From a virus (Duplodnaviria; Caudoviricetes): a DNA stretch of 35,529 nucleotides. Each line of letters begins with the position of its first letter. Within the stretch, counting starts at the first letter, position 1. The position numbers and the translations under genes were made by a program. The notes under the pieces were generated by a model, which did not search any database, was not told where the DNA came from, and saw only the letters and a program-made list of their open reading frames with translations. Of the stretch, positions 1 through 35,529 are shown in pieces. The stretch lies in the IMG/VR virus record IMGVR_UViG_3300043618_000010, positions 1 to 35,529 of that record; one strand, written 5' to 3'.

Positions 1-482
1 AGCCGTTCAATCATCTCTGCAGTCTCGGACTCACGCTGCACGATGGAGAGTCGCGCCTTGCCGTTGGTGCCGTTCTTGAAGCAGAGACATCCCTCTCCGT
101 CGAACATGCCCGCTAGCCATCCGGCTTCCCATGAGCGGTCGTTTTCCCAGACGTCGATGGCGTGCATGACCTCGTCGCCGGGCTTGAGGCTGTCCGCTCT
201 GACCCACTGCCACCGGTTTCCCCGGAACCTTCGAGACAACCACGGGTGGGCGTAGTTGCAACGCACAGACCCCTTCGGCGTGTTTATCAGGAGAAGTGCG
301 TCACGGTGAGATGAATTCCCGGTGACGACCGCTCTTCGATATAGACGTCCTCGGGAACCTCGTTGCCCGCGCCCGTCTGGCGCCTCTTCATCGAATGCGA
401 TCAGCTCATCGCCTACTAATAGATCACCGGCAGGGCGCCATAATAGATCCGCGCACAAAATGGGAGTGTCCATACTCACACA
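1..482 (-). mobile_element. Intein with LAGLIDADG homing endonuclease (N-terminal part)
   Basis: Block A CVSMDTPILCAD (Cys codon 482-480); WRPAGDLLVGDELIAFDE; block B RCNYAHPWL (His 248-246); WVRADSLKPGDEV; LAGLIDADG motif GWLAGMFDGEG (122-90). Confidence 0.9.
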
Positions 483-638
483 CTGTACGGCCCTTTCCGC
501 AGCCAAAAGTGCGGCGTCCAACGCTTTGGTTTGGGCGTCGTAGCGTTGCTGGTGGCGCAGGTTCTGCTCGTTGAGTAGCGCGGTGAAATGCGCGTGGAGG
601 GTTCGGAGCGTCCACTCCTCATCGCGTCGCGGCCCCAT
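1..638 (-). CDS. Intein-containing coiled-coil protein downstream of the tail genes (3' end truncated by window edge; possibly lysis-region protein)
   Basis: Manual translation from ATG 638 (SD GAGAGGGG upstream) is open to the window edge: MGPRRDEEWTLRTLHAHFTALLNEQNLRHQQRYDAQTKALDAALLAAERAVQ|CVSMDTPILCADLLWRPAGDLLVGDELIAFDE... Absent from the ORF track because it has no stop in the window. Confidence 0.85.
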   Translation of the reverse strand, partial: MGPRRDEEWTLRTLHAHFTALLNEQNLRHQQRYDAQTKALDAALLAAERAVQCVSMDTPILCADLLWRPAGDLLVGDELIAFDEEAPDGRGQRGSRGRLYRRAVVTGNSSHRDALLLINTPKGSVRCNYAHPWLSRRFRGNRWQWVRADSLKPGDEVMHAIDVWENDRSWEAGWLAGMFDGEGCLCFKNGTNGKARLSIVQRESETAEMIER

Positions 639-699
639 CCGGTGCCCCTCTCGCTGGGTGCCGCCCGTCGCCGCACCCTCGACGGACGGCACGTAGGGG

Positions 700-715
700 T
701 GTCCGGATCCGGACA
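700..715. promoter_or_regulatory. Perfect 16-bp palindrome in a divergent intergenic region, possible operator
   Basis: TGTCCGGATCCGGACA lies between the starts at 638(-) and 785(+). Confidence 0.35.
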
Positions 716-784
716 TGCAGACGGCGTGAACCCGGTAGATGCTTGGGGCGTCTCACAAGCTCCGGACGCAACAGGAGGAAACTG

Positions 785-949
785 ATGGGGCGCGACAAGC
801 CGTTAGAGGTTAAGAACGTCGGCAGGTCTGTGTCTAAGCCTGCGTGGACTGTCGGCGACATCCTGTGGTTGATCTTCACTGCTGGTCTGGCGTGGCCGAT
901 CATCTGGTTGAAGCGGCGCAACAAGATGGTCGTCACACGCCATCAGTAG
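785..949 (+). CDS. Small single-pass membrane protein (moron, 54 aa)
   Basis: AGGAGG SD then ATG 785; MGRDKPLEVKNVGRSVSKPAWTVGDILWLIFTAGLAWPIIWLKRRNK...; opposite strand to the virion operon. Confidence 0.75.
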   Translation: MGRDKPLEVKNVGRSVSKPAWTVGDILWLIFTAGLAWPIIWLKRRNKMVVTRHQ

Positions 950-964
950 AACGGGCAGCAAGCC

Positions 965-1138
965 CTACGCGTCGGCGCGGAGTTTCTCCAGCTCGGCGTT
1001 GGCCTGGTCGAGTTCGGCCTTGAAGTGGAGGGCGAGTGCCTTCATCTGCGCTGCCTGGTCGAGGGCGGTGTTGCGCTGTTCGGTGAGCGCCTGGGCGAGC
1101 ACTTCGACGGGGACAGAGAACTGCTGCTGGTCATCCAT
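965..1138 (-). CDS. Small coiled-coil protein after tail fibre (possible fibre chaperone)
   Basis: MDDQQQFSVPVEVLAQALTEQRN...; SD AAGGA; overlaps the end of the fibre gene. Confidence 0.75.
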   Translation of the reverse strand: MDDQQQFSVPVEVLAQALTEQRNTALDQAAQMKALALHFKAELDQANAELEKLRADA

Positions 1139-4100
1139 GCGCGGGTTCCTTCGTTTTGTAGTAGCGGTATGGGCCATCGCCGCGCACATCGACCTCCGTG
1201 CGCAGCGGTTCAACGAGCATGTCGGCTGTGTCGGCGCGGATGGCTTTCACGATCCACGTAACGCGTAGCCCCGGGCCGCCATGGATCCGGAACTGTCCGT
1301 CTTCCGGGTAGGTGGCGGAAGCGTTCCGGATCTCGTCTGAGCAGGTGTTCACGGCAACGGCGCGACCGGCTCTGTGGGTGAGTGCCTCGAAGTAGTCGGG
1401 CAGCTGTACGACGGCGTGGCCTTGGTCGTCGAGGGTGGTTTCGCCCCAGTACTCGACTCCAGCGTGAGGGCTCTCCGTGCAGGCGTGTACCAGCCACCGG
1501 TCGGGGTCGGTCGGGTGGTCGATGATGAACGACTTGATCGACGTCCCGTCGACGTTCCACCCCGATGAGGTGCATTCCAGGTAGTGGCCGGTGCCTCCGT
1601 AGTAGCACTGCAGGCGTGTGGAGGTCTCAGCCATGTAAAGCCAGCTGAGATAGCCGCCAACCCCTCCGTTGTTGATCAATATCATCGAAGCGTCCGTGGG
1701 CCCTGCGGAGATCTCACTCCACCGGTTGCTGTTCGTTGCCGAAGCTGACGAAATCAAGCCCACACCGGCCTGATTGCTGCCATTGCCGAACTCAAGGATT
1801 CGCGCGTATGTCGTGCCGTTGCTGACGTAGAACTTGAGGTCGTTGGTTGCGTTGTCCACGACAATACGTCTGCCGCCGAAACCAGTGGATAGCTTCCCCA
1901 CCAAGGTCACGTCGCCAGTCGACGCGGAAATGTCCACGGTCTGCTGGCTGCCGGAGTTGTACGCCTTGAACCCTGTGCCGTCGAGTTGAATGCGTGCACC
2001 TGTGGCGGCGCTGCGCAGTTCGAACGCGCCGCTCAACGACAGCGACACGGTGCGGACGTTGCTTGCGTTGTACAGCTCGATGCCGGACACGTTGGAGAAG
2101 TCCAGACGGGCTCCTGTGGTGGCCGACCTGAGAAAAAACACCCCGTTGTTCTGCAACGACACCAGCAGGGTTCCGGCCGCGTTGTAGCCCTGCAACCCGG
2201 TGGTGTTGAGCTCCACCCGTTGGCCGCTCGAAGCCGTCCGGATGCTCGCGCCGATGATCCAGTTCGCCGAGATGGTGCCAGCCGTGACCTTGGTAACGGT
2301 CAGGTCCGAGATGTGGGCGTCGTCAATCAGCAGCGCGGTAGCCGTGGCAGCGGTAGACGGGGAGCTCTTGTTCCCCGCCTGATCCACAGCGATCACCTTG
2401 ACGTACCGGGTCGTGATCTCCTCAACGTCGACCGTCCCAACAGCAGGGATCAGCGCCGCGATCATCCCCGCGTTGGCCGCAACCTGCCCCTTGAGGGTGG
2501 TCGAGTCCGGCGTGTATCCAGACGAAGCCCCAACGTGCACCTCAAGATGGTCGAGGTCTAGCTCTAGGTTGTAGGTCCCACCGGACGCCTTACCAAGCGT
2601 GTGTGTGATCTGGATCGCCAGCCGCGACCCAGCCACGGTGGGAGGCGCTGGGGTCGACGGCGGGATCGTGTCCGGGTTGGCCGTCGCCGTTCCTGTAGCC
2701 GACCAAGCGCCCTGGTTTCCGTACAGGTCGACGGCCCGGATCTGGAAGTCGTAGTCCACACCTGGGGACAGGTCGAGGATCTGAGCTTGCAGGTCACCCC
2801 ACGAGGCGTAGGCGAGCTGCCAGTCCGTGGTCGCAGGGTTGAGCCCGTACCGGATCTCGTAGTGCGACCCGTCCAAGATCGTAGATCCGTCGACGTTCAG
2901 CGGGAGCAGCCAGTTGGCCAGGATCCGCGCCCTGGTGTTGCCCAGGCCATCGAGGTAGACGCCCGTGGTGAACGGCAGATCCCAGGACACCACGCCGGGG
3001 ATGGTGGAGTCCGGGATCGGGCGCGGACCCACCGGTTCCGTGCCTGCGTTGGTCAACGACCTGCTCAGCTCGCCCACGCCGATGCTGGTAGCCCCGGTCT
3101 CAGGGTTGACGTAGTCGGTGAGGTTGATCCATGTGCCGTCCTGGTGGCGGTAGGCGACCGTCATCCGCTCCGTGACCGGCCACGACGTCTCCACAGCCCT
3201 CAGCTTGATCGGGTTGATCCGCTGGCCCCGGAACGTGATCTCCTGCGCCGTGTCCACCAGCCCGGCGTCAGGGTCGTACACCCACACGTAGTCGCCAACC
3301 TGAAACGAGCCCCGAATCTCGTAGTCGTCCGCCGACAACTTCAACGCGTTCCTGGTACCGGTGAACCTGTTGAGCTGCAGCTGGGCGCGAGCGTTCGCGT
3401 TGCCCGTCGACGTCGTCGACTCGCTCACCAGGCGGACCCGCTTCACCGGGTTGCCGCGAATATCCAAATACGGGTTCGACAGGATGTTCGCCGCTCCCGT
3501 AGCCGTCGACTCGCCTTCACCTTCGGCCAGCAGCACCACCCGTGTGGTGAAGTCCTCAACGTCGCGCGAGAGTTGCATGTCGCCGGTGATGCCGGTCAAC
3601 GTCAGGTCCTTGCCCGCGTCCTTCCGCACCACCACACACGTGGGGGTGGTGACGTACAGGTTCGCGATCGGGCCCGCATCCAAGGTGGCGTTGCCGTTGA
3701 CCCGCCACTCGGCGTTCATCGTCTGGCACACGTAGTCGACGGCCTTGCCGCGCGACTGCCAAATGTGCTGACCCGAGTAGGTTCCAGCCACCGAGTACAG
3801 GGTGCCAACCACCACGGACGTACTGCCCGTCATGAGCTGTGTGATCGCTTGGGCGAAGGTCTTGTTGCTGATGGACTCTGGGGTCTCGAAGACTTCGCCC
3901 TTGTCGTCGGAGTCGCCCAGCCAGACGGCCATGCCCTGGCCGCCGATGCGGGCCTCGTCGTCGAGTTCCCGCTTGGTCAGGACACCCACGTAGCGGGCCA
4001 TGCTCAGCAGGTTGTCGCCGTACTCGGCCGGATTGACCCTACCCGGAACGATCGCAATGTGCCCGAAGTAGGCCAGCCGGTCGAGGATCTCGCGCGGGGT

Positions 4101-4160
4101 TTCCGCCTGAAGGGTGATGCCCCACGAGCCCAAGTTCATGAGCTTCTCGTTGACGGTCAC
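1131..4160 (-). CDS. Large minor tail protein / central tail fibre (hub-like N-terminus, FN3 domain, beta repeats, C-terminal chaperone-like domain)
   Basis: GTG 4160 overlaps the upstream stop (GTGA); FN3-like LSPGVDYDFQIRAVDLYGNQGAWS; ~37-aa repeats (LRSATTGARLDF...); C-terminal KSFIIDHPTDPDRWLVHACTESP. Confidence 0.85.
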   Translation of the reverse strand: MTVNEKLMNLGSWGITLQAETPREILDRLAYFGHIAIVPGRVNPAEYGDNLLSMARYVGVLTKRELDDEARIGGQGMAVWLGDSDDKGEVFETPESISNKTFAQAITQLMTGSTSVVVGTLYSVAGTYSGQHIWQSRGKAVDYVCQTMNAEWRVNGNATLDAGPIANLYVTTPTCVVVRKDAGKDLTLTGITGDMQLSRDVEDFTTRVVLLAEGEGESTATGAANILSNPYLDIRGNPVKRVRLVSESTTSTGNANARAQLQLNRFTGTRNALKLSADDYEIRGSFQVGDYVWVYDPDAGLVDTAQEITFRGQRINPIKLRAVETSWPVTERMTVAYRHQDGTWINLTDYVNPETGATSIGVGELSRSLTNAGTEPVGPRPIPDSTIPGVVSWDLPFTTGVYLDGLGNTRARILANWLLPLNVDGSTILDGSHYEIRYGLNPATTDWQLAYASWGDLQAQILDLSPGVDYDFQIRAVDLYGNQGAWSATGTATANPDTIPPSTPAPPTVAGSRLAIQITHTLGKASGGTYNLELDLDHLEVHVGASSGYTPDSTTLKGQVAANAGMIAALIPAVGTVDVEEITTRYVKVIAVDQAGNKSSPSTAATATALLIDDAHISDLTVTKVTAGTISANWIIGASIRTASSGQRVELNTTGLQGYNAAGTLLVSLQNNGVFFLRSATTGARLDFSNVSGIELYNASNVRTVSLSLSGAFELRSAATGARIQLDGTGFKAYNSGSQQTVDISASTGDVTLVGKLSTGFGGRRIVVDNATNDLKFYVSNGTTYARILEFGNGSNQAGVGLISSASATNSNRWSEISAGPTDASMILINNGGVGGYLSWLYMAETSTRLQCYYGGTGHYLECTSSGWNVDGTSIKSFIIDHPTDPDRWLVHACTESPHAGVEYWGETTLDDQGHAVVQLPDYFEALTHRAGRAVAVNTCSDEIRNASATYPEDGQFRIHGGPGLRVTWIVKAIRADTADMLVEPLRTEVDVRGDGPYRYYKTKEPAHG

Positions 4161-5335
4161 CTCTTCACCGCCATCGTCGCCTCCGGCATGCTCGCGACGT
4201 ATTGGTCCCTCAGGTTCGTGGCCTGGTCTCCGGACACGGCGCTTCCGCCGCCCGCAACTACGCCGACGTAGAAGTCGAGCCACGTGGTTGAGGTCTTGGT
4301 GAGGCCGCCATTGGCGTGCGGGTCGAAGTTTCTCGCCGATCCGGCGATGGCCCTGTTGCCGTTCGCGTCGTCGGTCGTCTTCACCACGTACGAGGTCGAG
4401 TCGGTCATGGTTTCGGAGGTAGCCAAGTAGAAGCTGAGCGTGCCGGAGTCGCCTCGCTGGAGATAGCCCTCGACGACCCTGGAACCTCGCCTGAGCGTCA
4501 AATCCAGCACCGCCCTACCCACCGTTGAACGGTTCTCGGTCAGCCGCAGAACGCACATCTCCGGGTCGTTGCGCAGGATCGTCGCAGCCTCGAACCGGGC
4601 GATCTGCGTGCCGCCGATGTCGGCCCACCAAGCCTTCGTCCGCCACGCACCGCCCGTGAACGACGCGATCTCCAGGGTGCCACCCGACAGCAAAGGCCGC
4701 ACCCTGACCAGCGTGTTGGACAACTCCCAATCGGCAGCCTCGACGGCCTGGCCGACCCCAACCCGCTCGTAGCCGACCGACAGAATCCGAACGCGGCCTT
4801 CAAGGTAGTCGCCGACCTCGCACCCCCACCGTGGGGACACGTTAGCCGGGATCGACCGATACACGGTCAGGGCCCCATCGGAGCCGGTGCGGGTCATCGT
4901 GGACGGGATCGTCGCACCCGTGTAATAGGCGTAATGGGCTGGTGGTGGACAATGCCACCGCTCCCCCGACAACGAGAAATCGTTCGCCCTCACCGCGCCG
5001 GTAAGCCTGGACTCCAGGTCAACGTCCGTATCGGAGCCATGCCTGACCAGGCCCAGCTTCCACTCGGCGACGACCACACCCTCTGCGGCCCGGTCCATCA
5101 TGTCGCCCGCCACAGAGCTGACCGTGTAGTAGCCGGACCGCTCCGGCTTGTCCTCCCAAACGACCGGCACCAGCATCCCCTGAGAGCCCAAAGCAGACTC
5201 ATACCGATACACCACATCAGCTCGCGTCAACGGCGGCATCACCTCACGGCCCACCACCTGCAACACCCCAGCGCCGGTTTCGGAGACCTCCCAGGCTTCC
5301 CGGACGGTGTACCGCCCGATCATGAGGTCGCCCAC
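4157..5335 (-). CDS. Minor tail protein (distal tail position)
   Basis: 392 aa directly after the tape measure gene; SD AAGGAG before GTG. Confidence 0.75.
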   Translation of the reverse strand: MGDLMIGRYTVREAWEVSETGAGVLQVVGREVMPPLTRADVVYRYESALGSQGMLVPVVWEDKPERSGYYTVSSVAGDMMDRAAEGVVVAEWKLGLVRHGSDTDVDLESRLTGAVRANDFSLSGERWHCPPPAHYAYYTGATIPSTMTRTGSDGALTVYRSIPANVSPRWGCEVGDYLEGRVRILSVGYERVGVGQAVEAADWELSNTLVRVRPLLSGGTLEIASFTGGAWRTKAWWADIGGTQIARFEAATILRNDPEMCVLRLTENRSTVGRAVLDLTLRRGSRVVEGYLQRGDSGTLSFYLATSETMTDSTSYVVKTTDDANGNRAIAGSARNFDPHANGGLTKTSTTWLDFYVGVVAGGGSAVSGDQATNLRDQYVASMPEATMAVKR

Positions 5336-8300
5336 GCCGACTCCTTCTCCAAGTTGCGCAGCCCTTCACGGACCTGCTCAAGGAACTGGCGGACAGCGAG
5401 TTCAGGCTTGCGCAGGTCCAAGATGAGCCCTTCGATGGGCAACACCAGGTCACCGGCGACGTTGACCCCGCCCGAAGCCCCTCCTGAGGTGATGGCCACA
5501 TCGGAGGTAGAGGCGATGGACGCGGTCGACGCAAGCCCTGCGACAGCGTTCTCGACGAGGCCGCTGGCCTTCTCGATCCCCACCGCCATACCAGCGGGGA
5601 TCTCCTTGCCGATCGCGGCGAAAACCTTCGACGGCGATGCGATGCCAAGGATGGACTTCGCCCAGTCGGCAAGTCCGCCGAACAGGCTCTGGACCTGGCT
5701 AACCAACCAGTTCCAGAGCGACACAATGCCGTTCCAGAACCCCAGGACCAGATCGCGGCCGACGTTGAACAGGAGCGATCCCATGTTCCCCAAGGCGCTG
5801 ACGATCCGTCCGGGCAGGTCGCGGACGAAGTTGATGACGTTGTTGATGCCGTCACTAACGGCGTTGCGGATGTTGTTCCATGCGGTGGACACGAAGTTTC
5901 GGGCGTTGTCCCACGCCTCGTTCCAGCGTTGGGACACCTGCCCGAGGATGTTCGAGATCGTGTTTTTGACCGCCTCAATGTGTCCGGCGATCGTGTTCTT
6001 GATGTTGTTCCAGATCTCGGCGACCTTGTCCCGGACCGACCCCAGCCAGTTGCCGATCATTCCGGGCAATTCGCCGAACCAGGCGATGATGCCCTTGACC
6101 CAGTCGATGCCCTTCTGGAACCAGTCCCGGATCGCTGTGATCAGGTCGGGGATGATGCTGTTGCCGACCAGGATATTGAACAGCCACTCGAATACATCAA
6201 CGATCGCCTTGAGGGCGACGCCGATGATGTCGGCCACCCATTGGATGGCAACCGCCAGCTTGTCGACCAGCCATGAGATGACTGTCGCGATGACCTCGAT
6301 CAGCGGCGTCAGTACCGAAATGATCAGGTCGAGTAGAACCTGGATCAGCGGCATGACCGCCTGCAGAAGCTGGGCGAAAATCCCTACCAGCTGAGCCAGC
6401 AGCGGGGCGATCTCCGTGATCAGCCCGGACAACGGGGTCAGTACGGCCATCACAAGCTCAAGGAGCACATCCAGCAGCGGTGACACTGCCTGCAGCAGCT
6501 GGCCGAACGTCTCCGCGACCACAATCAGGATCGGCGCGATCGCTTCGATCAGCGTCACCAGCGCGGGAAGGATCGCCTCGATCAGCGGCATGAACGCCTT
6601 CAACACCTGCAGCACGATCCCGATCAGCGGCGTCAACGCCTTGATCGCAATGTCGAGAATGACCCCGAGCACCGGCATCAGCGCCGCCAGCAGCTGGCCG
6701 ATGATGCCCACCAGCTGCACAATGACCGGCGCCAGCGTCTGGATGAGCTGCACCCACAGCGGCAGGAACTGCAGAACGAGCGGGACGATCGCCTGAAGCA
6801 GCTTCGCGACAAGCCCGATCAGCGGCGTCAGCGACGGCAGCAGCCCGACAACCGCTTCCACGATCGACAGCAGCGCGGGAGCCGCGGCGGTCAGCGCCGA
6901 CACCAAGGCGTCACCGATCTGGGTGGCCAACTCGACGATGACCGGCAGGATCGGCGACAGCGCCTTCACCAGCACGGTGATCGCCTGCACGAGGATCCCG
7001 CCGAGCTGCGCAGCCACCTTCGCCGCCAACTGGATCAGCGGGGTGAAGACCGGCAGCAGCTGGGCGATCGACTCCGCTAGGAGTGTCACGAACGGCGCGA
7101 TCGCCTGGATCGCCTGCAACAGAACCTGTCCGACCGTGGCAGCCAACTCGCCCAGCACAGGCAGGAGCGGAGCCGCGGCGGTCAGAATGGTCGACAGTGC
7201 CTGCACCAGCGTGGTCAGGACGACGCTCGCGATCTCCGCCAGGATCGGGATCAGCGGAGTGATGGCAGGCAGGAGAGCCCCGACCACGGTCTGCACCAGC
7301 TGAGCGATGACCGGCAGGAGCGGCTGAATCGCGGTGATCAGCGTCTGGAAGGCCTGCAGAAGCGCCCCGCCCAGCACCGTCACAACCTGCTGGACCACGC
7401 CGATCAGCGGCGTCACCGCAGGCAGCAACGCCGACAGCAGCGTCGTAGCCAGCTGCACAGCCTGCCCGATGAGCGGGCCCATGGCTGCGGCGAACTGGCC
7501 GATGGCCTGAACGATCGGGGTGAGCAGCGGGGCGAGCTGCTGCAAAGCCCCCGCAAGCGATGTTGCGACGACCGCGACCAGTTGGCCTATCACAGGCAGC
7601 AGCGGGGCGATCGCCACAGCGATCGCGCTGATCGCCTGAGCAACCGGAAGCAGCGCAGGCGCCAGAGCGGTGATCGTCTGACCGACCGCCTGAATCACCG
7701 CAGTGATCCCTGGCAGCAGCGCCGCCGCCGCCGTCCCGATCTGCGCGAACACGGGCGCTATCTGCTGCATGAGGCCGCTGATCGTCTGCGCGAGAGGCGC
7801 GAGAACCGGCCCGATCGCAGCGACAGCCTGGCCAATGCCGTTAATGACCGCGACGAGGCCTGGCCCCAGCGCCTTCAGGGCGGGAACCACCGCGTTGATC
7901 GCGGCCGTCAGTACCGGCCCGAACGCCACTGCCAGTTGAGCGACGATCGGCGCGAGCTGCCCGATCCCCGTCGCGATGGCGGTGATGACCGGCACCAACG
8001 CCTGACCGACCTGCGCCAGCGCCTGGAAAACGGCGACCAGGGTTTCCTGGCCGGCAGCCGAGTTCACCCACTTGTTCGCGGCGTCCACCAGCTGGCCGAG
8101 CACACCCAAAGCTCCGGTGCCGGACTGCTCCAGGGCGCTGAAGACGCCCTTGAAGATCCCGCCGACATCAACCAGGATCGCGCCCAACTGCTTGAACACG
8201 TCGAGAGCGCCCTGTAGCCAGCCGAGCGCCCGCCCAGAGGCGGACGCGGCCGACAGGAACTCACCGAAACGCGCAGCTGCGCTGGCGATACCTGGAGTCA

Positions 8301-9132
8301 GCCCGCTAAGGAACTGGGAACCCACCACCGCCAGGTCCCGGAACCCGGCAAGCAGTGGCGAGAGAGCGGGTGTTGTGCCGGAGATGGCCGACTTCAGCGA
8401 GTCGAAGATCACGCCGACGGCACGTACCGACTCCGCGGACCGGGCGAACGCCGATACCTGCGCTCCGGCCTTGCCGAACTCGCTTGCCAGACCTGCCATG
8501 CCGTCGCGCAGCGGGCCGCCGAGCGCCGCCACCAACGCCGTCAGCTCGCCCTGCAAAGGAGCGAACAGAGCGTCCTGGACGGCGTTCTTGATGCCATCCA
8601 GTTGCGGCTTCAGCCCGCGCAGCTCCTCGGCGACCGAGCGAGCCGCCGGAGACAGCTTCTCCAGGGCTTCAGCGAACTTCTTCGGGTCATCACCGAGCGC
8701 GGCTTTGAACGCATCCCCGACACCGGACAGTGCGACCTTGAGAGTCCCGAGAACCCCCGCAAAACCGGCAACGACTGCGGGGAGACCGGCGATCGCCCCA
8801 GCCGCCGGCGCCAGAGCTGCTGCCAGGCTGAGCACCTGCGTCGCCGCAGAAGCAGCCCCCGCAGCAACCAGCGAGAACGCCCCGGCGCCAACGCCCACCT
8901 TGGCGATCGCCGCAGTGACAGACCCCAGGCTGGGCAGGAGTGTCCGCAGCAGACCGCTAGCGAAACCCCGCCCGGCACGCTCCCCCTCCGGGGCCATGGC
9001 GTCGCCGAGAGTCCGGCCCGCGCTGCGGCCGGCGTCCCGCATCGAGGAGTCGAGCTCCCGTTCCAGCGCCTTACGGAATCCGCGGGCGCTGGGCAGGATT
9101 GTGACGTATGCGGAGCCGACCTCGGCCGCCAT
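5320..9132 (-). CDS. Tape measure protein
   Basis: 1270 aa, Ala/Leu-rich amphipathic repeats, Trp-spaced C-terminal repeats, N-terminus AEVGSAYVTILPS; follows the tail chaperones. Confidence 0.95.
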   Translation of the reverse strand: MAAEVGSAYVTILPSARGFRKALERELDSSMRDAGRSAGRTLGDAMAPEGERAGRGFASGLLRTLLPSLGSVTAAIAKVGVGAGAFSLVAAGAASAATQVLSLAAALAPAAGAIAGLPAVVAGFAGVLGTLKVALSGVGDAFKAALGDDPKKFAEALEKLSPAARSVAEELRGLKPQLDGIKNAVQDALFAPLQGELTALVAALGGPLRDGMAGLASEFGKAGAQVSAFARSAESVRAVGVIFDSLKSAISGTTPALSPLLAGFRDLAVVGSQFLSGLTPGIASAAARFGEFLSAASASGRALGWLQGALDVFKQLGAILVDVGGIFKGVFSALEQSGTGALGVLGQLVDAANKWVNSAAGQETLVAVFQALAQVGQALVPVITAIATGIGQLAPIVAQLAVAFGPVLTAAINAVVPALKALGPGLVAVINGIGQAVAAIGPVLAPLAQTISGLMQQIAPVFAQIGTAAAALLPGITAVIQAVGQTITALAPALLPVAQAISAIAVAIAPLLPVIGQLVAVVATSLAGALQQLAPLLTPIVQAIGQFAAAMGPLIGQAVQLATTLLSALLPAVTPLIGVVQQVVTVLGGALLQAFQTLITAIQPLLPVIAQLVQTVVGALLPAITPLIPILAEIASVVLTTLVQALSTILTAAAPLLPVLGELAATVGQVLLQAIQAIAPFVTLLAESIAQLLPVFTPLIQLAAKVAAQLGGILVQAITVLVKALSPILPVIVELATQIGDALVSALTAAAPALLSIVEAVVGLLPSLTPLIGLVAKLLQAIVPLVLQFLPLWVQLIQTLAPVIVQLVGIIGQLLAALMPVLGVILDIAIKALTPLIGIVLQVLKAFMPLIEAILPALVTLIEAIAPILIVVAETFGQLLQAVSPLLDVLLELVMAVLTPLSGLITEIAPLLAQLVGIFAQLLQAVMPLIQVLLDLIISVLTPLIEVIATVISWLVDKLAVAIQWVADIIGVALKAIVDVFEWLFNILVGNSIIPDLITAIRDWFQKGIDWVKGIIAWFGELPGMIGNWLGSVRDKVAEIWNNIKNTIAGHIEAVKNTISNILGQVSQRWNEAWDNARNFVSTAWNNIRNAVSDGINNVINFVRDLPGRIVSALGNMGSLLFNVGRDLVLGFWNGIVSLWNWLVSQVQSLFGGLADWAKSILGIASPSKVFAAIGKEIPAGMAVGIEKASGLVENAVAGLASTASIASTSDVAITSGGASGGVNVAGDLVLPIEGLILDLRKPELAVRQFLEQVREGLRNLEKESAWATS

Positions 9133-9174
9133 GCCTCACCCCCAAGGAAGTGGTTGAGACATGGCGGTTCGAGG

Positions 9175-9591
9175 TCAGGCGGTGCGTTGTGGCCGGAACC
9201 GGTCGAGGTAAGCAATCACCTGGTCGGGGTCCCGGTCGGTCTTGCCGTGATGCAGCGGCTCAGACTGCTGATTCCTGCTGAGACCAGGGCGCGGCATGGG
9301 TTTCGGCCGTGGTCCCTTGCCGCCGCCGCGCTGGTAGTTGGCAGCCCTCAGCGTGTCGATGGCCGCGGCGAGCAACTGCTCGTTCAAGCCCCAGGCGACG
9401 TCATCGCCGAGCAGGGAGCGGGCAAGCGCGGACTCGCGCGGCAGGTGGGACAGGTAGGCGCGGAGTTGCCACCAGCTCATCTGTCCCGTGAACAGGTCCT
9501 TTGTGGAGCGGCCGTGATGGTAGTGGGATAGGTCCCACTCGATCGCCTCCCCGTGCTCCCTTAGGAGCGCGTGGAGGCCTGAGATTCCCCC
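9175..9591 (-). CDS. Tail assembly chaperone, -1 frameshift extension (gpGT-like)
   Basis: The -1 frame reads GISGLHALLREHGEAIEWDL...LSHLPRESALAR and is entered at the slippery site. Confidence 0.85.
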   Translation of the reverse strand, partial: GGISGLHALLREHGEAIEWDLSHYHHGRSTKDLFTGQMSWWQLRAYLSHLPRESALARSLLGDDVAWGLNEQLLAAAIDTLRAANYQRGGGKGPRPKPMPRPGLSRNQQSEPLHHGKTDRDPDQVIAYLDRFRPQRTA

Positions 9592-9908
9592 GGCTTGAGG
9601 CCGGAGTGCTCCAGCCACGCCTCGAACAGGGCGTTGAGGCTACGGAGCTTCATCGGCTGTGCGTCGAACTCGTCGAAGTCGTCGCCGAGGCCGGACCTGA
9701 ACGCCGCTTTCATTGCTTCAAGGTCACCCTGGTCTGCGGCGTTGAGTACCGTGCGGTCGACGTCCTGGAGGTGCGGCAGGCTATAGGGGCGTCCGCCGAA
9801 AGTGAACTCGAACGGATCTCCTGCGACCTCCGCCTCCACGGCGTCGAGGTCGAAGGCCTCCTTCGCTGCGCTCGCGGTCTTGGCGGAGCGGGGGCTTCGT
9901 GTGGTCAT
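9561..9908 (-). CDS. Tail assembly chaperone (gpG-like)
   Basis: 115 aa between major tail and tape measure genes; ends ...SGLKPGESQASTRS. Confidence 0.9.
   Translation of the reverse strand: MTTRSPRSAKTASAAKEAFDLDAVEAEVAGDPFEFTFGGRPYSLPHLQDVDRTVLNAADQGDLEAMKAAFRSGLGDDFDEFDAQPMKLRSLNALFEAWLEHSGLKPGESQASTRS
9585..9591 (-). promoter_or_regulatory. Programmed -1 frameshift slippery site GGGGGAA
   Basis: mRNA CCG GGG GAA UCU near the chaperone 3' end, overlapping a -1 ORF. Confidence 0.85.
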
Positions 9909-10156
9909 GCGCGGGTCTCCTCAGGCTCTTCGGCGGCTATGACGACCCGGCGCGCGAACACAGTCAGCGTGACGAGCACGACGTCATGGCCCTGAATCTC
10001 GATCTCGTGAACCTTTACTGGCGAGTCCGCCGGGCACAGTAGGGCCTGCCCGTTGATGCGGATCTCGTTGGGGATGATGACGTCCCCGCCCGGTGGTGAT
10101 GAACTGGCGCGCCGCTTCTCGATGATCTCGATGACGGCGCCGCGAGGTGTTTCCAT
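9905..10156 (-). CDS. Hypothetical 83-aa protein inserted between major tail and chaperone genes
   Basis: METPRGAVIEIIEK...; SD GAGGG; stop overlaps the chaperone ATG; flanked by GACCCGCGCATG repeats. Confidence 0.7.
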   Translation of the reverse strand: METPRGAVIEIIEKRRASSSPPGGDVIIPNEIRINGQALLCPADSPVKVHEIEIQGHDVVLVTLTVFARRVVIAAEEPEETRA

Positions 10157-10235
10157 GCGCGGGTCCCTCGTGATGGCGCGGGTCAGATGTTGAACCGGGA
10201 TGGGCGCAGACCCGCGCGATTCGCGCCCATCCCGG
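10154..10235 (-). promoter_or_regulatory. 13-bp hairpin with loop complementary to downstream motif (pseudoknot-type element)
   Basis: Arms 10195-10207/10223-10235; mRNA loop GAAUCGCGCGGGUCU can pair with GACCCGCGC at 10176-10184 and 10157-10165. Confidence 0.65.
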
Positions 10236-10257
10236 GGTATTTGTGCTGGTCGGCGGC

Positions 10258-10812
10258 CTAGCTGTAACCCCAGTTGACGTCATCGCTGAACTTGGTGAGG
10301 ACGACGCCGTTGACCGGGTAGCAGGTAACCGTGACGGGGTAGGAGATCGTTTCGTCGTTGACGTAGGTGACCTCGCCGCGCTCGGTCACCTCGCCGTCGG
10401 CCACGTACAGGCGCAGGTGGGTGGTCCCGTCCAGGACGTCGAGGATGAACCTCTTGCGGACGATGTTCGGCGTCTTGACGTCGATCTTGTAGCCGTTCAC
10501 GCCGAGCGACTCCATCGTGGAGCCCTTGTGGTACAGCTCCAGCGTGCTGGCCTTCGACTCGATCATCGTGAACGCCAACGTAGCCTTCGACGACGAGATC
10601 AGAGTGCGGACGATCGCGCCGCCCTGCCACGCCTGAACGTCCTGAACGTCCTCGTCGTACGTCTCGACAACGCCGTCCTCGGAGATGTAACCCATGTCGA
10701 GGAAGGCGGCGTTGACGGAAGAAACTGCGGAGGTAGGAGCGGCGGCCGAGGTCGGGCCAGCGTAGACCGCGCCAGTGACGGCAACGCGCACCTTTGATGC
10801 GTCAAGCGTCAT
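10258..10812 (-). CDS. Major tail protein
   Basis: VRVAVTGAVYAGP...DMGYISEDGV...AWQGGAIVRT, typical actinophage tail tube protein. Confidence 0.92.
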   Translation of the reverse strand: MTLDASKVRVAVTGAVYAGPTSAAAPTSAVSSVNAAFLDMGYISEDGVVETYDEDVQDVQAWQGGAIVRTLISSSKATLAFTMIESKASTLELYHKGSTMESLGVNGYKIDVKTPNIVRKRFILDVLDGTTHLRLYVADGEVTERGEVTYVNDETISYPVTVTCYPVNGVVLTKFSDDVNWGYS

Positions 10813-10878
10813 GATCAACCCTTCAGTGAGCAGGCAGAAACACCGGCGCGGCGGCCGGATCAGAATGGATGCGCGGGT

Positions 10879-11250
10879 CTAGCTGGTGCGCAGCGAAAGC
10901 TGCACGGTCATCCACATCCGGGCGGTGCCGGAGTCGATGTCGTCTCTCCTGGCGGGGCCGAGGAATTCCTCCACCCGGTAGCAGGCCACCCCAAGCAGCG
11001 TGGTGCCGAGCAAGGCGTGGACGGCAGACCGCGAGGCCATGCACAAGTCGTTGACGGCCCCGTCGTCGCCGCCCCACGCGATCACGTCCACGCGGGGCCG
11101 GTCACGGACAACGTCGTCCGCACCTCCCACCCGCCGTACCTGCAGCCATGAGGCAGGCCGTACGCGAGGGACACGCGTGTAGGTGGGCACCCCGACAATC
11201 GGTTCGAGGTAGTCGATGAGGAGCTTCTCGACGTCCGGGTAGGTGGTCAC
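10879..11250 (-). CDS. Tail terminator
   Basis: YPDVEKLLIDYL...VRRVGG...DRPRVDVIAW; position before the major tail gene. Confidence 0.85.
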   Translation of the reverse strand: MTTYPDVEKLLIDYLEPIVGVPTYTRVPRVRPASWLQVRRVGGADDVVRDRPRVDVIAWGGDDGAVNDLCMASRSAVHALLGTTLLGVACYRVEEFLGPARRDDIDSGTARMWMTVQLSLRTS

Positions 11251-11528
11251 TAGAGCCTCGCGGCGTCGATCGCCGTGCCGAGGGTCCGGTACTCCTGCTC
11301 CTGGCCGAGCGCGCCCGGGTGGTCGGCCACGACGTGCACCTTCGCCCTGGCGATCCCAGTCGACGCCTCGGCGTAGTAGTCGACGGTGCCCTCGTGCGGC
11401 GGAACCCCGATCGCTTCAGCTGTCGCAGCGACTGCATCTCCTCGGCGCAGCAGGTCTTCCTTGACGCCCCTGGAGCGCAGCAACTCTCGCATGCCCGATC
11501 GGTTCAGGACGACTCGGACGTTTGCCAT
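11250..11528 (-). CDS. Neck / tail-completion protein (HK97 gp10 position)
   Basis: MANVRVVLNRSGMRELLRS...; TGATG-coupled to the upstream gene. Confidence 0.8.
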   Translation of the reverse strand: MANVRVVLNRSGMRELLRSRGVKEDLLRRGDAVAATAEAIGVPPHEGTVDYYAEASTGIARAKVHVVADHPGALGQEQEYRTLGTAIDAARL

Positions 11529-11866
11529 CAGCCCTCCATCCGGCGTAGCCGCGCCTCGGTGTGGTGGTAGCCGGAGAAGTCGTGGGCTGGCCAGGCGGGG
11601 CCGTCGAGCTCGTAGAGGACGCCATCCCATTGGATGCGGTCGCCTGCGTCAATGCCGTCGTAGTTGGTGATCAACAGCCACATGCCAGCGATCTTCGTCC
11701 GGCCGTCTGGTGTGGACTCGCTGGCCGACTCCTGCTCGATCAGCGCGGGGAAGCTGGTCCGTGTGGCTGCGGCACCGTAGTCAAGCTTGGAGTTGCCATA
11801 TCGGTCGGCGATGGAGGCGGGGTGGATCAGCGTTGCCGTGATCGGCAGGTAGCCGTCGGGGATCAC
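11528..11866 (-). CDS. Head-to-tail stopper / head closure protein
   Basis: DRYGN...IDAGDRIQWDGVLYELDGPAW...HHTEARLRRMEG. Confidence 0.85.
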   Translation of the reverse strand: MIPDGYLPITATLIHPASIADRYGNSKLDYGAAATRTSFPALIEQESASESTPDGRTKIAGMWLLITNYDGIDAGDRIQWDGVLYELDGPAWPAHDFSGYHHTEARLRRMEG

Positions 11867-12867
11867 ACCGCACCCGCCATGACCGCCTCAACCGCGGCGA
11901 CCCACCGCCGGAGATCCTCATCCGGGTTCAGCTCCGCCGCTCGGAGCTCTGCTTTGCGGGAGGCTGCAGCCCATCCTCTGGGCTGCAGGAGACGGCGTAT
12001 CTGCAACTCCCAGCCGTCCAGGTCGTCACGGTCGACGAACGTTCCGGCGTTGCCGAGACACTCCATAAGGCCGGGTGTTGGGTGTGCCACGACCGGTATC
12101 CCGCTGCACATCGCTTCCACCGCGGTCCGCCCCCACGACTCATAGGAGGACGGCATCAACAGCAGCCTCGTACGGGCGTACGCGGCCTCACGCATCCGGT
12201 GACCTGGCACGTGGTGTTGGACGTCGACGTTTCGCAGACCCTTCACGATCTGCTCGCCATAGGCGCCCTTGACCGCCAGGAACGGCACGTCCGGCATGCG
12301 TGCGGCCAGCTTCCAGAACGTGCTGCCGCCCTTGTTGGCGCTCAGGTTGATCAGCGTGACCCGGGCGCCCGGCGTAGTCCGATAGTTCTCAGCCAGCACA
12401 GGAGGACGTACGACGATGCTGGATGGTGGTGGCGCGTCCTGTGTCTGCCCCCACCAGTCCAGACAAGAGACCTGCACCCACTCGGAGTTGTAGACCACCA
12501 GGCGGGGGCCGCGCGTCATCCACGAACGCTCGTTCTGATTGTCGTTGTGCAGAACGTGAACGACAGGAAGCCGGTACAGCTCACCCAGAATGGTGGCCTG
12601 CGGTGTGCTCCTCAGATGTGTGACCAGCACGTCCGGCGGCGACTCGCCGAGGACCGCCTGTTGGGCGTCTTTGTTGTCTCGGAACGGGTGCACCCGCACC
12701 CCGTCCAAGACGTACGGGTCGCCGCCCTGCCGGCTGTCGGTCAACACCACCTGAACCTCGTGCCCTCGCGCCACAAGCGCGGAGAGCAGCGTGTGCATAG
12801 CCCACTCGGCTCCCGCGTTCCCGCCAGGCGGGTACAGGTGGACAAGCGCCAGAACCCGCACGGACAC
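11863..12867 (-). CDS. Glycosyltransferase, GT-B fold family 4-like
   Basis: N-terminal HLYPPGGNAGAEW; EX7E motif PSSYESWGRTAVEAMCSGIPVV. Confidence 0.92.
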   Translation of the reverse strand: MSVRVLALVHLYPPGGNAGAEWAMHTLLSALVARGHEVQVVLTDSRQGGDPYVLDGVRVHPFRDNKDAQQAVLGESPPDVLVTHLRSTPQATILGELYRLPVVHVLHNDNQNERSWMTRGPRLVVYNSEWVQVSCLDWWGQTQDAPPPSSIVVRPPVLAENYRTTPGARVTLINLSANKGGSTFWKLAARMPDVPFLAVKGAYGEQIVKGLRNVDVQHHVPGHRMREAAYARTRLLLMPSSYESWGRTAVEAMCSGIPVVAHPTPGLMECLGNAGTFVDRDDLDGWELQIRRLLQPRGWAAASRKAELRAAELNPDEDLRRWVAAVEAVMAGAV

Positions 12868-12873
12868 CTCCGG

Positions 12874-13260
12874 TCAGTAGCGGCAGCGGTCCCGTAGGCC
12901 GTCGTCGAGCAGGTCGATCGTGTACGCGGTGGATACGCCGTCGTAGTAGGCGGCCAGCAGCATCGCCCGCTCACGGTCGGAAACGTAGAGGCCGCCGTCC
13001 TCCCCGCGCTCCCCGTACGATTCCGAGACACTGCCGACCGTCATCGAACGACGGCCTCCCGGGTTGGACTGGCCGCGCCACGCCACCGACACGCACACCG
13101 CCCGCGTCAGCTCCGCGGCCGGGACGTACCCAGCCGGGAGGATGGCGCGGATCAGCGCGGACGCGTCGTCCAGCAGCGACCGGACCTTGTCCCCCATAGC
13201 GGGTGTGGACACGGTGCCGTGGCGCAACTCGTAGTCGGCCAGCGTGGCGTAGGCGACCAT
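12874..13260 (-). CDS. Head-to-tail adaptor
   Basis: AYATLADYELR...LLDDASALIR...NPGGRRSMTVGSVSESY...GGLYVSDRE. Confidence 0.88.
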   Translation of the reverse strand: MVAYATLADYELRHGTVSTPAMGDKVRSLLDDASALIRAILPAGYVPAAELTRAVCVSVAWRGQSNPGGRRSMTVGSVSESYGERGEDGGLYVSDRERAMLLAAYYDGVSTAYTIDLLDDGLRDRCRY

Positions 13261-13610
13261 CAGCCGGTCTCGATCAGGCCGCGCGCGGCGAGAGCGTTCA
13301 CGATGTCGTTCCGCGAGGCACCGTCAGGTACGTCAACGCCGTAGCGGGTGGCGTAGGCCGCCCAGGCGTCGCGACCGGACCCTGTTCCGGAGCGGGGCGG
13401 TTCCGGCATCTCCGGCTGCGCCTCCACCTGGACGGCGATCTGCTCTCGGACCCCGCCAGCCTCGTCCAGGTGAGCGGGCAGTTCGCCCTCCCACACGTCT
13501 GGGTTTCTGATCTGCCCAGCTGCCCAGTCCGGCAAGTCCTCGCCCGGCCCGAAAGCCCGAGGTCGTCCTTCCAGGTCGACGACGTGAACGGTGGTCCTAA
13601 GTCGCGCCAT
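13260..13610 (-). CDS. Capsid-adjacent small protein with C-terminal HeH/LEM-like helical domain
   Basis: MARLRTTVHV...FGPGEDLPDWAAGQIRNPDVW...RDAWAAYATRYGVDVPDGASRNDIVNAL. Confidence 0.8.
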   Translation of the reverse strand: MARLRTTVHVVDLEGRPRAFGPGEDLPDWAAGQIRNPDVWEGELPAHLDEAGGVREQIAVQVEAQPEMPEPPRSGTGSGRDAWAAYATRYGVDVPDGASRNDIVNALAARGLIETG

Positions 13611-13614
13611 TGGC

Positions 13615-14280
13615 TCACGCCTTTCTGAGTGCTTTTCGCGCCTTGTGTCGCTTCTCGGCTGCACGCACGCAGGGGCGGCACGCCTTCTTCTTCCCGTCCG
13701 GATAGACGTAGACGTTCTGCGGCGTTTGAGGGTGGCCGTTCTTGCACTCGTTCGCCAAGAACTGCTCCAGTGTCCGTCTCGCCTTGCGTCTGTTGCACGC
13801 CTCGCACGCAGGCACGACGTTTGCCGATGTGTTGTCGCCACCCTCGGACAAGGGAGTGAGGTGATCGATCCACAGATCCTCAGTCGAATCGCAGTAGAAG
13901 CACTTGAACTCGAACTGCTCCAGGACCTCTAACCACCGATTCAAGCGCAGGTCGTTGATCTTCGCGCCGAATCTCGCCGCCTGCGATCTTGCTGCCCGAA
14001 CACGGAACATCCACGACCGCCGCTGCGCCCACTCCGGAGAGCCAACCAAAGGATGGCGTCGCGGCTTCGGACGCGTCGGATTTCGCTTCTTCCACTGAGC
14101 GGACGTTCGCCGATCCATTTCGGCTTTGGCGGGATTGCTGCGCCGGATGCGTGTTCTTTCCGCCATGCAGGGCTTGCAGTACGACTTCAGCCCGTCCCGA
14201 TTTGCCCGTTCTGGAGAGAACTCCGGGACGGGCTTCACGTCCCTGCATCTTCTGCACTGCTTTGTGACCATAAAATCCAT
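13615..14280 (-). CDS. Free-standing HNH homing endonuclease with Zn-finger domains
   Basis: CRRC..CKPC N-terminus; CFYC...IDHLTPLSEGGDNTSANVVPACEACNRRK; C-terminal CKNGH...CRPC; lower GC than neighbours. Confidence 0.9.
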   Translation of the reverse strand: MDFMVTKQCRRCRDVKPVPEFSPERANRDGLKSYCKPCMAERTRIRRSNPAKAEMDRRTSAQWKKRNPTRPKPRRHPLVGSPEWAQRRSWMFRVRAARSQAARFGAKINDLRLNRWLEVLEQFEFKCFYCDSTEDLWIDHLTPLSEGGDNTSANVVPACEACNRRKARRTLEQFLANECKNGHPQTPQNVYVYPDGKKKACRPCVRAAEKRHKARKALRKA

Positions 14281-14309
14281 GATACGTCCTGCGACGTTGT
14301 CATGATTTA

Positions 14310-15344
14310 TTAGGCAACGTCAGCAACCATACTCAAATCAGGGTTGGCGAGGATCGGCAGGCCGATCGCGGATGCCTTGGTCCACAGTGCGATCGGGTCC
14401 TCGTCCTCGTAGGATCCGGCGACGATGCCGGGCTCCTCGCCGAGCTCGATCGCGTACTTGGGCGAGGTCGCCTCGACCGTGGTGCCCCACAGGGTGGCGC
14501 CCAGGTTGCTGCCGTCCGGCGAGTTGGCGTCGCCCGCCATCGGCAGCAGCAGCAGTTTGTCGTCGGCGATGACACGCGTCGCCGATCCGTTGACCTTGAC
14601 CTGAGCGTCGTAGGTGTAGATGGGCGGCAGGCCATGCGCTTCCAGTACCTGCTGCAGCATGGTCGGCGCCACCAGCGTCGGCGTGCCAATCGCCGTCGAG
14701 GCCAGCTGCCTGACCTCGGCGTTGCGCAGCATGTAGTTCAGCACGCGTGTGCTGGTGACGATCGCCCCGGGGAGTTCACCGTTGGTGGCGATGTAGGTCT
14801 CCCGCCAGGTGAACAGGTTCGCCAGCGGCGTGGAGTTCACCAGGTCCGACCACAGTGTGGCCGGGGCGACGGACATGGTCCCGGACCTGCCGAAGTCAGC
14901 CTCGACTGCGAGCCCGTTCTCGGAGATGGTGACCTTGCCGTTGACGAGCGCGTCACCGCGGGCAAGCTCCATCCGGGCCATGATCGAACGAACCATGCGT
15001 TCGGCGTCGGTCATGAGTGCGCCGCGGATACGGTCGTCGAGTTTGCGCTGCTTGAGTCGGTCGTACTCGCCGAGCCTAATTTTGCGGCTGATCGGCGGGA
15101 GCTCGCCGGAGATCCGGACCACACCTGGGCGGGACCCGATCGGCGACTCAGCGTCGTAGGCGCGGAACGACGCGGCCTCGATCAGGCCCTCGCCGCCGCG
15201 GGTGAACCGGAAGTCCAGGTCGTCGATCGGGTTGTTTGGCAGCCACCTCGCGAGCGAGAACTGGTTGCGCGCCCAGTCCATGGCGCCGGCCCGTACGTAG
15301 CCGGTCAGCTCCGCCGGGGTGATGTAGTCAGTGTTGATCAGCAT
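14310..15344 (-). CDS. Major capsid protein (lambda gpE-like family)
   Basis: 344 aa; GELPPISRKIRLGEYDRL...RMELARGDAL..GKVTISENG; follows scaffold and decoration genes. Confidence 0.93.
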   Translation of the reverse strand: MLINTDYITPAELTGYVRAGAMDWARNQFSLARWLPNNPIDDLDFRFTRGGEGLIEAASFRAYDAESPIGSRPGVVRISGELPPISRKIRLGEYDRLKQRKLDDRIRGALMTDAERMVRSIMARMELARGDALVNGKVTISENGLAVEADFGRSGTMSVAPATLWSDLVNSTPLANLFTWRETYIATNGELPGAIVTSTRVLNYMLRNAEVRQLASTAIGTPTLVAPTMLQQVLEAHGLPPIYTYDAQVKVNGSATRVIADDKLLLLPMAGDANSPDGSNLGATLWGTTVEATSPKYAIELGEEPGIVAGSYEDEDPIALWTKASAIGLPILANPDLSMVADVA

Positions 15345-15358
15345 CAGTCAGACCCCTG

Positions 15359-16072
15359 TCAGGCGAAGATGATCCGGCCGGCGACGTCAGCCTGTCCGGC
15401 GGCATCAACGGCGATGGGCAGCTTGGAGGCGATGACGCGGCCGTGTTCCAGCATGGCGGCGCCGACGTCGGTGGTGTTGACCGTGGGCGCCTTCACTGCG
15501 CAGAACAGGAACCCGGCGAGAGCCTCGGTGCCGTCGGTGACGGTGGAGCCGCCCGCAGTGGTGGTGGTGACGGTGACGGTGGGGGTGGTGCCGCCGGTCA
15601 GGGAGCCAGACGCGGCGGTCATCTGGGGAACGTTCTCGCCCAGGTAGTTGCCACCGAAGGTGACCGTGACTGCGGTGCCAGGGTGTGGGCCGCCAGCCGC
15701 GACGACGTCGCCCGGCTCCACGTTGGACAGCGCCTCCAGCGCGGCCTGAACGGCCGCAGCGGTGGCGTTGAACGCGATGGCCGCGGTGGTCTCACTGTCG
15801 AAGGTCAGCGTGTAGGTGCCGCCCGTCGGGGTGCCGGTAATGGTGACCGTCTGCCCCTCGGAGGTGCTGGCACCGTACGGACCGTACTTGCCCGTAGCGG
15901 TGATCCTGCCCAGCGGGAGGCCGGACGGGAAGTAGCCGTTGGGGTAGTGGGTCCCGGACGTGAATGCGGACGTGTCCAGGGTGATCGTGCGGGCGGCGTC
16001 GGTGCCGTGCGCGGAGCCGAGCCACGACTGGTCGTCGAAGCTGAAGTTCTCGGTCCTCAGGCTGAGGTCCAT
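15359..16072 (-). CDS. Head decoration protein with inserted beta-rich domain
   Basis: DQSWLGSAHGTD...SGLPLGRITATGKYGPY and DGTEALAGFLF...HGRVIASKLP flank an insert (EGQTVTITGTPTGGTYTLTF...). Confidence 0.85.
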   Translation of the reverse strand: MDLSLRTENFSFDDQSWLGSAHGTDAARTITLDTSAFTSGTHYPNGYFPSGLPLGRITATGKYGPYGASTSEGQTVTITGTPTGGTYTLTFDSETTAAIAFNATAAAVQAALEALSNVEPGDVVAAGGPHPGTAVTVTFGGNYLGENVPQMTAASGSLTGGTTPTVTVTTTTAGGSTVTDGTEALAGFLFCAVKAPTVNTTDVGAAMLEHGRVIASKLPIAVDAAGQADVAGRIIFA

Positions 16073-16091
16073 AGGTGTCTCCTCAGGGAGT

Positions 16092-16817
16092 TCAGGTGGT
16101 CTTGTTGCCGTGCTTCTCAGCCCACAGATCCCGGCCTGCAGCCACGGAAGGCGACTGCTTGCCCGTCTGCCTCGCGCCCTGATCCAAGGCTGGCGCTACC
16201 GGCGGAGCTGGCGGCGCAAGCTGGATCGGCGTAGACCCGAAGTAGTCGACGGCGTCCGCCTCGTACTCCTCCGCGCTCCCGCCGACGATCCGGCGAGAAG
16301 CGGCGAGCAGCTTGGCGGACACATCCGCAGGCAGGCCGGCCTTGACGGCGGCCTGAAGCCTGAGCAGTTCGGGCTCCATCGCAGCGGCCTTCTGCTCTGC
16401 AGCCGTGGCTCGCGCTTCGATCCGCTCCATGTCGGTGCGGGAAGCGTCGGCCAGCTTCTGCATCTCAGCGTCAGAGCCGCGCAGGCGCGCAAGCTCCTCC
16501 GGCGTGATGTCAATCGCCTTGAGCCGGTCCTCATGCTTGCGGGCGTGCGCCTTCCAGTAGTTGGCCTGCTGCTCGACGGACATGTCGGCGACAGGCGTGC
16601 TCTCCGGGTATCCGCGCTCGCCCGAAGGCGGCGCGGCGGGCTGTGGTGCAGGAGGAGCGGTGGGGGTGGGCTGGCCCGTGACGGGCTCTGCCTGCCCCTG
16701 CGGCTGTCGACCATCCTCTGAACCTCCGAGAACAGGCCACACGATCCTGCCCGACGGCAAAACAGTGAGAGCCTGGAGGCCGGAGTGCGGGTGGATGGGC
16801 AGCACGGCAGCGTTCAT
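16092..16817 (-). CDS. Scaffolding protein
   Basis: QQANYWKAHARKHEDRLK followed by coiled coil; between MuF-like and decoration genes. Confidence 0.88.
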   Translation of the reverse strand: MNAAVLPIHPHSGLQALTVLPSGRIVWPVLGGSEDGRQPQGQAEPVTGQPTPTAPPAPQPAAPPSGERGYPESTPVADMSVEQQANYWKAHARKHEDRLKAIDITPEELARLRGSDAEMQKLADASRTDMERIEARATAAEQKAAAMEPELLRLQAAVKAGLPADVSAKLLAASRRIVGGSAEEYEADAVDYFGSTPIQLAPPAPPVAPALDQGARQTGKQSPSVAAGRDLWAEKHGNKTT

Positions 16818-16827
16818 GCGGTGTGAT

Positions 16828-16860
16828 CTCCCATGTCGGGACGTACGCCCATGGCGGGCG
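16828..16860 (-). promoter_or_regulatory. Twin mini-hairpin leader of scaffold gene
   Basis: mRNA CGCCC-GCCAU-GGGCG then UCCC-GACAU-GGGAG; near-identical element before terS. Confidence 0.6.
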
Positions 16861-16861
16861 G

Positions 16862-17758
16862 TCAACGGTTCGGAATGGCATCTGGGCCGGTGAACTTCTG
16901 GCCCTTGATAGCGAGTACCGGGCCGATCTCCCCGTGCTGGTGCACGGTCAGCAGCTTCCGGTAGTCGATCTTCCGGCCTCCCCTGTCGGAAATGCCGAAA
17001 CGCTTTCTGATCTCCTCGTGAAGCGACCCAAGTAGGTCGCCGAGGTTCACGAGCTGGTCGCCGGAGAACACATCCACGCCGCGGCTGTTGCTGTCGACGG
17101 CTTGGGCTCCTTCGGTGACGATGACCGAGTTGATGATCTGGCCCGGGTCTTTGGTGCCCACGATCGGGGCCACCCCGCAGTCACACGCGGGATGGATGGG
17201 CAACAGATCCTTGACGTGATAGCGCTGGGTCGAGGCCAGCACACACATGGCGCAATTCTCGGCGCCGGTCAACACCCGCCGGTAACCGACGACCCGATCT
17301 CCACGCTTCTCCAGGGCGATCCGTGAGGAGTGCGTCTTGGCCAGCTGCAGGTCCGTCGTTGCGAGGCCTTCAGCTCGTCGCCGTGCCGCTTCGATCGCCG
17401 CTTTGAGCAGTGCTCCGCCAGCCAGGTCGGTCCAAATCTGGATGAACGGCCGCCGGTACACCTCGATCATGGGCACGCCGCGCAGGTCGTCGTCCAGCTC
17501 CACGCCGACCGGGGTCAGCGTTTTGCCGAGCAGGTCCGACAGCATCGCTGCCAGGTAGGCGTCCGTCATGACCGCCATTGCCCGCTGCGCCCCGCGAACC
17601 ATCGGTACCGCCGCGGCGACGAAACCATCGGCGTCGTCGTCGCGCCATGAGGTGAGCCTGCCGAACAGCTCGACAATCGCCGCAACGAGCGCCGCCCGCA
17701 GCGTGGTGGAGGACTCGTTGTAGGTGGCGGCGATCGCAGCCTGCTGCTCGTAGGCCAC
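16862..17758 (-). CDS. MuF-like minor capsid / head morphogenesis protein
   Basis: GYRRVLTGAENCAMCVLASTQRY...PIHPACDCGVAPI; after portal. Confidence 0.85.
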   Translation of the reverse strand: MAYEQQAAIAATYNESSTTLRAALVAAIVELFGRLTSWRDDDADGFVAAAVPMVRGAQRAMAVMTDAYLAAMLSDLLGKTLTPVGVELDDDLRGVPMIEVYRRPFIQIWTDLAGGALLKAAIEAARRRAEGLATTDLQLAKTHSSRIALEKRGDRVVGYRRVLTGAENCAMCVLASTQRYHVKDLLPIHPACDCGVAPIVGTKDPGQIINSVIVTEGAQAVDSNSRGVDVFSGDQLVNLGDLLGSLHEEIRKRFGISDRGGRKIDYRKLLTVHQHGEIGPVLAIKGQKFTGPDAIPNR

Positions 17759-17766
17759 CGACGCTC

Positions 17767-19200
17767 CTAGGTGAGGTTGTCAGGTGCGGGCAGCTGCTGC
17801 TGTGGCGTGGCCCCAGGCTGTTGACCTGCTGCCAGCGATGCGGCCAGGAACGCGTCCTGCGCCTGCCCGGTAGTGATGCGGGTGACCTGCTGCGGGCTTT
17901 CGCCCATGCGCTCGGCGACAACAGCCAGCGGATACCCGATGCTTTTGATCTTCGTGGCCATGTCGGCGACCACAGAGGGGTTGAGCTGCCGTGGGTCCTT
18001 CCAACGGACTTCCGACGACACGAAGTCCCGATCAGAACCGGCGATCTTCGCCGCCAGGCCGAACATGTCCTCCAGCGACTCGCCGAACCCGGTCTGGTAC
18101 TCGCCGATCTTCGCCACATGGTTGGTGTCCAACGCGATCACCGTGTCCGCCGAGACGTTGATCAGGTCCCCGGCGTAGTAGTAGGCGGGAGTGTGCGTCA
18201 GGATCAGCAGGTCGAGAATGTCGGCCTGGTGAGTCTTCAGATAGCCGAGAAGATCCGTCTGGGAAAACTCGCCGAACTTGGTGTTCTCCCCGGTAGACGC
18301 CCACAAGGTGCCCGGGTCGGGTCGGAACGGCTGCTCCATCTGCGGCTGGCCCGAGATCGGGTCCAGAACCGCCAACCCGGTTTCCGGGTCCTTAATCTCC
18401 TTGAACCGGTGCCCCGTCACATACTTCTGCCGGAACGCCGAATACCGCTCAGCGGTCATCCGGTTGAGCATCGACAGGTTGATCCGGTCCTGAACGTCGA
18501 TGCCCTGAGCAAAGTCCGGCTTCGGCAGCTCCCCCAACTCCAGGGCGCACGTGAACGGCACCACCGGGACCTCGCCCAGCGTGTTGATTTCCACGTCCTG
18601 GCGGAGATCCCAACTCTCGGTACCCCACGGCAACGCCCTGCCGGGAGACCGGCGGCCCGTCTGATACTTCACGATCACGTCAGGCAGGTAGACGGTCGCC
18701 TTTCCGACCTGCTCGACGTCGTCATACCAGGCCTTCAGCGCTGCGATCCGCTGCCCCGTCGCCGGATCGTATTCGACGATCACTTCACGCGGATGCTCCG
18801 GCGTGATCAGGGGGCGCCGCGGGTCCTTGGGGTGCGGTCCGACGATCGCGTAAGACTCCGACTGGCTGAGCGCGGTGCGGAAGATCTGCTTCTGCTTGGA
18901 GTCCATCCGGTTCTGCTGCCACCAGCGCCACGCCTCGTCGTCAGACTTCCCTGCAGCGTCGGTTATCCCGATCGCGAGTAGCCGGTGGACCGAAGCGTCG
19001 ACAACCATCTGAAGGAAATTCGTCCGCGCCTTCCGCTGGAAATCCAGGTAGACGCTGGCTGGCCCCTTCGGGCCTTGAGGCAGCGGCGGGTTCCCCGAGT
19101 AGTAGTCCCACCAACTATTCAGGCTGATCTGGCGGTCCCGCAGCTTCCGGCCCAGCCTCAGCAGCCACCAGTCCGGAGACAACGGGGTGGTATCCAGCAC
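17767..19200 (-). CDS. Portal protein (SPP1 gp6-like)
   Basis: DWWLLRLGRKL...WWDYYSG...NFLQMVVDASVHRL...LGEVPVVPF; start GTG 19200 or ATG 19215. Confidence 0.93.
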   Translation of the reverse strand: MLDTTPLSPDWWLLRLGRKLRDRQISLNSWWDYYSGNPPLPQGPKGPASVYLDFQRKARTNFLQMVVDASVHRLLAIGITDAAGKSDDEAWRWWQQNRMDSKQKQIFRTALSQSESYAIVGPHPKDPRRPLITPEHPREVIVEYDPATGQRIAALKAWYDDVEQVGKATVYLPDVIVKYQTGRRSPGRALPWGTESWDLRQDVEINTLGEVPVVPFTCALELGELPKPDFAQGIDVQDRINLSMLNRMTAERYSAFRQKYVTGHRFKEIKDPETGLAVLDPISGQPQMEQPFRPDPGTLWASTGENTKFGEFSQTDLLGYLKTHQADILDLLILTHTPAYYYAGDLINVSADTVIALDTNHVAKIGEYQTGFGESLEDMFGLAAKIAGSDRDFVSSEVRWKDPRQLNPSVVADMATKIKSIGYPLAVVAERMGESPQQVTRITTGQAQDAFLAASLAAGQQPGATPQQQLPAPDNLT

Positions 19201-19218
19201 GCGCGCACCCCGCATCCG

Positions 19219-20841
19219 TCAGAAGGTGTAGCCCTGCATCTCTTCGGCCTCGTCCAGCACGCCCTTGGTGATCGCGTCCGCCCGCGCCTCCCACGCCAAG
19301 ATGGACGCCACAGCGGCGTCGATCTTTCGGGGCGAGTCCGGGTGCTCCTTTCCGATCTGCACGCCGGTCCGTGACACCCGGCGGCGGGCGTTCAGCATGT
19401 GCCTGGTTAGGACGTGTGAACCGTCGTGGGTCATCTCCCGGTCCACGACCGCGTTGTGTAGACGCTCGGTCGCGCGGACGATCTGCACCGCCCGTCCGCC
19501 CGACATCCACCACTCGATCGGATGATCCCTGGCGGCCTTCGCCTTCAACCGGGCGCCGTACTCGGCCTCCCAGTCGCCGACGTGACCCTCCCACTTGGCA
19601 GGGTCGGCATAGAACGCCACCACATTGAACCGATCGAACGCGCCCTTCACAGCAGCCAGCACCTCAACCACCGGAACCTGCCAGCCGTCGGACGCGGGCC
19701 CTTCCGGCTCCTCCCAGATGCCGATAGGGAAAACATGCCCATCAGCGATGCGGCAGCCCATCAGAGCAGTCGCGTCCGTCACACCGCGGTTGCGCTTACG
19801 CGATCCGTCGAAGCCGAGCGAGATCGCCTCACCGTCAGCGACAACCCTCGACACGTCCACGCACGCGGCCCACTCCGGTTGGGCAAGCCACGAGTCCGAC
19901 GCGTGCGTGATCTGGTTCAGGAAGTCCGCCCTGGCCGTCTGCGGATCCGTGCCCGGATCCCAGACCGTGGCGACGATCACATCCAGATCAACATGCCCGC
20001 CGTTGATGTCAGCGGAATCCCCGTATGTGTAGGCCAGGCCGGCGAGCAAAGATGCACGCTCGCCCAGGTCGGTCTCCGGCGGCGCCTCCCGGTGGTCGTA
20101 GTGGAGACCATCGTCCTTGGCGCGCCCCTCACGGATAGCCGCCCAGAACTGGGCCGACATCTCCGCCACCGACTCCTCGCCGGGGATGAAGGCGTTCGGC
20201 GACTCGACCGTCGTGCCGCCGATCTTCGCAGCGTTGATCCTCATCACCTCGGCGAGGCGGGTGCCACGGTTCGACCTCACCCATTCCTCGGTCTGGTCCA
20301 ACACTGCGAAGACAGGCTTGTTGCCCTTCACCGTCCGTGCCGACGACGTGATCGGCTCGATCTTCCCGCGGGGCAAGTTGACGAAAGTGTCCAAAGGCTC
20401 AAGGCCTGGATATGCGTCCAGCACCGGGCCTTGGAGCATCTCCAGCAGCGGAGTCCACGTGTTCTTCGTCTGCGTCTCCGACACTGCGGCGATCTGCACC
20501 AGCGGCGTACGCACCTCAGACCACGGTTTGCCCACCGGTTGCCCGTTCGCGTCCCACCCTGCGGGCACAACCGGCCCGAGCGCCTCGACGATCGCCAGCG
20601 CCGCCAAGAACGGGCTCTTGCCCCATCCACGCGGCCTGGAGATGACCCCGCGGCGGAACCGGCGCTTACCAGTCCGCGGGTTGATCTCGTAGAAGCGGAG
20701 AACGAAATCTTCCTGCTCCGGGTACAGCACGAACGGCTCATACTCGCCGCGGTCCGGGGCCGCGAGCATCTCCGCGATCCAGTCGATTACCTCGAAGCCC
20801 AGGGTGGGGACCGCCCCAGGCTCGGGCGGAATCCACGGCAT
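19219..20841 (-). CDS. Terminase large subunit
   Basis: Walker A RPRGWGKS, Walker B-like AVLDQTEEW, nuclease motifs LGFDGS and KIDAAVA. Confidence 0.95.
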   Translation of the reverse strand: MPWIPPEPGAVPTLGFEVIDWIAEMLAAPDRGEYEPFVLYPEQEDFVLRFYEINPRTGKRRFRRGVISRPRGWGKSPFLAALAIVEALGPVVPAGWDANGQPVGKPWSEVRTPLVQIAAVSETQTKNTWTPLLEMLQGPVLDAYPGLEPLDTFVNLPRGKIEPITSSARTVKGNKPVFAVLDQTEEWVRSNRGTRLAEVMRINAAKIGGTTVESPNAFIPGEESVAEMSAQFWAAIREGRAKDDGLHYDHREAPPETDLGERASLLAGLAYTYGDSADINGGHVDLDVIVATVWDPGTDPQTARADFLNQITHASDSWLAQPEWAACVDVSRVVADGEAISLGFDGSRKRNRGVTDATALMGCRIADGHVFPIGIWEEPEGPASDGWQVPVVEVLAAVKGAFDRFNVVAFYADPAKWEGHVGDWEAEYGARLKAKAARDHPIEWWMSGGRAVQIVRATERLHNAVVDREMTHDGSHVLTRHMLNARRRVSRTGVQIGKEHPDSPRKIDAAVASILAWEARADAITKGVLDEAEEMQGYTF

Positions 20842-20844
20842 CGT

Positions 20845-21321
20845 CTACTCGTTCGACGCCTTCGGATCCGGCAGAGCGTGCAACACGCCGCGGCGCTCCC
20901 GCGAGGATGGCGGCGTCTCAGGCCTGCGGCTGTCCGCCTCATCGGCCTGCGCGAACTGCATACGCAGACGAGCGCGGTCCTCCACAGTGGCCCCGAACTT
21001 CGCCACACGCAGTCGGAGTTCCGCCGCCTGCGACAGATCACCCATCCAGAAGCGCGCATGGATCAACGCCGTGTCCACGAGGAACTGCCAGTCCGTAGAC
21101 GAGAAGTGCTCAGCCTGCGGTGACGCCTTCCACGTGACCCACCACTCAACGGTCCGGGCCGGCCACTGCCACTCCAGGAGTGCGCCGTCCTTCTCGATCT
21201 CAAACGACGGCAGCTCGGGGGCCTCCGCCTGCTCGAACCTCAGAATCGTCTGCGGCTGAGGGTCCTTGTTCTTCCTAGCCCGCCTCGACGGGTCCTTCGG
21301 AGCGGGGCCCATGCCGGCCAT
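20845..21321 (-). CDS. Terminase small subunit
   Basis: MAGMGPAPKDPSRRARKNK...AAELRLRVAKFGATVEDRARLRM; directly upstream of terL. Confidence 0.88.
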   Translation of the reverse strand: MAGMGPAPKDPSRRARKNKDPQPQTILRFEQAEAPELPSFEIEKDGALLEWQWPARTVEWWVTWKASPQAEHFSSTDWQFLVDTALIHARFWMGDLSQAAELRLRVAKFGATVEDRARLRMQFAQADEADSRRPETPPSSRERRGVLHALPDPKASNE

Positions 21322-21329
21322 GACGCAAC

Positions 21330-21366
21330 CTCCCATGTCGGGAAAGCGGAACACCCATGGCGGGTG
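21330..21366 (-). promoter_or_regulatory. Twin mini-hairpin leader of terS
   Basis: mRNA CACCC-GCCAU-GGGUG then UCCC-GACAU-GGGAGG overlapping the SD. Confidence 0.6.
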
Positions 21367-21374
21367 AACCACAG

Positions 21375-21540
21375 ATCAAGATCGTGAAAGTTCCAGGCCC
21401 GTAGACGGGGCCAGCCACAGCACCTGTCCGGGCTGGGAGGAGGGGGCCACCAGGGGTTCCCCCCACCCTGTTCGTGATCACCGTGTTGTGATCTTGGTGT
21501 GGTGATCACTGCCTGTGGTGGTGTGCCCCCGCGAGTGGCC
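21375..21540. other. Probable cos / genome-end region
   Basis: Non-coding gap between HNH-side genes and terS with G-runs on the minus strand (GGGTGGGGGGAACCCC); exact cut site not identifiable. Confidence 0.5.
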
Positions 21541-21544
21541 CTAG

Positions 21545-21718
21545 CTACTCGCTGGCTTCCCTGCCGTCCAGGGAGTGGTGGACGATGAGCCACCCGATGG
21601 ACCCGTCCTCCTGCGGTGCTGGCTGCACCTGTGGTCCGCACACGCAGGTGGGCTCGTCTGTGCTGGTGTCGTGGTCTATGCCGTCACCTACAGGGTGGAC
21701 GTGCAGAGTGGCGGTCAC
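21545..21718 (-). CDS. Small His/Cys putative metal-binding protein (57 aa)
   Basis: Manual translation MTATLHVHPVGDGIDHDTSTDEPTCVCGPQVQPAPQEDGSIGWLIVHHSLDGREASE; GTGA-coupled to the HNH stop; below the ORF-track cutoff. Confidence 0.75.
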   Translation of the reverse strand: MTATLHVHPVGDGIDHDTSTDEPTCVCGPQVQPAPQEDGSIGWLIVHHSLDGREASE

Positions 21719-22023
21719 CGTAGTCCCGGGTGTGCCTCTGAGGGGCGGCGTAGAGGGGGCGGTGTGAGGCGTGCCGCGTTGCCCTGTGCTGAGCTCTTCT
21801 TGTTGTGGTGCCAGGAGCAGAGGAGGCGGAGGTTGGAGAGGTGGTGTAGGTGTGGGTCGCCGATGTGGTCGACGTCCGTGCCGGGCTCTGCGCAGCGGGT
21901 GCCGTCCCTCAGGGACTCTGTGCAGCGGTAGGCGTCACGCTGGAGGATTGCGGGGCGGATCTCGGTGTACCAGTTCGAGGGCAGTTGTGCTCGCCGCTGC
22001 GATCCTGCCCACTTGCCGGACAT
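21715..22023 (-). CDS. Packaging-associated HNH endonuclease (HK97 gp74-like)
   Basis: ILQRDAYRC...TDVDHIGDPHLHHLSNLRLLCSWHHNKKS; upstream of terS. Confidence 0.9.
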   Translation of the reverse strand: MSGKWAGSQRRAQLPSNWYTEIRPAILQRDAYRCTESLRDGTRCAEPGTDVDHIGDPHLHHLSNLRLLCSWHHNKKSSAQGNAARLTPPPLRRPSEAHPGLR

Positions 22024-22274
22024 CAGGTCCTCTCTGAGTCCTTGGCCTTGAGTTGGGCTCGGGCTTCATCTCGCTCCCGCACAAACCACAGAAGCGCGTA
22101 CCACAGGACGACCTGCATGAGGGTGGCGTACGAGATGGGGGGCCAGTCTTCAGGAGCCCACAACCGGTAGGCGAGCATCACGATCTCAGCGAGGAGGAAC
22201 ACCTTGAGGGACTTTGCCGCTTCGCTTTGGGCAAGGTATGCGTAGACGTGCCAGGCGCGCTGGAGGGTGTTCAC
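22023..22274 (-). CDS. Small two-TM membrane protein
   Basis: LKVFLLAEIVMLAYRLW...LMQVVLWYALLWFVRERDEAR. Confidence 0.65.
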   Translation of the reverse strand: MNTLQRAWHVYAYLAQSEAAKSLKVFLLAEIVMLAYRLWAPEDWPPISYATLMQVVLWYALLWFVRERDEARAQLKAKDSERT

Positions 22275-22360
22275 GTCCGCGACTTCCCCGTTGCCGCCAT
22301 GCATACGCAGTAGCCCACCAGGGTGGAGAGTTCGAGGGCGATGTGCATGTTGATGCGCAT
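22271..22360 (-). CDS. Putative 29-aa micro-ORF
   Basis: MRINMHIALELSTLVGYCVCMAATGKSRT; TGATG overlap upstream and GTGA overlap downstream fill the gap exactly. Confidence 0.45.
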   Translation of the reverse strand: MRINMHIALELSTLVGYCVCMAATGKSRT

Positions 22361-22638
22361 CAGACGTCCCCGCCATCCGGCGCTGCCTCTACTTCAGGCT
22401 GTGGATCACCGTCAGGCTCGCGCGACTCCTCGGTGGTCGCCTCTTTCACCGACAGCGTGACGGGGCGCTTGCTCTGGTTGACGTGGTGGCAGACCACGGT
22501 GGTCTTGTCGCTGATGCCCTCAGCGTCCAGGGTCTGAACGAAGTCCCTGAGAGCCTCCACGCTCATACTGCCTCCCTCGCGGGGTGGGCGGCTGTGGATG
22601 TATAGGGATGTTGAACGCGAGCGGACGACTTCTGCCAT
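22360..22638 (-). CDS. Hypothetical protein (alternative start 22566)
   Basis: Two in-frame ATGs, each with an SD (GAGGAG, GGGAGG); acidic C-terminus. Confidence 0.55.
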   Translation of the reverse strand: MAEVVRSRSTSLYIHSRPPREGGSMSVEALRDFVQTLDAEGISDKTTVVCHHVNQSKRPVTLSVKEATTEESREPDGDPQPEVEAAPDGGDV

Positions 22639-22643
22639 GTTGG

Positions 22644-22693
22644 CTCCTCATGGTGTGGCGAGAGCCCCGACTCATGAGGTAGTCAGGGCTCTC
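22644..22693 (-). promoter_or_regulatory. 13-bp hairpin whose loop pairs with the downstream SD
   Basis: Arms 22660-22672/22681-22693 (one G-U on the minus strand); loop ACCUCAUG vs CAUGAGG at 22646-22652. Confidence 0.6.
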
Positions 22694-22724
22694 TACCTCC
22701 AGGAGCTACCTGGAGGGATTCTGG

Positions 22725-22943
22725 TCAGGCGCACCAGCGTGGGACGTCCCACTCGGCGGCCTTGAGTGCTTCTGTCGCCATCTCGGCGGCTTGCGGGTGT
22801 CCTTCAGCGACCATTCGGAGGACGTGCCGCATGAGGTCGTCTTCAGCCCCGTGTGCCGCTTCTGGGTCGCCTCGGCAGGTGTCTCGGATGTGGGCCATGG
22901 CGTGCTGGAGGCTGACGACGTCATTGAGATCGTCCAGGCTCAC
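22725..22943 (-). CDS. Hypothetical protein (72 aa)
   Basis: MSLDDLNDVV...GDPEAAHGAEDDLMRHVL...WDVPRWCA; GTGA-coupled. Confidence 0.7.
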   Translation of the reverse strand: MSLDDLNDVVSLQHAMAHIRDTCRGDPEAAHGAEDDLMRHVLRMVAEGHPQAAEMATEALKAAEWDVPRWCA

Positions 22944-23455
22944 GGCCGCTTCCACCAGTAGTAGGCGAGGACGTCGCCCTTCCAGGTGTCTACGACGCCG
23001 GGGTTGAGCTCGTTGAGCATGGCCTCGTACGTCCAGTGGTCGATGTGGCGTTCGAACGGGTTGCCGTTGACGGCGTCCTGGTCGAGGTGGAGAACGGGGA
23101 TGGCGATCAGCAGGTTGGGGAACTGCAGTTTGAGCCCGTCGAGCAGGACGCTGGCATGTAGGCGGCTCATGTGTTCCAGGACGTCCCCGGCGATGACGAG
23201 ATCGGCGGTGAGGAACCACGACCAGTCGACCAGGCGAGCGTCGGCCACGTGAGCCACGTCGTACAGCTGGTCGAGCTGGTAGGTGGTGATATAGGGGCCC
23301 CACGCTTCTATGCCGACCCAGTGCGCGCGGTGGTGTGGTCGCATGAGTTTGGCGTAGGTGCCATCACCGGGCCCGATGTCGATGACGAGCTCGGGTCGGA
23401 TTTTCAGGTAGGTGTGGAGCGCCCAGTCTTTGCCTTGCGGGTCTGAGGTGGGCAT
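22940..23455 (-). CDS. Class I SAM-dependent methyltransferase
   Basis: Motif I VIDIGPGDGTY, VGIEAW, DLVIAGDVLEHM; no DNA-MTase catalytic motif visible. Confidence 0.9.
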   Translation of the reverse strand: MPTSDPQGKDWALHTYLKIRPELVIDIGPGDGTYAKLMRPHHRAHWVGIEAWGPYITTYQLDQLYDVAHVADARLVDWSWFLTADLVIAGDVLEHMSRLHASVLLDGLKLQFPNLLIAIPVLHLDQDAVNGNPFERHIDHWTYEAMLNELNPGVVDTWKGDVLAYYWWKRP

Positions 23456-23471
23456 GCGCGGGTCCTTGCGG

Positions 23472-23750
23472 TTAGGGGCCGACGAGGATGGGGCCGGAGC
23501 GGCGGACTGGTTCCTCAGGTGGGGCGTCGATGCGGACCCAGGCGGTGTACACGCCTGGGGTGAGCATGAGGGCGGTCCCGGGGCCGATGAGGACCTTGTA
23601 GGAGCCGTCTCCGTCCCACGTCGCGGGCAACCAGTCGGCTTCGGCGGGTTCTCCGCCGGCCACAACGGCGATCTCTGCGGAGATGTCGGCTGCCCCGTCG
23701 TCCACGGGGATGTGTAGGTATTCCTTGCTGGTGGCGGCGATACCGGCCAT
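23472..23750 (-). CDS. Fibre adaptor protein, paralog B
   Basis: SKEYLHIPVD...W..A.W...VLIGP...GVYTAWVRIDAPPEEPV; similar to 27902-28186. Confidence 0.75.
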   Translation of the reverse strand: MAGIAATSKEYLHIPVDDGAADISAEIAVVAGGEPAEADWLPATWDGDGSYKVLIGPGTALMLTPGVYTAWVRIDAPPEEPVRRSGPILVGP

Positions 23751-23762
23751 TGCACCCCCTCT

Positions 23763-25118
23763 CTAGAACACTGGTTCGCCGACCCGCCATTTGAATGTGG
23801 GCGGTCGGGCGATGACCTTTATGTCGAGGTCGCCGATGCTGACCGCGGTGACGGCGCCTCTGCCTGGGCGCAGGAGGATCACACCGGCACGGCCGGTCAG
23901 GGTGACAGAGGTGCTGCCGTCGCCTACGGCGGTGACGGAGCCTGCGCCGGGCCGTACCCAGATGACGCCGGCGGAGCCTTGGAGCGTCTGCTGTTGTACG
24001 GCTAGCACCGCGGCCGCGCCGGGGCGCACCCTGATGGAGCCTGTGGAGCCTTGCAGGAGCGTCTGCCGGACGGCCGTGACTGTGGCGGATCCTGGCCGTA
24101 GACGGATCGACGCGGTGGTCCCTTGCGGGGCGGCGTTTTGGACGGTGTGGACGGTTCCGTGCCCGGCTGAGACCCGGATGGTTGCGGTGTAGCCCACGTT
24201 GAGGCTGATCGCCCCGGTTGAGATGCTGCCCGCCGATGCTCGGACCCGGATCGACCCGTTCTTGCCTGCCAGGGTCGCGATCTGGACGGGAGCGGATTGG
24301 CCGGCGGAGGCGCGCAGCTGGATGGAGCCTGCCCTGCCGGTGAGAACGATGCTGGCTGCGGAGGTGAAGAGGCCGGAGCCTGCGCGGACGCGGATGCTGC
24401 CGGTCGACCCCTGTACGGCGACGACGCGGGCCGCTATGACCGTCCCTGCGGATGCTCGCACCCGGATGGAACCGGACGCTCCCGCAGAGGTGACGGCCTG
24501 AACGGTGGTGACCTGCCCGGCGGAGGCTCGGACTTGGATGGTTCCTGAGCGGCCTGATAGTTGAACGGTCTGGCCGAGTGTGAACGCCCCGGAGCCGGCG
24601 CGGACACGGACCGAGCCGGTTGTGCCCTGGAGAGCGACGACCTGGGCGGCGGTGACCGAGCCTGCGGAGGCGCGGACCCGCACGGTTCCGCTGCTGCCCT
24701 GCACGGACACGACCTGGGCGGCGACGACGCTGCCAGCGCTTGCCCGAACCCTGATCGATGCGGTCGTGCCGGCCATTGGGGCGTTGCGGGCTGCCTGGAC
24801 GGCGGCCTGTCCCGCCCGGACGAGGATGCTGCCTGAGCGGCCCGCGACGGGGGCGGCTTGGACGGCGAGAATGGTCCCGGCAGAGGCCCTGACCCTGATG
24901 GCGGCTGTGTTGCTGGCGGTCAGGATGTCGGTGACGCTGACCGATCCCGCGCTCGCGGACACCCTGATGGTGCCTGTGGTGCCCTGCAGGGTGACGCTTG
25001 TAGCCGACGCTGCTGCGCTACGAGCGACGGCAGGGCGACGGCGGACCCAAGGGGCGCGGGATGCGGCCCGGAAGACGGCTACGCCCGTGCGCCGCGACGG
25101 GTACGTCCGCCGCGCCAT
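23763..25118 (-). CDS. Basic repeat fibre/shaft protein (~16 x 24-aa repeats)
   Basis: Repeat LxGxxGSIRVRASAGxVxAxQxx; Arg-rich N-terminus. Confidence 0.8.
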   Translation of the reverse strand: MARRTYPSRRTGVAVFRAASRAPWVRRRPAVARSAAASATSVTLQGTTGTIRVSASAGSVSVTDILTASNTAAIRVRASAGTILAVQAAPVAGRSGSILVRAGQAAVQAARNAPMAGTTASIRVRASAGSVVAAQVVSVQGSSGTVRVRASAGSVTAAQVVALQGTTGSVRVRAGSGAFTLGQTVQLSGRSGTIQVRASAGQVTTVQAVTSAGASGSIRVRASAGTVIAARVVAVQGSTGSIRVRAGSGLFTSAASIVLTGRAGSIQLRASAGQSAPVQIATLAGKNGSIRVRASAGSISTGAISLNVGYTATIRVSAGHGTVHTVQNAAPQGTTASIRLRPGSATVTAVRQTLLQGSTGSIRVRPGAAAVLAVQQQTLQGSAGVIWVRPGAGSVTAVGDGSTSVTLTGRAGVILLRPGRGAVTAVSIGDLDIKVIARPPTFKWRVGEPVF

Positions 25119-25120
25119 GG

Positions 25121-25591
25121 TCAGCCGCCGATCTCTTCAAAGTAGAGGGTGCCGGACACGGTGATGCTGTCGGCCGGGGTCGTGGCGAGCTCGATGGTGT
25201 ATCGCTGCGAAGGCGACAGGACGTGCCGGATCTCTGGGGTCGGCAGGCCGGGGAATGGTCCGCGGATGTACCAGTTCTCGCTGTGCAGGGTGGTGATGGT
25301 GCCGCTTGTGGCCTTGGTCGTGTTGTTGACCTTGCAGGTGCTTCCTGCTGCGGGAGATCCGAACTCCAGGGGCACGGGCGTGGGCGTCGAGCCGCCGCTG
25401 CCTGTGGTGGTTGCACCCCGTTTGAACAGGATGCTCAGTCCCTCTTCCTGCGCGTCGCCGACCTCGGTCGACTGGGTGAGCACCAGGTTGTGGATGAGGA
25501 CCACCGCATCTGATGGTGCGGCGATCTCGAAGAAGTCTTGCTGCGCTGTCACCGCAACGCCAGAGAACTGCACGCTGTACATCAGGCCCAC
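25121..25591 (-). CDS. Beta-rich putative virion appendage protein
   Basis: 156 aa, Thr/Ser/Gly-rich, inside the fibre cassette. Confidence 0.7.
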   Translation of the reverse strand: MGLMYSVQFSGVAVTAQQDFFEIAAPSDAVVLIHNLVLTQSTEVGDAQEEGLSILFKRGATTTGSGGSTPTPVPLEFGSPAAGSTCKVNNTTKATSGTITTLHSENWYIRGPFPGLPTPEIRHVLSPSQRYTIELATTPADSITVSGTLYFEEIGG

Positions 25592-25600
25592 GAGGTCACC

Positions 25601-26611
25601 TCATCCGGTCCAGTCGGTGGTGGAGACCCCGCTCGGGGTCCAGTACTTGCCGCTGTCTCCTGGGGAGCCGTAGGCGGCGCCGGGCGGTACCAGCCACCGG
25701 TTGCGGCGCCACAGGTTGCCGCTGCCGTCGGTCCAGCCGTACAACTCGAAAAACACGGGTTGGATCAAAGTGGACAACGTGTTGTCCGTGAACACCACGT
25801 TGGTGTTGCCGCTCCCGTTGCCGCCGATGTTGACGGTCGCGCCGAACCCGCCAAGCAGGTTCCCGGTCGCGGTGATGTTGGAGTAGTACTGCGGGGTGCC
25901 CGGGTCTACCTGCAACGCGATCGCGTTCGTGTTGCCGCCGGAGATGATCGTGTTGTTGCGGATCGTGATGTACGAGACGTTCGATCCACCGTTCGAGGAA
26001 AGGATCCCGTCGTGGTGGTAGACATCGTGCGACTGGTCCGCGGCGTCGTGCATGTAGCAGCTCTCGACCGTCACTGGGTTGGTCGCGGTCGAGCTGACGT
26101 CAAGTTGGATGGCGTTGCCGAAGCCCCAGAATTCGCACCGCCGGGCGGTCAGCCCAACCCCGGAGTGGTTGACCCCGAACTGGTAGGACTGGGCGAAGGA
26201 GACGGGCGGCGATCCCACGGAGGCAGGCCGAAAGGTGCAGTACTCGAACGTGGTGTTCGTCCCGTAGTCCTGCACGTTGGGAAAGTTGGGCGCTGTCGCC
26301 TCGAACAGGCAGCCCCTGAACGTCACACCGCTGGGTCGAGACCCTGCGGTTCCGATGGCCACCCCGCCGTTGAACCGCAAACCCTGGTATGTGGTGCCGT
26401 TGAACGCGACCGGGATTGGGTCGGCTCCGCTGTAGTTGGTCAGGCTGCCCGTGTAGCCCGGCCACGCGGTGTAGCCGGTGTTGGTGGCGTCCGGGAACCC
26501 TTCCATCGCGCCCGTACCGGCCCGCAGACGCACCGCGCCCGCAGCACCAGTCAGGAGCGCAGCGATCATGGCCGTCGAGGGCCGGGCGATTCGCGTGACG
26601 ACAACGCCCAC
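25601..26611 (-). CDS. Parallel beta-helix (pectin-lyase-like) protein, putative adhesin or depolymerase
   Basis: VTFRGCLF, TTFEYCTF, VTVESCYMHD, HHDGI, ITIRNNTI, ITATGNLL, VVFTDNTL repeats. Confidence 0.8.
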   Translation of the reverse strand: MGVVVTRIARPSTAMIAALLTGAAGAVRLRAGTGAMEGFPDATNTGYTAWPGYTGSLTNYSGADPIPVAFNGTTYQGLRFNGGVAIGTAGSRPSGVTFRGCLFEATAPNFPNVQDYGTNTTFEYCTFRPASVGSPPVSFAQSYQFGVNHSGVGLTARRCEFWGFGNAIQLDVSSTATNPVTVESCYMHDAADQSHDVYHHDGILSSNGGSNVSYITIRNNTIISGGNTNAIALQVDPGTPQYYSNITATGNLLGGFGATVNIGGNGSGNTNVVFTDNTLSTLIQPVFFELYGWTDGSGNLWRRNRWLVPPGAAYGSPGDSGKYWTPSGVSTTDWTG

Positions 26612-26618
26612 CCGCGTA

Positions 26619-27284
26619 TCAGCCCGTGAAAGTCACGAGCAAGCCCTCGCCGGCGTCCAGCTGCGGCGTGAAGGCGCCGCCGTTGGATGCGGTCTGGGTG
26701 CCGCCCAGGTCCCAGTAGAGAAGGACTGGGGAGGTCGAAGGGGTGCCGGTGTCCTTGAAGAACAGCACGTGGGAGGCGACAAGGCTCCCGGGGTTGATCG
26801 TCGTCCAGCTCGGGTCGGCGGCATCGATGAGCAGCACCCCGCGGCCCACGCACGTCCAGGTGACACCGCCATCTACCACTGTCTGGCCGATGACCGTCGC
26901 GTACGTGGGGATGCTGGCGCCGGACGTGCCCGCAGTAGTGGCCTGGTAGACGAACCCGTTGCCGGTTACGGGCCGGACCACGTCGCCTACGGTGTAGGCC
27001 GTGCTGTTGGCCCGCTGCGTCGCCCACGAGTTCGCCGCGGTGTAGGCGACCGTCTTGCTCGTGAGCGTCTGGCCGCCGGCGGTGTAGCCGGTGTTGCCGC
27101 CGCCGGTCGCCTCCACACCGACGCCGCCGGTGACAACATCGCTGAGGAACTGGGCGGTATCGGCCGTGCTGCCCACGGTGTAAGAGGACAGCAGCATCGC
27201 CTTGATCGTGTCGGATGCGAAGTTGACGCGAGCCTCGAAAAGGCTCTGCTGCAGCTTGCCGTACACGAACACCGTGACAGCCAT
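26619..27284 (-). CDS. Fibre/appendage structural subunit with inserted CBM-like module
   Basis: DTIKAMLL...GYTAGGQTL...DAADPSW...TSPVLLYWDLG; insert NSTAYTVGDVV...GFVYQATTAGTSG...DGGVTWT. Confidence 0.75.
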   Translation of the reverse strand: MAVTVFVYGKLQQSLFEARVNFASDTIKAMLLSSYTVGSTADTAQFLSDVVTGGVGVEATGGGNTGYTAGGQTLTSKTVAYTAANSWATQRANSTAYTVGDVVRPVTGNGFVYQATTAGTSGASIPTYATVIGQTVVDGGVTWTCVGRGVLLIDAADPSWTTINPGSLVASHVLFFKDTGTPSTSPVLLYWDLGGTQTASNGGAFTPQLDAGEGLLVTFTG

Positions 27285-27309
27285 GACGTACTCCTAGATC
27301 AGTGACGTG

Positions 27310-27900
27310 TTAGCGGACAAGAAGCCGGCGCCGAGCGTTCGCGTAAGGCCGCGGCGGCGGGCCGAAAGAGGCATCGACGAGCGTGGAGGCGCTGTTGCCT
27401 GCAGTGCCGTCCCATGTAGCGCCCGCTGAACCGCCATCGAAGTAGGTGTCGAGGACCCCCACCTGCTCGTACAACACCGCACTGAAATTGGTCGGGTTGC
27501 CCGAGTAGTCCTCGCCGAAGCAGAGCAGCCGCAGCCACACCGTGGAAGCTGGCGAGGTGGCGGTGATGCTCACCCGTGTAGCCGCTCCGGTCGGAGCGGT
27601 TGGGAACGCGACGGTGGCCTCGCTGATCTCGTTCAGCCCCGAGTCGAGCCACTGAATCGCCAGCGTCCCGCCAAGCGTGAAGTTGGTCGGGCGGACATAC
27701 GTGCTGACGGTGTACGTGAGGCTTGGGGATGCCGCTCCGGGGGGGCCGAACATGTATGAGGACGCGCTGTATCTGGCCGCCCATGTTCGCGGGAAGCCCT
27801 GCCCGGTCACGTCCGTTCGGACGGGGGTTTCGCCGCCGGCCCAGTCCGTGTTGTTGTTCGTAAGGCAGGGGTTGGGGCACAGGTTGTGGCGGGTGGCCAT
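27310..27900 (-). CDS. Carbohydrate-binding-like (galactose-binding fold) virion protein
   Basis: RHNLCPNP...W...YTVSTYVR...IQWLD...YFDG...WDGT; basic C-terminal tail NARRRLLVR. Confidence 0.7.
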   Translation of the reverse strand: MATRHNLCPNPCLTNNNTDWAGGETPVRTDVTGQGFPRTWAARYSASSYMFGPPGAASPSLTYTVSTYVRPTNFTLGGTLAIQWLDSGLNEISEATVAFPTAPTGAATRVSITATSPASTVWLRLLCFGEDYSGNPTNFSAVLYEQVGVLDTYFDGGSAGATWDGTAGNSASTLVDASFGPPPRPYANARRRLLVR

Positions 27901-27901
27901 G

Positions 27902-28186
27902 TCAGGTGATCTGCAGTAGGGACGGGCCGAGGACGGGGATCTCCGGTGCGGCGGTGATCTTTACCCAGATGCCGTACCGGACGCCCTTCGTCAACGCCAG
28001 GCCGGTTGCGGGGCCGACCAGGACGGCTGCGTCAGTTCCGATCCACTGCGCCGACTGCCAGTCGCCGCCGGCCGGATCCTGTCCGTCGGGCAGTATCGCC
28101 ATCTGCACGGTGAACGTCGTCATGTTCGCCGGGCCGTCCACCGGGACCTTCACGTACTCGACGCTCAGGCTGGGGATTCGCAGCAA
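27902..28186 (-). CDS. Fibre adaptor protein, paralog A
   Basis: GGAGG then TTG 28186; SVEYVKVPVD...W..A.W...VLVGP...GVRYGIWVKITAAPEIPV. Confidence 0.75.
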   Translation of the reverse strand: MLRIPSLSVEYVKVPVDGPANMTTFTVQMAILPDGQDPAGGDWQSAQWIGTDAAVLVGPATGLALTKGVRYGIWVKITAAPEIPVLGPSLLQIT

Positions 28187-28200
28187 CCCGCACCTCCAGG

Positions 28201-29403
28201 TCAGGTGGTGGGTGGGCGGGAAGGCCAGCCGGGCGAGGGGTCGGACGCCGACCATGAACGTGACGGCTCGGTTGAACTCCAGCCGCGGTGCGGGGCGCCT
28301 GCCACGACGGTGACGTCTTCCAGGACGACCACCGTCAGCGCGTCGGTGCCGGACACGGTGTCGGTGAGGCTCTTCGGGAAGATCTCGATGGCGGTCAGGT
28401 TGTCGACGGCGGTGACCGTGTCCGTCAGGGGGACGGACGCGACGACGCCCAGCAGGTCGACGCCTGCGACTGGTTCGTCGAGCTGCGGCGCCGGAACGCC
28501 GACCAAGTCATCGATCGCAATGACCGTGTCGGTCAGGTCGATGGGGACGCCGCCGGTGACGTCGTCGGTGACGGTCCCCGTGTCCGCGAGCGTGACGGTG
28601 GCGACCACCGTCAGGTCGTCGACCGCGGTTACCGTGTCCGCCAGGTCGACCGAGGCAGACACCGTGAGGGCATCCACGACGGCCGCCGTCTCGGCCAGCG
28701 GAGTGGCCGCGTCCGCAGCCAACGTGTCGGAGACAGCGCCGGTCTCGGTGAGGGTGATCGGGGTCGCCGCGGAGGCGGCGATGTTCACGGTGAACCCGTG
28801 ATACTCGGGAACGCCTGTGTCGGCGGTGAACGTCTGCACGCCCGACGCGCCACCACTGACCAGCGTCCGCGTAGCGGTAGTGGTCAGCGCGTAATTGCCG
28901 GACTGGATATCGGTCCGCTCAGTGAACCCGGCGGGCGGGGTGAAGGTTCGCGGAGACCCAGGCGCGTGGAGGGCGACGCACCGAATCTCGAAGTCATCAG
29001 AACCAGTCGGGGTCGTGGACGGGGTTGTGCATGAGGAGGTGCTGGAGTTGCTGCCGCTCTGCGCCACCACAGGGGTACTGGTGGCCCCGTCCTGCACGGC
29101 GATAATTGACACGGAGCCGTCGGCGCCCGAGTTCTGGGTGAACCCGTAGGTCGAGGGTTCACTGCCGCCCGCGACTTTCCACCAAGCTTTGCTTCCTGCG
29201 CCGGTCCCGTCATCGCGGATCCTGGAGGCCAGCAGGTTCCAGGTAGCGCCCCCGGTAGGGGTGCCCATGTCGGCGAGGGTTCCGGCGTCGGCGGCGTGGA
29301 AGCAGATGAGGATGTCGCCAGAGACGGTGGCGGCTGGCTTGTTGCAGTTGAACGATGCGGTGGTGCCGGAGGCGCTTTGGGATGCGTCGCGGTAGGACGG
29401 CAT
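28201..29403 (-). CDS. Fibre protein: globular N-domain plus acidic shaft (~8 x 18-aa repeats)
   Basis: KPAATVSGDILI...WWKVAGGSEPSTY head; repeat LxDTVTAVDxL. Confidence 0.8.
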   Translation of the reverse strand: MPSYRDASQSASGTTASFNCNKPAATVSGDILICFHAADAGTLADMGTPTGGATWNLLASRIRDDGTGAGSKAWWKVAGGSEPSTYGFTQNSGADGSVSIIAVQDGATSTPVVAQSGSNSSTSSCTTPSTTPTGSDDFEIRCVALHAPGSPRTFTPPAGFTERTDIQSGNYALTTTATRTLVSGGASGVQTFTADTGVPEYHGFTVNIAASAATPITLTETGAVSDTLAADAATPLAETAAVVDALTVSASVDLADTVTAVDDLTVVATVTLADTGTVTDDVTGGVPIDLTDTVIAIDDLVGVPAPQLDEPVAGVDLLGVVASVPLTDTVTAVDNLTAIEIFPKSLTDTVSGTDALTVVVLEDVTVVAGAPHRGWSSTEPSRSWSASDPSPGWPSRPPTT

Positions 29404-29439
29404 CAGCTACCCCCGGACTCCCCGCCTGTAGTTGTTGAT

Positions 29440-30018
29440 CTAGGAGAACGTGCAGGTCGCAGTTGCCGCCCACGTCTGCGGGCTCGCCTTCGTTCCCTGG
29501 GCGATGCTCGTCTTGTGGTTGAACAGGGTGGCGGCCACGGTGTTGCCAGACACCGCGGTGGGAGCTCCGATGTCGATCCCGAATTCATTCCACGCGAAGT
29601 TCCCGTCCGCCGAGGCGAACGTGGACTTGAGGGTGAGGACGCCGGCGGCCACCTGCGGGTAGGTGGCGTCCATGATCTGGAACCACCGGTTGGCGGATCC
29701 GGCGGCAGCTGACAGGTTGGTGTCGCCGACCGCCGCCGTTCCTGCACCGTTGCCGACACCGATGCGGGCGGAGGTGTTGGTGATGGCCTGCCCGCCAGAG
29801 GCGATGAGCAGCGCAGTCAGGCGGGTCAGCCCGGCTGTGGTGATCAAGTTGCCGTGGACTTCGCTCGTGTCGTAAGGCGTGACGCCGAGCCGATGGAACA
29901 CGTCGGCGGGTGGCGCAGCGAGGCCGCTGCGGGTTCTCACCCACGCGGTCTGGTGGTCATCCCACCGGTCGATACGCCAGTGGGTGGTGGCGTGCACGGC
30001 CTCTCTGGTTGCGGTCAT
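29440..30018 (-). CDS. Fibre/collar-type structural subunit
   Basis: NLITTAG...IGVGNG...DTNL...STF...GNFAWNEFGI...LFNHK resembles tail-collar fibre N-domains. Confidence 0.7.
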   Translation of the reverse strand: MTATREAVHATTHWRIDRWDDHQTAWVRTRSGLAAPPADVFHRLGVTPYDTSEVHGNLITTAGLTRLTALLIASGGQAITNTSARIGVGNGAGTAAVGDTNLSAAAGSANRWFQIMDATYPQVAAGVLTLKSTFASADGNFAWNEFGIDIGAPTAVSGNTVAATLFNHKTSIAQGTKASPQTWAATATCTFS

Positions 30019-30040
30019 GGAGGCCTCCAGTGGCGATCAA

Positions 30041-30056
30041 TCGAACGGGTGTACGA
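30041..30056. promoter_or_regulatory. Actinobacterial SOS (LexA) box
   Basis: TCGAAC-GGGT-GTACGA, one mismatch to TCGAAC-N4-GTTCGA, 10 bp before ATG 30067. Confidence 0.7.
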
Positions 30057-30066
30057 GGATGAGTGG

Positions 30067-30357
30067 ATGATTCCTGCGCCTGGCATGTGCACCGACTGGC
30101 ACAAGGACCCTCGGCCGATGCTTCGGGAGGCCACCCTCGATGAGGGCGGCCCGCAGCACTCGGTGCGCCCGCGCCGGGTCATCGAGGTGCTATGCGACGA
30201 CGGCCAGTGGCACACCGGACGGCTGGAGTGCTGGCATCGCGGCCTGCTGGAATGGGAGTGCCTGATCTCCTACAACCCGGCACCGTTCCACGAGTACTCA
30301 GGTTGGTACGGCTACAGCCCGGTAGCGATCAATCCCCTGGCTGATCCTGCGCCCTGA
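30067..30357 (+). CDS. Putative SOS-regulated small beta-rich protein (moron)
   Basis: MIPAPGMCTDW...VIEVLCDDGQWHTGRLECW...WECLISY; antisense to flanking genes. Confidence 0.65.
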   Translation: MIPAPGMCTDWHKDPRPMLREATLDEGGPQHSVRPRRVIEVLCDDGQWHTGRLECWHRGLLEWECLISYNPAPFHEYSGWYGYSPVAINPLADPAP

Positions 30358-30366
30358 CGTTTGGGT

Positions 30367-30481
30367 GTGGCCCCGAACGTCCCGCAACATCCGGGGACCA
30401 CGACTGTGCGCTACGACCTGGGGTGGGGTACCGGGAGCGCGGGTGCAGACCCCCGTCTCCTCCCGGCAGAGACGAGGCTGC
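30367..30481 (-). promoter_or_regulatory. Structured late-leader RNA (pseudoknot plus hairpin)
   Basis: Stem 30451-30459/30469-30477, loop UGCCGGGAG pairs with CUCCCGGUA (30429-30437); second hairpin 30367-30401. Confidence 0.5.
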
Positions 30482-30505
30482 GCGTCTGGGGCTTTCTAGC
30501 GATAT

Positions 30506-30736
30506 CTAGGCGGCTCGGGTGCGGTCGGCGCGGCGGCCGGCCTTGCGATGGGTGGCGAACTCGGCAGCCGCCACATCCTCAGGCTCGAACAGGTTCCGGC
30601 CGTTCTCGTGCTTGGCCACCCGGAGTTTGTTGCGGTGCACCCAGATGCGGATGACGCCAGGCTCCACGCGGGCGAGAGCGGCGGCTTGGTCGCTGTCGAT
30701 GAGGCCGTCGTACCTGGTGATCAGCAGCAGGATCAC
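30506..30736 (-). CDS. MerR/excisionase-like HTH DNA-binding protein
   Basis: LIDSDQAAALARVEPGVIRIWVHRNKL...GRNLFEPEDV. Confidence 0.8.
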   Translation of the reverse strand: MILLLITRYDGLIDSDQAAALARVEPGVIRIWVHRNKLRVAKHENGRNLFEPEDVAAAEFATHRKAGRRADRTRAA

Positions 30737-30742
30737 CCCCCT

Positions 30743-30780
30743 AAAACGACGAAAGCCCCCGGCCAGTGAAGGTCGAGGGC
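30743..30780 (-). terminator. Intrinsic terminator-like hairpin
   Basis: GCCCUCGACC-UUCACU-GGCCGGGGGC followed by UUUCGUCGUUUU. Confidence 0.65.
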
Positions 30781-30801
30781 ATACGTGTTGTGCTGGCATT
30801 C

Positions 30802-30831
30802 ACGTTACACAGACGCCGGGGTGAGCTACAA
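30802..30831 (-). promoter_or_regulatory. Putative late promoter
   Basis: TTGTAG-N18-TAACGT just upstream of the terminator hairpin. Confidence 0.5.
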
Positions 30832-30851
30832 GCTGACGCGCGGGAATTGTG

Positions 30852-31043
30852 TCAGGCGTCGCGGACAGTTTCGGGCCGTCCGTACTCCTGATGTTCGTCT
30901 GGGTCGTCGTTGAGGCCGAAGAACTCCTCAACTGGCATCTTCCGGAGCTCTGTCGGCACGTGGATAGGCAGAAGGTAGGGGATCACGAGATGCCCGTCGA
31001 CCACGCGCATCTTGGTGCATGGGGATGGAGGGGAGGGGGTCAC
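30852..31043 (-). CDS. Hypothetical protein
   Basis: Short ORF filling the gap; start uncertain. Confidence 0.4.
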   Translation of the reverse strand: MTPSPPSPCTKMRVVDGHLVIPYLLPIHVPTELRKMPVEEFFGLNDDPDEHQEYGRPETVRDA

Positions 31044-31063
31044 AATGCTTCCATTCTCCCACT

Positions 31064-31849
31064 TCAAACCGCCTGTCGAGCGATTTCGTCCTCGTAGGTG
31101 AGGCGCTGCAACAGCCTCCAACTGGCTCCTGCGTACGTCTCACCGCAGTGCCCGCAGTACGCCTCATCCTGTAGCCCGTCGGCTTTCTCTTCCCGGTAGA
31201 GCGCGATCCTGCCGCACTGGTGGCACGGCACGTGCAGGAGGTCGCGGCGTCGGGTCATGCCCAGCGTCGACCGGCATCGGGCGTGAAGTTTGAGGAGTTC
31301 CAGGCCAGCGCCGGCGCCGTCGAGGTCGACGTTGGCGACCGCATACCCAGCGTTCGCGTGGACGTGGCCGGTGGTGCCTGCGGGAAGCTGTGCGGCCTCA
31401 TGGAGGGGCAGGTAGCGGACGACAGGCCAAGGGCCAAGGGACAGGAGCGCGTCTACCCAGCGGGTAAGTGTGCGGCATGCGGTGTCGAGGTCTCGGCAGG
31501 CGTCAACGAGTCCTGCGACGGCGGCCACGATCTCCGCCCAGGTGTTGACGACGTGGGTGAGGTCGACCATGAGGGCGTCCACGTCGAGGCGGAGCGGCGC
31601 AGGTGGGGTTCTCGAACCGGACACGCGCTGGCCCTGCCCTGTGGTGCGGGGTAGTTCGGTGCGTAGGTGCATGTACTTGGCGGGGAGGTCGGCGATGGCC
31701 TGGATGAGGTATTCGCGGTCGCGGTCGCAGAATGGGCGGTAGGTCCAGGCGGGCTGGTTGGTGCGCTTGCCGCCGTCCACGATGACTTGCCTGTCCGTGC
31801 AGTGGGTGTCGCGGGCGCATGGGCGCATCTCGCTGCTGTTGTAGGGCAT
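31064..31849 (-). CDS. Zn-finger protein, probable late-gene regulator
   Basis: FCDRD...SGSRTPPAPLRLD...VPCHQCG...YCGHCG; last large gene before the late promoter. Confidence 0.7.
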   Translation of the reverse strand: MPYNSSEMRPCARDTHCTDRQVIVDGGKRTNQPAWTYRPFCDRDREYLIQAIADLPAKYMHLRTELPRTTGQGQRVSGSRTPPAPLRLDVDALMVDLTHVVNTWAEIVAAVAGLVDACRDLDTACRTLTRWVDALLSLGPWPVVRYLPLHEAAQLPAGTTGHVHANAGYAVANVDLDGAGAGLELLKLHARCRSTLGMTRRRDLLHVPCHQCGRIALYREEKADGLQDEAYCGHCGETYAGASWRLLQRLTYEDEIARQAV

Positions 31850-31920
31850 GTGAGGGCCTCCCCGAGGTCGTACGCTTACGGGAAGGCAGCTGAGGGGCTG
31901 ACGAGATGTGTGGGGTTGAG

Positions 31921-31959
31921 GGCGGTCCTCCTGTACCAGAGGGGGGCCGTCTTCGTGTT
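31921..31959 (+). terminator. Plus-strand terminator-like hairpin
   Basis: GGCGGUCCUC...GGGGGCCGUC pairs fully (with G-U) only on +, followed by UUCGUGUUU. Confidence 0.45.
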
Positions 31960-32041
31960 TCAGGACATTATGGACATCGTCCGTCGCTGGGATGTGCGCG
32001 TAGCGTCATAACGCCGGTTGGGTTGGCCACTCTCCGCTACA

Positions 32042-32305
32042 TCAACTGCTGCGCTGGTGGCCGACCATCTGGAGCGCCCGGCGCAGCTCGGCGGACTGCT
32101 GCCGGGCCTCATCCCGCTCCCGAACCGCCTGCAGCAGGAAGCACAGCCACATCACGTCGGCCAACGACGGGCCAATCCCCACCCACCACCCGCACAACCG
32201 GGCCACGGCCAGCAGGAACGCGAACGGCAACACCACGTACAGCAGCAGCCGCGCGTCATCGCTGGACGGCGGGTCGGCGAACAACGCCCACAAACGGCGG
32301 ATCAC
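32042..32305 (-). CDS. Small two-TM membrane protein
   Basis: LLLYVVLPFAFLLAVARL...VMWLCFLLQAVRERDEAR. Confidence 0.7.
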   Translation of the reverse strand: MIRRLWALFADPPSSDDARLLLYVVLPFAFLLAVARLCGWWVGIGPSLADVMWLCFLLQAVRERDEARQQSAELRRALQMVGHQRSS

Positions 32306-32970
32306 GACGCCGCCCCCTCAGCCGCCGCGAGCAGCACGCCGGGCACCACGGTCGGCACCAACAGTCGCTGCGCCGGGGTGAGCTCAAGTGCATCCAAGAT
32401 GCGGGAGATCGCACCAGCCAGAAGGGCGCCCTGAGCCTCCGCCAACCGAATCTCCCGGTCGGCCACCCCCATGTCGTGGGCGGTTTTCGCGTACCGGACG
32501 CACCGGTCCCGCTCGTCAGCCTCCAACTTGGCCAACCCGCGCACGGCCTCCCCCGACTCGTATACGCCGACGTTCGGCGACGCGGAAAACGTGTGCCCGA
32601 CCAACCCTTCGCCCTGGCCCACGCCGCGCACTGTGACCGCTTCCTCTACCTGGCGGCGCAGTAAGCCGGCATACAGGTGCACCCGCGCCCACGACATCTG
32701 CAACATCGCCATCACCGCCTCACTCGGCGACACATCCATACGGCCGGGGACGGCATGCCAGGCACTGATCGCCTCCCCCTTGGCCTTCAGCACGTCAGTG
32801 GCCTGCCCCCCATGCGTACGGCAAGCATCCGTACCGCGGATCGCTGACGCGTGGCAGCGGTCTCCTGGCCTGCGTTTCGACTTCTTCGAACACTCCCACC
32901 GGGAGTGCTGCTCACACCAAGCGGCGCCTGTCCGCTTCATGAGGTCGTCCGAGTTCAAGAGGGCGGTCAC
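32302..32970 (-). CDS. HGGxSTG-like Cys/His domain protein
   Basis: ECSKKSKRRPGDRCHASAIRGTDACRTHGG; helical C-terminus. Confidence 0.75.
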   Translation of the reverse strand: MTALLNSDDLMKRTGAAWCEQHSRWECSKKSKRRPGDRCHASAIRGTDACRTHGGQATDVLKAKGEAISAWHAVPGRMDVSPSEAVMAMLQMSWARVHLYAGLLRRQVEEAVTVRGVGQGEGLVGHTFSASPNVGVYESGEAVRGLAKLEADERDRCVRYAKTAHDMGVADREIRLAEAQGALLAGAISRILDALELTPAQRLLVPTVVPGVLLAAAEGAAS

Positions 32971-33419
32971 TCCTCCTCCTCCTTGGGTAGAGCTGGCTGC
33001 TCAGGCAGGGTCTCTACCAGCGTGGACGTCTGCGTGGCCTTCTCCCGAGCGATGACGCCCGACACGATCCGGCGCGCTCCCCGCTTGGTCATCGCAGCTC
33101 CGAGCAGCCTGATGCCAGACGAGCCGACGACATACACCCGGTACCGGCCGTCCCACCAGGAGAGCTCGCGGTGGTATCGGACCTCGTACGCAAGGTTGCT
33201 CACGTCGGCTCCTCCTTTGCCTGACACCTCAGGGAGCAGGGTCACGATGACCTCGATCCCGATGATGCGGCCGTGCTCGTCGGTGTCTACGTGAACGACT
33301 GGGTCATCGCCTTCGATCGTCCGCGCTACCGGACCTGACGCGTCTGGGGTCAGGTAGAAGTACCAGGCACCCAACTCGGGGTCATGGGTCCATTCGCCTG
33401 GGTGGTGTTCGAGGGTCAC
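32967..33419 (-). CDS. DUF2283-like domain protein with C-terminal extension
   Basis: HDPELGAWYFYL...VARTIE...VHVDTDEHGRIIGIEVI; GTGA-coupled start. Confidence 0.7.
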   Translation of the reverse strand: MTLEHHPGEWTHDPELGAWYFYLTPDASGPVARTIEGDDPVVHVDTDEHGRIIGIEVIVTLLPEVSGKGGADVSNLAYEVRYHRELSWWDGRYRVYVVGSSGIRLLGAAMTKRGARRIVSGVIAREKATQTSTLVETLPEQPALPKEEEE

Positions 33420-33775
33420 CGGCGCCGCCTCCGGTACTCGCTGCGGTCGATCGGCATGGGCTTGGGGTTGCCTGCCGGGTTGCAGGTGGGGCACCGGGCA
33501 CGGTGCCTGCGGTCGTTCCGCCTCTGCCAGGTCAGCTTGTGGAAGGCGATCTGAGTGCTCTTCACAGCCTGGGCGATGGGCTTGAAACCCTCCGTAAGCA
33601 CCCGTGCCGCTGCTGTCATTCCCTCGATGAAGGTTGAGGCGTCGAAGGCGACTCTGAACGAGACGACGGACGACGGGGCTGGGAGGTCAGGAGCCCACCT
33701 CATCGCGTCCTCGGAGATCGCGTAGTCCTCCAGGCAGGCATCGATCGCGTCCAGGACGCCGTCAGGGTTCGACAT
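33416..33775 (-). CDS. Hypothetical protein
   Basis: MSNPDGVLDAIDACLEDYAISEDAMRWAP; SD AGGAGG. Confidence 0.7.
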   Translation of the reverse strand: MSNPDGVLDAIDACLEDYAISEDAMRWAPDLPAPSSVVSFRVAFDASTFIEGMTAAARVLTEGFKPIAQAVKSTQIAFHKLTWQRRNDRRHRARCPTCNPAGNPKPMPIDRSEYRRRRR

Positions 33776-34274
33776 GGGTTCCATCCTCCTGGGTGTCATC
33801 GAGAGCGGCGAGGGTGTCGCGGGCCTGGTCGATGGCCTGGACTCGGACGGATGCGTTGATGGTCAGCTCACACAGGCGTCGGACGCGGGCGATGGCCGCT
33901 TCAGCCTGTACGGCGCGATCCCGCCACGCCTCCACCTCCTGCTTGGCAGCCGCAAGCTTGTCCTCAGCCTCGTACCAGCGCTCCTTGGCACGCTCGTACT
34001 GGACGCCGTTTTGCTGAGATGTCGCCGCCCACCAGTCCCGCAGTCGCTCTCGCTCCATGCAGCCGAGGCAGCCGCTCTTCTCCATGTTGGCGCGGTGGCG
34101 CGTGAGTTCTTCCAACTGGACGGCCTGCGTGGTGCGGGAGTGGCGAAGCTCGGAGTGGAGCTTCTCCAGTTCCTCATCTCGTACAGCCAGCACGGCGTAC
34201 AGCACGCGAGTGACGGTGAGCGGGCCGCACTCGCGGATGGCGTCGTGGTAACGCTGGCGGAGGTCGTCAGCCAT
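33762..34274 (-). CDS. Coiled-coil hypothetical protein
   Basis: AVLAVRDEELEKL...RAVQAEAAIARVRRLC. Confidence 0.75.
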   Translation of the reverse strand: MADDLRQRYHDAIRECGPLTVTRVLYAVLAVRDEELEKLHSELRHSRTTQAVQLEELTRHRANMEKSGCLGCMERERLRDWWAATSQQNGVQYERAKERWYEAEDKLAAAKQEVEAWRDRAVQAEAAIARVRRLCELTINASVRVQAIDQARDTLAALDDTQEDGTHVEP

Positions 34275-34524
34275 CGTTCTCGGTCCTCCGAGGTCGGGCG
34301 GCGACCGCGGCCTTGAGCGCGGCCAGCTCTTCCGGACCGACGCCGGGGGTATCGCGGATCTCGTCGTCGGGCAGCTCCGCGAGGTCGGCCAGCACGAGCG
34401 CGTATCGCTGCGCGGCGAGGGCGTTTCTGACCTGCCAGGGCAGGCCCGGCAAGGTGGCGATAGTGAGCCGCCACGGCGGCGTCGCCAGATTGCTGATCAT
34501 GGCGGCCAGGGATTCCTCAGCCAT
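34267..34524 (-). CDS. RNA polymerase alpha-CTD-like / HhH protein
   Basis: IATLPGLPWQVRNALAAQRYALVLADLAELPDDEIRDTPGVGPEELAALKAAV. Confidence 0.6.
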   Translation of the reverse strand: MAEESLAAMISNLATPPWRLTIATLPGLPWQVRNALAAQRYALVLADLAELPDDEIRDTPGVGPEELAALKAAVAARPRRTENDG

Positions 34525-34759
34525 TCTCGGTCCTCTCGGGTAGGGCGGCACGGAGGCGGTCGAGGGCTCCGGCGTGGTCGCGGAAGTCGGGGAAAACGGC
34601 AGTGACGCGGGTGCGGAGGTCTTCGGCGGAGACGACGACCAGGCCTTCCCCATCGAGCGCCGCAAGCACGGCGCGGGCCATGCGAGGCGGGGCGTCAGTG
34701 CCGGTGCGCGGCCCTTCGTACAGGCCGATGGCGACCTCGATCACACGCTCGGGGGTCAC
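34517..34759 (-). CDS. Hypothetical protein
   Basis: 80 aa, coupled to neighbours. Confidence 0.65.
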   Translation of the reverse strand: MTPERVIEVAIGLYEGPRTGTDAPPRMARAVLAALDGEGLVVVSAEDLRTRVTAVFPDFRDHAGALDRLRAALPERTENG

Positions 34760-35091
34760 GGGGCTTCTCCGATCTGGCGGGCGGGAGGGTTCTCGATCTC
34801 GTCGGCGAGCGCTTCCAGATCCATGGAAAGGGCCGTGACGTTGTGCCCCTCTAGCCGTGGGTGCCGCTTCATGAAGGCGTACAGGCCGACGTAGCCGCCG
34901 TTGAACTCCCAGCGGGCCAACGTGCGGATCTGTTCGGCGGTCTCTCGCCGTACCTGTGCGGTCCAGGCTGGAGCAGCAGCCTCCAGGGCCGCATGGGCGA
35001 GCGGCTCAGCTTCCTTGCGCGGGCTCACCTTGTACACCTCTGTCAGCGCCTCGGCTGCGGCTTGTACGGCTTCCGCTGGCAGGTCAGACAC
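34756..35091 (-). CDS. Hypothetical protein
   Basis: LPAEAVQAAAEAL...AHAALEAAAPAW; coupled. Confidence 0.7.
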   Translation of the reverse strand: MSDLPAEAVQAAAEALTEVYKVSPRKEAEPLAHAALEAAAPAWTAQVRRETAEQIRTLARWEFNGGYVGLYAFMKRHPRLEGHNVTALSMDLEALADEIENPPARQIGEAP

Positions 35092-35323
35092 GATCCCTCC
35101 CCCTCACCAGGCGGTAGGCGAACAGCGCGGGGCGGCTGTAGCCGATGAGGTCCCACAGTTCCCGCCAGGGGGACGGTTCCACCCCGCCGAGCCAGTCGGC
35201 GGCCCCATGTAGCCACTGCGGAGAGATGTCGAACAGCCAGGGCGGGACAGAGAACCGGCCCATGTACGTGTACCAGCGGCCCAGACGCGGCGGCCTGCTG
35301 GCTTCCGCTGGGATGTCAGGCAT
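35084..35323 (-). CDS. Hypothetical Trp-rich protein
   Basis: 79 aa, SD GGAG, overlaps neighbours. Confidence 0.55.
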   Translation of the reverse strand: MPDIPAEASRPPRLGRWYTYMGRFSVPPWLFDISPQWLHGAADWLGGVEPSPWRELWDLIGYSRPALFAYRLVRGRDRV

Positions 35324-35504
35324 CGGCCATCTCCAGGTCTCGAACGGTGCGCGGGGCGACCATCAAGGGGCAGTCGTGCCCGTCGTGGATGAAGCAGGCG
35401 GAGCAGTACGCGTCCCCTACCGCGACCTCTTCGACGTGGTACTGGCAGACGGGCACATCGCCGTGGACGTGCTCGTGAACGCAGCCAGCCGTAGCAGTGA
35501 TCAC
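35316..35504 (-). CDS. Small Cys/His-rich protein
   Basis: CVHEH...CQYH...CSAC...HDC. Confidence 0.6.
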   Translation of the reverse strand: MITATAGCVHEHVHGDVPVCQYHVEEVAVGDAYCSACFIHDGHDCPLMVAPRTVRDLEMADA

Positions 35505-35529
35505 CGCTTGCTGACCGCACGTGCCGTCG

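Follow-up and report, generated by a model that had tools for sequence, protein, structure and literature searches.

The window, by which we mean the whole 35,529-nt stretch of DNA analysed here, matches IMG/VR record IMGVR_UViG_3300043618_000010 exactly, a linear viral fragment of 66% GC that is 58% complete. A circular record was ruled out, as the two ends share no terminal overlap. Genes for terminase, capsid, tape measure and tail lie on the minus strand, and the nearest relative of the capsid is that of Streptomyces phage SF1/SF3 (48%), a likeness that makes an actinobacterium the probable host of the phage. The window DNA is present in one sample only, and no RNA run contains it. On the minus strand, a large tail gene is followed by two short ORFs and then by the ORF that is the subject of this work, which opens with an ATG at 638 and, after 212 aa, is truncated by the window's left boundary. 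An alternative in-frame ATG lies upstream at 716; the start at 638 has a ribosome-binding-like site, GAGAGGGG, and relatives begin at about the same position.

An initial annotation of this DNA had described an unlisted ORF in which a 52-aa helical N-extein is joined in frame to three intein motifs (CVSMDTPIL, NYAHPW and GWLAGMFDGEG), and all of these could be located (Table 1). The protein encoded in the window has 143 longer proteins as matches at E ≤ 0.001; for the best of them, E values range from 1e-125 to 1e-70 and identities from 55 to 69%. This places the intein call far above chance. The Pfam intein models stay below their cut-off on the same protein, and Pfam therefore misses this intein family.

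Table 1 Features of the intein gene and other notable stretches of the window.
Feature	Positions	Strand	Remarks
N-extein, 52 aa, helical	483..638	-	ends AAERAVQ; makes up the first half of the host protein's long helix
Intein block A, CVSMDTPIL	456..482	-	Cys1 (Cys53 of the ORF) at 482-480; site g, AAERAVQ|T
Intein block B, NYAHPW	240..257	-	conserved His = H131
Single LAGLIDADG motif, GWLAGMFDGEG	90..122	-	with acidic residue
N-terminal 160 aa of the intein (of ~259 aa)	1..482	-	remainder and C-extein left of the window
54-aa ORF with hydrophobic stretch	785..949	+	between tail genes and intein gene, on the opposite strand; no match in Pfam and PHROGs searches
57-aa coiled-coil-like ORF	965..1138	-	immediately follows the large tail gene; Pfam and PHROGs searches gave no significant family
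Glycosyltransferase-like gene	11863..12867	-	amid the head-tail connector region
Long repeat-rich genes and methyltransferase-like ORF	22940..30018	-	read by eye; upstream of the terminase

The gene could be followed beyond the left end of the window in contigs from two runs, X1 and X2, of one sample that is a possible source of the window DNA. One X2 contig covers window positions 1–422 and reaches a further 556 nt to the left. Aligned to L113, a same-site relative, this contig matches at the LAGLIDADG motif and again at EKRF-SVNEFR within the C-extein; the two are 411 letters apart as against 402 in L113, which keeps the frame. The loose ends beyond the match translate as family sequence, KAVTKAEVAA before it (X1 contig) and GAYQDIIALQ after it. 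From this we infer that the window gene runs on in frame into the expected C-extein and that the intein is ~259 aa long, a length that rests on the spacing; the ~315 nt of the window copy that would include the His-Asn|Thr junction could hold a stop or another change. The leftward extension called for by the initial annotation has thus yielded the C-extein, while the His-Asn|Thr junction is read only in relatives; together with full-length relatives, the in-frame C-extein upholds the claim of a genuine intein.

Intein motifs, fold and endonuclease domain

Among 239 proteins fetched, 63 belong to the host family once the intein is removed, and these give 64 complete inteins of 251–278 aa. The first residue is Cys in 63 of them and Ser in one, all 64 end in His-Asn, and the +1 residue is Ser (35) or Thr (29), with Thr in all five relatives at the window's own site, site g. 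The DGEG of the LAGLIDADG motif is kept in 63 of the 64. The His of block B is invariant in alignments of the relatives, and the Thr that is usual in this block is replaced by Asn in the window intein and in 47 of the 64. An AlphaFold model of P0004, a relative at the same site encoded at 4001–5197 of L113 (pLDDT 88), contains Hint strands, extein helices and a LAGLIDADG domain with the order α-β-β-α-β-β-α, and in a Foldseek search with this model inteins rank first, including the PhoVMA, TliVMA, GyrA and DnaB inteins. By its motifs and predicted fold, the intein is of class 1, with Cys1, a His-Asn end, Ser or Thr at +1 and a Hint domain. No mini-intein was found among the best 120 short proteins of a search whose queries favour full inteins.

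The endonuclease domain, which the initial annotation did not recognise as single, departs from the canonical arrangement, in which blocks C and E each provide a motif (Kelley 2016 supplement, PMC5050341). One LAGLIDADG motif is present in 128 of 135 inteins, none in seven by the pattern used and two in none, and the P0004 model holds one domain in place of the two found in monomeric intein endonucleases. The intein resembles in this respect I-CreI and I-CvuI (PMC3943268), which carry one motif per chain and dimerise through the LAGLIDADG helix, an arrangement that is predicted here; I-CvuI is itself among the Foldseek matches of the P0004 model (E 7e-4). Unlike those enzymes, the LAGLIDADG domain of the intein is embedded in a Hint domain.

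A model with two copies of P0004 gives a homodimer score of 0.67, compared with 0.00 for the best control, with contact agreement between runs of at least 94%, pLDDT of at least 89 and an interface on the LAGLIDADG helix (residues 160–175). The mark for a homodimer was reached by 20 of 30 solved homodimers and by 1 of 23 monomers. The single domain is thus predicted to homodimerise via its LAGLIDADG helix, and the score may also stem from likeness to solved dimers of the I-CreI type. Additionally, the DNA of empty sites shows a small excess of two-fold symmetry about position +4, with 3.04 of 9 pairs as against 2.45 in controls (p = 1.6e-4; 111 sites, 970 control Ser/Thr/Cys codons, 41 offsets tried). 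The excess persists across 45 intein clusters (3.21 ± 0.22); it comes mostly from the more distant inteins, and at the 16 closest sites it is not evident (2.69 vs 2.45). With the best offset taken for each, the symmetry of empty sites is not above control (p = 0.46). The +4 symmetry thus lends weak support to a homodimeric nuclease. Directly at the point of insertion no strong palindrome was found, offsets 0 to +3 being equal to the control.

A coiled-coil host family with a predicted C-terminal anchor

We built a profile from four intein-free relatives and scored 7,998 candidates with it, which gave at least 1,865 intein-free clusters of 79–321 aa. Members are mostly 135–200 aa long and share a motif of their own, KRF-SVNEFR. 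A hydrophobic C-terminal stretch is found by hydropathy in 115 of 120 intein-free and 60 of 63 intein-bearing host proteins; no TM-like stretch precedes the final 45 residues in any of the 120 intein-free ones. In the structural model, a continuous helix spans residues 11–86 (76 residues) and is followed by a kink and a second helix that ends in the anchor. The host thus appears, from its predicted structure, to be a small non-enzymatic coiled-coil phage protein with a C-terminal membrane anchor. One of the loci, L018, carries a tandem pair of genes of the coiled-coil/C-terminal-TM kind at 3151–4337.

None of our searches gave this family a name. No Pfam domain was found in the best 120 of the at least 1,865 intein-free clusters, and four intein-free members have no Pfam match even at E ≤ 0.5. 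In PHROGs no significant family was found, PHROG 937 ('hemolysin') matching one of four proteins at E = 0.22. NCBIfam returned scattered weak matches, each to at most 10 of 68 members, which we read as coiled-coil noise and set aside. Comparison with PDB sequences gave nothing significant (best E 0.035, a keratin), and no fold match was found in BFVD (best E 5.6). The ESM Atlas returned only 'hypothetical' entries, in clusters that are 94–100% viral, at 0.95–0.96, with recognition below its mark. No homologue of the host is present in INPHARED, a set of isolated phages, or in five bacterial genomes that bear related inteins. The initial view of the host as a small, apparently non-enzymatic coiled coil agrees with the absence of any significant Pfam, PHROGs, NCBIfam, PDB or BFVD family; the search for TM helices that it proposed pointed to the C-terminal anchor, which it had missed, and the profile search recovered intein-free homologues in abundance, exact empty alleles among them.

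Insertion sites and relationships of the inteins

Insertion points of the 64 inteins are spread over 12 alignment columns in the stretch from reference position 32 to 72, a multi-site radiation that the initial annotation had not seen. Some neighbouring columns may differ only through slips of the alignment or stand for equivalent repeats, and when these are merged nine motif classes of site remain. That the sites are truly distinct follows from P0003, a 747-aa precursor with a host part of 237 aa, which carries two inteins at two of them (e and k). They lie within the most conserved stretch of the host family, where many columns reach 94–100%. Five proteins carry an intein at site g. The corresponding empty site, of the AEKAVQ-TAL type, was seen in 34 of the 120 intein-free proteins, and in two intein-free proteins, P0323 and P0339, the flanks are letter-for-letter those of P0004. 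In intein-free alleles the +1 residue is Thr in 46 and Ala in 20 of 67 at site g, and Ser in 62 and Ala in 37 of 108 at site k. Ala at +1, seen in about a third at both sites, could not support splicing, and these sequences are possibly escape alleles.

A tree of 135 inteins, in which unrelated hosts are represented by the 35 best-scoring only, the others having been left out, places all 71 host-type inteins on one branch (SH-aLRT 98); the 71 comprise the 64, six from a more distant coiled-coil/TM group and that of the window. This branch sorts by site, and the window intein joins site g with a support of 92; sites c, d, e and b each do not form a single branch. With 61 proteins and 12 states (minimum 11), 13 changes of site label are needed on the intein tree as compared with 20 on the extein tree, as expected if the intein of each site homes across divergent hosts. 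At site g, the inteins are 57–67% alike and the exteins 36–45% in 7 of 10 pairs, the remaining extein pairs standing at 56%, 78% and 44–45%. Between inteins of different sites the mean identity is 49%. At the DNA level, which was available for five loci, CAR|ACN-GCN is common to sites d, e and g and may offer a microhomology route for hopping between them.

The sister groups of the host-type branch are inteins in endolysin amidases and in ParB-like proteins; with the membrane-protein inteins these form an open fork, in which transfer could have run in either direction. The amidase inteins (P0042, P0050, P0051, P0053, P0062, P0073 and P0141, with loci L039, L040, L120 and L124; also P0075 and P0152) either immediately precede a His-x-Asp-Pro-Gly motif or occupy a further site, QWQD|T. 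The ParB-like ones (P0071, P0076, P0147 and P0149; loci L127, L128 and L046) sit at DG[FY]|TQP, and a more distant intein, P0165, lies in an SLT lysozyme-like domain. The distant coiled-coil/C-terminal-TM group (P0023, P0025, P0026, P0028, P0038 and P0058; L123 and L192) falls on the host-type branch with about five further sites. One of its loci, L192, is a contig of a Burkholderiales MAG, and the range of the lineage may thus extend beyond actinobacterial phages.

Role of the host protein and origin of the inserted gene

Genes were called in 30 loci, and 103 of 137 neighbours from 27 of these were run on Pfam, with low-scoring ORFs and loci L016, L022 and L034 left out of the count. An endolysin domain or an r1t holin lies between two genes upstream and three downstream of the host gene in 9 of the 27 loci, and the same-site relative L113, where tblastn places an amidase 1.6 kb upstream, brings the total to ten. 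On assumed backgrounds of 12% and 20%, the binomial p for 9 of 27 is 0.003 and 0.07, respectively. Two of eight intein-bearing loci are in a recognisable lysis cassette. In the window itself, no endolysin was found by PF01510 or by tblastn with 12 lysis-region proteins.

We find it quite probable that the gene encodes a class 1 intein with one LAGLIDADG domain, likely self-splicing and spread by selfish homing, in a phage coiled coil with a predicted membrane anchor that likely serves as an accessory lysis protein. Class 1 splicing chemistry is established, and by this route the precursor, probably inactive until then, would restore the long helix of its host, with no sign that the delay is used as a timer. 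The freed intein would dimerise and cut empty alleles in the DNA of co-infecting or resident phages, and repair would copy the intein in. Now and then it would land at a similar Ser or Thr codon nearby and found a new lineage. The lineage may have entered the host gene family once, possibly from a neighbouring endolysin amidase gene, and its target may later have shifted repeatedly along the Ala-rich repeat, so that each site would now have a homing sub-lineage of its own. For the fuller history, in which a compact lysis-cassette intein with a homodimeric LAGLIDADG nuclease crossed from an endolysin gene and then walked along the coiled-coil repeat to give at least nine homing lineages in ~120 bp, we put the chances at about even.

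Three other readings were weighed against this one. The initial annotation suggested that splicing gates the function of the host, for example the timing of lysis, and a domesticated switch of this kind, with coiled-coil assembly held back by slow or conditional splicing, would gain from the position of every site inside one continuous helix, which probably leaves the precursor non-functional, as well as from the recurrence of the lineage in lysis genes, its nearest sisters being in endolysin amidases, and from the amidase located 1.6 kb upstream of the host gene in L113. However, intein-bearing proteins are rare, at 63 as against at least 1,865 intein-free clusters (from different searches), and in 21 viral loci that were found by extein and have the host gene called there is no intein at all. 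The variety of sites, the nuclease motif intact in 63 of 64 inteins and the movement across exteins fit selfish spread, and the same lineage also occurs in ParB-like proteins. We therefore regard a lysis timer as very unlikely. Even less probable is that the window gene is an assembly chimera or a defunct remnant and no working precursor. This view could draw on the truncation of the gene where the contig stops, on low coverage (depth about 6) and on an intein GC3 of 0.66 as compared with 0.83–0.88 in the structural genes of the window. Against this, an X1 contig (23–971) crosses the extein–intein junction with zero differences and X2 contig 4 (398–1500) also covers it, both from one sample; five independent proteins carry an intein at the same site, and the C-extein continues in frame in the X2 contig.

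A closer competitor accepts a genuine and selfish intein and takes the host for a membrane-anchored scaffold of virion assembly or DNA packaging, or for a factor in interaction with the bacterium. In its favour, 17 of the 27 loci have no recognisable lysis gene nearby, some host copies adjoin RecA, terminase, tail tube, glycosyltransferase or DNA polymerase-like genes, and neither sequence nor fold matches known lysis proteins. We hold it to be possible but the less likely view, since in 10 of 27 loci an endolysin or holin gene is only a few genes away, and since the topology is like that of XhlA of PBSX and SPP1 gp24.1. These are described as small proteins with a C-terminal TM helix, encoded with holin and endolysin, that cooperate with a two-TM holin (PMC6316719). 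By analogy, we lean slightly towards the spliced host being a C-terminally anchored holin partner with an accessory role in lysis. The lysis position claimed at the outset is accordingly plausible from the ten loci, and is tempered by the 17 others and by the lack of an endolysin in the window.

A single C-terminal TM helix, assigned to the host by hydropathy, is what host family and XhlA/gp24.1 have in common. The host is longer, has its KRF-SVNEFR motif and often lies outside lysis cassettes; four members have no match to the Pfam XhlA family, and XhlA is not among the 25 NCBIfam families shown for 68 members. LysZ (PMC13123898) and LysF1b/LysA2b (10.64898/2026.08.27.747656; PMC9671378) are reported as helical proteins with one TM segment that have an accessory role in lysis by actinobacterial phages; LysZ and LysF1b carry the TM helix close to the N-terminus, ahead of most of the protein, whereas in the host family it is C-terminal (115 of 120).

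With regard to other intein hosts, the main text of Gosselin 2025 (10.1101/2025.01.02.630785) covers 784 actinophage inteins in 19 hosts, including tape measure, minor capsid and portal; it lists no lysis or membrane protein, and 'lysin', 'holin' and 'membrane' occur 0 times in it. The family described here lies outside these 19. Because non-enzyme hosts are already known in actinophages, it counts as a new host family, the enzyme rule having been broken before; the new class of host proposed initially is in this sense only partly sustained, and the sites are conserved as usual. The nearest inteins in isolated phages, in Gordonia portal and Mycobacterium terminase genes, are 30–33% identical across the entire intein, with matches of about 270–276 codons. 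Those of the Gordonia phage Anamika/Minos portal and the Mycobacterium phage Catera/cluster C terminase are likewise short, with Cys1 and His-Asn, but their hosts differ from the tail-anchored coiled coil, and short inteins of similar size are already present in annotated phages. A literature search, with most subscription papers outside it, brought up no study of this host, of inteins in endolysins or of inteins with a single motif. What is new is the non-enzymatic host family together with an unusually dense multi-site radiation, most likely selfish rather than regulatory. The range of intein hosts thereby grows by a non-enzymatic, tail-anchored protein, whose large and so far unnamed phage family becomes a candidate for a part in lysis.

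How inteins arrive at new sites is still under debate, and the argument has so far drawn on individual examples such as terminase to Cas4. A single clade at many neighbouring sites, with filled and empty alleles, makes nuclease retargeting and microhomology hopping directly testable. In Anaeramoeba (PMC10710043), related inteins occupy non-allelic sites, for which microhomology-mediated non-allelic homing has been proposed; that organism is a eukaryote and the jumps are between genes and paralogues, whereas here they would fall within one short phage gene. Kelley 2016 (PMC5050341) describes five TerL1 sites spread over the ATPase domain, along with an unnamed hypothetical host, in contrast to one branch at 12 columns in ~40 residues here. 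If retargeting is the true reading, this would be the densest intragenic intein radiation that we found described, and a ready series of natural nuclease–target pairs. Compact inteins that appear, from their sequences, to splice within a continuous helix after varied −1 residues could furthermore serve as tools.

Elsewhere in the window, one gene of the repeat-rich block upstream of the terminase holds many copies of a G.IRVRA.AG unit.
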